A stretch of 64,000 nt of DNA, from contig OY970364.1 of assembly GCA_963718565.1 (NCBI GenBank), forward strand, positions 1,376,001 to 1,440,000, read 5' to 3'. This DNA comes from an uncultured Verrucomicrobiae bacterium. Its GTDB lineage: Bacteria; Chlamydiota; Chlamydiia; Chlamydiales; Rhabdochlamydiaceae. Under the pieces are notes generated by a model. It made no database searches and had not been told where the DNA came from. It saw only the letters and a program-made list of their open reading frames with translations. The position numbers were made by a program, and so were the translations under genes. Below are positions 1 through 64,000 of this stretch, one piece after another (positions within the stretch are counted from its first letter, which is position 1; every line of letters starts with the position of its first letter).

Positions 1-3000
1 GGTCGTCGTTCCAACATAAGAATTACTACCCGCTGCATCTAGAACAAGAGTTCCAGATCCTTGTTTTGTCAAAGATCCTCCCCCTGTGATATCTCCCTCC
101 CATGTCACAGTACCTGCAGGATCATCGACAGAGAAAGTTCCGGGTCCATTGAGTGTGATCGGACGTGTAGATGTCAACGCAAGCGTGCCTGTAGGGAAAT
201 CTAGGATTCCTCTATTCAAAGTGATACCTGTGCCCGACATGCCCAGCTCTCCATCATTGGTGATTTGCACTGTCCCATTATTGGATACAGAGGTCCCTCC
301 TTGATAGCTGTTAGAAGTATTGGTCATCGCAAGAGTCCCGTTGCTAAGCACGTTGACCGGTCCGCTTCCGCTGATCAAACTAGTGACTGTCGCCGTTCCC
401 GAATGAGTGAAATTGAGCACACTATCGTTGATGACATCGCCTGTGCCTGCAAGACTATTGAAAGCATTGATCTGTAATGTTCCTGAAGAGATCGTTGTTG
501 TTCCGGTATAGATATCATTGCCGGACAAGATAAGCGTTCCAGCACCCTGCATCGTCAACGAACCAGAGCCTGAAATCCCCCCGGCCAAGCTCGCTGTCCC
601 GGATTGATTGAAAATAAACGACCCATTATTAATGACATTGCTTCCAAAGGGAAAACTATCAGCATTATCGATCTGGAGAATCCCAGAACTAATTGTTGTT
701 GTACCGCTGTAAGTATTATCCCCTGTAAATATCATTTCTCCAGGTCCGGTCAAGGTCAGCTGGCCCGGACCGATGATGTTCCCCGCCTGAGTGACGATTG
801 TCGCCACGTCTGAGACATCAATCGTGCCCCCCTGGCCTGTCAGAATAATGGGATGCTGTGATGTAAAGGAAGGGGTAACAGGAACAAGAAGGGTTCCATC
901 ATTGAGAGTCAGCGTTGAAGTCGGAGCCCCGAAGCTGCTGGTCCCGGTAAATATCCCAATAGCGCCATTTGTGAACGCCAGCCCTCCGGTAAAATTATTA
1001 CTCGGATTAGAAAGGATGAGTGTCCCGCTTCCGATATTATTGACAGATCCCGACCCTGTGATGAATCCTGAAAATGTATAAGTTCCCGGGACGTTAAAAT
1101 TCAAAATCCCGTTGTCATTGACTTGATTCATCGGCAGGCTATCGGCATTATTGATCTGCAATGTCCCTGTCGAGAGCGTCGTTTGCCCCATGTAGGTATT
1201 CATCCCGGAAAGAATCATGGTGCCGGTTCCTTCCATCGTCAAGGTACCCGTCCCGGAAATGTCTCCAGAAAAAGTCCCCGTCCCGGAATTATTAAACACA
1301 AGCGAGCTGTCGTCTACCACTGTTCCGGATGTAGGAAGGCCATTGTTGGAATTAATTTGCAAGGTTCCCGCTGAAATCGTCGTCGTCCCCAAATAAGTAT
1401 TGTCGCCTGCGAGAATGACCGTTCCAGAGGCTTGCAATATCAAGGCTCCGCTGCCGCTAATCGATCCATCGACAGTCAATATTCCGGACTGATTGAAAAT
1501 GAGAGTATCGTCATTCACGACCGTACTAAAGCGCGGAAAGCTGGTGGCATTATTGATTTGCAGCGTTCCTAAATCAATGGTTGTTGTCCCTGTATAGGTG
1601 GCGTCCAATCCAATAAAAATGACTGAAGATCCTCCTTGTATGGTCACAGAGCCTGTTCCGGAAATATTTTCATTGACTATAATAGGTGAACTATTGTTGA
1701 AAACAAGCGCTCCATTATCTACAACTTCTGATCCAGATAAACTATAAGTATCATCGATTTGCAGTGTGCCTAAAGCAATCGTCGTTGGCCCTAAGTAAGT
1801 ATTTTCTCCGGAGAGAATCACAGTTCCCCCTCCTGTGACGGACAAGCCGCCGGTCCCGTCGATCATTCCTGAAGCAGTAATGGTTGTGGATAGAAGATTG
1901 TTAAAAATCAATGTTCCGTTGTCAGTAACGTTAAGAGAAGGGGGAAAGCTGCTCGTCGAATTGAATTGAAGAGATGCCATGCTTCCGATGGTCACCGGAC
2001 TTGTGAAAGTATTCGCCCCTGACAAAACCAACGTTCCCATCCCATCGACGGTGATTCCTCCGCCTCCCGTCACCGCTCCTGCAAAAGTTCCCGTTGCCAA
2101 AGCATCGACAAGAAAAGTCCCTGGCCCAGTAAAAGTAACGGGTCGGTTAGAGCTTAATGGCGTAGTGATCTCTAAAGTGCCTCCGTTGAACTGCAGACTG
2201 TTCGTGCTGAATCCTAGATTGTTATCGCTTGAAATCTGAACTGTTCCTCCATTGAGATAGGTCGTTCCCAGGTAGGTATTCGTTCCTCCTACTAGCGATA
2301 ATGTTCCGGTGCCGTTCATCATCAGCCCGCCGCCTGTGCCCCCTCCGGCGCCTAAGTCGCTCGTAATATTGGTCGGTACACTAATGGTTCCTGAATTGGT
2401 GAATTCCACCAATCCTCCTGACATCAAAAAAATGTCAGGACTTTGGCCCTTGCCTACGGTACCGGAAGATCCCGTCATAAATCCTATTCCACCACCTCCT
2501 CCTGTCGCACTGTTGGTATTAAACAATGGAGGCGAGGAAGGATCGCTGATAATCAACGTCCCCCCTCTTTGCACAAAGATCGCACCGCCTAGGCCAGCGC
2601 CGCCTCCTCCCCCATTCCCTGATGCCACGCCGCTGCCGCCAAAGCCTCCTCCGAACCCTGCAAGAGCAGCGGCACTTCCGCCTCCGCTTCCACCGCCCAA
2701 TCCTCCGACTCCAGCTGTACCATTCGAACCGCCGCCGCCGCCGCCACCGCCAAATCCTCCTGTTCCCCCACTCGTTCCAGGCCCGGCACCGCCTCCACCG
2801 CCTCCAAAAGATCCCGCACCTCCAATGCCACCGGTCGTTCCATTCCCGCCTCCGCCGCCACCTCCAAAAGATCCCGTAGAATTTCCTCCTGCCCCTCCAG
2901 TGACAGTTCCACCACCGCCGCCGCCGGCTCCCATTGCAGAAGTTCCCCCTCCACCTCCATTGCCGGAAGTATTTCCGCCTCCTCCTCCGCCGCCGCTGTC

Positions 3001-3879
3001 GCCCGTACCGCTTCCGCCAGCGCTTCCTGATGATCCGCCCGTTCCCCCCGGATTGCCTAAAGAATCAGCTCCCCCATTCCCTCCTGTAGTCGAAATCCCG
3101 CTGCCATTTTGTCCTACATTGGCATCCGATCCACCTCCGCCACCTCCCGAATTGCCAGACGCAGCGCCATCACCCCCGCCGAAAAATAGTCCGCCGCCTC
3201 CGCCTCCCCCGGAATCTCCCTCGCCCCCATCGCTGTCATATCCACCACCGCCACCGCCGCCACCACCGCCAGTCGTATTCCCTCCGGTCCCATCATTCAT
3301 ACCACCACCACCACCGCCGCTGGTGCCAGTCACCGTTTGAACGCCTCCATTTCCCCCAACAGCTTGACAATTTGAAAATGTACTCCCGGTCACAGTGACT
3401 GTTGCGCCAGTACCCACAAATAGCCCTCCGCCGGCGCCCAAGCCGCCGCCGCCGCCATTTCCTCCCAGACCTCCTCCAGAGCCGCCAATCGATGTGCCCG
3501 ATAAAAATGTGATGTCGCTTTCTATCGCCAATGTTGTCACATTGGGCGATACAAAAAATATCTGGTACAAACTGTTCCCGTTAATCGTCACGCTATTTCC
3601 ATTCGAGTCTATCGTCGAAATGCTAGATCCTATAAGAGGCAATGAGCTTGCCAAAGAGATTGTCCCGCCTGTCATAAATTGAATGAGGCTGTTTGGCACC
3701 GCTGCTGTATTGGCATCAATAATCGCCTGGCGCAAAGAACCGGCCCCACTGTCACTAGTATTGGAAACAGTATAGGTAACGCCGAAAAGCGAAGCATTGG
3801 CCGACAGCAAAGAAAAACAGATGAGCGATCGCGCTCGCAGCCATGGGGAGTTTTTAATCGGAATTCGAAAAAATCTCAT
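1..3879 (-). CDS. Large Gly-rich autotransporter/adhesin with autotransporter-associated beta-strand repeats (partial, runs off window start)
   Basis: Absent from the ORF track, consistent with no stop inside the window. Manual translation from ATG 3879 gives MRFFRIPIKNSPWLRARSLICFSLLSANASLFG-VTYTVSNTSDSGAGSLRQAIIDAN (signal peptide plus adhesin-type start), then poly-Gly tracts and many GxGTLxLxGxNTYxGxTTIxxGTLQI repeats. The same frame reads GSGTLVLDAAGSNSYVGTTT at 60..1. Confidence 0.9.
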   Translation of the reverse strand, partial: MRFFRIPIKNSPWLRARSLICFSLLSANASLFGVTYTVSNTSDSGAGSLRQAIIDANTAAVPNSLIQFMTGGTISLASSLPLIGSSISTIDSNGNSVTINGNSLYQIFFVSPNVTTLAIESDITFLSGTSIGGSGGGLGGNGGGGGLGAGGGLFVGTGATVTVTGSTFSNCQAVGGNGGVQTVTGTSGGGGGGMNDGTGGNTTGGGGGGGGGGYDSDGGEGDSGGGGGGGLFFGGGDGAASGNSGGGGGGSDANVGQNGSGISTTGGNGGADSLGNPGGTGGSSGSAGGSGTGDSGGGGGGGNTSGNGGGGGTSAMGAGGGGGGTVTGGAGGNSTGSFGGGGGGGNGTTGGIGGAGSFGGGGGGAGPGTSGGTGGFGGGGGGGGSNGTAGVGGLGGGSGGGSAAALAGFGGGFGGSGVASGNGGGGGAGLGGAIFVQRGGTLIISDPSSPPLFNTNSATGGGGGIGFMTGSSGTVGKGQSPDIFLMSGGLVEFTNSGTISVPTNITSDLGAGGGTGGGLMMNGTGTLSLVGGTNTYLGTTYLNGGTVQISSDNNLGFSTNSLQFNGGTLEITTPLSSNRPVTFTGPGTFLVDALATGTFAGAVTGGGGITVDGMGTLVLSGANTFTSPVTIGSMASLQFNSTSSFPPSLNVTDNGTLIFNNLLSTTITASGMIDGTGGLSVTGGGTVILSGENTYLGPTTIALGTLQIDDTYSLSGSEVVDNGALVFNNSSPIIVNENISGTGSVTIQGGSSVIFIGLDATYTGTTTIDLGTLQINNATSFPRFSTVVNDDTLIFNQSGILTVDGSISGSGALILQASGTVILAGDNTYLGTTTISAGTLQINSNNGLPTSGTVVDDSSLVFNNSGTGTFSGDISGTGTLTMEGTGTMILSGMNTYMGQTTLSTGTLQINNADSLPMNQVNDNGILNFNVPGTYTFSGFITGSGSVNNIGSGTLILSNPSNNFTGGLAFTNGAIGIFTGTSSFGAPTSTLTLNDGTLLVPVTPSFTSQHPIILTGQGGTIDVSDVATIVTQAGNIIGPGQLTLTGPGEMIFTGDNTYSGTTTISSGILQIDNADSFPFGSNVINNGSFIFNQSGTASLAGGISGSGSLTMQGAGTLILSGNDIYTGTTTISSGTLQINAFNSLAGTGDVINDSVLNFTHSGTATVTSLISGSGPVNVLSNGTLAMTNTSNSYQGGTSVSNNGTVQITNDGELGMSGTGITLNRGILDFPTGTLALTSTRPITLNGPGTFSVDDPAGTVTWEGDITGGGSLTKQGSGTLVLDAAGSNSYVGTTT

Positions 3880-4041
3880 TTTCTTGTATGTAAAAAATAT
3901 TTTAAATCTGAAAAGGCCTGTAAACTAAAATTTAGTTGATAAACCAGACACGATTTTTTTTCAAATTTTTTACAAACAAATCGTAAAATTTTTCTTTGAG
4001 AGGGTGTTTTCAAACTTAATTTGAAAACGGGGTATATTAAA

Positions 4042-4174
4042 GTTGCCAGAACCCGCACAGCGGGTCCGGTTAGCGGCGGCGAAAGCATACTTGGATAAAT
4101 AGGAGAGCCGCCGCCAAGGCGACAGGTGCCAAAAGCGCGATTTTATGCGGCGAGGAGTTTTGCAATTCCCTCTA
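4042..4174. mobile_element. Family A palindromic element, internally deleted copy
   Basis: Matches the reverse complement of both arms of 37842-38099 with the centre missing; ends in GCGAGGAGTTTTGCAATTCCCTCTA. Confidence 0.85.
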
Positions 4175-4379
4175 TACCATCGCGAAGCAGTTTCCGCCCA
4201 AAGCAGCATCTATTACCTGCTCTGTCAATCTGTTTTCAATTTTCTCCGGGTCTTTGCGGCTCTGCGTTGATTTCATCCGTCGCGCTCATGTGGCCTTTAA
4301 ACATATGTCACAGGAAGCTAATCTGTCAGAAGTTTGAAAATACCCCCTTAAAGGAACGCATCCAAGAAAAAGAGAATAA

Positions 4380-4461
4380 TGCGAGAGAGGGGACTCGAAC
4401 CCCTACGAGAAACCCCACTACCACCTCAAAGTAGCGCGTCTACCAATTCCGCCACTCTCGC
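4380..4461 (-). tRNA. tRNA-Leu(GAG)
   Basis: Minus strand GCGAGAGTGGCGGAATTGGTAGACGCG-CTACT-TTGAGGT-GGTAG...GGTTCGAGTCCCCTCTCTCGC-A; long variable arm, no encoded CCA. Confidence 0.95.
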
Positions 4462-4477
4462 AAGAAATGAAAGGAAG

Positions 4478-4506
4478 ATCTTACTTTTTCATTCAAATCC
4501 CTTCAA
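4478..4506 (-). promoter_or_regulatory. Putative sigma66/70 promoter of tRNA-Leu
   Basis: TTGAAG-17 nt-TAAGAT on the minus strand, 16 nt before the tRNA 5' end. Confidence 0.55.
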
Positions 4507-4591
4507 GGAAATTTGACAGGAAATTTGCAGGGGATGTATCTCCGCTGAATATACAAAACTCATTGCTAAGCCTCGTTGCTATGTCTCATCC

Positions 4592-4644
4592 TTAACTTAA
4601 TTTTAAAACCCAATTGACTTCTTTGGGCGTTTTTGTTAAGTTAA
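4592..4644 (+). promoter_or_regulatory. abiE promoter overlapped by an inverted repeat (putative AbiEi operator)
   Basis: TTAACTTAA (4592-4600) / TTAAGTTAA (4636-4644) with inner AAAACCCAA / TTGGGCGTTTT; TTGACT-17 nt-TAAGTT. Confidence 0.55.
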
Positions 4645-4660
4645 AGAAAAGGATATTTCC

Positions 4661-5257
4661 ATGCGACCAAAGGCCTGTCTAATACTTCTTATTCCTTTAC
4701 TTGATCAGCCATCTTTCACAGCAAAAGAGGCCAAAAACTTGGGAGTCTCTGCCGCAGTTTTAAGCTACTATGTTAAAGCTGGACAACTAAAAAGAATTCG
4801 GCATGGAGTATATCAAGCAATCAATTATCAAAATCCTGAAGCTTTCCGTTGGATAGACCTCATAGAAGCTGTTCATTCCATTAGTGGTGGAGTGGTATGC
4901 CTGATTTCTGCGCTTGCTGTGTATGATTTAACTGAAGAAATCCCTCGTCAACACTGGATTGGAATTCGACATGGAACTTCAGCTCGAAGTAGTCGTCAAA
5001 TTAAAATCGTTCGCTTTCGCGATCTCGATTTAGGCAAAACCGAAATCGAACTAGAAGGAGCCCGCATTTCAATTTTTGACAGGGAACGCACAATTATAGA
5101 TGCATTTCGCCTCTTGAGTCGAGAAACTGCTATTAAAGCTTTAAAATCAGCTGTAGCACAAGGTGGAAAAAACCGCATCGACCTAATAAAGCTTGAAGCC
5201 TATGCTAAAAAGCTTCAATTCGATATTTCACCTTATTTACTGAGTATAACCACATGA
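4661..5257 (+). CDS. abiEi: Type IV toxin-antitoxin AbiEi-family antitoxin
   Basis: N-terminal wHTH (FTAKEAKNLGVS...GQLKRIRHGVY), CLISALAVYDLTEEIP and FDRERTIID motifs; ATGA-coupled to the next gene. Confidence 0.85.
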   Translation: MRPKACLILLIPLLDQPSFTAKEAKNLGVSAAVLSYYVKAGQLKRIRHGVYQAINYQNPEAFRWIDLIEAVHSISGGVVCLISALAVYDLTEEIPRQHWIGIRHGTSARSSRQIKIVRFRDLDLGKTEIELEGARISIFDRERTIIDAFRLLSRETAIKALKSAVAQGGKNRIDLIKLEAYAKKLQFDISPYLLSITT

Positions 5258-6096
5258 TAAATGAACAAGCTCTCAAGGATAGACTCCAAACCATCGCCAA
5301 AGAAAAAGAGATTCCTTTTAATGCCTGCTGGAAACAACTTCTTTTAGAAAGATTTCTGACTCGATTAGCCCGCTCTTCCCACGTCAATAAATTTATATTT
5401 AAAGGTGGATTTCTACTTTCCTACATGATGAAAATTGGAAGAGAAACCGTAGACCTTGATTTTCTTTTAACGCAGATGAATGCCGAAGTAAAAGGGCTTC
5501 AAGAGGTTTTTGAAGAGATCGTATTGATACCGTCGGAAGACGGATTTACTTTTTCTTTTGAAGGCATTGAAATACTTTCTCAGCCGCATATGGAGTATTC
5601 CGGGTATCGTACAACTCTCAAAGTTTCTTTTGCCAAGATGAAAGATAAAATTCATGTAGATGTTGGCATAGGTGATATCGTAGAACCGCAGTACAAAGAA
5701 ATTAAACTTTTTGAATATCGTGGAAAGCCATTTTTTGAAGAATCCATTTCACTTTTAGTCTATCCTATCGAAACAATTTTTGCAGAAAAATTAGAGACCA
5801 TTCTTTCAAAAGGCTCTAGAAATAACCGGATGAAAGACTTTCATGATCTACTTTTACTTTTGCGTGATAAAAGCTTGCAAAGCTCTACAAAGCTGCATGA
5901 AAATGTGCAAAAAACATTTGAGCATCGTGGAACGACATTAAAGCCTATTCAGTTTGAGGAAGCAGGTCATAAGGCTCTTCAACAATTGTGGACAGCACAT
6001 CTACAGGGTCTTGGCGATGTAGCTAAAGAGCTTGAACTGCCAGAAAACATTAAGGAGGTCATAGACATACTCAATAGTGGTATAAGTCTATCTTAA
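5254..6096 (+). CDS. abiEii: AbiEii/AbiGii-family nucleotidyltransferase toxin
   Basis: FIFKGGFLL...RETVDLDF, ETIFAEKLETI and RMKDFHDL motifs. Confidence 0.9.
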   Translation: MINEQALKDRLQTIAKEKEIPFNACWKQLLLERFLTRLARSSHVNKFIFKGGFLLSYMMKIGRETVDLDFLLTQMNAEVKGLQEVFEEIVLIPSEDGFTFSFEGIEILSQPHMEYSGYRTTLKVSFAKMKDKIHVDVGIGDIVEPQYKEIKLFEYRGKPFFEESISLLVYPIETIFAEKLETILSKGSRNNRMKDFHDLLLLLRDKSLQSSTKLHENVQKTFEHRGTTLKPIQFEEAGHKALQQLWTAHLQGLGDVAKELELPENIKEVIDILNSGISLS

Positions 6097-6221
6097 CCTA
6101 ATTTCCCTCAATTTTCATGATCTCCTTGGAAATTTCTTGAGATTAGAATACCCTTATATTTTTCTTAAGCTTTAAAAGAATAATTACAACGAAACATATT
6201 AAATAAAAGCTTGGTTACTTA

Positions 6222-6488
6222 ATGTACACTAAAGCGTTCCCTTATAATGACGATGTGATTTTTTATTTCGATCTGATGGTGTTTGATAAACCGAATCTTT
6301 CAACTCTATTTGGCTTAATGATCATTTTTGCTTTCTTCTGCATTCCCTTTTCCATCCTCCCATCAATCGTTTTTATCTGGTCGAACTATTCCAAAAAAAA
6401 ATACAAGAAGATGTATTTTTACTGCTGTTTACCTGTTCTAATTTTTGTTCTGAGTATGCTACTGGTAATGGGACTAGCAGATACATGA
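6222..6488 (+). CDS. Small hypothetical membrane protein (2 TM)
   Basis: 88 aa, two hydrophobic stretches separated by a KKKYKK loop; AT-rich. Confidence 0.45.
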   Translation: MYTKAFPYNDDVIFYFDLMVFDKPNLSTLFGLMIIFAFFCIPFSILPSIVFIWSNYSKKKYKKMYFYCCLPVLIFVLSMLLVMGLADT

Positions 6489-6839
6489 TCATCATTATTT
6501 TAGGCAAAGAAATATTTCATTTGTAACCCCACAGAATAAGACGGTTATGTTCTCTATGAAAATAATGTGAGCATCATTGTTTCCCCACTTACTGACTATC
6601 CGCGGAAGTCAGGATATATATTGAACAGACAGAAAAATTGAATAGTTAGATAAAAAATGAAGATGGCTCTTGAAAATTTTCTATTTGTCTTATTTTTAAC
6701 GACTCAAGAATTCAGGGAGTTATCGTTATGCTGAAATACTCTAACCATTCTCTTTTCGAATTTCGACTCGACACATCAAACCGAAGGAAGGCTATTTATT
6801 TACCCAAGGGACGTAAGTGGCCTAGAAAAAAACTGATTT

Positions 6840-8459
6840 TCAAGGCCCAATTGCGTTAGTTTGCAAGCTGTCTTTTTGAAGATCGATATAGATTAGCCTG
6901 TTGGAGTAGTCAATAAAGAGAGGAAATTCGCGAAGAAAATCCATGCCGAGAAATCCATCAAAATCAAATTGTGGGCTCACATCAAGCGCCTTAATAAAAC
7001 GCTCCCCAAAGTCATGCCCCATCATACAAAATCGCGCCGTAGAGGCCGGCTGTGGCGATCGTATCGCCGTAAACGTGCTACCCGTATCAAGCATTAAGCG
7101 ATAGGTTCCCGCATCTATTTCAACGGAAAGAAGAATGCCATCTGGGTGAAGGGTAAAGGGAATAGCGAGAAGATTGTGAGAGAAAAGGCTGGCTTGTTGA
7201 AGAAGTAAGTGATCGGCACTGGCATAAATTGCAAAATGGGGGAAATCCAGAAACAGATTGTATTTTTCGAGGATGGGCAATCCGATAACTCCAATAGGTT
7301 GTTGAGGAAGACCATTTAACGTTACGCCAACGTGAAAATCATCTTTATCCAGTTTGGTAAACACATGAGCAAATCTCAGATTGTTAATTTTAATTTCTGG
7401 AATGGTATAGGTAGGTGCTTCATATTTTCTTCCTCTAAAATCATACCATGAAGCAGTACCATATTTGGACTTGCATATGTTTTGTAAAATCTCCTCTCGA
7501 AAAGCAAAAGGAAAGGAGCTGCCAAGATCGAGTTGTAGAGGATACACATTGCCTTCAACAGTTACATCGATAACAGGATTGCCATGGCTAGCAAAAGTCA
7601 CGGGAATACGTTCAAAATATTTCCCTGGCGGCTCTACATAAGCGATTTTGTGCGCATAATCGAGATAGATAGCATGCTCTTTCAGAAAATCCATACCGAT
7701 AAACCCAGCAATTTCATCAAGCCCTTCTGGTAAATCTATTGATTCGAACGTGACGTTGCCAAATTGTTGTTCCCCAAGAACAAGTGGAGATGAGACAAAA
7801 GGAAATGGGTTATTAGGAGGAATGAGAGAGGAACGAAGGTAAGTGATCATAAATGCAGTGCTCATGACAAACTTGGAAGTCCCTAAATCGGTATTGACCT
7901 GAAAAACGATCCCGCCACGATGCATTTCAAAAGGCACGCTTATCCAATTCTTACCAACAAGTTTCTTGGCCTGAAGTTTAGAAAATGTATCGCAAGCAAC
8001 AACACGATGGTGAGGAAAATCAAGGAGAAGATTAAATTCCTCTCCTAAAAATCTACCCAAGATACCATAATCTTCTTCATCAGATTCATAAGCAACAATA
8101 TTTTTTAACTCTAAGTCTCCCACTTTCAACTTTGGAATAACATAAGCGGAAGCTTCATATTTGCATCCGTTAATGCCATGCCATTCGCCTATCCCTTGCG
8201 GTTGTTTATCAACCGTGTCGAGCATCTCCTTACGTAAAAATAAGGGGAATCGAGATCCGATACTAAGTCCTAAGGTACAACTTTTTCCTTGCAATTCCGC
8301 AGTAATAAGAGGACGGTCACGCCTACCATAAGCGACATCGAAGTAACTATAATAACCCGTTGCAAAGGAGTACCACAGAAGCAACCCAATACCAAGAGTT
8401 ACAATTGTTAGAAGTAGTGGAACAACATATTTGGGTCTACTAGAAATTGTATCCCCCAT
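6840..8459 (-). CDS. Membrane-anchored protein with four tandem retropepsin-like (aspartyl protease) repeats
   Basis: N-terminal TM, then repeats centred on LSIGS, MSTAF, LDLGS and LDTGS, each with a GILG/GFIG/GVIG/GFLG..F...hDY/F tail. Start placed at ATG 8459 (ORF track 8525). Confidence 0.75.
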   Translation of the reverse strand: MGDTISSRPKYVVPLLLTIVTLGIGLLLWYSFATGYYSYFDVAYGRRDRPLITAELQGKSCTLGLSIGSRFPLFLRKEMLDTVDKQPQGIGEWHGINGCKYEASAYVIPKLKVGDLELKNIVAYESDEEDYGILGRFLGEEFNLLLDFPHHRVVACDTFSKLQAKKLVGKNWISVPFEMHRGGIVFQVNTDLGTSKFVMSTAFMITYLRSSLIPPNNPFPFVSSPLVLGEQQFGNVTFESIDLPEGLDEIAGFIGMDFLKEHAIYLDYAHKIAYVEPPGKYFERIPVTFASHGNPVIDVTVEGNVYPLQLDLGSSFPFAFREEILQNICKSKYGTASWYDFRGRKYEAPTYTIPEIKINNLRFAHVFTKLDKDDFHVGVTLNGLPQQPIGVIGLPILEKYNLFLDFPHFAIYASADHLLLQQASLFSHNLLAIPFTLHPDGILLSVEIDAGTYRLMLDTGSTFTAIRSPQPASTARFCMMGHDFGERFIKALDVSPQFDFDGFLGMDFLREFPLFIDYSNRLIYIDLQKDSLQTNAIGP

Positions 8460-8841
8460 GAGCCTCCCCATGCACTTCAGTCCTTGTATTCCCATCTCTA
8501 TCTCTACCACCAGATACTCCTGCACTTCCCCCTACGTCCCACCCACTATCGGAATGATAGGAACCTCCAACATCAACCGATGCACTCTCATTGCCATTTG
8601 AGTCCCTACCTCCACCTACTGACCCGTGCACTTCTCCCTTTCCTCCTCCACCTCCCTCACCTTTGTCCTTGTCCTTTCCTCGATTGAAGATATAATCAGA
8701 CATGTGTGTTTGCGCATTCCTTAACGAAGTTGATGCAGGAAGGGGCTCTTGAGCAATTAAGATGCCCTCTGAAGGCTCTCCTCCAAACAGAACAGAAGCC
8801 AGCCAGCGGTTAGCTGCATCATGGACATCTGCGGTTTCCAA
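8440..8841 (-). CDS. Gly-rich hypothetical protein with beta-strand-like C-terminus ending in Phe (probably 5'-truncated)
   Basis: ...ASVDVGGSYHSDSGWDVGGSAGVSGG...TEVHGEAHGGYNF; overlaps the protease start; no signal peptide. Confidence 0.5.
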   Translation of the reverse strand: METADVHDAANRWLASVLFGGEPSEGILIAQEPLPASTSLRNAQTHMSDYIFNRGKDKDKGEGGGGGKGEVHGSVGGGRDSNGNESASVDVGGSYHSDSGWDVGGSAGVSGGRDRDGNTRTEVHGEAHGGYNF

Positions 8842-8876
8842 ATCATGGCCATACCCTTCTAAACGAAGGTAGGAGC

Positions 8877-9090
8877 GCTTGCCTGATCGTTTGGGGTATC
8901 AACGATAATACTCGTCAGGTTGTCGGCACAACATTCCTTCCTAAAAAGAAAAAAATCGGCAACCAAGAATTGGAAAGCTGGTTATTAAATCAGTTAACTC
9001 CTGGAATTGAAGTGCATTTTCTTGAAGGTTCAGTCGATAGTCTGCCTGTTGTAATATTTGCAATTCAAGCTGCGTTTTCTCATAACCCAA
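8877..9090 (+). pseudogene. Fragment of a Schlafen/AlbA_2-domain gene
   Basis: Frame reads LIVWGINDNTRQVVGTTFLPKKKKIGNQELESWLLNQLTP...LPVVIFAIQAA, resembling the AlbA_2 core; no proper start or C-terminal domains. Confidence 0.6.
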
Positions 9091-9100
9091 GTTCGCGGCT

Positions 9101-9463
9101 TTCCCAGTTGTTACCACTCCGTGTAATTACGGCGGGGTGCGTCACTGGTTCCTCTGTACAAACCCAGACTGTCGCCGCCGAAGTAAAAAGCTGTATTTGA
9201 ATCGTCAGGGCATCTTTTTCTGCAGAAAATGTCTCAAACTTGCCTATTCTACTCAAAACCGCTCTAAGCTTGATCGGATCATTGACAAGAAGTGGGCACT
9301 GGTGCGTAAGCTGGGCGCAGATTCCGATTGTATTTTGGATAATCAAAAACCAAAAGGCATGCATTGGAAAACGTTTGAAAAAATCAGAAGCGAAATCGCA
9401 TCCCTAGATGAACAGGCTGTCTTCGGCATCGCGACAATGCAGGCAAGCATATATCAAAAGTGA
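9101..9463 (+). pseudogene. 5'-truncated mobile-element-type zinc-finger protein
   Basis: TPCNYGGVRHWFLCTNPDC...LY...FFCRKC...AYSTQ...KPKGMHWKT; the N-terminus is missing and abuts the AlbA_2 fragment. Confidence 0.55.
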
Positions 9464-9574
9464 GAAAGTAGTATTTCTCCATGGAAAAGATGGGTATGCG
9501 ACAATTGTCGTATCATCGGTACGACAATTGTCCCCACCCCATAAGATTTTTCGGTAAGAACAGCGTGCGACATA

Positions 9575-9835
9575 TTAATCACAGTCTCCGCCATTACCCC
9601 CATCTCCTCCAGACCCCCAATCGCTATCCCCTCCTCTGCCTCCGTTGCCACCGTTTTGCCCATTTTCCCCGTTTTGGCCATTCTGACCATTTATCCCTGG
9701 GCAACCATCCTTGCCATGTTTGATCAGGGAACCAATTAAATCCTGTTCATCGATTTCGGGTGTGGAATTATCACATTGGACAAGTGCAATTGGAAAAAGC
9801 ACCAACGCTCCAAGTAGAGTTGTTAAAATTTTCAT
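9575..9835 (-). CDS. Small secreted/lipoprotein-like Gly-rich peptide 3
   Basis: Signal peptide MKILTTLLGALVLFPIALVQC, then NGQ and GGN repeats; GGAG RBS upstream. Confidence 0.7.
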   Translation of the reverse strand: MKILTTLLGALVLFPIALVQCDNSTPEIDEQDLIGSLIKHGKDGCPGINGQNGQNGENGQNGGNGGRGGDSDWGSGGDGGNGGDCD

Positions 9836-9850
9836 GTTTTTGAAGCTCCG

Positions 9851-10174
9851 TTATTTCTTGTTTCCATTATTTCCATTGCTCCCATTTCCGCCAGGCCCTT
9901 GACCACCGGTGCCACCTCTACCGCCTCCAGCGGGACCGTTGCCACCATTGCCGCCGTTCCCGCCTTTGCCCAGTTCGCTGTTACCACCATTGCCTCCATC
10001 GCCACCGCGACTGGAAGAACTGTTTCCGCCATTTCCCCCGTTGCCACCCGATCCATGCTTGCTGTCGCCGCCATTTCCTCCACGGCCGCCGTCAGCATGG
10101 ACATTAACAAACGAGATCAACATGACTATAACTGAAATTGAAAATGGGAATCGAAAAAAATGCTTTTTTTTCAT
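9851..10174 (-). CDS. Small secreted Gly-rich peptide 2
   Basis: Signal peptide ending VHA, then GGxGGxGGx(S) repeats. Confidence 0.75.
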   Translation of the reverse strand: MKKKHFFRFPFSISVIVMLISFVNVHADGGRGGNGGDSKHGSGGNGGNGGNSSSSRGGDGGNGGNSELGKGGNGGNGGNGPAGGGRGGTGGQGPGGNGSNGNNGNKK

Positions 10175-10176
10175 CT

Positions 10177-10407
10177 CTATGCTCCGTTACCACCATTTCC
10201 CCCATTCCCTCCGCTAGCTCCACCGTGTCCACCGGCTCCCCCGTTTCCTCCATTACCAGATCCACTATTTCCCCCATTACCTCCATCACCACCACTACCA
10301 CCTGCATGACCGCCATCTCCGCCATTTCCGCCATTACCAGCATGCAGGCCAGTCGACACCACAAAAAAAGAAATCATCGCTAACAAGCCAATTTTCTTCA
10401 ATTTCAT
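10177..10407 (-). CDS. Small secreted Gly-rich peptide 1
   Basis: MKLKKIGLLAMISFFVVSTGLHA, then almost pure GGN/GGD/GGH; start chosen at ATG 10407, ~7 nt after GGAG. Confidence 0.7.
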   Translation of the reverse strand: MKLKKIGLLAMISFFVVSTGLHAGNGGNGGDGGHAGGSGGDGGNGGNSGSGNGGNGGAGGHGGASGGNGGNGGNGA

Positions 10408-10526
10408 ATCCATTCTCCCGTAAAGAGCATTCATATTTAATCCCCTGATCTCCGTGATCATGAGCGATACGTTAACTAAAGAATTTGTCGCATTATTACT
10501 GCTTTCATTTTTTGGGAAGCACTCAA

Positions 10527-11603
10527 ATGACAACAGCCAATGCCTCTCTTCAACAAGAACTCATCCTATTGCGCAATGAACAGGCCTCTCTCCGAGCAAC
10601 TGTGTCGAATCTTTTGAATCAACTGAGCATGGCCATACAGGCCAATGCTGAATTGCGCATCGAAAATCAAACTCTCAGAGATGAAATTGCTCGCCTCAAG
10701 CAAACGCCCCCGCGCCCTAAAATACCTCCCGGCGATTTAGAAAATTCCGAGAAAGAACCAAAAGATGGGAAGGGGAATAGAGGGAACTCTGGTCGAGGCA
10801 AGCACCCGCGCAGTAAAAAAACAGGACTGACTTTCCACAATATCAACCGACTTAAGCCAGATACCATTCCCGAAGGGGCTATTTTTAAAGGCACTCGGAA
10901 GTATGACATTCAAGATCTCGTTTGCCAGGCATATAACACTCGATACGAGATCGAACGCTGGCAACTGCCAGATGGGACATACATCGAAGGTCAGATTCCA
11001 TTGCATATTCAGGGGCATTATGGAGCGGCCTTGAGAGCGCATGTCATCACGTTAGCCCATTCTTGCCGTGTTTCAGAAGAGCTGATTTTAGAGCAATTGC
11101 GTAGATACAAAATCGCAATTTCTGCCGGGCAATTGCATGCGATGCTGACAGAAAAACACGACCAGTTTCACGCTGAGAAAGCCGACCTTTTGGAAGCTGG
11201 AATAACATCCGGTCAAATTCAGACAGACGATGTGGGCACACGACATTGCAGCAAAAACTGCTACACCAATGTGATTTGCAACGAATATTTCGTCCATCTA
11301 ACGACGACCAACAGCAAAAATCGTATTAATTTCCTCACGATTTTGGCGCAGGGCCGAGGAGAATACCGATTTAACCAAGATGCCTATGATTACCTAGCCA
11401 CTCATAGGGATACAGAATGGTTGATTCAAGCGTTTAAAATTCGTCAAGATCCTGTGTTCCATACACAAGATCCTGGGAAAACATTTCTGGAAGAATTTGG
11501 GCATCTAAACTCAAATACCATTCGATTGCTTACTGAGGCCGGGTTGTTTGCCAGTCTAATCGAGCATGGTGTGCCCAAAAATCTGAATATCCATAGCGAC
11601 GAT
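10527..11603 (+). pseudogene. Truncated IS66-like transposase
   Basis: Coiled coil plus LRDEIARLK..PPRPKI, HYGAAL, ISAGQL, QTDDVGTRH and SKNRINFL motifs; breaks off after HSDD, so the C-terminal part is missing. Confidence 0.75.
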
Positions 11604-11708
11604 TTAATTTCCTATACCCTGCCTTCTTCAACCTCAATAATTTCTTTTTAATGGCCGATCAGCTATAAAGATGAAGACTGTAGGCCTTGTCTTAAGGATT
11701 GAAAAAAC

Positions 11709-12503
11709 ATGCGCTGTACTTGCTATTGCACTGCTTCTACCTATGATATTCCTCGTCTGTTTCAATACCTGCAACGGCTAGGTTCTACTCAGCTTTTTCG
11801 CGATGTCATCCATATTCAAATTAAGGAAGATAAGCAGATTAAAGGAGACATCTTTTATTTCTCTTACGGCGCTGTCGTCTGTTGGGGATTTGCAGAAGAA
11901 GAAGAAAGAGAAATCCTGCAATCTCTCAAGGAATTTGAAAAAGAATCTTTAGCAAAAATCGAACTGGATGAATTCACATTCACTTATGGCGATACGATCA
12001 AGATTGAAGAGGATGAAATCTTTCTTCACAATAAAAGCACTCTGACCAAACTCGCGATCTCTCACGGAATTGCCCAGTCGGTAAAACTTTCGACCTTTGA
12101 AGAGCTCATTCAAAAAACCATCGATCACACCAAACAATTACCCACCAACCTTGCCCAAAAAGGAAAAATCCCGCTTTCTCGCAAGGAGATTTCCAAAAAA
12201 ATGGGTGAAATCTTCATTGAACGCAGCTTCATCAATCTGCATAGCGAAATCCTCGATACCCCTGAATTTTTTTGGGATTATCCTGAACTCGAGCCGTTCT
12301 ATCGCCGCGCTGCGCATTATCTCGACGTCACCAAGCGCGTCGAAATTCTCAATAAACGCCTCAATGTTGTCCACGAACTTTTCGAGATCCTTTCCAGCGA
12401 GCTCAACCATCAACACACTTCGCGCCTAGAGACGATCATTATCCTCTTGATCCTCATCGAGGTTACCATCGCGCTGCTGCGCGACTTGTTCCACTTGATC
12501 TAA
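11709..12503 (+). CDS. RMD1/DUF155 family protein
   Basis: YCTASTY, FSYGAVVCWG, AISHGIAQSVKL, LDTPEFFW, RVEILNKRL and RLETIIILLI motifs. Confidence 0.9.
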   Translation: MRCTCYCTASTYDIPRLFQYLQRLGSTQLFRDVIHIQIKEDKQIKGDIFYFSYGAVVCWGFAEEEEREILQSLKEFEKESLAKIELDEFTFTYGDTIKIEEDEIFLHNKSTLTKLAISHGIAQSVKLSTFEELIQKTIDHTKQLPTNLAQKGKIPLSRKEISKKMGEIFIERSFINLHSEILDTPEFFWDYPELEPFYRRAAHYLDVTKRVEILNKRLNVVHELFEILSSELNHQHTSRLETIIILLILIEVTIALLRDLFHLI

Positions 12504-12511
12504 GACGCTTT

Positions 12512-14089
12512 TCACTCTGCAAGGGATAGGCCTTTGAAATCGACATATCCGGACCGATTAATCGCATAGCCTCTTAATTTCTCATTCAAAAGAAATTTAC
12601 AGGTTTCCATGTGAATCGGAATCACAGGCATTTCATCCATCAGTAGTTGCTCAGCTTCACGAAGATGCTGATCTCTTTCCTTCATATCAAAAGTAGCGCT
12701 TGCTCGAGTGAGCAGCTGTTGATAAGTCTTATTTTCCCATCGGGAAAAATTGTAAGAGCAGCTTTTTTCCGTGAAAATATCTAAAAAATAAAACGGATCT
12801 TCATAGATGGAATTTCGAGTGCAGCTTGCGATTTGGAATTGACCGTGAATGAGATGATCTTGCAAGACATTCCACTCAAACGCTTGGATGTCTACCTCAA
12901 TCCCTAAAGCCTCCCTCAGGTTTTCTTGAAGGATTTGAGTCAAACTTTTCTGACTTCCATAAGTGCAATAGCTCATGGTCACTTTAGGAAAAGTTTCCCT
13001 CGTTAACCCAAGTTCTTGAAGGCCCTGTTCAAAATAGTGGAGAGCCTTTTCTCGATTTTCATCGATCCTCGATGTTTCATCGAGCAAGGTCAATGTTTTA
13101 GGAAGAATAGTTGTGCACGAGATATCCGTAGTAAGAAAATTTTTAACAAGGTTTTGACGATTGATAGCATAGGCAAATGCTTTGCGAATCCAAGCAGAGT
13201 TAAAAGGAGGGGTTTCCGTATTCAGGTAAAGCCAATAGACCCGGGAGATTGCCTCCGTGTGAAATCGAGGATCTTGTTTTGCGGTGGGTAAAAGATTCGC
13301 AGGAATGGAGTCAAAAGTATCCCCCATGACGTCATACTCTCCTTTTTCAAAAAGGAAAAACTCAGTATTGGGATCGGCAATCATCGAAATACTCACTTTG
13401 TCCAACTTAACATTCTCTGCATCCCAGTATCTAGGGTTACGCTCGAGTTCAAACACAGATCCGTGTTTCCAATTTCCTAAAACAAAGGGGCCATTAAAAA
13501 TGGTGGGCTCATCTTCCTCGCCACAAATAGGGGAAAAAATCGGATGAGAAATTAGGGCAAGAAAATAGGGAGCAGGTTGTTGCAATTCCACAATCAACGT
13601 GGTCGCATCCAGGGCCTTCACTCCTAAAGCCTCTAAAGGAACTTCGCCGCACTTGGCCTTTTTAGCATTTTTAATGATATAGAAAAGGTCGGCGCGAGAA
13701 CAACGTGTATTAGGATGAAGGGCTGTTTTCCACGCTTTCTCAAAATCATAAGCAGTGACCACCTGCCCGTTAGTCCAGCAGTGGGGTCTGATTGAAAATC
13801 GGAAATGCGTGTAAGAATCATCGATCTCTACTTGATTTGCGGCAGCAAGCTCGGCTTTGCCATGAGTGCCAAGCCTTGTAAGGCCTTCAAAAAGAGCCTT
13901 ACCAATGATGCGCCCTCGCACATCCACATTTCGGTGAGGATGCAAAGAAGAAGGATCCCCCTCAGATAAATTCACTCTCAAATGATTAGATATGGCTTTC
14001 ACACCTTTCTTGGAAATACGACCTGGCATAAACAGAATCCAACTGAAAATGACTGCAACAAGAAGGAAAATGAGAGAAAACGTTTTCAT
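12512..14089 (-). CDS. OppA-like peptide ABC substrate-binding protein
   Basis: N-terminal signal/TM, GDPSSLHP, LFEGLTRL, WTNGQVVTAYDF, NGPFVL and AEQLLMDEMPVIP motifs. Confidence 0.9.
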   Translation of the reverse strand: MKTFSLIFLLVAVIFSWILFMPGRISKKGVKAISNHLRVNLSEGDPSSLHPHRNVDVRGRIIGKALFEGLTRLGTHGKAELAAANQVEIDDSYTHFRFSIRPHCWTNGQVVTAYDFEKAWKTALHPNTRCSRADLFYIIKNAKKAKCGEVPLEALGVKALDATTLIVELQQPAPYFLALISHPIFSPICGEEDEPTIFNGPFVLGNWKHGSVFELERNPRYWDAENVKLDKVSISMIADPNTEFFLFEKGEYDVMGDTFDSIPANLLPTAKQDPRFHTEAISRVYWLYLNTETPPFNSAWIRKAFAYAINRQNLVKNFLTTDISCTTILPKTLTLLDETSRIDENREKALHYFEQGLQELGLTRETFPKVTMSYCTYGSQKSLTQILQENLREALGIEVDIQAFEWNVLQDHLIHGQFQIASCTRNSIYEDPFYFLDIFTEKSCSYNFSRWENKTYQQLLTRASATFDMKERDQHLREAEQLLMDEMPVIPIHMETCKFLLNEKLRGYAINRSGYVDFKGLSLAE

Positions 14090-14142
14090 ACACAAGACTC
14101 AAAGAAAAGACGCAAATAACACGCTCCTAGCCGGAAAGGCTA

Positions 14143-17007
14143 CTATACTGTTGAATTTCGGGAAATCGAAATCCACTTGAAATCGACATCTCCATTGGGA
14201 GCAATGACTGCTTTTTCGACTTTTCCGCCTAAAATATACATGTAATTCGGGAAGAAGATGGGAATAATCGGCATTTCATCCATGAGGATCTGCTCTGCTT
14301 TGATCAGCCATTTTTCTCTTTGTTCCGCCTGAAAACATTGTAAAGCTCGATCTAGATAATTCGTGTAGTGGATGTTTTCCCATTGAGAAGAATTGTACAG
14401 ATTTGAACGGTCGCGAAATAGTTCCAAATAAGATCTTGGATACAGCGGAGATGTTGATCGATAACAAGACGCCATTTGGTATTCTCTTTTATCCAATAAA
14501 TAAGAAAGAGATTTCCATTCCATGTTCTTCAAGTGAATTTTAATCCCAAGAACAGATTGGATCTGTTCTTGGATGGTAAGGACTAGGCTTCGCTCTCCAT
14601 CTGCACTCCAATAAAGGGTGATTGGAGGGAATTCGTCGGGATGTATTTTGAGTTCTTTTAAACCTTCTTGGAAAAATTCTCGGGCCAATGAGGGATTACC
14701 ATCCCAATAAGGGATTTTTTGGCGAGACAAGTTGAAAATCGCATTAAAAATACAGGGCTCGCCCCCGAATTCTTGAGTGATTTGCTCTCGGTTAATCGCA
14801 CAAGCCAGCGCTTTTCGAATATGGGCTGAAAACAAAGGGAAAGAATGTGTATTCAGATAAATCCAATAGACTTGTGAAACGCTCTTTTGATGATAAGAGG
14901 CTAAGGTGTGAAATGGCCTTATCGATGAGGTCGTAAAAGGCTCTCCCACCCAATCCAGCTCTCCATTTTCAAACTGTTTGCCTATTAAGTTCACGTCTCT
15001 GACCATGGAAATGGTAATATCTTTTAGTGGAACATTCTTTTTATCCCAATAATAGGGATTCGATGTTAAATGAAGGCAGCTGTCCCGTTTCCATTGCTTC
15101 AAAAGAAATGGGCCATTGAAGTGATAAGGTTCTTGTTCTCCTCTATAAACTGGGGAAAAAATGGGATTAGAGATCAGGTGTAAAAAGTAAAAAGCGGGAT
15201 ATTCTAATTCGACAATAAGTGTTTTGGCATTGATCGCTTTGATTTTCACCTCATCTAGAGATTTTAGTCCTAAATGAGCCTTCTTTGCATTTTTTATGAT
15301 AAAAAAAAGGTCGGATCGCAAGCAATGAGATTGAGGAGCGATCGCCTTTTTCCAACTCTGTTCAAAATCGAAAGCAGAAACTTCTTCTCCATTGGACCAA
15401 CAATGGTTCCTCAAAATAAACGTGTAAATAGTATCTGAAGAAGAACGACGGATCTCTTTTGCCGCTGCAAGCTCAGGCTTGCCCTCAACACTGAGGCGCG
15501 TTAGCCCCTCGAATAAAGCCATTGCCAAGCAGCGGCATCGCTGATCAATGGCAATTTGTGGATTTAACGAAGGAGGATCTCCTTCTTGAAAATTCAGCCG
15601 GAGAATATTATCGCGCTCCTTGGTTTCGTCGATCTTGTGGATAGTGTGCTCTAAATTTGTCAATATATTCGAGCCCGATAAGACATCCAAATCCACAAAA
15701 CAAAGATAATGCTCACGTTCATACTCAAAAAAGCTATACCCTGCAGAGTGCATTTCTTTCTGCGTGTTTCTCAACTCTTTCAGCAAAGCATGATGAAAAG
15801 AAGGCGTAGATATCTTCAATAATGCAAATAGAGAATTTCCTTCTATTCTCTTTGCTACTCTTCCTCCGCATTCTTTTAAGTGCGAAATGACAAATGAAAA
15901 TAGCCGATGCGCCAAGGGAAGGTTGAGCAAAACTTGAAAATTCGCCGGTCTAAAAGCTTGGAAGATCTCTTGAATCAAAAGATGATCGTTTTCATGTTTA
16001 CTTCTAAAATGTTTTTTAATTTGCTCTAGCTGTTTGCTCTGTTGTGATAAAAGCCCTCCATTATAATCACGAAAATTTCCAAACATTTGTTCGACCAGTT
16101 TGGCAACATAACTTCTCGCTCGATCCAGATCGATTGACCAATTTTTTCCTAGAAATAAAGCACATTCTACTTCAAGAGAAAATAAAATCGCCTCTTTGAT
16201 ATCTCCCTTGGAAAAGGACATCAATGATTGCACTTTCTCCAAAGTCAAGTGGCAAGAAGAAGGTAAAGGATGCCTTTTTGAACAAAAAGGAGGTTCATTT
16301 TGCTTTCTCACACGCACTAGAATCACTCTGAAAAGTAAAACCTCTTGAATCTGTGATTGAAAGAGAATGATCACCTGAGGAAGATCCCTCTCAGATTTTA
16401 ATTCTTTAGCAAGCCGAACAGCACTCTTGTACGCCTCTTCTTCATTGCAAGAAAAAAGAAGTGAGGAGGAAAGAGATTGAATATTCTGCTTCAATTCACC
16501 AGGCAGTTGAGAGCGCAAAAGACTCATATCTTTTGCAGTGAAATTGTTTCCTCGCAGTCTTTCGACTTCTAAATAACAAAATAGAAAAGATCGGTCTCTT
16601 TCTCGGCAACAGTAAAAAGATTCCGGAATTGCTCCAATCCCTGGAAGCAGATTGACAATAGCGCGACTAATATGCTTTTCTTCCAGAACATCATAAGAGG
16701 ATTCCAAATTGACACCAATAGACACCCCGAAAGTGTCTCTTCCCGACGCTGGTGGCCGCGATAACTTTAGACTCAAAGCATATGGCTCCGATTTAATCCC
16801 ATGAAGCTTATGCCGAAGATGATATTGCAAACAAACGAGATGCTCAAGTTTTCTGAAATCTTTTCTCAAGAAAGAGGATGGATTAATTTCAACCAGGGTA
16901 CGCATTCCAATCTCGAACAATAGATCTCGATCGTAAATTTTAGAAAATCGCCGCTGTCGTTTCTTGAGAAGCTTAAAAAGCTTTAGCATGCATCCAATAT
17001 GGTCCAC
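14143..17007 (-). CDS. OppA-like solute-binding domain fused to a ~465-aa N-terminal domain, no signal peptide
   Basis: C-terminal half from LRLNFQEGDPPSLNP parallels the adjacent OppA; the N-terminal half is hydrophilic and includes FRDYNGGLL. Confidence 0.85.
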   Translation of the reverse strand: MDHIGCMLKLFKLLKKRQRRFSKIYDRDLLFEIGMRTLVEINPSSFLRKDFRKLEHLVCLQYHLRHKLHGIKSEPYALSLKLSRPPASGRDTFGVSIGVNLESSYDVLEEKHISRAIVNLLPGIGAIPESFYCCRERDRSFLFCYLEVERLRGNNFTAKDMSLLRSQLPGELKQNIQSLSSSLLFSCNEEEAYKSAVRLAKELKSERDLPQVIILFQSQIQEVLLFRVILVRVRKQNEPPFCSKRHPLPSSCHLTLEKVQSLMSFSKGDIKEAILFSLEVECALFLGKNWSIDLDRARSYVAKLVEQMFGNFRDYNGGLLSQQSKQLEQIKKHFRSKHENDHLLIQEIFQAFRPANFQVLLNLPLAHRLFSFVISHLKECGGRVAKRIEGNSLFALLKISTPSFHHALLKELRNTQKEMHSAGYSFFEYEREHYLCFVDLDVLSGSNILTNLEHTIHKIDETKERDNILRLNFQEGDPPSLNPQIAIDQRCRCLAMALFEGLTRLSVEGKPELAAAKEIRRSSSDTIYTFILRNHCWSNGEEVSAFDFEQSWKKAIAPQSHCLRSDLFFIIKNAKKAHLGLKSLDEVKIKAINAKTLIVELEYPAFYFLHLISNPIFSPVYRGEQEPYHFNGPFLLKQWKRDSCLHLTSNPYYWDKKNVPLKDITISMVRDVNLIGKQFENGELDWVGEPFTTSSIRPFHTLASYHQKSVSQVYWIYLNTHSFPLFSAHIRKALACAINREQITQEFGGEPCIFNAIFNLSRQKIPYWDGNPSLAREFFQEGLKELKIHPDEFPPITLYWSADGERSLVLTIQEQIQSVLGIKIHLKNMEWKSLSYLLDKREYQMASCYRSTSPLYPRSYLELFRDRSNLYNSSQWENIHYTNYLDRALQCFQAEQREKWLIKAEQILMDEMPIIPIFFPNYMYILGGKVEKAVIAPNGDVDFKWISISRNSTV

Positions 17008-17041
17008 CTTCCCGTTTTTGATCCATATAAAGAAAATTTTC

Positions 17042-17392
17042 TCAGAGCCTGCTTATGGAATTAAAATGTCGTTTATAGAGAACGACTTCCTGGGCAGCTT
17101 CCGCTTGTTTCGCCCGATCAATGATGGAATATTTTCTTGTGTTTTTCGGATCGATATTTGGCCTATCGAGACATCCCTTGCCCCAATGTTGAGGGGCGTT
17201 GAGCGGTACATTTCCTGCATGCAGGCATACTGGTTCTATCCCTGACTGCATGATCACCAAGTTACATCCAGCCTGAATGTTGGATGGCACAGACTTGTAA
17301 TAGTGATTGATAATGCCTTGGATTTTTTCCGTTTGAAACTGCGGAGTCGGATGAACTCCGCCCGAGCTACTAAGAGGAGGAATGAGAGCCAT
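17042..17392 (-). CDS. Hypothetical protein
   Basis: 116 aa ATG ORF with a Ser/Pro-rich N-terminus, co-directional with the OppA genes. Confidence 0.5.
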   Translation of the reverse strand: MALIPPLSSSGGVHPTPQFQTEKIQGIINHYYKSVPSNIQAGCNLVIMQSGIEPVCLHAGNVPLNAPQHWGKGCLDRPNIDPKNTRKYSIIDRAKQAEAAQEVVLYKRHFNSISRL

Positions 17393-17645
17393 AATTTGGA
17401 TTATTCACAAATCATGTTAAACTACAATAACATCGGTTATTACAGAATAATACGCGATGAGCAACTTTTTGGATGCGCTTGACGATCTCGATTCGCCCAA
17501 AGAGCCTTCAGACCTTCATATCTCGGGCTTGACCTGACTTGCTCAATTGCTGCAGAAGTTGGAGAATTTGCGCATTTTGCTCTTTCATTATCCTCATTTC
17601 TTCACTCAGCTCTTCGATGCGAGATTCGAGCTGGACGATCTTGAT

Positions 17646-18857
17646 TTAAAATCTCTTTGCTGAAAGCTTTTCGAATTGTCTGAATGGAATCAAAGTGACA
17701 AGAGCTGCGATAAAAGAAACACAAATAAGATAAAAAATACTCAAAGAATAATATTTTAGAACAATTATTGCTGATCCTGATATTAAAAAAGCAATTGAAT
17801 CGGCAGATTCGGCCAATCCGTATGTTTTTCCACGCTCATGCACTTTTCTGAGTTTGGAAATGATTGAAAACATAGTAGGAGATAAAAGAGCATTGCCTAT
17901 CGCGTGAAAAAAGTAACAAGCTGCTAGAACTGCATCAATATTATTAACAAAATGAGAAAGCGCAAAATAAGGCAACAAAGACACTACCGAAATTGTGTAG
18001 CCTACTTTTACTATTTTACTATCAGAAACGTTGGGGAAAAACTTTACAGAATAAGTGCCGCATAAATATCCGATCATCATCAAAATTTCTATAATAAAAG
18101 ATTCGTAATTGCTGAAGTCAGCATAATATATCAGAACGATGTATATTGAAATTTCAAATGAAATCCAAGTGAGCAGAACCATTTGAATGGATTTGTCTTT
18201 GAGATCTTCTATAATCTCACGGCAGATTAGAGCGAAAAATTGAATAACTTTCACTCTTCTAACTTCCTTAAACTTAGCGTCTTTTAAATCAAAGAAGTAT
18301 TTGATGCAAATTATTAATATAAATATGAACAATATCGACAATAACAATGTTGCGTTTATGTCAGAAAATTTCTTTTTTAGTAAAATCAATATCAAATAGC
18401 CAATTGCATAAGAAGCTGTTGCTAACGCGAAAGAAAAACGCAAATTCTTGCCCTCCGCATTACCCAAATCGCCGACCGCTGCCCAGCAGATTGGAACTGT
18501 ATTTCCTAGAACCCCCTTCGAGAGATTTAATAGACAGAGTAGAGTAATGTAATTAAGAAACTGCAAGTCGTAAAGGTATACAAATATTAGACCTATAAGA
18601 GAAAATGTGATAGAAACAATCAAACTAATTTTTCTTCCATAGAAGTCTGAAATACCAGCTTGGATGGGAGAAAATATGATCTGTAAAAAAAGAAAACCAG
18701 AAAATAGAAGGATTTCGCGAAATGTTGACTCATTTCCAAAAGAGCCAGCTATGTAGTTATCGCAGAGAACGTCGAAAGCGACAAAAAATAAAATTAAAAC
18801 AAGAAACTTAGTTTGCTTTGAATGTTTCTTTAACATTTGCTTTGTTGAGTGGCGCAC
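17646..18857 (-). CDS. MFS transporter (DHA1/TetA-like efflux)
   Basis: About 12 hydrophobic segments; motif A AGISDFYGRK; late HERGKTYGL motif. Confidence 0.85.
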   Translation of the reverse strand: MRHSTKQMLKKHSKQTKFLVLILFFVAFDVLCDNYIAGSFGNESTFREILLFSGFLFLQIIFSPIQAGISDFYGRKISLIVSITFSLIGLIFVYLYDLQFLNYITLLCLLNLSKGVLGNTVPICWAAVGDLGNAEGKNLRFSFALATASYAIGYLILILLKKKFSDINATLLLSILFIFILIICIKYFFDLKDAKFKEVRRVKVIQFFALICREIIEDLKDKSIQMVLLTWISFEISIYIVLIYYADFSNYESFIIEILMMIGYLCGTYSVKFFPNVSDSKIVKVGYTISVVSLLPYFALSHFVNNIDAVLAACYFFHAIGNALLSPTMFSIISKLRKVHERGKTYGLAESADSIAFLISGSAIIVLKYYSLSIFYLICVSFIAALVTLIPFRQFEKLSAKRF

Positions 18858-18931
18858 TTAAAAGAATGAAATGCACCGCAACCCTACTTAAACACAATGT
18901 CAAGGACAATTGTCAACAAGTTTTTTTGTTG

Positions 18932-19720
18932 CTAATTTTTTGTTTTTCGCGCTTTGATGGTTAGCTGTTGGTACGGCAAAAGAATCTCACCATCTGCCGT
19001 GCTCACATTCACTTCCAGACTTTCTTTTACAGCTTTGTTTAGAAAGGATTCATGTAGTTCTTCTGGCAACGGAACATAACAGGTTAGCCAGCCTTTAAGA
19101 TAGGCTTTTAGCTCTTCAGTATTTTTATATGCTGAAAGCCGCCATTCGGGGAGAAATTCTTCAAATTTCATGCCGTTGGATTCAAGTATACTACGGTATT
19201 CGTCGATAGAAAGCATGGTGCGGGCAGCAGACAAAAGCTTGTAGGAAGAAAATTCCTCGAGGGTTTTTTCAAGGAAAGTAATATAAGCTGATTCTTTTAA
19301 GTATGTCAGGATCAATAAAGTTCCACTTGGCTTAAGAAACCTGCACATCAAATCAAGGGCTTTTTTAGGCTCTCTTACCCACAACAGGCAGCTGAAGCAG
19401 ATGATTACATCAAAGCTGCCGTTATCAAAATCCATTTCTTCCGCTTTTGCTTCTTTGAAGTCGAGATTTGGATACCTTGCATTCGGAAATTCTTTTTTTG
19501 CCAGTTGGATCATGTTTGCAGAGGCATCGATGCCGATGGAAATGCCTTGAGGTGCTTGCAGCGAGATTTCTGCGATAATATTTCCAAAACCACAACCTAC
19601 GTCCAATACAGAAGAGAATTTTGTCAATTCTAGTGATTTTAGGAGCTCTTGAGCTCGTTCGAATTGAGGTTTTGAATTATTTTGATAATAAGACGCATCA
19701 ACGTCAACTATTTCTTTCAT
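18932..19720 (-). CDS. Class I SAM-dependent methyltransferase (small-molecule, Tam-like)
   Basis: VLDVGCGFG, GIDASANMI, FDVIICFSCLLWV and LKPSG motifs. Confidence 0.9.
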   Translation of the reverse strand: MKEIVDVDASYYQNNSKPQFERAQELLKSLELTKFSSVLDVGCGFGNIIAEISLQAPQGISIGIDASANMIQLAKKEFPNARYPNLDFKEAKAEEMDFDNGSFDVIICFSCLLWVREPKKALDLMCRFLKPSGTLLILTYLKESAYITFLEKTLEEFSSYKLLSAARTMLSIDEYRSILESNGMKFEEFLPEWRLSAYKNTEELKAYLKGWLTCYVPLPEELHESFLNKAVKESLEVNVSTADGEILLPYQQLTIKARKTKN

Positions 19721-19816
19721 AAAATGGATACAGGGGTTTTCATTTTTCGAGCATATTTTATTAAAAAATGGTATTATTATCCCAGCTTGAATTTTTCCTC
19801 AATTAAATAATTTATT

Positions 19817-21634
19817 ATGAGAATAGCGCACCAGGTATCTCAAAATTTTCAAAGTTTCTGCGATCTTTTCCGCTCTCAGGTTTCAAAAAATCCCGAAGCA
19901 ATAGCAGTTGTCTTCGAGGAGAATTCTCTGTCATATGCAGAGCTGGACAAGAGATCTTCTCAATTAGCGAACTTCTTAGAGGAAAATAATGTTAAATCAG
20001 AAAGCATAGTTGCATTAAGCCTCCACAACAGCATCGAGCTTTTAGTTGGGATGTTAGGCATTATTAAATCGGGAGGGGTTTATCTCCCAATCGATCCGAA
20101 TTATCCGAAAGAAAGGATTGAATCAATAATCAGAGATTCTAACCCAGTTCTTGTGTTAACGGAGGATAAATTAAAAAGCTTATTCCTTTCATTTCCATGC
20201 AAAGTCGCTCTAGTCACTGAAATCCCTTATAGTGATCTCATTCACAAAAAACTCATCAAACCCGATCATGCAGCTTATGTCACCTATACTTCTGGGTCTA
20301 CAGGAAAACCAAAAGGGATTGTGATGGAGCATCGAGCTCTATCACATGCAGCTTTGTGTTATCAGAAATTGCATCCAGACCGGCTGGTTTCGCTAGTGGC
20401 TGGTAGTATAAGCTTCGATGCGGGTTTGCTCGTCATTTCGCACACTTTATCTCTTGGAGGGATGGTGTGCATCCCTAAAAATGAAAGTGTTGTGGATCCT
20501 CAATATTTCATTGAGTTAATCCAAAAACACAGCATCAATTATACTCTCTGCGTTCCTTCCTTTTATTTGATGATATTGAGTAAATCACGAAAATTGCCTT
20601 CTTTGCTTTGTGTTGATTTGGGAGGAGATACTCTTCCGAATGAGCTGCCCGCCCTTCATGCTGAGATTGCTCCCAACGCGATTCTACACAACGTCTATGG
20701 ACCTTCGGAATACGCTGTGGGTGCCACATTTGAAAAAATTTACGATCCCGCAAATAAGCAATTCAATAGAATTTCTATTGGAATGGCTTTGCCCAACACT
20801 CAAGTCTACATTTTGGATGAAAGCTTAAAAGAGGTTGCTCCTGGAATAAAGGGCGAAATTTACATTGGAGGCGAAGGGCTTGCCAGAGGCTATCTGAATA
20901 GAGATGTTCTTACAAACGAAAGATTCCTCTGGGTCACTTTTCTGGGGCGATCCCCGATTCGCCTATACAAAACCGGAGATTTTGGCCGATTTTTATCCAA
21001 TGGAAATATCGAATTCCTTGGCCGAATGGACCATCAAGTGAAAATTCGAGGATACCGTGTAGAGATGAGAGAAGTCGAACACGCCATTTCTCAATACCCG
21101 GATGTAAAAGAAGTTGTCGTGATGGCCCAAGAGGGACAATTAATCGCCTATTTCTGTTCTAAGAATGAGATTTCGAAGAAACTGCGCATTTATCTTCAGG
21201 ATATTCTCCCTCAATACATGGTCCCTTCTGCCTTCATTCAGATTGAAAGTTGGCCTCTGACGCCCAATGGAAAAATAGATAGGAATGCCCTAGTTGCACC
21301 GCTGAAGGGGGCATCTTTTGAACGGCCCCTATCCGAAATGGAACGAACACTATTTCAAATCTGGAAGCAGGTGTTAGGCAACGATAGATTTGGGACAAAG
21401 GACAATTTTTTTGAGCTGGGAGGTGACTCGCTCCAGATTGTGAATGTACAGACAATTCTCGAGGAAGCAATCGGGAAGAACATAAGCATCGCAGTACTTT
21501 TCCAGTATCCAACGATTTCCCAACTTGCAAACTATCTTTCAACAGATGAAGCTGTTCCGCAGAAAAACCACGAACGTAGGGAAAAACAAAAATCTGCTTT
21601 TCAACACTTTAAAAAATTCCACAATCGAGAATAA
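19817..21634 (+). CDS. Stand-alone NRPS module, adenylation plus thiolation (A-T)
   Basis: LSYAEL, YTSGSTGKPKG, SFDAG, NVYGPSE, GEIYIGGEGLARGYL, YKTGD, GRMDHQVKIRGYRVE, PLTPNGKIDR and PCP motif NFFELGGDSL. Confidence 0.95.
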   Translation: MRIAHQVSQNFQSFCDLFRSQVSKNPEAIAVVFEENSLSYAELDKRSSQLANFLEENNVKSESIVALSLHNSIELLVGMLGIIKSGGVYLPIDPNYPKERIESIIRDSNPVLVLTEDKLKSLFLSFPCKVALVTEIPYSDLIHKKLIKPDHAAYVTYTSGSTGKPKGIVMEHRALSHAALCYQKLHPDRLVSLVAGSISFDAGLLVISHTLSLGGMVCIPKNESVVDPQYFIELIQKHSINYTLCVPSFYLMILSKSRKLPSLLCVDLGGDTLPNELPALHAEIAPNAILHNVYGPSEYAVGATFEKIYDPANKQFNRISIGMALPNTQVYILDESLKEVAPGIKGEIYIGGEGLARGYLNRDVLTNERFLWVTFLGRSPIRLYKTGDFGRFLSNGNIEFLGRMDHQVKIRGYRVEMREVEHAISQYPDVKEVVVMAQEGQLIAYFCSKNEISKKLRIYLQDILPQYMVPSAFIQIESWPLTPNGKIDRNALVAPLKGASFERPLSEMERTLFQIWKQVLGNDRFGTKDNFFELGGDSLQIVNVQTILEEAIGKNISIAVLFQYPTISQLANYLSTDEAVPQKNHERREKQKSAFQHFKKFHNRE

Positions 21635-21636
21635 CC

Positions 21637-24375
21637 ATGGACCAAATTCCAGAACATGCCATTGCAATCGTCGGTATGTCAGGCAGGTTTCCTGGCGCTC
21701 ATAACATTGAAGAATTTTGGGGAAATGTTCTTCACAAGAAAGAAACGATTACCGCTTTCACCGACCAGGAGTTGTTTGAATCGCGAATTCAATCGCCCAA
21801 TTATGTAAAAGCCAGAGGAATTTTAAAGGATGTCGAGTATTTTGACGCAGATTTCTTTGGAATTCCGCCTCTAGAAGCACGGCTTACAGACCCACAGCAT
21901 CGAATTTTATTAGAATGCGCATTAGAAGCATTGGAAAATGCTGGATATTGCCCCGACTCTTATTCAGGTTCGATTGGGATTTATGCAGGAACGTCAAGGA
22001 GCACTTATTTTCTCAACAACATCCTTCCGCATCGCGATCTCATGGAGACAATGGGTGACTATCTCGTGCGGATTGGGAACGAACAAGATTTTTTAACGAC
22101 AAAAATCTCTTACAAGCTGAACTTAAAAGGTCCAAGCCTGACGGTACAGACGGCTTGTTCGACATCCCTTGTGGCCATTTGCACAGCTTGCAATCAACTC
22201 CTCACCTACCAATGCGATATGGCCCTGGCGGGAGGAGTGTCCATTTTTATACCTCAACATAGTGGTTATGAATATCAAAAAGGGATGATCTTTTCACCCG
22301 ATGGCCATTGCAAACCTTTCGATGTTGATGCTCAGGGAACAGTCCCGAGCAATGCCGCTGGCATTGTTGTTTTAAAAAGATTGGAAGACGCTTTAGAAGA
22401 CAAAGATCACATCTATACTGTCATTAGAGGCTACGGCATGAATAATGATGGCGGGGGAAAAATGAGCTTCTCTGCTCCTAGCGTCAAAGGGCAAGCCGAG
22501 GCAATAGGGGCTGCGATTTCTATGGCTGGAATCGATCCAGAAACGATCGGGTATGTGGAAGCGCATGGCACAGCAACCCATCTAGGAGATCCCATAGAAA
22601 TGGATGCTCTTACTAAAGCCTTCAGAAGCCATACTCAACGAGATGGTTTTTGTGCGATTAGTTCTGTCAAAAGCAACATTGGACACTCTATGGAGGCAGC
22701 TGGAGTCGTTGGATTCATCAAGGCTGTTCTAGCCTTGAAAGAAAAAATAATTCCGCCCGCGCTCCATTTCAATACTCAGAACCCGCAAATTAATTTTAAA
22801 AATTCCCCTTTCTACGTGAATACTGAACTGAAGAATTGGTCTCCTGGAATCGCCCCGCGGCGTGCGGGCGTGAGTTCTTTTGGCATCGGTGGAACAAATG
22901 CCCACATGATTCTCGAGGAAGCTCCGAACGTCAAAAATTCACGTGAAGTAGAAGGCCCCCACCTTTTAATTCTATCGGCAAAAACGAATTCCGCATTAAA
23001 TGCAATCACCCGCAACTTATCAAATTATTTAAAAGAGAATCCTGAAGTCTGTCTAGCCGATGTTTCTTTTACTTTGCAAATGGGCAGAAAAGCATTCGAC
23101 CATCGACGCGCAATTGCCTGTCGGAATCGAAGCGAAGCGATCGAATCATTGCTAACTTCTGATTCTAAGCCCTTCGCCCCGCAAACATCTATGGAAGAGT
23201 ATGTCTCTAATACAGGAAAATCATGGGCATCAGGAGAGATCATCGATTGGCAAAATTACTGGGTCCATCTAGAAAGAAAGCCTTCCCGCATTTCTCTTCC
23301 GACTTATCCTTTCGAAAAAAAAAGGCACTGGATCGATCCGCCCATAACAACAACTGTACCACAACGATTTGAAGCTTTTCCCCAAAACTTAGAGCTTGCC
23401 TTGCTAAACATTTGGAAGAAGTTTTTGGGAATGGATAGTATCGGAATCCATGACAATTTTTTTACTTTAGGTGGAGACTCCCTTTTAGCGATCCAAGTTA
23501 TCACTCAAATACAAGATGAAATTGGATTTTCCGTAAGATTGCAATCGTTTTACCAATTTCCCACTATTGCTGAGCTTGCCGAAGTCATTTCCCAACAACT
23601 AGATTCCAATTCCTGCATTGTCCAATTAAAAAGCGGAGACGAACGTTTACCCCTTTTTTTAATTCACGGTATAGATGGCAACATTTTTTCTTTTAGATCT
23701 CTTGTCGATTCAATGTCTTATAAGGGGCCCATTTTTGGAATCCAGGATAATAGTTTTGCCAAAAAGGATGTGAAAATTGAAGAGATGGCTTCCTCATACA
23801 TTAGCGAAATTAAGAAAAAATACCCTGATGGACCTTATCTTATTTGCGGCTTTTCATTTGGCGGGATCATCGCTTACGAAATAAGTCGGCAGTTACATCA
23901 AATGGGGAATTCACCCAAATTTATTGGGATGATAGATACGATAAACCCTCAATACGACTCTGTGCCTTTAAGCAATGATTTGGAGATGCTCACCTTTTTA
24001 ATTGAACTTTTGGAGGGAAATGAAATTTCCCGTGAAAAGAATTTCTTAGAAGAAAGATTGTTAAAAAGCATGGGAATGGATGTTTTTCCTGAAAATGAAC
24101 GAAAAAATTACTTCGAGCGAGTCCAATGTTACTTAAAATCATTAAAGCACTATTTTCCAAAAGAGAATCATCAGGATCTGACATTTTTCGAGGCTAAGGA
24201 TCGCTTCATCCGCATGAAGGACATTCCCTTGATCACCACTTGGCGATCGTTACTTAAAGGAGCTGTAACCGTTCGTGAAATAACAGGCAATCATTTAAAT
24301 ATTTTAAAGCCCCCTCACCTCAAAAATCTTGCCCATCAATTGGATCTTTCTCTTGAAGAAGCTCTGAAAAAATAA
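21637..24375 (+). CDS. Type I PKS, KS-ACP-TE, lacking an acyltransferase
   Basis: KS triad VQTACSTS, EAHGT, NIGHS; the post-KS linker runs almost directly into LPTYPFEKKRHW; ACP motif FFTLGGDSL; TE motifs IHGIDG, GFSFGG, GNH. Confidence 0.93.
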   Translation: MDQIPEHAIAIVGMSGRFPGAHNIEEFWGNVLHKKETITAFTDQELFESRIQSPNYVKARGILKDVEYFDADFFGIPPLEARLTDPQHRILLECALEALENAGYCPDSYSGSIGIYAGTSRSTYFLNNILPHRDLMETMGDYLVRIGNEQDFLTTKISYKLNLKGPSLTVQTACSTSLVAICTACNQLLTYQCDMALAGGVSIFIPQHSGYEYQKGMIFSPDGHCKPFDVDAQGTVPSNAAGIVVLKRLEDALEDKDHIYTVIRGYGMNNDGGGKMSFSAPSVKGQAEAIGAAISMAGIDPETIGYVEAHGTATHLGDPIEMDALTKAFRSHTQRDGFCAISSVKSNIGHSMEAAGVVGFIKAVLALKEKIIPPALHFNTQNPQINFKNSPFYVNTELKNWSPGIAPRRAGVSSFGIGGTNAHMILEEAPNVKNSREVEGPHLLILSAKTNSALNAITRNLSNYLKENPEVCLADVSFTLQMGRKAFDHRRAIACRNRSEAIESLLTSDSKPFAPQTSMEEYVSNTGKSWASGEIIDWQNYWVHLERKPSRISLPTYPFEKKRHWIDPPITTTVPQRFEAFPQNLELALLNIWKKFLGMDSIGIHDNFFTLGGDSLLAIQVITQIQDEIGFSVRLQSFYQFPTIAELAEVISQQLDSNSCIVQLKSGDERLPLFLIHGIDGNIFSFRSLVDSMSYKGPIFGIQDNSFAKKDVKIEEMASSYISEIKKKYPDGPYLICGFSFGGIIAYEISRQLHQMGNSPKFIGMIDTINPQYDSVPLSNDLEMLTFLIELLEGNEISREKNFLEERLLKSMGMDVFPENERKNYFERVQCYLKSLKHYFPKENHQDLTFFEAKDRFIRMKDIPLITTWRSLLKGAVTVREITGNHLNILKPPHLKNLAHQLDLSLEEALKK

Positions 24376-24425
24376 TTTTTTTGTTTTATTTTCTTTTTCA
24401 AAGAAATTTCCTATGGAATATCAGT

Positions 24426-24458
24426 TTAGATCAGATGAAACAGGTCGCGAAGCAGGGC
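24426..24458 (-). pseudogene. Inverted relic of an RMD1 3' end
   Basis: Encodes ALLRDLFHLI*, identical to the peptide at 12471-12503, with 6 synonymous differences in 33 nt. Confidence 0.8.
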
Positions 24459-24468
24459 CAGTTTCTAT

Positions 24469-24532
24469 AATGCAAAGCCTGGCATGGATCCAAATGACAT
24501 TCAGTGCTTTCCATAGGTTTTTGAGGACGTAC
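24469..24532. repeat. Family I repeat, half copy
   Basis: Near-identical (1 mismatch) to 63825-63888: AATGCAAAGCCTGGCATGGATCCAAATGACATTCAGTGCTT.CCATAGGTTTTTGAGGACGTAC. Confidence 0.85.
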
Positions 24533-24645
24533 CCATCTAGATACTATACTTAGTCACCGCTATGCTTTTGAAAAGATGGCATAAAACAATGGCCAAAGAA
24601 CATAGGCATAGAAAAACTTTCTAAAATACTCTTGACTTCTTACTG

Positions 24646-25152
24646 CTATTTAGCCTCTTTCTTTTTTTCCCTTAAAATGGCCCGGCTTAAATGTTCTTGA
24701 AGGTCCGTAAGCGCAAGTGAAATGCCATGGTTAAAGTGGTTTTTAGCCATCGTTTGAGTAATATCATTCATAACCAGCCGCAGTCTTTCATTTCTATCAG
24801 ATCGCGTGGACGTAAGCGCTTCTTCCGCATCACTGTAAATCTCATTGTAGATGAACAATTTTTCTTGCGTTTTAGAAATACTTTTTAAGTGAGTTGACGC
24901 TTCGGTAAGTCTCAGTGAAATCTGCACACATTCATCGATGTTGAACAAAACAGTTTTCGAATAAAATGCTTGGACTTTTTCCTGCAGGTCCAGAAATTGT
25001 TGCCGTTCTGTTACAGCTACTTGATGAACTGCAGGCAATTGCTGTGCAATCGGCATATTCGAAATTTGTTGATTAATTTGAGCTAACTTTTGCTGCAATT
25101 GCGTCACTTCTAACAAGAGCTGGCTACTAGTAATTTGAGACATCATGGCCAT
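24646..25152 (-). CDS. Hypothetical helical protein, paralog of the upstream gene's N-terminal domain
   Basis: QLLLEVTQLQQ, ASTHLK.IS.TQEKL.IY.E.YS shared with 25184-26461; GGAG RBS before ATG 25152. Confidence 0.75.
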   Translation of the reverse strand: MAMMSQITSSQLLLEVTQLQQKLAQINQQISNMPIAQQLPAVHQVAVTERQQFLDLQEKVQAFYSKTVLFNIDECVQISLRLTEASTHLKSISKTQEKLFIYNEIYSDAEEALTSTRSDRNERLRLVMNDITQTMAKNHFNHGISLALTDLQEHLSRAILREKKKEAK

Positions 25153-25183
25153 GGAAATTCTCCAGGGTGTTGTCTTCACGCTT

Positions 25184-26461
25184 TTAGATTCCCCAAGCTG
25201 ATTTCAAGCTGTTTTGGATTTCAACAATCGATTGAAGTTTGGTCTTTTTTTCTGGCCCATTAGTAAAAATTACAAAAGCATTTCTTCCGAAATCTCCATG
25301 AAATCGAGAATCATCAGGATTTATTAGAGCTGGGTTACTTTTTCTGGATTCAGTATGTAATCGATACAGGTTTCCAAAAAGAGCATGGGCGATATTCCTT
25401 TCATTTGGCAAGTTGACTTCTTCAAGAACCTTCAAAAATGCAGAGGTCGCGTGGGCATCCTCGGAATTAACCGCACCTTCTAGTCCAGACAGGGCTTTAA
25501 GGAGTACACTTGCTCCAACAACATCGGGTGTTTCTCCTTTGAGAAGAATTAGGGCGTCTTGTAATTCTTTTATAGATGTCTGTAAAGTCACCATCCTGTT
25601 TTCTTCTGGCTTAACCGGAATTGGAGTGACTTGCTGAGAGCCCGGGCTTGTTGCTGATAGGATCGCTTTGAAGTCTGCCATCATTTGTTTGGATAGAGCT
25701 TCATCTGTGCGGGTTAGTAAAATGTGGAGATTACTGAACGTATTGAAAACGGTATTGTACATGTGAAGAAACTGTGTATCTTCTTTTAAAGAAGGATTTG
25801 CATTAGAAGCAATTCTCAGCTTTTTGAAGAGATATAAAAGCCGCCCTTGGATGTCTTCAGAAGAGCCTTTTTGTTGCATCCGTACATCGTATTCTTTCCT
25901 AAGCAAACCCAGATCAGAATTTTGTGAAGTTGAAAAATTTTGAGGGGTAATAGGAGTTTTATGCTCTTCCTTTTTTCCCTCTAAAGTAGCCCGGATTAAT
26001 TCTTTTTGAAGGTCTATAAACGCAAATGCAATATCACGATTAAAGGTGTTTTTGGTCGTTGTTTGAGTGATATAGCTCACGACTGACTGCAATTTTTCAT
26101 TTCTATCAGGTTGTGTGGACTTTAGCGCCTCTTGGGCTCTACTATAAACTTCTCTGTAGATCAACAATTTTTCTTGTGTCGCTGAGATGTTTTTCAAATG
26201 GGTTGACGCTCCAGCAAGTTGCTGTGAAATTTTGACAGAATCAGTGATATCGAACAGATCCGTTTTTGAAAAGAACGTCTCTACTTTTCTATGCAGTTCC
26301 TGAAATTGTTTCTTATCTTCAGCCACTTTATCAATTGCAGACAATTGCTGTTTGATCGGCAACTTCGAAATATCTTCATCAGTTTTAGCTAATCGTTGCT
26401 GCAGTTGTGTAACTTCTAATAAGAGTTGTTTGCTAATCACTGAAAAAGTAAGTGCGGCCAT
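25184..26461 (-). CDS. Hypothetical helical protein (effector-like)
   Basis: 425 aa ORF with AGGAG RBS; no recognisable catalytic motif. Confidence 0.8.
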   Translation of the reverse strand: MAALTFSVISKQLLLEVTQLQQRLAKTDEDISKLPIKQQLSAIDKVAEDKKQFQELHRKVETFFSKTDLFDITDSVKISQQLAGASTHLKNISATQEKLLIYREVYSRAQEALKSTQPDRNEKLQSVVSYITQTTTKNTFNRDIAFAFIDLQKELIRATLEGKKEEHKTPITPQNFSTSQNSDLGLLRKEYDVRMQQKGSSEDIQGRLLYLFKKLRIASNANPSLKEDTQFLHMYNTVFNTFSNLHILLTRTDEALSKQMMADFKAILSATSPGSQQVTPIPVKPEENRMVTLQTSIKELQDALILLKGETPDVVGASVLLKALSGLEGAVNSEDAHATSAFLKVLEEVNLPNERNIAHALFGNLYRLHTESRKSNPALINPDDSRFHGDFGRNAFVIFTNGPEKKTKLQSIVEIQNSLKSAWGI

Positions 26462-26561
26462 AAAAAATTCTCCTGTCTATAATTGTGCATGTTGTTTCAG
26501 TACAGAGGAACTAGATTAATCTTCTTAAGGGAAATTTTTCTAGCATTTAATCACCTGGACT

Positions 26562-26735
26562 TATACCGAAATGAACTCAAGATTTGGTTTTTGGCTACGT
26601 CGGGCAGCCACTGTATTTGAGCCCACCTGCATCGCACAACTTATTCAAGTTGTGCTGCTTCGGCGTCGCATACGCTGGCTCAAATTCAGGGCGCCTCCTT
26701 GCCAAATTCCCAAATCTTGAGTTCATTTCGGTATA
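26562..26735. mobile_element. Family B ERIC-like MITE, 174 bp
   Basis: TIR TATACCGAAATGAACTCAAGATTTGG / CCAAATCTTGAGTTCATTTCGGTATA; central hairpin GCACAACTTATTCAAGTTGTGC. Confidence 0.92.
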
Positions 26736-26808
26736 GGCCAAGATTTGAACTGATTTCGCGAGCGTCAGCGAGTGAAATTAGTCCAAAGTCCAGAATCACC
26801 AAGCTTTT

Positions 26809-27018
26809 ATGCGATTTTTATTGTTGAAATTGATCCAGTTGTATCAGCTTTGTATTAGTCCTTTTCTGGGACAATGCTGTCGATTTTATCCTACGTGTTC
26901 AGATTATGCGATAGAAGCTGTTCACAAGCATGGCTGCTTAAAAGGGATTTGGCTCGCTGTGAAACGCGTCGTCAAATGTCATCCTTGGCACAAAGGCGGG
27001 GTGGATCATGTTCCTTGA
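26809..27018 (+). CDS. yidD: Membrane protein insertion efficiency factor YidD
   Basis: YQLCISP...[11 protein letters not shown]...HG..KG.WL..KRV.KCHPW.KGG.D.VP. Confidence 0.92.
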
Positions 27019-27025
27019 AGCGGAC

Positions 27026-27197
27026 TATACGGCGCGCGGTTAGGTTTGGCGAATTTTGACTCTGCGAGACGAAGCAAAAGCGAAGCGAAGCGGCCGAACG
27101 AGCGAGACCATTGCTGAATAGCAAGGCAAGCGAGAAGGATCGATTTGGCAAAGTCGCAGCCTGTCAAAATTCACCAAACCTAATCGCGCGCCGTATA
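27026..27197. mobile_element. Family E MITE, 172 bp (related to family D)
   Basis: TIR TATACGGCGCGCGGTTAGGTTTGGCGAATTTTGAC / GTCAAAATTCACCAAACCTAATCGCGCGCCGTATA. Confidence 0.9.
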
Positions 27198-28454
27198 TCT
27201 CTTTTCAGTTTTTTCCGGAATTTCGAGCTGTTTGCCTGGGCGCAGTTTCTCTGTGTCCATCTGATTTAAGCGCATGATGTCTTCGATACCGACGTGGTAT
27301 TTGCGCGCAATTTTCCAGAGGCTGTCGCCAGGTTCGACAATGTGTAACTTCCTTTTGGGCTTTACAGGTAATGGTGCAGAGATTGGGGCTTTTGTCGGAG
27401 TGATCGCAGTAGGAGGTAGCTGTTCGATAGGCTTGGGAGCCAGTCGAGGAAGAAAACGTTGGAGTGCACGCTCGTGACTGTAGGGTTCGGGAAAGGGCTC
27501 GCCGGCAAGGGAAAAAAGGATGAAAGCGGCGTGTTTCCTCATGGTGTCGGTGCGAGGAGATGCGAGCAGCTCTTTAGCAATACTTTCCAAATGAGAATTT
27601 TTATCAGGATACACATCGAGAAGGGTCAAAATTTGGGCATCATCGAGGCGTTTGGAGATAAAATCGAGATCAGAATCGAGAAGGATTTTAGCGGCAAGCC
27701 TAGAATGGTGATTGAGATATTCGAGAAGAAGAAGGCGTCTGCGATCGGGAGACAAATCTAAAGAGATGCGCTGCTGCTCCGTGAATGCAGAAAGGGTTTT
27801 CCATTCGCCATCGCAAATGAGATCGATGATCTGCTCGCGGGTAATATTGATCCCAGTTTTGATGAGAAGCGTGTAAGCGGCATGATATTCCTGGGAAAGA
27901 TAAAACGCATCGAGAAGCATCGGATCTCTGGGGCTGGGCGAGCGTTTTAATTCATAGAAAAGACCTTGGCTGGTCAGAGGCCATTTTTCTGTTTTCGCAT
28001 AGTGGAGGATCGCCTGAAACTGATAATCGGCAAGGCCTGGAAAAACAGGGACGTCGATGGTTTCTTGTCCTTCACTGTTGGTGAAAGGGATCGTTCTTTT
28101 TTGAAGAATTAGGCCGCCAAGGGCTTTGTCAAGGTTGAAATGGTGAAAGGCGACAAGACAAGCCAGCGCTAAATCGCGTCTGGTCAAACCCTCTTCGATC
28201 AGATCTTTATTCTCGAGGCGGAGCAGAAGCTCTTGATAAGGAAGGAGAAAATAGGAACGCAAGAGTTGTGAATTCGTCGCAGGGGCTGAAAATTCTTTTG
28301 GGGCGGGTTTGAGCTCGATCGCCAAGGTCTCTTGTTTTTCTTTCAGGACAAAATAAGCAAAAGTCGCGACAAGGCCGATATTCAATGTGCCGCTAATAAT
28401 AAGAGCCTGCGTCAGCCATTTGGTGCGGCGTGCCCAAGAATTATCGTGAAGCAT
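27180..28454 (-). CDS. LysM-domain membrane-anchored protein
   Basis: N-terminal TM; C-terminal HIVEPGDSLWKIARKY...LRPGKQLEIP. Confidence 0.9.
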   Translation of the reverse strand: MLHDNSWARRTKWLTQALIISGTLNIGLVATFAYFVLKEKQETLAIELKPAPKEFSAPATNSQLLRSYFLLPYQELLLRLENKDLIEEGLTRRDLALACLVAFHHFNLDKALGGLILQKRTIPFTNSEGQETIDVPVFPGLADYQFQAILHYAKTEKWPLTSQGLFYELKRSPSPRDPMLLDAFYLSQEYHAAYTLLIKTGINITREQIIDLICDGEWKTLSAFTEQQRISLDLSPDRRRLLLLEYLNHHSRLAAKILLDSDLDFISKRLDDAQILTLLDVYPDKNSHLESIAKELLASPRTDTMRKHAAFILFSLAGEPFPEPYSHERALQRFLPRLAPKPIEQLPPTAITPTKAPISAPLPVKPKRKLHIVEPGDSLWKIARKYHVGIEDIMRLNQMDTEKLRPGKQLEIPEKTEKRYTARD

Positions 28455-28494
28455 GAGTCATCCTGATATTCGAAAAAGAGGGAATTTAGTATAG

Positions 28495-28665
28495 TAGCCT
28501 GAGTTTTGGGTTCATTTTATAGTAGATTGTCGTAGGTTTCGAGGCAATTTTTGCAAGTTTTGGCGCGTTCAATAGTCTGGAGGCACCTATGGGCGCGCCA
28601 AAATTTGCAAAAAGTGCCCGAAAGATACGGCAAGGTACTATGAAAGGAATCCAAAACTCAGGTTA
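28495..28665. mobile_element. Family F long-hairpin element, 171 bp
   Basis: TAGCCTGAGTTTTGGGTTC...GAATCCAAAACTCAGGTTA; self-complementary along its length; homologous to the copy at 34031. Confidence 0.85.
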
Positions 28666-28701
28666 ACAACAAACTTGCATGTTAAATTTTTCCACACTTT
28701 T

Positions 28702-31098
28702 ATGAAAGCCCCGTTATCTTGGTTAAAAGAATATTTGAATTTCACGCAGTCCCCAGAAGAACTTGCCGATGTATTGACGTTGGCAGGAATCGAGGTGGAG
28801 GGCATGGAGTCTTTAGCGCTGAAATTTTCTGGAGTTGTCGTCGGTGAGGTTTTAGAGACGCACAAGCACCCTTCTGCTGATCGGCTTTGTGTCGCAAAAG
28901 TCAGCGATGGTCAAGAAGAATTTTCAGTTGTCTGCGGAGCTCCGAACTGTCGCGCAGGGATGAAGACAGCTTTTGCGAAGGTCGGCGCCACACTTACCGA
29001 TGAAGAAGGCAAAGCGTTCAAGATTAAGAAAAGCAAATTGCGCGATGTTGAATCGTACGGAATGCTCTGCTCAGGAAAAGAACTCGGGCTGGGAGACAGC
29101 CACGAGGAAATTGTGGAGCTTCCCGATGCGTTCGAGGTGGGTAAGGACTTAGCTTCTTATTATTCGGATCTGATTTTCGACGTGGCGCTAACGCCAAATC
29201 TCGGTCATTGCATGAGCATTTACGGCTTAAGCCGCGAACTCTCCGCTCAACTCAATATCCACTTGAAAAAACCTTCCTTTGATTGCAGCGAAAACGAGGA
29301 ACCCATTGAAAAACGCGTTCAAGTCTTGCTCATCGATAAAAAGCAATGTCCTCGTTATTCTTGCCGTGTCGTCAAAGGCGTTACAGTCGGCCCTTCTCCT
29401 GACTGGCTACAGAAAAAAATCGAAGCTTGCGGCATTCGGAGTATCAATAACATCGTCGACATCGGCAATCTCGTCATGCTCGAATTCGGCCAACCCTTGC
29501 ATATGTTCGATGCGGACAAAATCGATGGAAAAAAAATCATCATCACCGCGCAAACAGATTATCAAGAACTGGAAACTTTGGACGATGTGAAGCGGCCGAT
29601 CCCTCCAGAGGCTCTGCTGATCTGCGATGAGGCCAAGCCTCTGGCTTTTGCTGGAGTGATGGGTGGAAAGAGTTCTGCCGTCTCTCATCAAACCATCAAT
29701 GTCGTGATCGAAGCCGCGTATTTTACGCCTCAAGCAATCCGCAAGAGCGCCCGTCTGGTCGGGCTCAAAAGCGACTCTTCGCAAAGATTTGAAAAAGGGA
29801 TTGATCCCAATGCGATCATCGATGCCCTGAATTACGCCGCTTTTTTACTGCAAAAAGTGGCGGGTGGAAAAATTTGCAAGGGCCTTATCGATCAAAAGGC
29901 CCATGAGTTTGTCGAAAAAAAAATCGCTTGCCGCATTCAGCGTGTCAATGCATTGCTAGGAACTCATCTCAGTGCAGGAGAAATTGCGGGACTTTTACGC
30001 CGTCTAGAAATGAAAGTCTTGCAAGAGACAAACCACGAACTACTCGTCGCTGTTCCGACCTATCGCAATGATATTACAATCGAGGTCGATTTAATCGAAG
30101 AAGTCGCGCGCGTCTACGGGTACAACAATATCCCGAAGCCAATTCCCCTTCTCACGGCTTCTACGATTCCTAACGCTCCCCTTTATCTCATGGAAAAAGA
30201 AATCCGGATGCGGCTCATTGAGGAAGGCCTGCAGGAATTGATGACATGCGACTTGATTAGTCCGGCGCAAGCGGCGATGACACTAGAGCACTCGATGAGC
30301 AAAGAGGCACTGATTTCGGTCCTCCTTTCGCATTCGGTCGATCAGTCCGTTTTAAGAGCTTCATTATTTCCCGGTCTTTTACAGACCGTCAAATACAATA
30401 TCGACCATGGGATGACAAATATTGCAGGATTTGAGGTCGGTAGAATTCATTTTAAAGAAAAAGATCACTATGTTGAGCCGACAGTTGTCGGAATCATTCT
30501 TAGCGGTAAGCAAGCCCCTTATCATTGGGACCCTAAACCTGGAGATTTTGATGTTTACGACCTGAAAGGAGTCATCGAAAATCTTCTCGTGTCACTAAAA
30601 ATTGAAGATGTGGAATTTGAACCTTCCCATCTCCAAAATTTCCATCCTGGAAGACAGGCTAAAATTAAAAAAGGGCAAGCTATCCTTGGCGTGATGGGAG
30701 AGGTTCATCCTGAACATGTCGCAAAACTCGATATCCTTCAGCGGATTTTCTTTGCTGAAATCAATCTTCACGAGTTAATGCCCCTCATTCCAAAACAGTG
30801 GAAAGTGGCAGATCTGGCTCAATTTCCAGGTTCAGAACGCGATTGGACAGCCACCTTGAAAGAAGAGCAGCCTATCGCTGAAATTTTACGCGCCTTGCGC
30901 TCAGTCCCCTCGCACCTATTGGAGAAAGTAATACTTTTAGATCTTTACAAAAGCGAGCAAATCGGCAAAGATAAGAAAAATGTAACTTTTCGCTTCTTCT
31001 ATCGCGATTTGGAAAAAACGGTTGCCTATGAGGCAGTAGAGCAGGAACACGCTCGCATTATTGCGGCAGTAACGGAACAATTGAGGTCTCCCTTATGA
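28702..31098 (+). CDS. pheT: Phenylalanine-tRNA ligase beta subunit
   Basis: MKAPLSWLKEY, HPSADRL, VVCGAPN, INNIVDI, RFEKGID, DLIEEVARVYGY and FDX-ACB tail. Confidence 0.97.
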   Translation: MKAPLSWLKEYLNFTQSPEELADVLTLAGIEVEGMESLALKFSGVVVGEVLETHKHPSADRLCVAKVSDGQEEFSVVCGAPNCRAGMKTAFAKVGATLTDEEGKAFKIKKSKLRDVESYGMLCSGKELGLGDSHEEIVELPDAFEVGKDLASYYSDLIFDVALTPNLGHCMSIYGLSRELSAQLNIHLKKPSFDCSENEEPIEKRVQVLLIDKKQCPRYSCRVVKGVTVGPSPDWLQKKIEACGIRSINNIVDIGNLVMLEFGQPLHMFDADKIDGKKIIITAQTDYQELETLDDVKRPIPPEALLICDEAKPLAFAGVMGGKSSAVSHQTINVVIEAAYFTPQAIRKSARLVGLKSDSSQRFEKGIDPNAIIDALNYAAFLLQKVAGGKICKGLIDQKAHEFVEKKIACRIQRVNALLGTHLSAGEIAGLLRRLEMKVLQETNHELLVAVPTYRNDITIEVDLIEEVARVYGYNNIPKPIPLLTASTIPNAPLYLMEKEIRMRLIEEGLQELMTCDLISPAQAAMTLEHSMSKEALISVLLSHSVDQSVLRASLFPGLLQTVKYNIDHGMTNIAGFEVGRIHFKEKDHYVEPTVVGIILSGKQAPYHWDPKPGDFDVYDLKGVIENLLVSLKIEDVEFEPSHLQNFHPGRQAKIKKGQAILGVMGEVHPEHVAKLDILQRIFFAEINLHELMPLIPKQWKVADLAQFPGSERDWTATLKEEQPIAEILRALRSVPSHLLEKVILLDLYKSEQIGKDKKNVTFRFFYRDLEKTVAYEAVEQEHARIIAAVTEQLRSPL

Positions 31099-32111
31099 AC
31101 ATTAAGCTGAACAACAAGCTTTTCGCACTCTTCGGTCTTTTAAGCCTTCTCTCTTTGTGCGGATGTAAGAATGATGAGCAAGATGACAATGTCATCTCTG
31201 AGCGCTACATCCACAAATACGGCTACGCCGTTTCCAAACAAGATTGGGAAGAGAAAAATTATCCGGGCCAGGTCATCACCGATTTGAGCGATGGAGTGAC
31301 GCTCACCACAACTTATGAAAATGGCCTTAAGCACGGACCCACAACGTATACATTCCCCCACAGCCAAGCCGTCGAACATTATTGCTTGTACAATCAGGGA
31401 ACTCTCGTCAAAGAAATCAAATATGATCCCGCTGCGACTCCCATTAAAGAATGGGTACAGCTCTCCCCAACGCGTTATTCCATTACCACCTGGTATTCTC
31501 AAGGATCGCCCATGGCCGTTGAGGAATTTGTCGGCCAAGAGCTTCTCGATGGCCAGTATTTCACTTTAGCCAATGATTTGGAATCTCGTGTGGAAAAGGG
31601 AATTGGGCAAGCGACCCGTCGTGACCGCAATGGCCAACTCTTAGCAAATGAGCTCTTTGAGCAAGGCTATGCGATTAAAAAAGAGACATTTTACCCCAAT
31701 GGCGCTCCTGAATCGATCGCCTATTATTATCGCAATAGCCTGCATGGTGAAAAACGCACTTTTGCTCAAAGTGGTGAACCTCTAGCCATCGAAGAATGGG
31801 TCAACGGCCAACTCCATGGAAAATCCACCTACTTTAAAAATGGAAACCGTTATCTCGAAATTGCTTATCTTTACGGGCAAAAAAATGGAATCGAGCGTCA
31901 TTTTATCGATGGGGATATGATCTCTCAAGAAATCACTTGGGAAAATGATTTGAAACATGGCCCTTCTGTCTTCTACGCCGATGGAAAACCGGAATACCAC
32001 TGGTTTTATGCAGGCGAATCTGTAAGCAAGCGCAAATATGATGAATTCACGGACATGGATATGGTCATTTCCCACATTCCTTATAGAGATGACTCTCCCT
32101 ATATCCGGTAA
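31095..32111 (+). CDS. MORN/YwqK-like repeat lipoprotein
   Basis: Lipobox LCGC; repeated Y.NG.LHG/KHG units. Confidence 0.85.
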   Translation: MNIKLNNKLFALFGLLSLLSLCGCKNDEQDDNVISERYIHKYGYAVSKQDWEEKNYPGQVITDLSDGVTLTTTYENGLKHGPTTYTFPHSQAVEHYCLYNQGTLVKEIKYDPAATPIKEWVQLSPTRYSITTWYSQGSPMAVEEFVGQELLDGQYFTLANDLESRVEKGIGQATRRDRNGQLLANELFEQGYAIKKETFYPNGAPESIAYYYRNSLHGEKRTFAQSGEPLAIEEWVNGQLHGKSTYFKNGNRYLEIAYLYGQKNGIERHFIDGDMISQEITWENDLKHGPSVFYADGKPEYHWFYAGESVSKRKYDEFTDMDMVISHIPYRDDSPYIR

Positions 32112-32121
32112 TTTCGTCAAG

Positions 32122-32183
32122 TTGCTAACCGATCACCCTTGAAATTCGCCTCTAAGCGAATTTTAAGGGTGATCGGTTAGCAA
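32122..32183. repeat. 28-bp-arm inverted repeat after the pheT operon (terminator or mini-element)
   Basis: TTGCTAACCGATCACCCTTGAAATTCGC-CTCTAA-GCGAATTTTAAGGGTGATCGGTTAGCAA. Confidence 0.75.
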
Positions 32184-32469
32184 ATGTAGAGGTTACGTTT
32201 ATCTATTTTCCCGAAGGTCCAAAAATTCTCATCACATTAGAGTTCAGAGAGCGCATCTTCACAAGAGCTTCTCTTTGTTCTGCCAGTCGTTTTTCATGTT
32301 GTATGGAAAGCAATGCTGCACAACAAGATAAAGACCAACTGCTCGCATTTCTCGAAAGCTACGGAAAGAAAAAACCGCTGCATATTAAACTGAATATAGA
32401 GCGTCTTTCTCCTTTCAGAAAAAAGGCTCTCCACCATTTACAACAGATTCCTTTTGGAGAGGTTTTGAC

Positions 32470-32818
32470 CTGATCGTTACCCACAAATCTAAAATTTAGT
32501 ATCCTGTTTCGCTTTTCACAAGGAGCAGGTATCATGAACTACCAATGGATTCATCAACAATTCTCTAACGTCAATATGAAAGACACTCGTCTTTATTCAG
32601 GATGGGTCAGAGCTTTTGTTCAACTCTCATCCATGAGAGAGCACTGCCGATTGTCGCCAGAAACGCGAGTCGAAGAAGTAGTACCCCAGTGCTGTATTAT
32701 GCTTATGGAGCAGCGGCTGAGAGTGAAGCTTAAAACGGTGAGAGATTATTGGCGTTGCCTTGCGCGCTTAGGCGGCTTTATAGGACGCAAAGTTGATAAT
32801 TTGGTTATATATGATCAG
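32470..32818 (+). mobile_element. Internally deleted IS4-family (IS50/Tn5-like) element
   Basis: ORF 32534-32824 joins N-terminal WIHQQF.NVNMKDTRL to C-terminal LARLGGFIGRK; ends CTGATCGTTACCCACAAAT and TATATGATCAG. Confidence 0.7.
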
Positions 32819-32905
32819 GTTTGATCAAGTTTTGAAGAGCGGTTTCGCAACTGATCTAAGAATAAAAAAAGAACTTCTCGAGTTTGAAGGAAAGTTTTTG
32901 AACTT

Positions 32906-33145
32906 TTAACGCAGCTCTCCGGACGCATTCTCTGTTTTTAATTCCGGATCGTTGATGATGAATTCTTGAGGATCTAAATCCGCGATCGCCTTCACATCAT
33001 TTTCTTGGCCGGGTGTCCATTCCTCATCTTCTTCGTCGGCCATGACCATGTGATCATAGTCAAGCTCCTGCTCTTCTTCTTTTTGCGTACAAGAAGATAC
33101 GGTCATTAAAGTTAAAAGAGAAACAAGAATAGAAAAAAGCCTCAT
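32906..33145 (-). CDS. Small acidic lipoprotein
   Basis: Signal peptide with VSSC lipobox; Asp/Glu-rich mature part. Confidence 0.7.
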   Translation of the reverse strand: MRLFSILVSLLTLMTVSSCTQKEEEQELDYDHMVMADEEDEEWTPGQENDVKAIADLDPQEFIINDPELKTENASGELR

Positions 33146-33583
33146 AGCACGTCTTTGATAGGATTGTATTTTTGCATACTAGACTGGGCGCAGTATAAAT
33201 GAAAGCACCTTTTATGCTCAAACAACCTGAAAAAGTTGCAGCAGCTCCCGCTAGAAGCGGGAGCTGAGAGAAATGCGGCTTCGCCGCAGATATGAGAATG
33301 TTTTTGACAAAACAACACCGCCAGCACCTTTGCCTACGAACACCGTCAGATCTATACACGCTCAAAAACCAGGGTCCTCCTCAAGCTCGCTTGTTAGGAG
33401 GTGTCCACTCCCAGAGTAGCACCTTTAAAGCTCGGTGTTAGAGCTCCGAATAAATCCGTCCAAGATTTAACGTAATACAGATAAAATTAGCCAATACTGT
33501 TATTGAAAAAAATGGAATCGAGGGAGAGGCATTATCCCCAAGTATAAATGTTATGGTCCATCTCTTCAAGATTGCTCTCTTCC

Positions 33584-33754
33584 TATACCGCGCGCAGGAA
33601 GGTTTTGTGAATTTGGACTAGAGCGAGGCAAAGCACAATCGAAGCTTGCGGTCCGAATGACGAAGCCATAGTGGAAACTATGACTGAGGAAGAGGATTGA
33701 TTGGGCAAAGCCGCAGCCAGTCCAAATTTACAAAACCTGACGGAGCGCGGTATA
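33584..33754. mobile_element. Family D MITE, 171 bp
   Basis: TATACCGCGC...GCGCGGTATA; inner IR AGGTTTTGTGAATTTGGACT / AGTCCAAATTTACAAAACCT; near-identical to 40093-40262. Confidence 0.92.
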
Positions 33755-33838
33755 TACGTTGGCACGTTTTTTGCATCTTATTCTATTTTACCTAAGAGGG
33801 GTTTTGCAATTCCCTCTAAAATAATCATGGAGGGGGCA

Positions 33839-34033
33839 ATGACAAAGGAACAGATGCTCAAAAAGATCTCTGAACTGGAATCGATTAATGATCAACTCCA
33901 GGCTGAGATCCGTTATCTTGACCAGCTTCTTCGGCAGGTGGGTTTTGAAGATGGACTGAAAACATTAAAGTTTGCTGCTCAGGAACTTATTGAACAAGAT
34001 AGGCGCACAGAACACGACGAAGAGGCTTCTTAA
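33839..34033 (+). CDS. Small coiled-coil hypothetical protein
   Basis: GGAGG RBS, then MTKEQMLKKISELESINDQL...VGFEDGLKTLK.AAQEL. Confidence 0.75.
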   Translation: MTKEQMLKKISELESINDQLQAEIRYLDQLLRQVGFEDGLKTLKFAAQELIEQDRRTEHDEEAS

Positions 34034-34225
34034 GCTGAATTTTGGGTTCGTTTTATAGTAGATTGCCGTAAATTTCGAGGTGATTTTTGCAAATTTTGGC
34101 GGGTTCAATAGCTGGAGGCATCTATGAACGCGCCAAAATTTGCAAAAAGCGCCCGAAAGGTATGGCAAGATACTATGAAATGAACTCAAAACTCAAGTTC
34201 TTAAGCTACCCAAAACTCAGGTTAA
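34031..34225. mobile_element. Family F element plus an extra terminal fragment
   Basis: Homologous to 28495-28665; a second end CCCAAAACTCAGGTTA lies at 34209-34224. Confidence 0.85.
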
Positions 34226-36859
34226 CAATCCCAAAAGGTCATCGAGAGAAATGTGGCCAAACCCTTCTTCCGATTCCAGCAGGTGCTCGGATAGTGTTGT
34301 TTTATGCGCTTTTAACCGCATAATCTTTTCCTCTACACTTAGAGCCGTGATATAGCGACGAGCAATCACAGTTCCCTTTTTACCGAGACGATGGGCGCGA
34401 TCGATCGCTTGCCTCTCTACAGCATCGTTCCACCAAGGATCATAGAGAAATACATAGTCTGCAGCCGTCAGATTGAGCCCGACACCGCCTGCTTTAAGGC
34501 TGATCAGAAAAATAGAAACTTGTGGATCTTCTTGAAATCGTCGGACGGTCTCTTCACGATTTTTTGTACTTCCATCGAGATAAACATAATTCCATCCTCT
34601 TTGCCGAATGCCGGCCTCAAGCAGCCGGAGCATGGTAGTAAACTGACTATAGACCAAGATTTTACGTTGCTCATCGACCCCCTCTGCAAGATCGGAGAGG
34701 ACGCGATCGTATTTGGCGCTCAAAGCCTCCGCTTCTCCCTGTCTCTCTTCCACAAGCCAAGGATGGGCGCAAAGTTGTCTAAGGCGTAAAATAGCTTCGA
34801 GGATCTCCATACGGTGAGAGGCTGTCCCATCCAGGCTCACTTTTTTTAGCAGTCCCTGTTTTGTGTTCCTTAGCCATCGTTCATAAATATCGCGTTGAGG
34901 ATCTGTCATTTCGACAAAAACTGTCTGTTCGAGCTTAGGGGGAAGTTCGAGGGCAACCTGGTCTTTTTTTCGTCTTAAGAGAAACGGCTTGATCTTTTTT
35001 CTAATGCGGTCGAGATACTGGGTTCCCATTTGTGAACGCAAAACCTCTGCTTGAAACTGACGCCGTTCCCCCAAAAGATCCGGTTGTAAAAAGTGAAAAA
35101 TCGACCAGAGATCTTCCAGGCGGTTCTCGACGGGTGTTCCGGTAATCACAAGGCGAATGTGACTTTGCAGACGAAAACAACAACCTGCAATCTGGCTGTC
35201 AGGATTTTTAATCGCTTGCCCTTCATCTAAGATAACAGCTTGATAATCAATCTTTTCTAGCATCTCAGCATCTAGTCGTAGTAAAGCATAGGAGGTCAAA
35301 ATGATCTGTTTCTGCTCAAGCGCCTCTTTGTGTTGCAACCGGTCTTTTCCATAATGGGAATAGACGCTAAAAGAGGGCAAAAATTTCTCGATTTCCCGTT
35401 CCCAATTAAATAAAAGAGAAGTAGGCACGACGATCAAGCAAGGCCGTTGAAAAGACAATAGGGAAAAAAATGCCAGGACTTGTACAGTTTTTCCTAGTCC
35501 CATTTCATCCGCTAAAAGACCACCGAAGCCGCCTTCTTCGAGAAACTTGAGCCATTGAAGCCCTTCTTTTTGATAGGAAAAAAGTGTCCCATGAAAACAT
35601 TCATCCGGGTTGACGGGAGATGAAGGGTTGCAGCCCGACATTTTGATGATTTTTTGCCTGAGGTCTTCTCGAATCACCAGGTTGGGCTGTTCCAGTAACT
35701 GGCCTAGCAAGCCAAAATGATTTTTTTTTAGCTGGATTCCTTCGCTTGTCACCTCCTGTTCCACAAAACCACTCCATTCCTTACCGAAATTCTCACAGTC
35801 AAGAAGTGCAACAGTGTGGGGAGAGAGCTCAACGAAATGTTCCCGGCGATTAAAAGCTCCCACCAGATCTTTCATATCCACTTGATGGTCTTCGTAATAG
35901 ACTTTTGCGCGGATGGCGATCTTTTCTTCAGAAAACTGCGCATCGAATTCGGCTTTCTTTTGGCGCAGGACTCTGCGGCCGCGAACATCGAGAATTGTCC
36001 AGCCGATTTCGAGAAGAAAAGTCAGGCTTTTTGCAACTTTGTCCAAAGGACAGTAATAATGAGAATGCTCGACGACCTTTTTGATAAAATCAGTCTCTAG
36101 CAGATCTTTTTCCCAGTTTCTCTCCGCTTCGCAATTCCTCCAAGACCCAGCAGCATCATGTCCAGCAATTTTTCCATAGGCTCCATAATCGAACCAGAGG
36201 TCGGCAAATCCCCCATGCCTGCAACTTAAAATTAAAAAAGGCAGCGGTTCCACAATTTGAAGAGCATTTCCCGAAACCCAATGCACTTGAACTTCATCTT
36301 GTGCCCGGGAAAGAAAGTCAGAAAGGTCATGGCCTATGAGAAGTTGAGGACCTGAAATGGCAAGTCGCACCCATTGGCTGGAGATTTCTTCTTTTATCGA
36401 GCGGATGATTCCGTCTTTAAGGATCCAAGAAGGATCAGCGGGCACAATCCATTCACATTCTGCTAAAGTTCCTGTCTGGTTTCCTATTCTCCAAAACGCC
36501 GTGACAACTGCTGTTTCAGAATTCTGTTTGTCAATTTTAAAATAGAAATCATAAGAGGTGAAAGGATCCATGATCACTTTCTTCCCTTGATAAAAAATCC
36601 GTCCCGTCGCTCCGAGCAATTTCAGCGCGTGGAAAGCGCGTTCTGGAGCCACTTGGATACGATCTATGCTGACTTTGCTACTGGATCGGCTCAGCTCTTT
36701 GATCAGGAATTCCAATGCGCTTTTTTCGCTTGAGGTCGCCGCAGAAGAAAGCAAGTTGTTTCTAATGAGCGTTTTTTTAGATGCGCTGATCAATTCAATG
36801 TTCAAGTAACATTTGTGATTTTTGTTTTCCACCTCTAGGTGGTAACTGAGATCTGACAT
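34217..36859 (-). CDS. SNF2/SWI2-family helicase/ATPase
   Basis: LADEMGLGKT, LDEGQAIKN, TGTPVEN, SLKAGGVGLNL and QAIDRAHRLG motifs. Confidence 0.95.
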   Translation of the reverse strand: MSDLSYHLEVENKNHKCYLNIELISASKKTLIRNNLLSSAATSSEKSALEFLIKELSRSSSKVSIDRIQVAPERAFHALKLLGATGRIFYQGKKVIMDPFTSYDFYFKIDKQNSETAVVTAFWRIGNQTGTLAECEWIVPADPSWILKDGIIRSIKEEISSQWVRLAISGPQLLIGHDLSDFLSRAQDEVQVHWVSGNALQIVEPLPFLILSCRHGGFADLWFDYGAYGKIAGHDAAGSWRNCEAERNWEKDLLETDFIKKVVEHSHYYCPLDKVAKSLTFLLEIGWTILDVRGRRVLRQKKAEFDAQFSEEKIAIRAKVYYEDHQVDMKDLVGAFNRREHFVELSPHTVALLDCENFGKEWSGFVEQEVTSEGIQLKKNHFGLLGQLLEQPNLVIREDLRQKIIKMSGCNPSSPVNPDECFHGTLFSYQKEGLQWLKFLEEGGFGGLLADEMGLGKTVQVLAFFSLLSFQRPCLIVVPTSLLFNWEREIEKFLPSFSVYSHYGKDRLQHKEALEQKQIILTSYALLRLDAEMLEKIDYQAVILDEGQAIKNPDSQIAGCCFRLQSHIRLVITGTPVENRLEDLWSIFHFLQPDLLGERRQFQAEVLRSQMGTQYLDRIRKKIKPFLLRRKKDQVALELPPKLEQTVFVEMTDPQRDIYERWLRNTKQGLLKKVSLDGTASHRMEILEAILRLRQLCAHPWLVEERQGEAEALSAKYDRVLSDLAEGVDEQRKILVYSQFTTMLRLLEAGIRQRGWNYVYLDGSTKNREETVRRFQEDPQVSIFLISLKAGGVGLNLTAADYVFLYDPWWNDAVERQAIDRAHRLGKKGTVIARRYITALSVEEKIMRLKAHKTTLSEHLLESEEGFGHISLDDLLGLLT

Positions 36860-36868
36860 TAACTGTGG

Positions 36869-37819
36869 TTACTCTCCCCTACTCTCCGGCTCATCATAAT
36901 AATGGGCACGGCGGAAAGGTTTTGGGCGAGCCTTCTTCTCATAAGGTCTCAAGCGCGGAGTTTGGGTGCACTGTTCAGAACAGCATCCTTTTAATTTTTC
37001 CGCACATTTTGGGCATGCAAGAAAAAGCTCATTACAGTCCATATTGGCGCAGTTGTAATAAATATCGGATGGCACCTCACAGTGACGGCAACAGCTAATG
37101 ACCTCATCCGTTTTCTCATCGATAGGCACTGCGAGCCTGTCATCGAAGACAAAGAGTTTGCCTCGCCATTGATCATGTCCCTTTTTGAGTCCGTAATTAA
37201 TAACGCCCCCATCGAGTTGATAAACCTGTTCAAAACCCTCTTTTTTCAGCATCGCTGAATAGAGCTCGCAGCGAATGCCTCCTGTGCAATACATCATCAC
37301 TTTTGTCTCTTTAGGGTCGCAAGACTGTTTTAATTGACGCGCATATTGGGGGAACTCGCGGAAAGATGCTAACTTGGGAAGCTCAGCCCCTTCAAAGTGG
37401 CCGATTTCCCACTCATAATCATTGCGCACATCGAGAAGAAGAGTTTTCTCATCGCGGTTTTGCAGCATTTCTTTCCACTGTTCTGGAGCGACGTGCTCTC
37501 CAGTCAATGCCTTATCGACTTTCTCATCGATGGCGACAAGTTGCTTGCGAAACTTTACCGCCGCCCTAGGAAAGACATGATCCGTATGGGTGTGGATTTT
37601 GAAGGTGACATCTTTAAAACGAGGGTCGCTTTTTAGCCATTCCTGATAGGCTTTTGCATCTTCGGCCGGGGCGCTCATTTGCCCATTTATCCCTTCATAA
37701 GAGATATAAACACGGCATTGGATGTTTTTTGTCTGAATAAATTCTAAATGACGCACAACCTCCACATGGGGATTTTCGATACAGGTAAAATAATAATAAG
37801 CCAGAACTTGATAAAACAT
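36869..37819 (-). CDS. trhO: Rhodanese-domain tRNA uridine(34) hydroxylase TrhO/YceA
   Basis: EGINGQ, LDVRNDYEWEIGHF, MYCTGGIRCE, WRGKLFVFDDR and a Cys-rich tail. Confidence 0.9.
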   Translation of the reverse strand: MFYQVLAYYYFTCIENPHVEVVRHLEFIQTKNIQCRVYISYEGINGQMSAPAEDAKAYQEWLKSDPRFKDVTFKIHTHTDHVFPRAAVKFRKQLVAIDEKVDKALTGEHVAPEQWKEMLQNRDEKTLLLDVRNDYEWEIGHFEGAELPKLASFREFPQYARQLKQSCDPKETKVMMYCTGGIRCELYSAMLKKEGFEQVYQLDGGVINYGLKKGHDQWRGKLFVFDDRLAVPIDEKTDEVISCCRHCEVPSDIYYNCANMDCNELFLACPKCAEKLKGCCSEQCTQTPRLRPYEKKARPKPFRRAHYYDEPESRGE

Positions 37820-37841
37820 TTTTAGTCATTTGCAAGATGTC

Positions 37842-38099
37842 GAGGGAATTGCAAAACTCCTCGCTGCATAAAATCGCGCTTTTGGCACCTGTCGCCTTGG
37901 CGGCGGCTGCCTTCGGCCCCGGTTCGCTCTTCGCTCACCTGCTTTGCTACTTACGAAGGTTCCCCGGACCTTCTCGTGTCTTCGCAGCCACTTATTCAAG
38001 TATGCTTCCACCGCCGCCAACCGAACCCGCTGTGCGGGTTCTGGCAACAGGTGCCAAAATCATCGATTTTCTGCTGGCGAGGAGTTTTGCAATTCCCTC
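37842..38099. mobile_element. Family A MITE, full length, 258 bp
   Basis: Perfect 23-bp TIR GAGGGAATTGCAAAACTCCTCGC; GC-rich structured interior. Confidence 0.92.
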
Positions 38100-38177
38100 T
38101 GTCAATAAGAATAACTGAAAAAGAAAATCTAAACAAGAAAAGGCGAGGGCAGGGCAGCGGAAATTAAGAAAGATTTT

Positions 38178-39089
38178 TTAAGCCCTAATGCCTCTAGCAA
38201 AGAAAAACTCGTCTGCTTTTGAGCGATAATTGGTGAGATAAGGATAAGGAGTATTAGTAAAGAGTTTAACTTCTTGAAAGAACTTTCCAATATGCTCTTT
38301 CGTATCTTGTATGGCCCATTTTTGCGCTTCACTGACCAAACTAGGATCATTCTCCTCAGATCTTATTCTCTTGATGATAAAATCACGAAAATTATTTGTC
38401 CACATACCTTCTGCTCGTAAATACATCAAATCTTCTTTCTCTTGCTCGTCTAAATCGACTTCGTAGAAATTAAGTAAGCGTTGGCTGAACAAGAGGACAT
38501 CCCCTTTCCGCTGTTGTTCATTCTTTAGATAACCTTCCCAATATTCCCCATCTTTCTCGTCATCTTCTCTTAAAAATGTATATGGAATTAAAGCAATGCT
38601 GAAATGATTGACCGGTTGTTTAATATCATAAGGATAACCATACATACGAGGAGTGATTTCGCAGATAAAAATGCTTTCCGGAGAAGGCTTTAGTAAGGCA
38701 GCAGATGTAAAAATAAAATTCTCTCCTAAGCCTTTGCATGTCGATTGATCGATTACGACTTTATCGAATAAACGATAAAATTTAGATATTCTTGCCTCAT
38801 CTTGAAAATCACACCAGATATGAATTCTCTGATCCAAAGAATAAGGCTTACTCGCAAAATTGATATCTGTGGATATCCACACTTCGCCTTCTTCGTTAGG
38901 TAGAGGTTCATCTCCCACTCTTCCTACAAAGAGGCAAACTTTTAGATTGCCTGTGGACAGATTTTTAACCTTTTGAACGACTTCTTCGAAAGAATAGTTC
39001 TCCTGTATCTTTTCTAATTGAACTTTTTCTAGATCCAAAATGAGATCCTGAGAAGGACTAGCATCATTTGTTACTATATTAATCGCCAT
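38178..39089 (-). CDS. Hypothetical protein
   Basis: 303 aa AT-rich ORF with AGGTGG RBS; no motif recognised. Confidence 0.75.
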   Translation of the reverse strand: MAINIVTNDASPSQDLILDLEKVQLEKIQENYSFEEVVQKVKNLSTGNLKVCLFVGRVGDEPLPNEEGEVWISTDINFASKPYSLDQRIHIWCDFQDEARISKFYRLFDKVVIDQSTCKGLGENFIFTSAALLKPSPESIFICEITPRMYGYPYDIKQPVNHFSIALIPYTFLREDDEKDGEYWEGYLKNEQQRKGDVLLFSQRLLNFYEVDLDEQEKEDLMYLRAEGMWTNNFRDFIIKRIRSEENDPSLVSEAQKWAIQDTKEHIGKFFQEVKLFTNTPYPYLTNYRSKADEFFFARGIRA

Positions 39090-39222
39090 AAGACCACCTA
39101 TTAATTTTTAATTTATGCACGCTTATAATTTATTATCGTTTTTTAGGTTAGTAAATTAATTATATTGTTATTCTTTGTTTAAATAAATGAGTTTTTTTGT
39201 TTAAATTATATTTTATATTTTT

Positions 39223-39396
39223 TATACCCAAACAACTTGAAAAACTGGGAATTTGGCAAGAAGGCGCCCTGCATTTGAGGCAGGCGAAGCCGGCGCGGAA
39301 GCAGCACAACTTGAATAAGTTGTGCGATGGACGCGGGCTCAAAGGCAATGGCTGCCGACGCAGTCAAAAACCAATTTTTCAAGTTGTTTGGGTATA
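39223..39396. mobile_element. Family B variant with alternative TIRs, 174 bp
   Basis: TATACCCAAACAACTTGAAAAA / TTTTTCAAGTTGTTTGGGTATA; interior collinear with family B. Confidence 0.9.
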
Positions 39397-39417
39397 TCAA
39401 AAACCAACCTTCCAAGT

Positions 39418-39591
39418 TATACCGAAATGAATTCAAGATTTGGGAATTTGGCAAGGAGGCGCCCTGAATTTGAGCCAGTATATACGACGCCGAAGCAGCA
39501 CAACTTGAATAAGTTGTGCGATGCAGGCGGGCTCAAATACAGCGGCTGCCCGACGTAGCCAAAAACCAAATCTTGAGTTCATTTCGGTATA
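39418..39591. mobile_element. Family B MITE, 174 bp
   Basis: Exact reverse complement of 50647-50820 on manual comparison. Confidence 0.93.
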
Positions 39592-39633
39592 TACTGCGCC
39601 CAGTCTAAAATGGTTCCCCTTTAAGGCGCACAC

Positions 39634-39790
39634 AAAAAAAAAGGCCTGACCAGTTGACTGGTCAGACCTCGGAGGATATTAGTCAGAGCTACATGTCACA
39701 GCGCCCCGTGCAATAAAATTTAACTTTTATTAGTGTTATCTTGAACAGAGTTTTGTTAAAACTATTTGTAATAACAAACCTATTGAAGAT
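39634..39790 (-). ncRNA. Candidate small RNA (~155 nt)
   Basis: TTTCAA-17 nt-TATAAT promoter (39825-39797), no ORF, terminator AGGTCTGACCAG-TCAA-CTGGTCAGGCCT plus a T run. Confidence 0.55.
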
Positions 39791-40050
39791 ATTACAATTA
39801 TAGTAAGTTTTATATTAATTTGAAACAAAAAATATTTGACAATCCTATTCAACGCAACGCGCTCATAATCAGTGAAATAGGAGTGTATTTTTTAATTTAC
39901 AAGAAATTAAAGTAATGAATTTGCAATTATGCAAGTGATTAATTTAGAATTAACTGTGAAATGCCTCATTTTTCCCTTCGCCTGACATCACGATTTAATC
40001 CCTTAAGAAAAGAAGCTTAACCAAGTTTTGCAGAAGTTTTGCAGAAGCCA

Positions 40051-40079
40051 TTTACAAAAATTTGAAGGTGTATTAGCAT
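40051..40079 (+). promoter_or_regulatory. Putative rpsD promoter
   Basis: TTTACA-17 nt-TAGCAT. Confidence 0.6.
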
Positions 40080-40092
40080 TCATCTCCATTGC

Positions 40093-40262
40093 TATACCGC
40101 GCACAGGAAGGTTTTATGAATTTGGACTCAGCGAGGCAAAGCACAATCGAAGCTTGCGCTCCGAATGACGAAGCCATAGTGAAAACTATGACTGAGGAAG
40201 AGGATCGATTGGGCAAAGCCGCAGCCAGTCCAAATTCACAAAACCTGACGGAGCGCGGTATA
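40093..40262. mobile_element. Family D MITE, 170 bp, in the rpsD leader
   Basis: Near-identical to 33584-33754. Confidence 0.92.
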
Positions 40263-40291
40263 AATACTTGGAGTTATTTTAGGAGACACTC

Positions 40292-40912
40292 ATGGTTCGA
40301 TACACAGGCCCCAAAAATCGCATTGCTCGTCGATTTGGAGCGAATATCTTCGGACGCGCACGCAATCCATTGCTTCATAAACCCAATCCTCCCGGAATGC
40401 ATGGCGCAAAAAGAAAGAAAAAATCCGACTTCGGCGTTCAGCTAGAAGAACAACAAAAACTTAAGGCGATTTATGGGATGCTCACACGCGCCCAACTCGT
40501 ACGCTACTACAAAGATGCCGTACGTGCTAAAGGCAACTCACCTTCACTATTCATTGAGCGCCTCGAGTGCCGACTGGATAATGTTGTTTATCGCCTCAAA
40601 CTCGCCCCCTCTATCTTTGCTGCGCAACAACTCGTTTCACATGGACACGTGCTTGTTAACGGCAAGAAGGTTGACCGCCGCTCTTTCTTTGTGAGACCCG
40701 GCATGGTCGTCTCGATTAAACCTAAATCACAGCAGATGCCAATTATTAAACAAAGTTTGGAGAATGTCGCTGCCGCTGTTCCTGAATACATGTCTTCTGA
40801 TCCAGCAAAGTTTTCTGGCCAGCTGCTCGTATCTCCGGCGATTGATCAGGTTCCATTCCCAATTCCTCTGAACGTGCCTTTGATCTGCGAATTCTTGGCA
40901 CACTCAAGCTAG
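40292..40912 (+). CDS. rpsD: 30S ribosomal protein S4
   Basis: [49 protein letters not shown]. Confidence 0.98.
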
Positions 40913-40933
40913 AGTATCTAAAAGGATCCACTC

Positions 40934-40964
40934 ATAAAGCAGCTCTAAAATAGAGCTGCTTTAT
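40934..40964. terminator. Bidirectional intrinsic terminator
   Basis: ATAAAGCAGCTCTA-AAA-TAGAGCTGCTTTAT between convergent genes. Confidence 0.75.
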
Positions 40965-40972
40965 TAAATGAA

Positions 40973-41350
40973 TCACTCTTTTATACTCTGTTTGTCTGAT
41001 TCTGGAGGGCCACCAAACTGCTGTGCAAAGTACTTGACGATATCCGAATTCCCATTCATTTGAGCAACTTGCCTAGGAGATATGTAATTAAACGGTTTCT
41101 TCTTCTGATCAACAAATATTCCAATACTAAAAGCATCGACATCGTTAAAACCTTTTTTTACAATCTTTTCACAATTTTTTAAGCTGCCATAAGCTGCTGC
41201 AACAAAAATTTTTTTAAACAACTTCGCAAATTGTTGATCTTCAGCCGATGTATGTTCCCCTTGTGTTGGCGGAAAACTACGAACAACAGAAGCCGCTCCG
41301 TTGTCACACGGAATAATCAAGCTAGCACGTATATTAGATACTACTGCCAT
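40973..41350 (-). CDS. Small protein with an ankyrin-like repeat
   Basis: AAAYGSLKNCEKIV and SPRQVAQMNGNSDIVKYF; GAGGAGG RBS. Confidence 0.7.
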   Translation of the reverse strand: MAVVSNIRASLIIPCDNGAASVVRSFPPTQGEHTSAEDQQFAKLFKKIFVAAAYGSLKNCEKIVKKGFNDVDAFSIGIFVDQKKKPFNYISPRQVAQMNGNSDIVKYFAQQFGGPPESDKQSIKE

Positions 41351-41463
41351 AGGATCCTCCTCTTTTTCTTGTTAAAAAAACCCTTTATCATGAGCAAGCT
41401 GAAGAGGTTGCCATGAATGTGTTGAGAAGTCAATTGGATAAAAAGGACGTACTCTAAGAGCTC

Positions 41464-43107
41464 CTAAAGCTCAGTCGGAACAAAACTTTTTCGTTTGACA
41501 CCAATGAGTTCCAGGATATCTTCTGCATTCAGCATCCAGGCATAAGAAAAGAACATCAAAACAAATGTTCCGCCCAAAGCTAAAAATTGCAGGCATTGCG
41601 CCGACACATCGCGTGAATATGCCACCCTATCGCTATTTCCTGTGACAATGTTAATCGTTGGGTCGCCAACAAAAAAATGTCCCACAAACAGGGTCGCAAC
41701 GCCTGCAATCAACGTGCAGGTTGCCGTTTTGAAAAAAGAGCGGAACACGCTCGCATCAAGAAGGGATTCCCCCATTCTTTGGGTAAGATGATAAGAGAGA
41801 TAAAAGCAATTGAACCAAGCGGCCACGCTCGTCGCGACAGCAATGCTAAATGCCCCCCATTTTAGGCCAAAAACAAATAGGGATACTGCAAGCAAATGCA
41901 GGATGACTGAGCTCACAGAGCCAATTGTCGGAATCCGGAATTCCTTTCTGGCATAAAATGCGGGCGCAAGGATCAGGACAAACACAGAGGGCACAAGGCC
42001 AAGTCCATATCCCCAAAGACAAACAACTGTCTGGTAAGTATCTTCCCCATTGAAATCTCCATGTCCATAGAGAAAATTAATCCCAGCCAGACCTAATACG
42101 AGAATTCCCACCGCGCAGGGGAAAATGAGACTAAAACTGCGCCGGAATGCAAACCTCAGCAACCTCACATAGTGATCATGGATCTTTTCCTTCAGAACCC
42201 GCGATAAAGAAGGTAAAAGTGCCGTCGAAAGTGCGACTCCAAACAATGCAAGAGGAAGCTGTTCAATACGGATCGCATACCACAAATAGGCTGGGCCTTC
42301 CAGAGAAGCATACCTAGCAAAAACTCCATCAAGTGCACTGTTGATCTGTACAGCACCGACACCGATAATGCCGAGAAAAAAAGGTTTTACGATCAGACGA
42401 AGTTGAGGGGAAAAAAGCTGGGGCATCAAGCAGTCTTTCCAAGACAAGGTCCGTTTAAGCAGTGCAAATGTCTGAGGCGCCAGCATCGCCCATTGCATAA
42501 AAAATGCAAGGATGATCGTAAGCGATAGGGGAAGGACTGTTGTGGAAGGATCACGTCCTTTGAGCATCAAGGTTGCTGCAATCCACACTCCATTGAATGC
42601 GACTGGAGCAAAGCCCGTGAGAAAAAAACGACGCTCGCACTGTAAAAGACTGCTGCTGAGTCCAAACAGACAAATAAATAATGCTCCGGGCAGCATCAAG
42701 ATTGTTAAATAAAGAATTTGTGCATTATCCGGATGCAGATTTCCCCATTTCCAAATTCCCCATAAAACAATCTCTACAACTCCAATCAATAAGATCAAAA
42801 ACAGGCTTAAAGAAAATAAAAGATCGCGAACAAACTTTGCCCCCTTTTCCGGAGAGACCGCCCGCATCTGTTCAAAGTGAGGAATGAACCCAGAAGAGAG
42901 GGGCCCTTCCCCAAAAAGACGACGGATTAAGTTCGCAAAGCGAAAGGCTACCATGAAAGCAGCAATCGCAGGATTGCTACCGAAGACAACCGCCATCGCC
43001 ATATCGCGTCCAAGGCCTGTCAAACGGCTTAAAAAAGTTCCTGATAAAAATGCAACAGAGGAACGAGAGACAACTTTAGGGGTATCCAAGAGATCTTCCT
43101 GAGACAT
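41464..43107 (-). CDS. murJ: Lipid II flippase MurJ/MviN
   Basis: SRLTGLGRD, AFRFANLIRRLFGEG, RIEQLPLALFG, AFYARKE. Confidence 0.95.
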   Translation of the reverse strand: MSQEDLLDTPKVVSRSSVAFLSGTFLSRLTGLGRDMAMAVVFGSNPAIAAFMVAFRFANLIRRLFGEGPLSSGFIPHFEQMRAVSPEKGAKFVRDLLFSLSLFLILLIGVVEIVLWGIWKWGNLHPDNAQILYLTILMLPGALFICLFGLSSSLLQCERRFFLTGFAPVAFNGVWIAATLMLKGRDPSTTVLPLSLTIILAFFMQWAMLAPQTFALLKRTLSWKDCLMPQLFSPQLRLIVKPFFLGIIGVGAVQINSALDGVFARYASLEGPAYLWYAIRIEQLPLALFGVALSTALLPSLSRVLKEKIHDHYVRLLRFAFRRSFSLIFPCAVGILVLGLAGINFLYGHGDFNGEDTYQTVVCLWGYGLGLVPSVFVLILAPAFYARKEFRIPTIGSVSSVILHLLAVSLFVFGLKWGAFSIAVATSVAAWFNCFYLSYHLTQRMGESLLDASVFRSFFKTATCTLIAGVATLFVGHFFVGDPTINIVTGNSDRVAYSRDVSAQCLQFLALGGTFVLMFFSYAWMLNAEDILELIGVKRKSFVPTEL

Positions 43108-43176
43108 ATTTTTTATCCATTGATAGACTTTATTGGGATAAGAAACTACTATAACCTGAATAATGGATTTATTTTA

Positions 43177-43445
43177 TAGAGGGAATTGCAAAAGGGTGTA
43201 TACTGAAGAAACTTCAAAAATTGGTTTTTTTAGCCCCCTGTAACGCCTGTACGAACACAGTCGGCAGGGGATCAACGCAAAGACGCAGAGCCGCGGAGGT
43301 TATAAATCGTTAACAACCATTTCTATTTTTCGAGCGAATTGCGAGATTGACAAAACGGAGTGATTTCCTGGGGGAGATTAAGCTGATTAGCTAAATAATT
43401 TCCCCCAGAAAATCACCCCGTTTTGTTAGTTTTGCAATTCCCTCT
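43177..43445. mobile_element. Nest of family A/B-related ends, including a hairpin element at 43332-43444
   Basis: TAGAGGGAATTGCAAAA at 43177; B-like end at ~43198; long IR GACAAAACGGAGTGATTT...AAATCACCCCGTTTTGTT ending TTGCAATTCCCTCT. Confidence 0.75.
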
Positions 43446-43469
43446 TAAGATTAAAAGTTTAGAATTTTT

Positions 43470-44342
43470 GTGAAAAAAGCAGCCGCTGAAGAATTGTTAA
43501 TTGGCGCCCATACCTCTGCTCAAGGCGGCGCCCATCACGCCATCCTGCAAGGACAAGAAATCGGGGCTACAACCATCCAACTTTTCACCAGCAACCAACG
43601 CCGCTGGGAAGGAAAGATAATCAGTGATGAAGAAGCGGCTCTTTTTAAAGATGCTGCTAAAGCTACAGGCATAAAAAAAATCATGAGCCATGACAGTTAT
43701 TTGATCAACCTTGGCTCTTCCAATCCTGAAACTTTGCAAAAAAGCCAAAAAGCCTTCAAAGAAGAATTGATCCGCTGTCACAAGTTGGATCTTGCCTTTC
43801 TCAATTTCCATCCAGGAGCTGCCGTAAGCTCATCCGAAGAAGAATGTCTGAATCGGATTGTAAAAAGTCTTGAACAACTCGAAAATCTTGTGGACAAAGG
43901 CGAGACACGCCTTCTTCTTGAAGCGACTGCCGGTCAAGGGTCTGCTGTCGGTTGGCGTTTTGAACATCTTGCTTATCTCATCGACCGCCTGCACAAAAAG
44001 ATGCGCATCGGCGTCTGTATCGACACATGCCATATCTTTGTCGCGGGTTATGACATTCGGACAAAGGAAGACTGGGATCGCACTTTAGAGAAATTTGACA
44101 CAGCCGTCGGCTTAAAACATCTCTACGCCTTTCATGTGAATGATTCCCTCAAGCCTTTTCAATCCCGTAAAGATCGACACGCTCCTCTGGGTAAAGGCGA
44201 AATCGGCTTAGAAAGTTTCAGAGTCATGATGACACATCCCCTCCTTCGAGAAATTCCAAAATATTTGGAAACTCCAGACGGGCCTGAGCTTTGGAAAAAA
44301 GAAATCGCCATGCTGCGAGAATTTGAGAAAAAAATCCTATGA
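43470..44342 (+). CDS. nfo: Endonuclease IV
   Basis: [38 protein letters not shown]. Confidence 0.96.
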
Positions 44343-45724
44343 AACATACTAAGATTAAAAAGATTCAACAATCGGATCTCGGCAAAACTTTCACAGTCTG
44401 CGGATGGATCCGCACAATGCGTGAACAAAAAAGCTTTGCCTTCATTGAATTAAACGATGGTTCGACCTTATCTAGTTTACAAATCATCGTCGATCAAACC
44501 GTCCCCGGTTATACGGAGACGATCAGAATGCTATCCACAGGTGCATCGGCTGCCATCACTGGAGAGCTCGTCGAATCCCCAGGCCAAAAACAAAAATGGG
44601 AACTGAAAGCGACGAACATCCAAGTTTTTGGAACTTGCCCTGAAGAATATCCCCTGCAAAAAAAACGCCATTCTTTTGAGTTCTTACGCACAATAGCTCA
44701 TCTCCGTCCACGCACCAATACACAGGGCGCAATCTCACGCATTCGCAACGCTTTAGCATTTGCCACGCATCTTTTTTTTCAAGAGCGTGATTTCTTGTAC
44801 GTGCATACACCGATCATCACTGCTTCTGATTGTGAAGGTGCCGGTGAACAATTTCTCGTCACGAATTTAAACCTCGAAAAACCTCCACGCCATTCCGACG
44901 GCTCGATCGATTTCTCAAAAGACTTTTTCAGCAAGCCTGCTTATCTGACTGTCTCGGGACAACTCAATGCGGAAACGTTTGCTTGTGCGCTTTCAGATAT
45001 CTACACTTTCGGTCCAACATTTCGCGCCGAAAATTCTAACACTTCGCGTCATCTTGCCGAATTTTGGATGATTGAACCTGAGCTTGCTTTTGCCGATCTT
45101 AAAGATAATATGGAATGCGCAGAGTCTTTTTTAAAATACATCTTTAAATACGTGTTAAATCATTGCGCTGAAGACATGGCATTTTTTGATGCTTTTATTG
45201 AAAAAGGTGTGGTCGAACGCTTAAAACATGTTGTGGAATCTCCCTTTGCGTACTTGACCTATACAGACGCCATTGAAATCTTAAAAACATCGAATAAAAC
45301 CTTTCAATTTCCTGTCGAATGGGGCAATGATCTGCAATCGGAGCATGAACGCTATTTAGCAGAAGAGTACTGCAAAAAACCTGTCATCCTCACCGATTAT
45401 CCCGCTAAAATTAAATCCTTTTATATGCGCGCCAATGAGGATGGGAAAACTGTAGCTGCCATGGATGTTTTGGTGCCTAAAATCGGCGAGATCATCGGGG
45501 GCAGCCAGCGTGAGGAAAGGCTTGACCGCCTGGAACAGAAAATTCAGGATTTTGGACTCAAACCCGAAGACTATTGGTGGTATCTTCAATTGCGCAAGTA
45601 TGGGTCTGTCCCCCATTCAGGGTTTGGAGCTGGATTTGAACGCCTTGTCCTATTTACAACAGGTATGGAAAACATCCGCGACGTCATTCCTTTTCCACGC
45701 TTCCCAGGCCATGCTGAGTTCTAA
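44339..45724 (+). CDS. asnS: Asparagine-tRNA ligase
   Basis: [59 protein letters not shown]. Confidence 0.97.
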
Positions 45725-45732
45725 AAAGCAGG

Positions 45733-47049
45733 TTACGCAAGATGTCTATTGAAAATGCCGCGCCTGCCTTGGGACAAGACACCAGCCCCCAGACCTAAAA
45801 GCATGAACGCAAACGCTAAAATCGTTCCGAAAACAGGAATGGGTGTTAAACAGAAATAAACGATGAGTCCTAAAAAGAACGAGGGCAGGCGGTTGGCCTT
45901 CATTCCCATTTTTCCAAAAATCCAATTGAAAGCCCAAAAAATGCAGTAGACCTTAGCTGTATAAAAGCCAATGATATTAAGTGCAATCAGCGTCAAGGCA
46001 AAAGGAATTCCTAAAATCGTCATCAGCATTAATAAAGCGGCCAGTGGAAGCAAAATCAGTAACATGAGGCCATAGGAAAGCGACTTCAGAGGATGTTTTT
46101 TCAATTCGTAGAGGGCTGATTCTAAGTTTTTGGGGAAGATTTTAATCAGAATCACACCGATCACAAACGTGTAAATAAAATTCATCAAAATCGCCACGAT
46201 CTTAGAGCCAACAAGAAGACTCTGAATCCAGGTCCCCTTGACAAGTTCGTGAACAAAAGATGGGTGATATTCCACGATACCGCGAATGGTAGCCCCCGGC
46301 TCAATCCAAGCAGGACTATTGCTGCGATAATCTAAATTACGTCCGATGACAGCCTTTGATGTGATCCGCATCTGTCCCACATAACATTGCAAGTCGTTGT
46401 TGATTTGAGCAGAAACGCGTAAATTAGAAGCGAGAACTGTTGCATCTGAGCCGATTGTCGATGCGAGATCGACATTCCCCGCAGTTGCGACGAGATTTCC
46501 ATGGAGCGAAGCTGAAGAAAGCAGTTGCAGGTTGCCCGCAACGATCGTCGCGTTTTTGCCAATGTCTCCACTGATTAAAACTTGCCCTCCCACAATTCGG
46601 CAGTTATGCGTGACTCTCCCAGGGATATCAATGCTACCGCCGCAGCAAAGCAAATCTCCGTTCACAACTCCGTCGATGATCACTTGCTCGGAAAAAATAT
46701 ATACATCCCCATTGACTGTTCCAGAAATTTCCACGTTCGCCGCAGAAGCGAAATAATCTCCATTGTGCACAGCATCCGAGGGTAAAATCGTGATGCTTTC
46801 CACATGTTTATGTCCTGGATTGGGCTCCTCAGCACAGAGCCGAGGAAAAATGAGAATCGCACAAAGGCAAATGATCAAGTGATATACCGAAATGAACTCA
46901 AAAGTTGGGAATTTGACAAGGGGGTTGCGCAAATTTTTTGTCTGGAGCGAGCGACCATTGTGCAAGCACAAGGCGCGAGTGAAGACAAAAAATTTGCTGC
47001 ATAGCCAACGCAGCCAAAAACCAACTTTTGAGTTCATTTCGGTATACAA
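45733..47049 (-). CDS. Membrane protein with beta-helical (bactofilin/polymer-forming-like) repeats; N-terminus includes a MITE
   Basis: V.I.G.VNGD repeats followed by ~5 TM segments; the first ~55 codons are element-derived; start uncertain. Confidence 0.8.
   Translation of the reverse strand: MYTEMNSKVGFWLRWLCSKFFVFTRALCLHNGRSLQTKNLRNPLVKFPTFEFISVYHLIICLCAILIFPRLCAEEPNPGHKHVESITILPSDAVHNGDYFASAANVEISGTVNGDVYIFSEQVIIDGVVNGDLLCCGGSIDIPGRVTHNCRIVGGQVLISGDIGKNATIVAGNLQLLSSASLHGNLVATAGNVDLASTIGSDATVLASNLRVSAQINNDLQCYVGQMRITSKAVIGRNLDYRSNSPAWIEPGATIRGIVEYHPSFVHELVKGTWIQSLLVGSKIVAILMNFIYTFVIGVILIKIFPKNLESALYELKKHPLKSLSYGLMLLILLPLAALLMLMTILGIPFALTLIALNIIGFYTAKVYCIFWAFNWIFGKMGMKANRLPSFFLGLIVYFCLTPIPVFGTILAFAFMLLGLGAGVLSQGRRGIFNRHLA
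46883..47046. mobile_element. Family B-type TIR element with a different core, 164 bp
   Basis: TATACCGAAATGAACTCAAAAGTTGG / CCAACTTTTGAGTTCATTTCGGTATA. Confidence 0.9.
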
Positions 47050-48041
47050 GCAAACGCTCTCTTTTCTTTTTGCCGAAACGCATAATGATAACGCTGAACG
47101 CTCTCTAAAATCAACCCTTCCGCACGATGAATTTCGACCACATTCTTCTCCTGCTTCTTTTCAATCAAGGCAGTGAGTTCTTCCATATTTAAAAGAACCA
47201 GTTGCGGGTGCTTTGAAAGATGAGGATCGACATTTCTTGGGATGCTGAGATCAAAAATCAAGCGTGTCTGCAGATTTTCTTGGGGTTTATCGACAATAAA
47301 ATGGGAAGCATTGGACCCGCAAACCACCACAGGATAGTCCTGCCACGAGGACAATCTCTCCCAAGGCAAAAGAGACAACCCTTCTTTTTCAGACATCGCT
47401 TTGGCGGAATGGAGCGAACGCGTACATAAGGTAATTTTATTAACCCCCTTCCGTTTGAAATGAGCCATCACTTTCCGATTAATTTCAGAATTACCGATAA
47501 AGAGCACGGATTGATCTTGGAATTCTTTGAGTAAGTGTTCACTGACCTGATAGAGAATTTTTGCAATCGTGATTTGATTTTGTGAAAGAGAAGAATGAGA
47601 GCGGATCTGTTTGCCGAGTTTTAACGACTTTTGGAACAAGAAATGCATGCAACTCGGCAAATGGTAATGTAATACTGTTTGTTCATAGGCGATCTTTACC
47701 TGCCGCTGAATTTCCGATTCTGCAATGATCGCACTATCGAGTCCTGAAGTGACGATAGCAAGATGCATAAAGCAATCGAAGCCAAAAAAAGAATACAATT
47801 TATGTTCAAAGGGAATAGCGATTTCTTCTCTCAAGAGATTGAGTAGAACACTATGCGCCTCAGCGAGATTGTCGGAGCTGAAATAAATTTCTGAACGATT
47901 GCACGTAGACAAAACAACACAATGATAGCTTTCAGCAACTTCGCCATCACGCGCAATCCTCCTCTGGCAAGCTCTTGAAACATACTCCCGTATGTCAATT
48001 TCCGCCGATTTGTGATTGATTCCCAGGACACCGATCTTCAT
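47034..48041 (-). CDS. hemA: Glutamyl-tRNA reductase
   Basis: GINHKSA, LSTCNRSEIY, SGLDSAIIAESEI, DLSIPRNVD. Confidence 0.92.
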   Translation of the reverse strand: MKIGVLGINHKSAEIDIREYVSRACQRRIARDGEVAESYHCVVLSTCNRSEIYFSSDNLAEAHSVLLNLLREEIAIPFEHKLYSFFGFDCFMHLAIVTSGLDSAIIAESEIQRQVKIAYEQTVLHYHLPSCMHFLFQKSLKLGKQIRSHSSLSQNQITIAKILYQVSEHLLKEFQDQSVLFIGNSEINRKVMAHFKRKGVNKITLCTRSLHSAKAMSEKEGLSLLPWERLSSWQDYPVVVCGSNASHFIVDKPQENLQTRLIFDLSIPRNVDPHLSKHPQLVLLNMEELTALIEKKQEKNVVEIHRAEGLILESVQRYHYAFRQKEKRAFACIPK

Positions 48042-48092
48042 GACTATCCTAAAATAAAATGCCTTTATAAACGGTGGGAGAATTTAATGTCA

Positions 48093-48698
48093 TCATGGTG
48101 ATGTAAGTTCTTGCATGATGAGTTCGAGAGAAAATCCCCGGCGGCTAAGTTTGGCCATCCACTTTCTCATCTCTTTTGGGTCATTGCGTTTCATTTTACT
48201 CGCATTTTTTTTCAGCCACTTCTGCAGATTGTGTTGGTCCATGCGTTCAGCTTGTTGAAGATGTTGGCGAAGCTGAGAATCGCTGATTCCTTTTTTTTGC
48301 TTGAGTTTAAAATAAATCGCTCTTGCCGATTGTCCTTTTTTCATTTCTTTAGCAAACAACCGTTCTATTTCTGCGGCGTCATTGACATACTCTTTTTCAC
48401 AACAATGCGCAACAGCCTCTTTAGCAATCTGGGGTGAGCATCCTTTTGCCACAAGTTTGGCCTCGAGCTCAGAGGATAAGTAATTTCGCCGTGATAGGAG
48501 AAAAAGGGCGTATCTTTTGGCGATTTTTTTCTCTAAAAGCAAGAACTTGGAGTAAAAACTCTCCCAACTTAAATCCATTGGGAGCTTCTTTAAGTCATTA
48601 AGAAATAGCGATTTGCATATTTTTCTCCATGGTTCTCCTTCCCAATAGAGAATCAAGGACTTAGGATCGTCTTTTTTAATTTCGAGTTTTAAAGCCAT
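48093..48698 (-). CDS. recX: RecX-family regulatory protein
   Basis: ALFLLSRRNYLSSELEAKL, YVND, KG....I..KLKQK, LSRRGFS. Confidence 0.75.
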   Translation of the reverse strand: MALKLEIKKDDPKSLILYWEGEPWRKICKSLFLNDLKKLPMDLSWESFYSKFLLLEKKIAKRYALFLLSRRNYLSSELEAKLVAKGCSPQIAKEAVAHCCEKEYVNDAAEIERLFAKEMKKGQSARAIYFKLKQKKGISDSQLRQHLQQAERMDQHNLQKWLKKNASKMKRNDPKEMRKWMAKLSRRGFSLELIMQELTSP

Positions 48699-48786
48699 AT
48701 AAATGAATTGTTTAGATCAACGGTGACGGTAAAACAAATTTGTAATTATACACTTCTTTAGATATAATAAAAGATGAAAGGGGAGA

Positions 48787-49005
48787 GTGATTCCCTTTTC
48801 AAGGAAGTTTATGGATTCTAATGCTCTTACCACACAAAGCAGTTTTTTACCTGACAACCTTCCTCCTAATACCGAGGCTTTTTACAATTCCCCTCAATTT
48901 GCGCACAATCAACTACAATTCTTTTCGTCTTTGGTCAGTTTTTGCGACAGGGCTCAGCGAGCAGGTCTCGAACAAATCAAAGAAGCCATTGAAGGTCTGA
49001 GCTAA
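48787..49005 (+). CDS. Small hypothetical protein
   Basis: 72 aa (or from ATG 48811), followed by terminator CCGCTCTTT...AAAGAGCGG-T8. Confidence 0.55.
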   Translation: MIPFSRKFMDSNALTTQSSFLPDNLPPNTEAFYNSPQFAHNQLQFFSSLVSFCDRAQRAGLEQIKEAIEGLS

Positions 49006-49148
49006 AAAATTTCTGCCGCTCTTTATTTCAAAGAGCGGTTTTTTTATTTTTATTCATAAGTTACACAAAATCAACACATTATATTTCTACTAAAAATAAC
49101 AATTAATTTTTATTAAATTGATCGATAATTCGGGAATATCTATTATAA

Positions 49149-49258
49149 AGAAGGAATTGCAAAACTCCTCGCCAGCAGAAAACCGATGATTTTTGGCACC
49201 TGTTGCCAGAACCCGCACAGCGGGTTCGATTGGCGGCGGCGAAGGCATACTTGGATAA
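49149..49258. mobile_element. Family A half copy
   Basis: Matches the reverse complement of ~37992-38100. Confidence 0.85.
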
Positions 49259-49269
49259 AGGGATAAGTA

Positions 49270-49539
49270 ATGACAACACCGACGGATCCCACACATAACG
49301 TCCCCATTCCACCCACTGGTGGGCCTCAGCAGCAGCCACCTCCAGCGACCAGTTATTTGGACCCGATGGGGGTTTGGCAAAAATTTTTAAGTGCCGGAGG
49401 TATCAAAGCTACCCCTCAAGAAGTCCAGATGTTTATTCAAGGGATGATGAAAATGTTCAACGTTGTTATTCAACAGCAAAACGAATCCTACCGGCGCTCC
49501 AACGAACAGCTTAAAAAAGCCGAACAAGGCGACGAATAA
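49270..49539 (+). CDS. Small hypothetical protein (Pro/Thr-rich N-terminus, possible T3S substrate)
   Basis: 89 aa ATG ORF followed by a hairpin at ~49543-49587. Confidence 0.7.
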   Translation: MTTPTDPTHNVPIPPTGGPQQQPPPATSYLDPMGVWQKFLSAGGIKATPQEVQMFIQGMMKMFNVVIQQQNESYRRSNEQLKKAEQGDE

Positions 49540-49711
49540 GCATTTCTCGATGAAGAATTTTCCTAGAGGAAAATTTTCATCGGGAAAGTAAATTACCCCA
49601 TTTTCTCTCTTGGAAAACATGCATTTCAAATAAAACTTACACAGAATTCACCGCTCCATAAAGACAAAAAGGTTCAAAAGAATGTCCAATCTGTAAAAAA
49701 TAGAACATGGT

Positions 49712-50659
49712 ATGATCGGCGCCATGGATTCTCATGGTGAGTTAACAGATTTTTTTGTCGTTTCCTCCGAGGAAGCTAACACGCGCCTCGATAAACTGCT
49801 TTCCATCCATTTTCCAGAGCACTCTCGGACATATTTTCAATATCTCATCGAACGAGGATCTGTCCTCGTCAACGGGAAGCCTTTAAAGAAAAGGGAAACT
49901 CCACAAGTTGGGGATGAGATCGAGATCTGTTTTTTGTTAACTCCAGAAATTTCCTTAGAACCTCAAAACATTCCTTTGGACATTTTGTTTGAAGATGACC
50001 ATTTAATCGCGGTGAACAAACCTGCAAATATGGTGGTCCATCCAGCCCCCGGACATCCCAAAAATACTTTTGTCAACGCCCTTTTGTTTCACTGTAGAGG
50101 GAATTGCAATTCCCTCTACAGTATACCATCGATGGATCCCGTCCGCCCGGGCATTGTTCACCGCTTGGACAAAGACACTTCAGGAGTCCTCATCGCTGCG
50201 AAGACTGCGCAGGCTCATGCAAAATTGGTCGACCTGTTTTCTCATCGTCGTATTCAAAAGAGTTATTTGGCCATCTGCGTAGGCACCCCCAGGGAAGGAC
50301 TCATCGACGCACCTATTAAACGTCATCCCATTCACAGAAAAGAGATGGCAGTATGTTTTGAACACGGTAAAGAAGCCAAAAGCATCTGCAAAGTTTTAAA
50401 AAAAAATCAGCATCTTTCTTTCGTAGAAATCCAACTTTTGACAGGAAGAACACATCAAATCCGCGTCCATCTCAAACATCTCGGAGCTCCTATCCTCGGA
50501 GATCTCGTGTACGGGAGCCCTAGCGCAAATAAAAGATTTAATTCCATTCGACAACTCTTACACGCACATCAGCTCAGTTTTATCCATCCGATGACAAATT
50601 GTCCCATCCATCTTAAATCCCCTATCCCCCAGGATCTCTTTCAGTTTATACCGAAATGA
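49712..50659 (+). CDS. rluD: RluA/RluD-family pseudouridine synthase
   Basis: S4-like N-terminus RLDKLL; NKPANMVVHP, RPGIVHRLDKDTSG, TGRTHQIRVH. Confidence 0.93.
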   Translation: MIGAMDSHGELTDFFVVSSEEANTRLDKLLSIHFPEHSRTYFQYLIERGSVLVNGKPLKKRETPQVGDEIEICFLLTPEISLEPQNIPLDILFEDDHLIAVNKPANMVVHPAPGHPKNTFVNALLFHCRGNCNSLYSIPSMDPVRPGIVHRLDKDTSGVLIAAKTAQAHAKLVDLFSHRRIQKSYLAICVGTPREGLIDAPIKRHPIHRKEMAVCFEHGKEAKSICKVLKKNQHLSFVEIQLLTGRTHQIRVHLKHLGAPILGDLVYGSPSANKRFNSIRQLLHAHQLSFIHPMTNCPIHLKSPIPQDLFQFIPK

Positions 50660-50820
50660 ACTCAAGATTTGGTTTTTGGCTACGTCGGGCAGCCGCTGTA
50701 TTTGAGCCCGCCTGCATCGCACAACTTATTCAAGTTGTGCTGCTTCGGCGTCGTATATACTGGCTCAAATTCAGGGCGCCTCCTTGCCAAATTCCCAAAT
50801 CTTGAATTCATTTCGGTATA
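50647..50820. mobile_element. Family B MITE, 174 bp
   Basis: Full TIRs; overlaps the rluD stop. Confidence 0.93.
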
Positions 50821-50955
50821 CCGAAGTGATTAACAATCAAAGAGATTGATATTGATGCTAGCCGAATATATCTCTTTAAGTTATGCTCAAGTAAAAGTGT
50901 TTTTTTTCTTCTTCAACTGCTTATTCTCTGAGAATTCTAAATGAGGAACTGAATT

Positions 50956-51198
50956 ATGAAAGAGTTTGTAGAATATATCGTTAAGAATCTCGTCGATCAT
51001 CCTGACAAAGTTCGCATCAATGAAATAGGTGGTACTCATACTCTGATCATTGAACTTGCTGTTGAAAAATCTGATATCGGTAAAATCATCGGGAAAAAAG
51101 GAAAAACAATTAACGCGATCCGGACTCTTCTGATGTCGGTTGCTAGCCGTAATGGCATTCGCGTTAACCTTGAGATTATCGAAGAAGAAAAAGCTTAA
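50956..51198 (+). CDS. khpA: KH-domain RNA-binding protein KhpA
   Basis: VKNLVDHPDKV...DIGKIIGKKGKTINAIRTL. Confidence 0.9.
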   Translation: MKEFVEYIVKNLVDHPDKVRINEIGGTHTLIIELAVEKSDIGKIIGKKGKTINAIRTLLMSVASRNGIRVNLEIIEEEKA

Positions 51199-51238
51199 AT
51201 CTTTAGAGCCACTGGCGTGCATTTTCGCAAGCGGCTCT

Positions 51239-53884
51239 TTACCCAATCAGTTTGGGAAGATAGGGTGAGATCATCGCCTTGCGCGAATTGACCAGCCCAG
51301 CTTTGTATTTCAATATCGCTATCGGAAGCGCTTTTTTTCCTGAAATGACTTTCTTGGGCACCGACAAAAAGCTTTCTGTGAAGATTTGTTCGTAATCTTT
51401 TGCACTATCTCCGAAAAATTCGGCAGATAGTCCGTCTTTTTGGACCTGTGGAGAAGAACGGAAAGCATTGAGGAACACTTTCAGATGCTCAATGGATTGC
51501 TCTGTAAACGGAATCCAGATCCACAACTCATCTTTGTGTTTGTATTCTCCTTCGGTTCCTGCAAATAGATCTTCTGCGCCGGCAACCGTGCTAATCATTT
51601 GGAGATGTAAATCGACTTCTTTGCGTTCGCGATAGAAATCGAGAGCGTTGTCATACCAGCATTTGCGCAAAGGTTCTACATGCTTGGCAAAAGTGGAATA
51701 ATTACGAGAGAACATCTTTGTTTGTCCCACACGCGCGCAACCATTTTGCTCTTTGGTGTCGATGAAAAGAGTCGAGGGTTGCCTTTTAGCGCACAGCAGC
51801 ATGTTCTCCTCGATAGCATCTTCTTTAGCGAGATAGATTTTTCGATACAAAGAGTAGACATCGGAGTTTTGCACAATGCGCGTTGCAGCCTTTCGGACAA
51901 ACTCTTTGTCTCGAGGGATATCATCTAATGCAATGACTTCTACTTCTTTTTGCAACATTAATGATTTTAATCGATTGACCAGCTGGACCACACACTCGAC
52001 ATCGCGCTGAGAGACTTTGGTCAAGAGGTCAGTATCGTCCAGAATTCCATAGAGAAAATGTAAATACTCGACACATTCTCGAGTCGGATCGATAAAGAAA
52101 GAGTTTTTTTCTTCAGAGGCGAGCTGCCTTTGCAAAAGATGTTTCATCCGTCTTTTATTTTCTGATTCGGAAAGATCTTTACTGAGAGAAACGATCTGTT
52201 TTTCAATCTTTTCTCTGCCCATGCCTCCAGTGCTAAAGCGGTCATTGACCTTAAATGCTAGTTCGGCACAGATCACATTGGACGACTGGGAATCCGTGAT
52301 AAAGACAAGAGGGGTAGAGCTGGTTTGCAGATTGCTCTTGTGATGGTCGATGACGCTGATCACTTCAAAATAGGAAGGAATTTTAGTTTCCTCGCGATTA
52401 CAAAAATCGCGGAGAGTCACCGTCCCTAGCAGCGGTTTGTGCAAATCGTGAGCATTAACGATTCCCAATGGAATCAGTTTTCCATCTTTGTCCGTCATCG
52501 TCACAGTTAAATAGGGATAATCGCCCATTTTACTCTTGATCTCATCGACATCAGCCCGATAGCTCACATGTTGGGGCAAATCACCGAAAACACGTGTTTT
52601 GATATTCAATGCCACATCTAAACGCTCAACAAAACTGCGAACACTCTGAATCGCCTTGTCCAATCCTCCAATGATCTTTTCGAGGAAGTGGAAGATTCGA
52701 GGGCGATTTTCAACAAGAAAACCGGAACGATCAAACAAGGGAGATTTGTGAAGAGACTCGATGAGTGTGACAAATTCTTGGAAATCGAATAGACCAAGAT
52801 TTTTCATCCCTTTGGCAAAGCCCTCAAGAGTACTGTCCAATCCTTTTTGCACACCTAAAACTTTGATGAGATAATCTTGGACATATTTGCGCTGACGATC
52901 GGTAAATTCTTTTGCTGGTAGGAAATCGCAGAGCTTTGTCAAAGTCGCAATATTAACAAAGGAGGGAAGGTCCTTCAAAGAAAGACTTTCTTTTGCGAAA
53001 AGAGCGATGAGTTTTTGATGAAGATGATTTTCAAACCAGCGCAAGCAATTGTTAAGCATCAAAATGACCTGGCGGACGCCCTCGACATCAAAGTTGCACC
53101 AATCCCCGAGATAGTATCCTTGTTCATCGACAAGAACGATCGAATTTTGCATGCGCTCATGACCGATCATCAAGGTCGATTCATCGGTTTGTTTGCGGAC
53201 TAAGCCTTTTTGAGTCATCAAATCAATTCCAGACAAAGCAAGAGTCGTCCGCGTCTTAGCGAGATAATCAAAAACTCCTTCTCCGAAAATGTGATTGAAA
53301 AGCAGGCCGATCTCAATTTGTGAAGTCGGCGCGCCTCCTGGAATATTCCACAAGTGCAGCCCTTCAGCAACACGTGAGGCAAATGCATCCACCCAGCCCC
53401 AGAAAGAGGCAATTGTCGTGTCCAAATCGGGCGACCCGTGTGCTGTGACGAAATGGGAGCCAGGATAGATTTTTCCCATCCCAATCGGAAAGAAAACTTG
53501 ATATTCTTCTCTAGGAACTGCTTTACCCGCGATCTTCGCGCGCACTTCGTAATTTTTCTCTTCGCTCAATTGAGAAAACTGATTGAGCCATAGTTCGAAA
53601 TTAAAAAAAGCATAAGACTCTAAGATTTTATCCGCGTTGATACGCTCGATATAATCGAGCACAGCGGCAAGTAAAAAACAAGGAGGCTGCGTCTTCTCGA
53701 TCAGCTCGTACAGGACGTAATTGACGCGCTCGTTTTTCTGTTTGTCATTCAAACGCTGGAATTCTTTGCTTTGAAACTCTTTTAAAACTTGAGGAAGACC
53801 TTCAAACTTCTGGAGGGTAATTGCAAAATCGCTGAGATGTTTTGTATTTTGCTCGCCAGTAGAACTTCGTCCCCCCTTCTTCAT
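51239..53884 (-). CDS. Large DHH-family protein resembling a family II (Mn-dependent, CBS-type) pyrophosphatase
   Basis: AHGSPDLDT, LRDFCN, VIDHH, GILDDT in the expected order; CBS-like segments IVLVDEQGYYLG and DKDGKLIPLGIVNAHDL. Confidence 0.65.
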   Translation of the reverse strand: MKKGGRSSTGEQNTKHLSDFAITLQKFEGLPQVLKEFQSKEFQRLNDKQKNERVNYVLYELIEKTQPPCFLLAAVLDYIERINADKILESYAFFNFELWLNQFSQLSEEKNYEVRAKIAGKAVPREEYQVFFPIGMGKIYPGSHFVTAHGSPDLDTTIASFWGWVDAFASRVAEGLHLWNIPGGAPTSQIEIGLLFNHIFGEGVFDYLAKTRTTLALSGIDLMTQKGLVRKQTDESTLMIGHERMQNSIVLVDEQGYYLGDWCNFDVEGVRQVILMLNNCLRWFENHLHQKLIALFAKESLSLKDLPSFVNIATLTKLCDFLPAKEFTDRQRKYVQDYLIKVLGVQKGLDSTLEGFAKGMKNLGLFDFQEFVTLIESLHKSPLFDRSGFLVENRPRIFHFLEKIIGGLDKAIQSVRSFVERLDVALNIKTRVFGDLPQHVSYRADVDEIKSKMGDYPYLTVTMTDKDGKLIPLGIVNAHDLHKPLLGTVTLRDFCNREETKIPSYFEVISVIDHHKSNLQTSSTPLVFITDSQSSNVICAELAFKVNDRFSTGGMGREKIEKQIVSLSKDLSESENKRRMKHLLQRQLASEEKNSFFIDPTRECVEYLHFLYGILDDTDLLTKVSQRDVECVVQLVNRLKSLMLQKEVEVIALDDIPRDKEFVRKAATRIVQNSDVYSLYRKIYLAKEDAIEENMLLCAKRQPSTLFIDTKEQNGCARVGQTKMFSRNYSTFAKHVEPLRKCWYDNALDFYRERKEVDLHLQMISTVAGAEDLFAGTEGEYKHKDELWIWIPFTEQSIEHLKVFLNAFRSSPQVQKDGLSAEFFGDSAKDYEQIFTESFLSVPKKVISGKKALPIAILKYKAGLVNSRKAMISPYLPKLIG

Positions 53885-53917
53885 AGAAATTTATCCGACC
53901 CTTAAAAATTGAATAAA

Positions 53918-53991
53918 CGGATTGAGCAGGACTCGAACCTGCGACCGCCCGCTTAGAAGGCGGGTGCTCTATCCAGCTGAGCTATCAATCC
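53918..53991 (-). tRNA. tRNA-Arg(TCT)
   Basis: GGATTGATAGCTCAGCTGGATAGAGCA-CCCGC-CTTCTAA-GCGGG-CGGTCGCAGGTTCGAGTCCTGCTCAATCC-G. Confidence 0.96.
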
Positions 53992-54018
53992 ACGAGATTC
54001 CATCACCTCAAACGGCGC

Positions 54019-54047
54019 ATTTTAATACATTGCAATCGCTTTTGCAA
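54019..54047 (-). promoter_or_regulatory. Putative tRNA-Arg promoter
   Basis: TTGCAA-17 nt-TAAAAT followed by a GC-rich discriminator GCGCCG. Confidence 0.65.
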
Positions 54048-54108
54048 GCAAGTAAAAGCCTAGGGTGCAGGGTATAGGAAATTAAGAAGAATTTTTTAAA
54101 CTTGGTAA

Positions 54109-54418
54109 AAGTTTTTAAAGTGTCTCTTTTTCACATGTCGGGGACAAAGCACTGCGTGTCCTTTGTCCCCTGCTGGCCCCCTTGAGCTTCACCTCGCTGT
54201 GCCAAATCGCAGCGCAGGAGAGCCCACCAGGGCGTGGGGGGATCAGTGCTTTGCACGGCCCCCCGACGAGCACGCGATTTGGCACAGCGAGGTGAGTCTC
54301 AAGAAGGCTAGCGGGAAACGCGGACACGCCAGTGCCGTGTTTCCGACATATGAAATGGAGGCATTATTTCAATGCCTAGCTTCAACACCATGTGAAAAAG
54401 AAGCTGCTTAAAAAACTT
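54109..54418. repeat. ~310-bp GC-rich fold-back element
   Basis: Perfect 22-bp stem 54189-54210 / 54274-54295 inside ~80-bp imperfect arms; outer IR CTTTTTCACATG / CATGTGAAAAAG. Confidence 0.8.
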
Positions 54419-54421
54419 CTC

Positions 54422-56080
54422 TTAATTGCTTGTGCCCTGTTCCTTTGGAAGGACATCGATGGCCGCGTCAAAATCAGAGGAATTAGCTCGGTTGCGGAAA
54501 ACCTCCTCTTGACTTTGTGTTAGATTCTGATAATCCTCAAAAGAGTGGATGATGTGCGGTCTTACAAAAATAATGACGTTGCGCTTCTCGTCATGTTTCT
54601 TTGTTTTACTAAAAGCAGCCCCGATCAAAGGAAGTCCGCCCAGACACGGCAAACCTGCTTTATGCTGTGCTTTAGAATTGCGGATCATCCCGCTTAAAAT
54701 AAGGAAATGTTTGTCAGGGACATGGACATGTGTTGCCATGTTAGTTTTAGTCGTGCGTATTCCATTCACTGTCGTGTTGTTGTTGACAGGCTCATTATCG
54801 ACGCTTTCGGTGATCTCCTCATCGATACTCAAAGTAATGACATCTCCTTCTCCAAGCCGCGGTGTAATGCTCAAACTGACGCCGATATCGCGGTATTCGA
54901 TATTGGCAGTCATCTGCTGACTTTGACCCACAGTTTGAACGACAGAGCCCGTGAAAGGAATGTTGTCCCCAACAAAAATTGTTGAATTCTTGTTGTCTTG
55001 CGTGATGATTTTCTGATTTAAAACAATCGTACTACTCCCATCGACTTGCAATGCAGAGACGAGAGAACCTAAAGAAAAATAAGATTTGCCCCCATGCAGG
55101 ATCATATCACCGATGACGCTGAGATCAAACCCAGGCACCAAAGGAATTTGCCCAAGTCCCGTTGGGGTGTTTGACGCATTGATTCCTTGCATAGTCGACG
55201 CAAACGTCGCAGATTGTCCATGCGAGGGGGAAAAATTCCCGACGCCAAATCCCACCTTGTTAGAAAATTGCCCTCCTGCAGCCCATTGCAGACCAAATTC
55301 CAAGCCTTTCTTCACGTCAGTCTCAATGACAAGCACTTCGATAAAGACCTGTCTAAGCGGCTTATCTAGGCTTTCGACAAGTTTATTGAGTTTTTGCAAG
55401 GTCTCTGCATCTGCAGAACAGAGTAGGGAGTTGGTTGCTTTTACCCATTGCAGAGACTGAATTGCATTGATGAGTTTGATGGGGGCATTGGGTTGATTGC
55501 GAAGATCTGCTGCAACTTTTTTGAGAGATTCCTCGATCTCTGGACCTTCGTGATACTGCAATTTGTAGACAAAAAACTCATAGAGCTTGCTGTCCTTGAC
55601 ATCAATGTCTTCGGTATTTGAAGCCAAAAGCTGATCGGTGTGTTTCTGAGTGCTTGTTGGCACGCCATCCACTTCGCTACTGTTATGGATAACATAGTAC
55701 CCAGAGTTGTGAGAAACAGTAAGGCCATGTTTTTTAAGCAATTGAATCAAGGCCGTTACAACTATTTCTGCGCTCACTGCTTTTCCTGTCGACAATGAGA
55801 CATTAAAATTGAGATCTCGATTGTCGAAAATGAAATTCTCCGAAGAAATTTTACTGACAAAGCGAATGAATTCAATGACAGGAACATCATTGAAATTGAT
55901 ACAGTGTCCAACACAGTCCTGCTGCGGTTGCGGTTTAGACGCAACCTCTTCTTGATCTTCTTCCGTACTCAGCAGATAATCGGCACCTAAGAGGGACTGA
56001 TTGTGAGAGGATAACAGCAAACTTGCGAGGCCACCGCGGAAAATGAATTGTGTCAGTTTTTTAATCTTATTTCTGATCAT
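54422..56080 (-). CDS. Secretin (T3SS CdsC/SctC- or GspD-like outer-membrane ring protein)
   Basis: INFNDVPVIEFIRFVS (N0), YKLQYH, RQVFIEVLVIE, EYRDIGVSLSITP, PCLGGLPLIGAAF, IIFVRPHII. Confidence 0.9.
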   Translation of the reverse strand: MIRNKIKKLTQFIFRGGLASLLLSSHNQSLLGADYLLSTEEDQEEVASKPQPQQDCVGHCINFNDVPVIEFIRFVSKISSENFIFDNRDLNFNVSLSTGKAVSAEIVVTALIQLLKKHGLTVSHNSGYYVIHNSSEVDGVPTSTQKHTDQLLASNTEDIDVKDSKLYEFFVYKLQYHEGPEIEESLKKVAADLRNQPNAPIKLINAIQSLQWVKATNSLLCSADAETLQKLNKLVESLDKPLRQVFIEVLVIETDVKKGLEFGLQWAAGGQFSNKVGFGVGNFSPSHGQSATFASTMQGINASNTPTGLGQIPLVPGFDLSVIGDMILHGGKSYFSLGSLVSALQVDGSSTIVLNQKIITQDNKNSTIFVGDNIPFTGSVVQTVGQSQQMTANIEYRDIGVSLSITPRLGEGDVITLSIDEEITESVDNEPVNNNTTVNGIRTTKTNMATHVHVPDKHFLILSGMIRNSKAQHKAGLPCLGGLPLIGAAFSKTKKHDEKRNVIIFVRPHIIHSFEDYQNLTQSQEEVFRNRANSSDFDAAIDVLPKEQGTSN

Positions 56081-56304
56081 ATTTCGCGACTTGCCACGGA
56101 CATTATACGCAGCTTCTAACTTTTTTGAGTAGTGAATTCGAAAAAAACAGGTAAGAGCGTTAATAGCTTCTTATACGGCGCGCCGTATAGTTCTAAACGA
56201 GTTTTTGATTAAGATATTTTGAAAAGCCGCCTAAACGATTTGAGACTTGCAAGTTTCACCCCTCTGCGTGAATAATCATTGGGACTTTCTGGAGACATTC
56301 ACAG

Positions 56305-56793
56305 ATGAAAGCAGTCACAATCGATCAACTCGATATCAAAGACCACGTCCGATGGGCGCAGGACCAAGAAGATTACGACATTTCTTTTATTACAGAATCC
56401 CACCTTGTTGCACCCCATCCAGAAATCTTAGGAACCTCCGTCATCTATCCTTCCAAATTTGAAGAACTCTTTGAACTTCAAAAAAGAAATCTTCCTTGGG
56501 CCAGTTTTTCTCCTCCGAAAAATTTTCACATGTTCAGCAAACGCTTTTTTTCTTATCGATTGTTTCCCAATATTTATTGGGAAGAAAATGATGAAGAAGA
56601 GTCCTCGGAAGACAAAGAACACAATCACGATCTCATTCAAGAGGTTCTTCGCGTTAAAAAAAAAGAAAATGAAACTCAAACCTTATTCGAGAAAGATAAA
56701 ACTACCGTTTTAAATCTTTTGGAATCGATCCAATGGGCCAACCAATTGCTTAAGCAAATTAACGCCCGCAAACTTCAATACCAGAAAGGGTGA
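56305..56793 (+). CDS. Chlamydial hypothetical protein (DUF5399-like)
   Basis: TIDQLDI....RWAQDQ, LFEL..R..PWA.F.PP, C-terminal IN.R..QYQKG; family recalled from memory, not searched. Confidence 0.6.
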   Translation: MKAVTIDQLDIKDHVRWAQDQEDYDISFITESHLVAPHPEILGTSVIYPSKFEELFELQKRNLPWASFSPPKNFHMFSKRFFSYRLFPNIYWEENDEEESSEDKEHNHDLIQEVLRVKKKENETQTLFEKDKTTVLNLLESIQWANQLLKQINARKLQYQKG

Positions 56794-56802
56794 GGAATAC
56801 TT

Positions 56803-57570
56803 GTGACAATTGCTCTCTCAATTCTTGGCGCTTCAGGAAAAATGGGTCAACGAATCCTTCAACTCGCTCAAAAAGATCCCCAATTCCACATCGTTGGTCT
56901 GGGAGCCCGTAAAAAGTATTTTGAACTGCTCGCAGATCTCGTCGGTGATCATAGAGAACAAATGATACTTGCTTTAGATCCAGAATCCGTGCTTGCCAAC
57001 TGTGACGTGGCTATTGATTTCACTTCCCATGAGGCTACACGCAACCATCTGGAAGCAGCGATTGCCACAAAAAAAGCTCTGGTCATCGGCACCACAGGTC
57101 ATCTGCCAGACACTAATAAGGCAATTGAAGAAGCCTCAAAGACGATTCCTATTCTCTTTTCCCCCAATTTCAGTTTTGGGATTGCGCTTTGCTTAGAGGC
57201 GGTATCTCTTCTCGGTAAAAGGCTATACGGCAGCTGCACAATGGATATTCTTGAGACTCATCATGTTTACAAAAACGATCTGCCGAGCGGCACCGCTTTA
57301 GCTTTTGCAAATGCCGTTGGAAATGGTAAACCCATTTTAGAAAGTCATCGTACTCAGCCGCGTAAAAAAGAAGAAATCGTCATTCATTCGATCCGCTCGG
57401 GAGATGTGATCGGAGAGCATACGATCATTTTCGAATGCGGGCACGAACGGATTGAATTAAAGCATACAGCACATTCACGCGATGCCTTCGCCTATGGAGC
57501 TCTGATGGGTGCAAAGTTTCTGGCAAAACAAACCCCTGGTCTGTACTCGTTAAAAGATTTATTTAACTAG
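56803..57570 (+). CDS. dapB: 4-hydroxy-tetrahydrodipicolinate reductase
   Basis: GASGKMG, IDFT, VIGTTG, SPNFSFG, ETHH..K.D.PSGTA, SRDAFAYGA. Confidence 0.95.
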   Translation: MTIALSILGASGKMGQRILQLAQKDPQFHIVGLGARKKYFELLADLVGDHREQMILALDPESVLANCDVAIDFTSHEATRNHLEAAIATKKALVIGTTGHLPDTNKAIEEASKTIPILFSPNFSFGIALCLEAVSLLGKRLYGSCTMDILETHHVYKNDLPSGTALAFANAVGNGKPILESHRTQPRKKEEIVIHSIRSGDVIGEHTIIFECGHERIELKHTAHSRDAFAYGALMGAKFLAKQTPGLYSLKDLFN

Positions 57571-57617
57571 AGAGTGTTTTAGACTGGGCGCAGTATACCA
57601 TTGAATAAAACTCCTAG

Positions 57618-58463
57618 ATGGGATCATTATTGAGCGGTATGAAAGATGTCGCTGTAAAAAATTTCTTAATCGGCAGAAAACATCCCCTAGCGGTGATGTC
57701 AGGTCCGTGCGTCATCGAAAGCGAAGAGCATGCACTTTCTACTGCAGAAATGCTGGTGGAAATATTCCGCCCCCTGAAGGGATTCAATCTCATTTACAAA
57801 TCCAGTTACGACAAAGCCAATCGTTCTGCTTATTCTTCTTTCCGCGGTCCAGGCCTTGCAAAAGGGCTCAAAATCTTAGAACGAGTGAAAAAAGAATTTG
57901 ACATTCCTGTATTAACCGATGTCCACTCTCCTGAAGAAGCGACTGCTGCAGGTCAAGTCTGCGATATTTTACAAATTCCGGCCTTTCTCTGCCGTCAAAC
58001 GGATCTCATTGTCGCTGCGGCAAAAACCGGTGCAGTGATCAATGTGAAAAAAGGACAGTTTATGGCCCCTTGGGACATGCAAAATGTTGTCGATAAAATC
58101 CTTGCCGCCGGAAATGAAAAAATCATTCTCACGGATCGTGGGACGACGTTTGGTTATAACAACCTCGTCAGCGACATGCGCACCATCCCGATCATGCAAA
58201 AATTTGGTTTTCCCGTCTGTTTCGATGCCTCCCACTCGGTTCAAATTCCGGGTGGACTAGGCAGTGCCTCTGGAGGGCAGCGGGAGTTCATCCCCACATT
58301 AACGCGCGCTGCAATTGCTGCAGGCTGCAATTGCCTCTTTATCGAATCGCATCCCGACCCAACAACGGCTAAAAGCGACAACGACTCCGTCTATCCACTT
58401 TCCGAACTTCCTAAACTTCTGACTGAGGTGCTGCAAATTTATCATCTCGTTCAAGGTTTTTAA
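57618..58463 (+). CDS. kdsA: KDO8P synthase
   Basis: GPCVIES, KSSYDKANRS, QIPAFLCRQTD, VKKGQF, DASHSVQ, ESHPDP; the start may be ATG 57639. Confidence 0.97.
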   Translation: MGSLLSGMKDVAVKNFLIGRKHPLAVMSGPCVIESEEHALSTAEMLVEIFRPLKGFNLIYKSSYDKANRSAYSSFRGPGLAKGLKILERVKKEFDIPVLTDVHSPEEATAAGQVCDILQIPAFLCRQTDLIVAAAKTGAVINVKKGQFMAPWDMQNVVDKILAAGNEKIILTDRGTTFGYNNLVSDMRTIPIMQKFGFPVCFDASHSVQIPGGLGSASGGQREFIPTLTRAAIAAGCNCLFIESHPDPTTAKSDNDSVYPLSELPKLLTEVLQIYHLVQGF

Positions 58464-58465
58464 AA

Positions 58466-59080
58466 ATGTTTCGAAGAACGACGCTCTTTTCTTTACTTCT
58501 TTTAGGAATCATTGCCACTTTTTGGGGCTATTTTCTTGTTCACGTCCGTTCTGAAGACATCACACTGATCAAACAAAAGATTAGCGAACGAGAACTTGCA
58601 ACTTCGAAAAGCGTCTTCTCCACAACACAGCAACAGCGTCAGGGTGTTGTTAAAGAGATCTGGTTTTCTCAAGAAGACAACTCACGTCTGCATTACCGGA
58701 TTTCGAGTGAATCTTCCTTGCTGACGATCGTACCTGAAGGCAAAAGTTTTGATCTCATTGAAAAACTAGAAAAAATCAAATGTTGGATGCAAGATAAGCT
58801 CTATGAGCCCAGTGCTGGAGTGGGACCCATGCAGCAAATGCGCTTTCTCGTTGCTCAAGAGGGGCTGTATCGCTATTCATCGCAAGAATTTTTAGCGCAG
58901 ACCGTCGCTCTTTCTCTATTCCGGTTAGGCGGCCACGAGTTGCCCAAAGAGATAGCGTCTTCACAGCCATTCCTCAAAGGAATCGCTGAAGATGTTTCCT
59001 TTGCTGTCTCGGGAAAAAGTCCGCAATTCAAGGCCAAGCATTTCAAAGCCGAGCTCAACACGCTCGAGGAGAAAAAATGA
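58466..59080 (+). CDS. LptC-like membrane-anchored protein
   Basis: Single N-terminal TM; position between kdsA and lptB. Confidence 0.6.
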   Translation: MFRRTTLFSLLLLGIIATFWGYFLVHVRSEDITLIKQKISERELATSKSVFSTTQQQRQGVVKEIWFSQEDNSRLHYRISSESSLLTIVPEGKSFDLIEKLEKIKCWMQDKLYEPSAGVGPMQQMRFLVAQEGLYRYSSQEFLAQTVALSLFRLGGHELPKEIASSQPFLKGIAEDVSFAVSGKSPQFKAKHFKAELNTLEEKK

Positions 59081-60618
59081 AAAGTCTAGAGCTACTTGCA
59101 AAAATGCGCGCCAGCAGAAAATCGATGATTTTGGCATCTATTTTAATGAGCTTGCTTGCTACGCCGCTGATTGCAAACACTCCCGAGCTCCCCGAAGCGG
59201 GATCACTCTCTTCAGCGGATGCGAGCTATGACGGGAATTCTCTTGTGCTGACAGGCCATGTCGTTCTCGATCACGGCCTTGGCAAAATGACTGCTGAAGA
59301 AGCGTTGTTGGAGCGCCAAGAGGCTGGTAAAGATTTTCCCTTTTCCTTGATCCAATTGCGCAAAGATGTTCTGCTCGCCCTGAAGAATAGTGCGCAAATC
59401 TCTTGCGGAAGCGCAGAGCTCGATTTTGCGGCGCTCAAAGGAATTCTTCACCCCTCTGAAAACGGCAGGGTCATCTATACCGATCAGATCAAAAAGAAAA
59501 GAAGCTCAGAAACAAGCCCGCTAAAATTGACTGGAAAGCTCGTGCAGCTGAATTTTTTAAAACAAGCACATGAGGGGAAAAAAACGGAATACGAAATTGA
59601 CCACATTCTTGCCAAAGAGGACGTGGTCATTGATTACGCGAACGATTTCCAGCTTTACGCTGACCAAGCCCTTTACCGCAAAGAGCTTTCACCCGACTAC
59701 AAATCTTCTAAAAAAGAATTTCAAGGAATTGTCACAGCCTACCCTAAAGATGAGGAGTCTCAATGTCGACTCACCCATCAAGGGGATGAAATTTATGCCG
59801 ATACGATCGACCTCGACCTCATCAATTCCAAAATCTCCTTGCTACATCCCAAAGGTGTTTTCGCCACCGCCATTGTCCCGCAATTGCAAACAGGCGAAAT
59901 GCGCTTCCAATCCGATCACCTCTACTGGGACCAAATTAAAAATATCCTGATCTTGAAAGGTCAAATCAGCATCGACGAAAACTCTCTGGGAACCATCAAT
60001 GCAGAAGACGAGCTGCATATCTCTCAGACTTCCGTAAAAGGCAAACGTCTGCTTAAAAGCATTCACGCACAAGGTCCTTCGACGCTGATTTACAAAGATG
60101 AATATCATGTTTCCCATCGGCTCATCTCTAGCGGCTCTATTGACTTTAACCGCGACAAGCTCCGCGCGATGATCGAGAGTGTGGAAAAAGACGGCATGGT
60201 CTCTCAAGACAAGCAGCTTTATTATGAAGAAGAAGAGTTTGCTGTTTTTGCCGATACCGCTTCTCTCGAATACTCCATAGTAAGCGATGCGCTGCAACCT
60301 TCCTCTTTGACCCTCTCCGGCAATATCCGCTTGTTCTCCCATGACACGCAAAAGCCCCTGCGCTGCAGTCTTGCCGACCGACTGACCTACTCCCTGACGA
60401 CAAAGACGCTGATTCTTTCCTCAAATCCCGGTAAAAAAGTTCTCTTTTGGGATGAATCCCAAGGAATGCGCCTGAGCGCGCCTGAGGTCCATATCACTTA
60501 CGACTCAGAAACTAAACAGCAGCAAATTAAGGGCGTCGGTGCTGTTCAGTTCGCATTCACTCCAGATGAACAAAGTAAAATTCAGCAACTCCTTCCCTTA
60601 TTGAAGAAACTACCATGA
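59077..60618 (+). CDS. LptA/OstA-like periplasmic beta-rich protein
   Basis: Signal peptide; repeated AD...Y/W.....L.L.G.V/I units; coupled to lptB. Confidence 0.6.
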   Translation: MKSLELLAKMRASRKSMILASILMSLLATPLIANTPELPEAGSLSSADASYDGNSLVLTGHVVLDHGLGKMTAEEALLERQEAGKDFPFSLIQLRKDVLLALKNSAQISCGSAELDFAALKGILHPSENGRVIYTDQIKKKRSSETSPLKLTGKLVQLNFLKQAHEGKKTEYEIDHILAKEDVVIDYANDFQLYADQALYRKELSPDYKSSKKEFQGIVTAYPKDEESQCRLTHQGDEIYADTIDLDLINSKISLLHPKGVFATAIVPQLQTGEMRFQSDHLYWDQIKNILILKGQISIDENSLGTINAEDELHISQTSVKGKRLLKSIHAQGPSTLIYKDEYHVSHRLISSGSIDFNRDKLRAMIESVEKDGMVSQDKQLYYEEEEFAVFADTASLEYSIVSDALQPSSLTLSGNIRLFSHDTQKPLRCSLADRLTYSLTTKTLILSSNPGKKVLFWDESQGMRLSAPEVHITYDSETKQQQIKGVGAVQFAFTPDEQSKIQQLLPLLKKLP

Positions 60619-61433
60619 GCCAAAAAACCTCTCCCTTACGTTCCATCCATCAAACGCTACCCAAGCAACTTGCGCCGCGCCCAACGCTTAAAAGCCCTAC
60701 CCCCTCCACTGCACCACTGCTTAAAGCCGATCATTTAGTCAAAGTCTATGGCGGCAAACCTGTTGTCAACGGACTGAGTTTACAAGTGGGCAAGGGAGAG
60801 GTCGTCGGACTGCTCGGTCCCAATGGAGCAGGCAAAACCACTGCCTTCTATATGACGATCGGACTGATCAAGCCAGACTCGGGAAAAGTGTTTTTCAATG
60901 GTCAAGAAGTCACGCATCTTCCCATCCACGAGCGCGCAAAAATGGGAATGGGGTATCTCGCTCAAGAGCCTTCCGTGTTTCGTCAGTTGACAGTGGAAGA
61001 CAACCTCAACTGTATTCTTGAAACTCTTGATTGTTCTTCAGAAGAGAGAAAAAGCCGTTTGCACACACTTCTCGGCGAGCTTCATTTGACGCCGCTCGCC
61101 AAAAAGAAGGCGAGCAGCCTCTCAGGAGGAGAACGTCGCCGCCTCGAGATCACCCGAGCCTTGATCATCCAGCCCTCTCTTTTGCTGCTCGACGAGCCGT
61201 TTGCCAATATCGATCCGCTGGCAGTGAACGACGTCAAAACGATGATTCGCCATCTCAAAAGCAAAGGAATCAGCGTGCTGATCACCGATCACAACGCCCG
61301 AGAAATTTTCTCGATCGTCGACCGCAGCTATCTCATCCGCGAAGGCAAAGTCTTGCTCTCCGGAACCGTCCACGAACTCTTAGACAATCCAGAAGCACGA
61401 TCCTCTTACTTCGGTCAAGATTTTAAATTGTGA
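60615..61433 (+). CDS. lptB: LPS export ABC ATPase LptB
   Basis: GPNGAGKTT, GYLAQEPSVFR, LSGGERRRLEI, DEPFA, ITDHN. Confidence 0.95.
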   Translation: MSQKTSPLRSIHQTLPKQLAPRPTLKSPTPSTAPLLKADHLVKVYGGKPVVNGLSLQVGKGEVVGLLGPNGAGKTTAFYMTIGLIKPDSGKVFFNGQEVTHLPIHERAKMGMGYLAQEPSVFRQLTVEDNLNCILETLDCSSEERKSRLHTLLGELHLTPLAKKKASSLSGGERRRLEITRALIIQPSLLLLDEPFANIDPLAVNDVKTMIRHLKSKGISVLITDHNAREIFSIVDRSYLIREGKVLLSGTVHELLDNPEARSSYFGQDFKL

Positions 61434-62287
61434 ACTTCAAAAACCCTAGGCTGTGTGTACCAATTTTCTATCTCTTGAATTTTTTTGAGTAAATCTTGAG
61501 CAGCGGCAGAGTAAGCATGAGATTTAGGAACTTTGTCTAGACTTTCTCGGGCCTTAGAATAATCTTTTAATGCCATAAAGCAATGAGCTAAACAGATCTG
61601 CACACCCGCATAATTCTCATTAGATTCGGGCACCCGATTCAAGTGATCCACAGCCATGGAATAATTCTTTTGCTGATAACAGAACCGACCTAGATAAGCT
61701 TGATTATCCGAAAAAGAGTGATGAGTTTCTGTAACATTGGCAAAGCAGTTCGCAGCGTTTGCAATCTCCCTTTTTTGGACATAACAAAGACCGCTAACAA
61801 ATTGCGCATCCTCAAAATTGGAATTGGAAACAGGGACTTTGCTCAACATGTCAATTGCCGCTGAAAAATGCTGTTTTCCATAATAATTAAGGCCTACAAA
61901 ATAGTATCCATTTTCAAAGTATCGCATAGCGATATTAAAATTATCGTTCATCCCCTCTTCTCGCCCAAAAGAAGAAGTAACAGGTTGACCCATTGAAGGC
62001 CGACTTGCTTGAGATAAAGGATGCAAAGCCAAAATGTTTTCGAGAGCTCGATTGATCGTGTTCTGATTTTTAGAGATTTGATTGACCTCTGTTTGTAATT
62101 GGCCCACCTTTAATCGTAATTTGCTCACTTCTTTGTGTAGCGCGGTAATCTCAGGAAGTTTTTGCTGAAAGACCGAGGAGGAAGTATTGAGTTTCTCAGA
62201 ACTTCCTACTTTTTGTATTTTTGTGTCAGGTAGTACCTTAACGACAGGTACAAAGGATGATTCTCTTTCGATCGATTTTATGCTCAT
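61415..62287 (-). CDS. Coiled-coil plus TPR-repeat protein
   Basis: Four ~36-aa repeats (A...L.KVP.S...Y..AQ..LG.CY). Confidence 0.8.
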   Translation of the reverse strand: MSIKSIERESSFVPVVKVLPDTKIQKVGSSEKLNTSSSVFQQKLPEITALHKEVSKLRLKVGQLQTEVNQISKNQNTINRALENILALHPLSQASRPSMGQPVTSSFGREEGMNDNFNIAMRYFENGYYFVGLNYYGKQHFSAAIDMLSKVPVSNSNFEDAQFVSGLCYVQKREIANAANCFANVTETHHSFSDNQAYLGRFCYQQKNYSMAVDHLNRVPESNENYAGVQICLAHCFMALKDYSKARESLDKVPKSHAYSAAAQDLLKKIQEIENWYTQPRVFEVHNLKS

Positions 62288-62357
62288 TTTTTCTCCACAA
62301 GATGTTCACATTAAAAGAGCGAGCAAGCTTAAGGTAAACATTAATTGTTGGCTAGTC

Positions 62358-63440
62358 TCAAATCACTTCGTCCATTGCAGAGAGAATTGACTGAATAGGC
62401 ATAGAAAAAAGACAGTCGCTCATCTTGCTCCCGCCGCATCCATCTTGATAACAAGGTCTGCACGAGAACTTCTGCGCGACGACCCGAGCTCTAGGGTGCA
62501 TCCATGGTCCCCAATTTTGCTCTGAGGTCGGACCAAACAGCGCGACGACAGCTGTTTTTAAGGCTGAAGCAATATGGAGTGGAACGGAATCGACGCAGAT
62601 TAAGGCTTTGGCGCTTTGAATCAATGCGGAGAGCTCCTTCAACGTCAACTTCCCGGCACAATTCAACACGGGAACGCCTGGTGCGAGTGCGAGGATTTCT
62701 TCAACCATTGCAATCTCTTGAAGGTCAGGTCCTGCGGACAAGACAACGCGCATCCCTTTTTTGTGTAACATTGTGAGCAATTGCGCAATTTGTTTTGTCG
62801 CAAGGCATTTAAAACGCCAGCGGGAAACAGGATGAATTAAAATATAATTGCCGATCTGAATCTCTTCTTTCTCGAGAAGGTTGGCAATGTTACTTTTTGC
62901 CCCTTCAGGCACGTGCAGGAATAGATCCTGTTCTTCAGGGCCTGGAAAAATGCCGATGCGTCGCAACACATCCATGTGACGCTCGACTGCATGGCGTGGA
63001 TGCGGACAATCCTTGACAATGTGTGTATAAATCTTGTGTTTGCCGAAAAGGCCTGACTTGTTTGGGTCGAACCCTACGCGATAAGGACTGCCTGAAACAA
63101 GAGCAGCAATTGCTCCGCGGTCACCCTCTGTCAAATTGATGACTAGGTCGTAACCTCGGGAGCGAATTTCTTTTAAAAGACTGACTTCTTTAGTGAGTTT
63201 TTTGAAGACTGAAAGTTTTTTCCAATCGCGATCGTACAGCAAATAATCTGCGATGGCGGGATGTCCTTGAAGCATTGGCAAGGTGTCTTTGTAAATGAAG
63301 GCATCCACTTGGGCATTGGGAATAACCTTTTTTAAATGGGAAAACAAGGGAGAGGTCAATAAGACATCGCCATGGTGGCGCATCTTGATGATCAGGATAC
63401 GTTTCACTGTGCTCAAATCAGGATAATTACCGTACGTCAT
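62358..63440 (-). CDS. rfaQ: Glycosyltransferase family 9, RfaQ/WaaQ-like LPS heptosyltransferase
   Basis: ILIIKMRHHGDVLL, INLTEGDRGA, IHPVSRWRFK, VDSVPLHIASAL, LFGPT. Confidence 0.85.
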   Translation of the reverse strand: MTYGNYPDLSTVKRILIIKMRHHGDVLLTSPLFSHLKKVIPNAQVDAFIYKDTLPMLQGHPAIADYLLYDRDWKKLSVFKKLTKEVSLLKEIRSRGYDLVINLTEGDRGAIAALVSGSPYRVGFDPNKSGLFGKHKIYTHIVKDCPHPRHAVERHMDVLRRIGIFPGPEEQDLFLHVPEGAKSNIANLLEKEEIQIGNYILIHPVSRWRFKCLATKQIAQLLTMLHKKGMRVVLSAGPDLQEIAMVEEILALAPGVPVLNCAGKLTLKELSALIQSAKALICVDSVPLHIASALKTAVVALFGPTSEQNWGPWMHPRARVVAQKFSCRPCYQDGCGGSKMSDCLFSMPIQSILSAMDEVI

Positions 63441-63450
63441 ACAAGTCCTT

Positions 63451-63661
63451 TTATTCAAGTGTGCCTGCTTTCCTTACAAAAGAGCAATCGTGCTCTTTTG
63501 TAAGTGTCCGCAGCACCGCCGCATGCGCTGGCTCAAATTCAGGGCGCCCTCCGGGCCCGGTTCGCTTTGCTCACCTGCTCCTCTTTGAAAATATCCACTG
63601 GACATTTTCAAAGTATCCGCAGCCTTGTCAAATTCCCAAATCTTGAATTCATTTCGGTATA
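63451..63661. mobile_element. Chimeric family B/A element
   Basis: B-type right arm and TIR plus the A-type module GGCCCGGTTCGCTTTGCTCACCTGCT. Confidence 0.8.
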
Positions 63662-63771
63662 AAAAATGCAGTCTAAATATAGGGCGCTCTGTTATCAAGC
63701 GAAAGTTTTATTAATGGGTCTGGGCGTTTTGTTCTGACTTTACAAGCCGCTCAATTCATACTTCCTCGGAG

Positions 63772-63888
63772 ACCTGTGGCAAGCACTGAATGTCATTTGG
63801 ATCCATGCCTGATTGAGATCGATAAATGCAAAGCCTGGCATGGATCCAAATGACATTCAGTGCTTGCCATAGGTTTTTGAGGACGTAC
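63772..63888. repeat. Family I palindromic element
   Basis: ~38-bp IR ACCTGTGGCAAGCACTGAATGTCATTTGGATCCATGCC / GGCATGGATCCAAATGACATTCAGTGCTTGCCATAGGT. Confidence 0.85.
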
Positions 63889-63973
63889 AAAATTTTCTCC
63901 CATTCGCATTTCCTCGATGAGATTAATTTAGCGGATTCTTATAATTATCACTGTTCACAATTGGAGTTTTCTT

Positions 63974-64000
63974 ATGACAAAAGAACAAACACTTTCAATC
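63974..64000 (+). CDS. ndk: Probable nucleoside diphosphate kinase (first 9 codons only)
   Basis: GGAG RBS, then MTKEQTLSI, matching the NDK start EQTLSIIKPD; very little sequence available. Confidence 0.55.

Follow-up and report, generated by a model that had tools for sequence, protein, structure and literature searches.

The window, i.e., the whole stretch of 64,000 nucleotides analyzed here, contains a compact cassette of four genes, all with open reading frames. Two lie on the minus strand, a predicted MFS exporter (17646–18857; 403 aa; Pfam MFS_1, E 3e-16) and a SAM methyltransferase (MT; class I, JHAMT/Tam type; 18932–19720; 262 aa; Pfam Methyltransf_31/11). Two lie on the plus strand, a stand-alone adenylation–thiolation protein (A-T; 19817–21634; 605 aa; Pfam AMP-binding and PP-binding) and, 2 nt downstream, an AT-less KS-(linker)-ACP-TE protein (21637–24375; 912 aa; Pfam KS N- and C-terminal domains, KS-AT linker, PP-binding and Thioesterase). 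The 96-nt region between MT and A-T (19721–19816) is presumed, from its sequence and position, to hold a bidirectional promoter; a promoter scan stayed at chance level (22 found vs. 17.9 ± 4.0 expected), as did a terminator scan, and a search of the cassette borders found no flanking terminal repeats. This layout agrees with the divergent arrangement in an initial annotation of the same DNA, as does the absence of Condensation, Acyl_transf_1 and KR matches (Pfam) from the cassette, and thus of a C domain from the A-T protein.

The residues needed for catalysis are all present (KS C174/H310/H350; PCP Ser538, within GGDSL, on the A-T protein; ACP S615; TE S740/D767/H886), and the KS, of the NRPS-hybrid type, carries the GNEQDF and VQTACSTS motifs that had been noted before. 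With these residues kept and four frames open, the initial description of an intact minimal assembly line holds: judged by its sequence, the cassette is intact and not a decayed copy. A fold search with the A-T model returned generic NRPS matches, and the C-terminal helix of A-T (residues 582–603) is a candidate docking element.

The missing AT has a traceable history. In a tree built without trans-AT reference KSs, the nearest KS relatives are cis-AT KS-AT-ACP-TE proteins, with cyanobacterial proteins of that architecture as the nearest outgroup. Family members form an AT-loss series, from intact cis-AT (1 protein) through dead remnants (16) to clean deletion (57); in the family alignment the window protein fills 0 of 280 AT columns, and seven natural A-T-KS-ACP-TE fusions occur. 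The initial annotation had reasoned that close orthologs with a full AT would mark this gene as a decayed copy; one full AT and 16 remnants do exist, but the 57 deletions, together with catalytic residues intact in all 20 aligned PKS loci, indicate an AT-less state fixed across many orthologs.

Malonyl loading and carrier priming

The window genome, a single contig that is 95% complete, encodes one AT, FabD-like and adjoining the FAS ACP, and one PPTase, of the AcpS type; AccA is also present. In genome coordinates (G000:C1), FabD lies at about 480033–480863 and AcpS at about 493813–494202. Canonical trans-AT PKSs differ in that a discrete AT is encoded in the cluster, whereas only the genomic FabD-like enzyme is available here. 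The initial annotation had suggested looking for a PPTase in the genome, and one was indeed located, albeit not of the Sfp type, for which Pfam, tblastn and custom HMM searches of the genome were negative. Because these are the sole AT and the sole PPTase found, we infer that FabD, the loader originally suggested, charges the ACP and that AcpS primes the carriers.

AcpS has been reported to need an Asp before the carrier Ser, and the E. coli enzyme helix II Glu41 as well (10.1101/2025.01.28.635281). An in-cluster Sfp occurs in 10 of 20 PKS loci; the Asp is kept in both carriers at 10/10 loci without one and lost from at least one carrier at 8/9 loci with one, a pattern backed by one well-supported independent pair, not significant with independent pairs and retained as a lead. 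Four of the loci without Sfp are cut off no more than 2.4 kb from the core, and for two of them the genome encodes a second PPTase at another site. Neither carrier has the Glu41 equivalent: the PCP shows Asn at this position and the ACP shows Gln.

Substrate and methyltransferase class

The A domain scores 370 bits against TIGR01733 (cut-off 317) and carries Asp235 and Lys517, as amino-acid-activating NRPS A domains do. Asp235 occurs in every A domain of three overlapping sets (28, 14 and 48); with this residue invariant and no lyase in the genome, a cinnamate starter was rejected. Code positions were set from PheA motif anchors, which we presume to be correctly placed; extraction reproduced the DALLDGVVGK code of the initial annotation; applied to AdmK and AdmP, it yielded a Val-type code and what we take to be a Gly-type code, respectively. 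DALLDGVVGK agrees with none of the codes found in print. Literature searches for A codes returned no papers on those of this family and a single paper, on a His code, in whose text and one supplement (where tables may be pictures) no family code was found. DSALIAEVWK, a His code in PMC12283262, is present in one of the nearest generic A domains.

Sister cassettes combine the same MFS and MT with a carrier-less A domain and an AdmH-like aminomutase (match to AdmH, E 2e-190). Seven carrier-less A domains form the sister group (SH 94) of the clade with the window A domain; their codes include DPLLDCVMGK in three, a fourth row with this code being listed as well, and DPLLDCAIGK in one. No aminomutase/MIO enzyme was found in the window genome, and no aminomutase in 14 of 15 cassette genomes, which favors an ordinary alpha-amino acid; an aromatic class is suggested by the neighboring His code together with the AdmH-like enzyme of the sister cassettes. 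The most likely substrate, as predicted from these sequences, is therefore an aromatic-class alpha-amino acid (Phe, Tyr, Trp or His). Among the matches listed, no literature linked chlamydiae to aminomutase/PAL.

The best PDB match of the MT by profile is JHAMT (9un4; E 1.8e-36), and its predicted model (pLDDT 92.9) reaches its highest TM scores, 0.70–0.71, with JHAMT structures, at <20% identity in structural alignments. Fold and the JHAMT carboxylate contacts Tyr7, Gln14 and Trp116 (PMC8526772; PMC13223930) are common to the window MT, in which Tyr12, Gln19 and Trp114 are invariant in 12/12 sequences; by predicted fold and contacts it thus appears closest to the JHAMT/Tam carboxyl O-methyltransferase type. 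JHAMT, however, requires a His (or Asn/Gln) before the Trp, and its His-to-Ala mutant is inactive (PMC8526772; PMC13223930), whereas the window MT clade has Leu113 at this position. This His-less clade mirrors the split of the A-domain clades. MTs of its sister clade belong to cassettes that have a carrier-less A domain and no PKS, so the window MT may act on an amino-acid derivative and not on a tetramate. Nor does it appear to be of the type of Dol15G, which PMC13643306 compares with MmcR (3GWZ); 10QU was not among the MT matches listed. A BioC-like role was rejected (80 bits vs. a cut-off of 185).

Conservation and selection

Among 400 Chlamydiota genomes, at least 15, from four families, carry the cassette. 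Its most constant member is the MFS gene, which 19 of 20 PKS loci have no more than 5 kb away (14/15 among loci not found via MFS), and the MT lies equally near in 12 of 20, in keeping with the original view that both belong to the unit. OppA-like genes (SBP_bac_5) do exist but lie outside the conserved unit: they fall within 5 kb in 2/20 loci, window included, and further OppA paralogs occur in the genome. As they are not conserved with the cassette, the sensor role once proposed for them was abandoned.

Against the congener G005, dN/dS is 0.10 for MFS, 0.09 for A-T and 0.12 for KS (dS of the MT is saturated), and 0.10 for the neighboring LysM gene. Against run X6, in a comparison resting on 40 of 120 differences listed, synonymous changes account for 22 of 38 altered codons (neutral expectation 23%; pN/pS 0.22; p 5e-6). 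No RNA run was listed among the sequencing runs that contain the cassette. The cassette is thus under purifying selection, with dN/dS about 0.1, on two time scales. In three cassette-free congeners, the 15 kb beside LysM-pheT held no cassette genes, and these flanks are too little syntenic to define an empty site.

Proposed product and its alternatives

The pairing of A-T with KS-ACP-TE is already known (AdmP/AdmM, MucE), and the cassette is best read, by analogy, as working like MucD/MucE, AdmP/AdmM and Dol15F/G while being a member of none of these systems. The andrimid proteins AdmP/AdmM (Vibrio coralliilyticus plasmid NZ_CP048695.1, L110, on which the Adm names are our presumed assignments from gene order) likewise join an A-T-sized NRPS to an AT-less KS-ACP-TE (877 aa), at 27% (A-T) and 30% (KS) identity; that cluster also has an MFS gene, and its AdmH is close to the MIO enzyme of the sister cassettes. 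Yet AdmP/AdmM, with their Gly-type code, end a long line with the AdmO C domain, transglutaminase-like enzymes and no annotated methyltransferase, whereas the window genome has no MIO enzyme (AdmH), no C domain and one modular KS.

MucD/MucE (mutanocyclin/reutericyclin, Streptococcus mutans), likened here by architecture, also couple one NRPS module to an AT-less KS-ACP-TE, and MucE, served in vitro by a malonyltransferase acting in trans, forms its ring as a lactam (PMC10161427, the source for all Muc statements here). MucD, however, includes a starter C domain that N-acylates the amino acid, and MucE depends on an N-acyl group, while the cassette protein and its genome have no C domain; since MucE did not accept unacylated D-Leu-SNAC, this closest enzyme does not make an NH-free ring. 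MucABC acetylate the ring, whereas Pfam places no acetylation genes among window or ortholog neighbors and a methyltransferase is present instead. Similar in outcome to our proposal is dolastatin 15, for which PMC13643306 describes extension of an amino acid with malonyl, TE release from a terminal KS-AT-ACP-TE (Dol15F) and O-methylation of the tetramic acid by stand-alone Dol15G to a methoxy-pyrrolinone; the althiomycin terminal module with the stand-alone O-methyltransferase Alb3/AlmC and MFS exporter Alb1 (PMC3445576) also yields a methoxy-pyrrolinone. Both of these modules contain an AT in cis and terminate a long N-acyl peptide, whereas in the window the AT is deleted and upstream modules are absent.

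We propose that the A domain activates one amino acid as the adenylate and transfers it to its own T domain, while FabD would charge the ACP with malonyl in trans and housekeeping AcpS would prime both carriers. A single KS condensation, of the kind standard for this KS type, would then give a free-amine 4-amino-3-oxoacyl-ACP, and ring closure would yield an N-unacylated tetramic acid. The carboxyl-type MT would methylate its acidic enol oxygen to a 4-methoxy-pyrrolin-2-one, the weakest step, and the MFS would export the product into the host compartment. Very probably the line is active and extends one amino acid by one malonate; if so, tetramic-acid release is the more likely outcome, and, given such release, methylation on the enol oxygen is slightly favored. 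For the route through ring closure and export, with methylation at some position, we estimate a probability of roughly 0.5. The aminoacyl-plus-malonyl logic and tetramic-acid release of the initial annotation thus remain the best guess for an AT-less line that is intact. In the literature searched, no product was reported for the cassette and nothing joined AT-less KS-ACP-TE, tetramic acid and FabD. With two proteins, the line is close to the lower size limit for a hybrid and easy to reconstitute, so that its chemistry can be tested directly. Secretion of the enzymes themselves into the host was set aside as less probable, an exporter being part of the unit.

It is possible, though unlikely, that the TE instead hydrolyses the chain to a linear 4-amino-3-oxo acid, which would end as a methyl ester made by a true carboxyl methyltransferase or as a decarboxylated aminoketone, perhaps dimerising to a pyrazine. 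The solved relatives nearest the MT are carboxyl O-methyltransferases, its Tyr, Gln and Trp are kept, MIO–MT fusions in two sister cassettes (L106, L108) imply methylation of plain acids by the family, and the TE (best PDB match AB3403) is generic, with no diagnostic cyclase feature. Against this, a free gamma-amine on a thioester is expected to lactamise readily, the MT is missing from 7 of 19 informative PKS loci, which would call for a stable unmethylated product, and the window MT has no carboxylate-binding His.

Ranking next, and doubtful, is the use of a beta-amino acid (e.g., beta-phenylalanine), leading to a six-membered piperidine-2,4-dione or its methyl ether, or else action of MT and A on the amino-acid precursor before extension. 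AdmH-like aminomutases, present at 2 of 20 PKS loci and next to 14 carrier-less A domains, fit such a scheme, as does the paired sister relationship of the A and MT clades; but the window genome has no MIO enzyme, AdmJ, the enzyme for beta-Phe, shares 25% identity and has a different code (DMLSLGAMCK), and G413, with a carrier-less DPLLDCVMGK cassette, shows no MIO match in its genome as sequenced.

That the cassette fell silent here through loss of an Sfp-type PPTase, as a relic being lost, we consider improbable. Half of the PKS loci have their own Sfp, decay is evident in relatives (the MT and MFS genes of L040 contain IS elements, and in L038 the KS gene is divided within its TE part), and 17 of 18 congeners searched have no cassette; however, the strong purifying selection and four open frames argue otherwise, and G005, G197 and G208 each keep the cassette with a single AcpS-size PPTase. 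Least probable by far is that the genes form the tail of a longer line fed an acylated chain by C-domain modules elsewhere, as in andrimid or dolastatin 15: the AdmP/AdmM-like architecture and a half C domain ahead of the A domain in five orthologs would suit it, but that half aligns solely to the C-terminal portion of the Pfam model, and the single-contig genome has no C domain, no second modular KS and no further NRPS A domain above E 1e-19.

The cassette may, though this is rather unlikely, be one form of a chlamydia-wide modular small-molecule system not described before, in which MFS, A and carboxyl-type MT are shared, and PKS module, lipocalin-like protein and Sfp/aminomutase are optional; here C, AT and PPTase would have been shed, with FAS enzymes, and AcpS priming the PCP, supporting a free methoxy-pyrrolinone that acts on the host or co-infecting microbes. 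The AT-loss series and a possible Sfp-to-AcpS switch bear on the origin of AT-less lines and on building minimal ones. Chlamydial clusters are many in a published survey, their function mostly not known (PMC9666466), and our literature search turned up no small-molecule product described for a chlamydial NRPS-PKS; a compound that an obligate intracellular symbiont exports is a candidate for interaction with the host. The lipocalin-like protein is absent from the window genome and at other loci has no PDB relative, only Lipocalin_5 look-alikes; it and the MT exclude each other across loci (p 7e-4, uncorrected; not significant with independent pairs and likewise retained as a lead). The MFS family, with 116 representatives at E ≤ 1e-30, is almost confined to chlamydial records.

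Anatomy and distribution of the cassette

The initial annotation's four open reading frames are present at the positions it gave, as an MFS gene (17646–18857) and a methyltransferase gene (MT; 18932–19720) on the minus strand, and A-T (19817–21634) and KS-ACP-TE (21637–24375) genes on the plus strand. Pfam domains are MFS_1; class I methyltransferase; AMP-binding and carrier; and KS, KS-AT linker, carrier and thioesterase, with no match to C, AT or KR in the four proteins, as had been proposed. The catalytic sites described as intact are so (KS triad C174/H310/H350, ACP S615, TE S740/D767/H886, PCP S538). Among the close PDB matches of the KS are colibactin ClbC/ClbK and further KSs from hybrid lines, a type that accepts aminoacyl chains. 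The cassette is real, conserved and probably active.

The genome holding the window is a single contig, 95% complete, and among named homologs the closest bears a Rhabdochlamydiaceae label. KS matches at E ≤ 1e-90 occur in 37 of 400 phylum genomes. Flanks in 20 of the 36 other KS-positive genomes (16 with weaker matches fall outside this count) show the same A-T + KS-ACP-TE pair in 14 and other NRPS-PKS lines in six; with the window's own genome, the pair is thus present in at least 15 of 400 Chlamydiota genomes, across four families. The cassette occurs in one of 18 congeners. Scans led by the MFS gave 16 metagenome loci, five with the pair, and 24 species-genome loci, nearly all with chlamydial titles and many already counted; 17 of the 24 lie close to an A, KS or MIO gene. 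Across the 20 PKS loci with the pair from genomes and metagenomes, the MFS is present in 19, the MT in 12, a lipocalin-like protein in 10, Sfp in 10 and an AdmH-like enzyme in two; the gene set is kept together while order is often shuffled. OppA-like genes, initially suggested as sensors of the system, do not travel with it (within 5 kb in two of 20 PKS loci; near none of the 24 MFS-led species-genome loci). Larger NRPS-PKS lines are found in several chlamydial genomes (loci L006, L049, L051–L054), and some of these lines include AT-less KS-ACP proteins on a different KS branch.

Loss of the AT domain and priming of the carriers

In the KS tree (129 rows, FastTree, midpoint root), 74 rows form one clade (SH 99) with 50 AT-less proteins, seven natural A-T-KS-ACP-TE fusions, 16 AT remnants and one full AT; the opposite side holds mainly full-AT proteins, many with cyanobacterial names. 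All 14 remnants aligned are without the GHSxG motif and fill 114–229 of 280 AT columns (0 of 280 in the window KS-ACP-TE), and five orthologs retain half a C domain. Given this series from full through remnant to deleted AT, together with the half C domains, the family looks like the cut-down end of a longer line, whose last NRPS module and terminal PKS would, on the midpoint-rooted tree, have been trimmed stepwise. The initial annotation reckoned that close orthologs retaining a full AT would make this a decayed copy. One family member does retain it and 16 keep remnants, but 57 (the fusions included) have deleted it, and the copy in the window is not decayed. The dN/dS against the cassette-bearing congener is 0.09–0.12 (similar to the LysM neighbour, 0.10), and pN/pS against sequencing run X6, computed on 40 of 120 differences, is 0.22 (synonymous changes in 22 of 38 codons); selection on the cassette is purifying. 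Decay is seen in other loci, i.e., IS elements inside the MT and MFS of L040 and a split TE in L038.

The genome encodes one modular and one FabF-size KS, AccA and one AT, a FabD sequence (GLSLG/AFHS) adjoining the fatty-acid ACP gene; no C domain was found genome-wide. The PPTase that the initial annotation proposed to seek is there as a 130-aa AcpS, the only PPTase found, but not as an Sfp type; Pfam, tblastn and custom HMMs found no Sfp, lipocalin-like or MIO gene in this genome. Among five other genomes searched, G005 (the congener), G197 and G208 also have a single AcpS-size PPTase, and G269 and G329 a second PPTase. The Asp before the Ser of both carriers is kept in all 10 loci without an in-cluster Sfp and lost in at least one carrier in eight of nine loci with one. 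E. coli AcpS requires this Asp plus Glu41, according to bioRxiv 10.1101/2025.01.28.635281. As the carriers of the window cassette have the Asp and are without Glu41, we only infer that AcpS primes them.

Substrate, finishing steps and proposed product

The A-domain code DALLDGVVGK is common to four of 28 A domains and Asp299 to seven; the remainder have Glu322 codes (e.g., DPLLSAEIGK), and Asp235 is invariant among A domains examined. The code of a generic neighbour A domain, DSALIAEVWK, is a His code in PMC12283262. In the A tree, carrier-less A domains, the majority of them with Asp299, form the sister group of the window clade, a relation mirrored by the MT tree. Such carrier-less domains occur in sister cassettes (L090–L109, L070, L072), in which the same MFS accompanies an AdmH-like MIO enzyme (PDB 3unv, E 2e-190; in 30 of 401 genomes) and an MT, either like juvenile hormone acid O-methyltransferase (JHAMT) or other, the A domain being optional. 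At 20 of 31 MIO places, excluding L041, all 20 have the MFS, 14 a carrier-less A domain of the window-related clade and two an MIO-MT fusion (L106, L108), rates that are inflated because six of the ten places left out have none of the family's genes within 1.5 kb. An A-MT fusion also occurs (protein P0275). The neighbour's His code, the AdmH-like sister cassettes and the paired A and MT trees point to a substrate of aromatic class. An alpha-amino acid appears more likely in the window cassette, since just one of 15 PKS-cassette genomes has an MIO gene and AdmJ is only 25% identical to the window A domain.

The best solved relative of the MT by profile is JHAMT (E 1.8e-36), and its model (pLDDT 92.9) gives highest TM-scores of 0.70–0.71, to JHAMT and 4VPMT2; ranked by E-value, a putative Anabaena MT comes first among fold matches. 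JHAMT contacts its carboxylate through Tyr7, Gln14, His115 and Trp116 (PMC13223930, PMC8526772); the window MT keeps three of the four, with Leu in place of His. MIO-locus MTs keep the His in 11 of 18 and have Met in seven, those adjoining Asp299-clade A domains. An acidic enol is a plausible methyl acceptor, though uncertain because MTs without the His work in cassettes that have no PKS as well. Leaving out the cut locus L047, 10 PKS loci have the MT alone, seven the lipocalin-like protein alone, two both and none neither, which suggests alternative finishing steps, with independent pairs too few for proof. Lipocalin_5 proteins (L039 6305–6742, L041 879–1322, L042 7634–8122, L043 7281–7742 and others; 10 of 20 PKS loci) appear to alternate with the MT, and no PDB relative of them was found.

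Our best reading, to which we give roughly even odds, is that one amino acid would be joined to a malonyl unit and the chain released by lactam closure as an NH-free tetramic acid, which would then be methylated and exported. MucE (mutanocyclin/reutericyclin) is likewise an AT-less KS-ACP-TE that lactamises, but it requires an N-acyl group supplied via the MucD C domain (PMC10161427), whereas the window line has no C domain. Andrimid AdmP/AdmM share the architecture (27–30% identity) but terminate a longer line (PMC13151354, PMC5216899). Methoxy-pyrrolinone precedents are Dol15F/G (dolastatin 15), althiomycin and chalkophomycin (PMC13643306, PMC3445576, PMC11085572). By analogy, the cassette would function like MucD/E-, AdmP/M- and Dol15F/G-type systems, but it misses a defining feature of each. 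No description of cassette or product was found in the literature searched, a set outside which subscription journals and MIBiG lay. A chlamydial antiSMASH survey (PMC9666466) gives genome S4CHLAM7 an "NRPS-like" cluster with shinorine as top match; as S4CHLAM7 is the named source of homolog P0052, a member may already be counted there, without description.

Other features of the window

A dispersed MITE- or REP-like repeat of ~65 bp lies just 3′ of the PKS gene (24469–24533), and blastn finds 85 matches to it across the genome, its own copy among them; the top 40 of the 85 share 91–99% identity. Beyond it, two paralogous minus-strand genes (24646–25179 and 25184–26461; 55% identity over 159 aa) have no Pfam match, and a third related stretch lies elsewhere in the genome. 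A minus-strand OppA-like gene (14143–17007) is a fusion, its binding domain following a 470-aa N-terminal region without Pfam match; it has paralogous regions at two other places in the genome. Two tandem minus-strand genes (9851–10174 and 10177–10533) encode small glycine-rich proteins with GGNGGNGG repeats, apparent signal peptides and no Pfam match. A plus-strand 388-aa ORF (10485–11651), which by eye we take to resemble an IS66-type transposase, has only a weak coiled-coil match in Pfam. An AbiEi/AbiEii type IV toxin-antitoxin pair is located at 4661–6096 (plus strand), and two long intergenic inverted-repeat pairs (26555–26742 and 27026–27197; arms 33 and 58 nt) precede the LysM gene.
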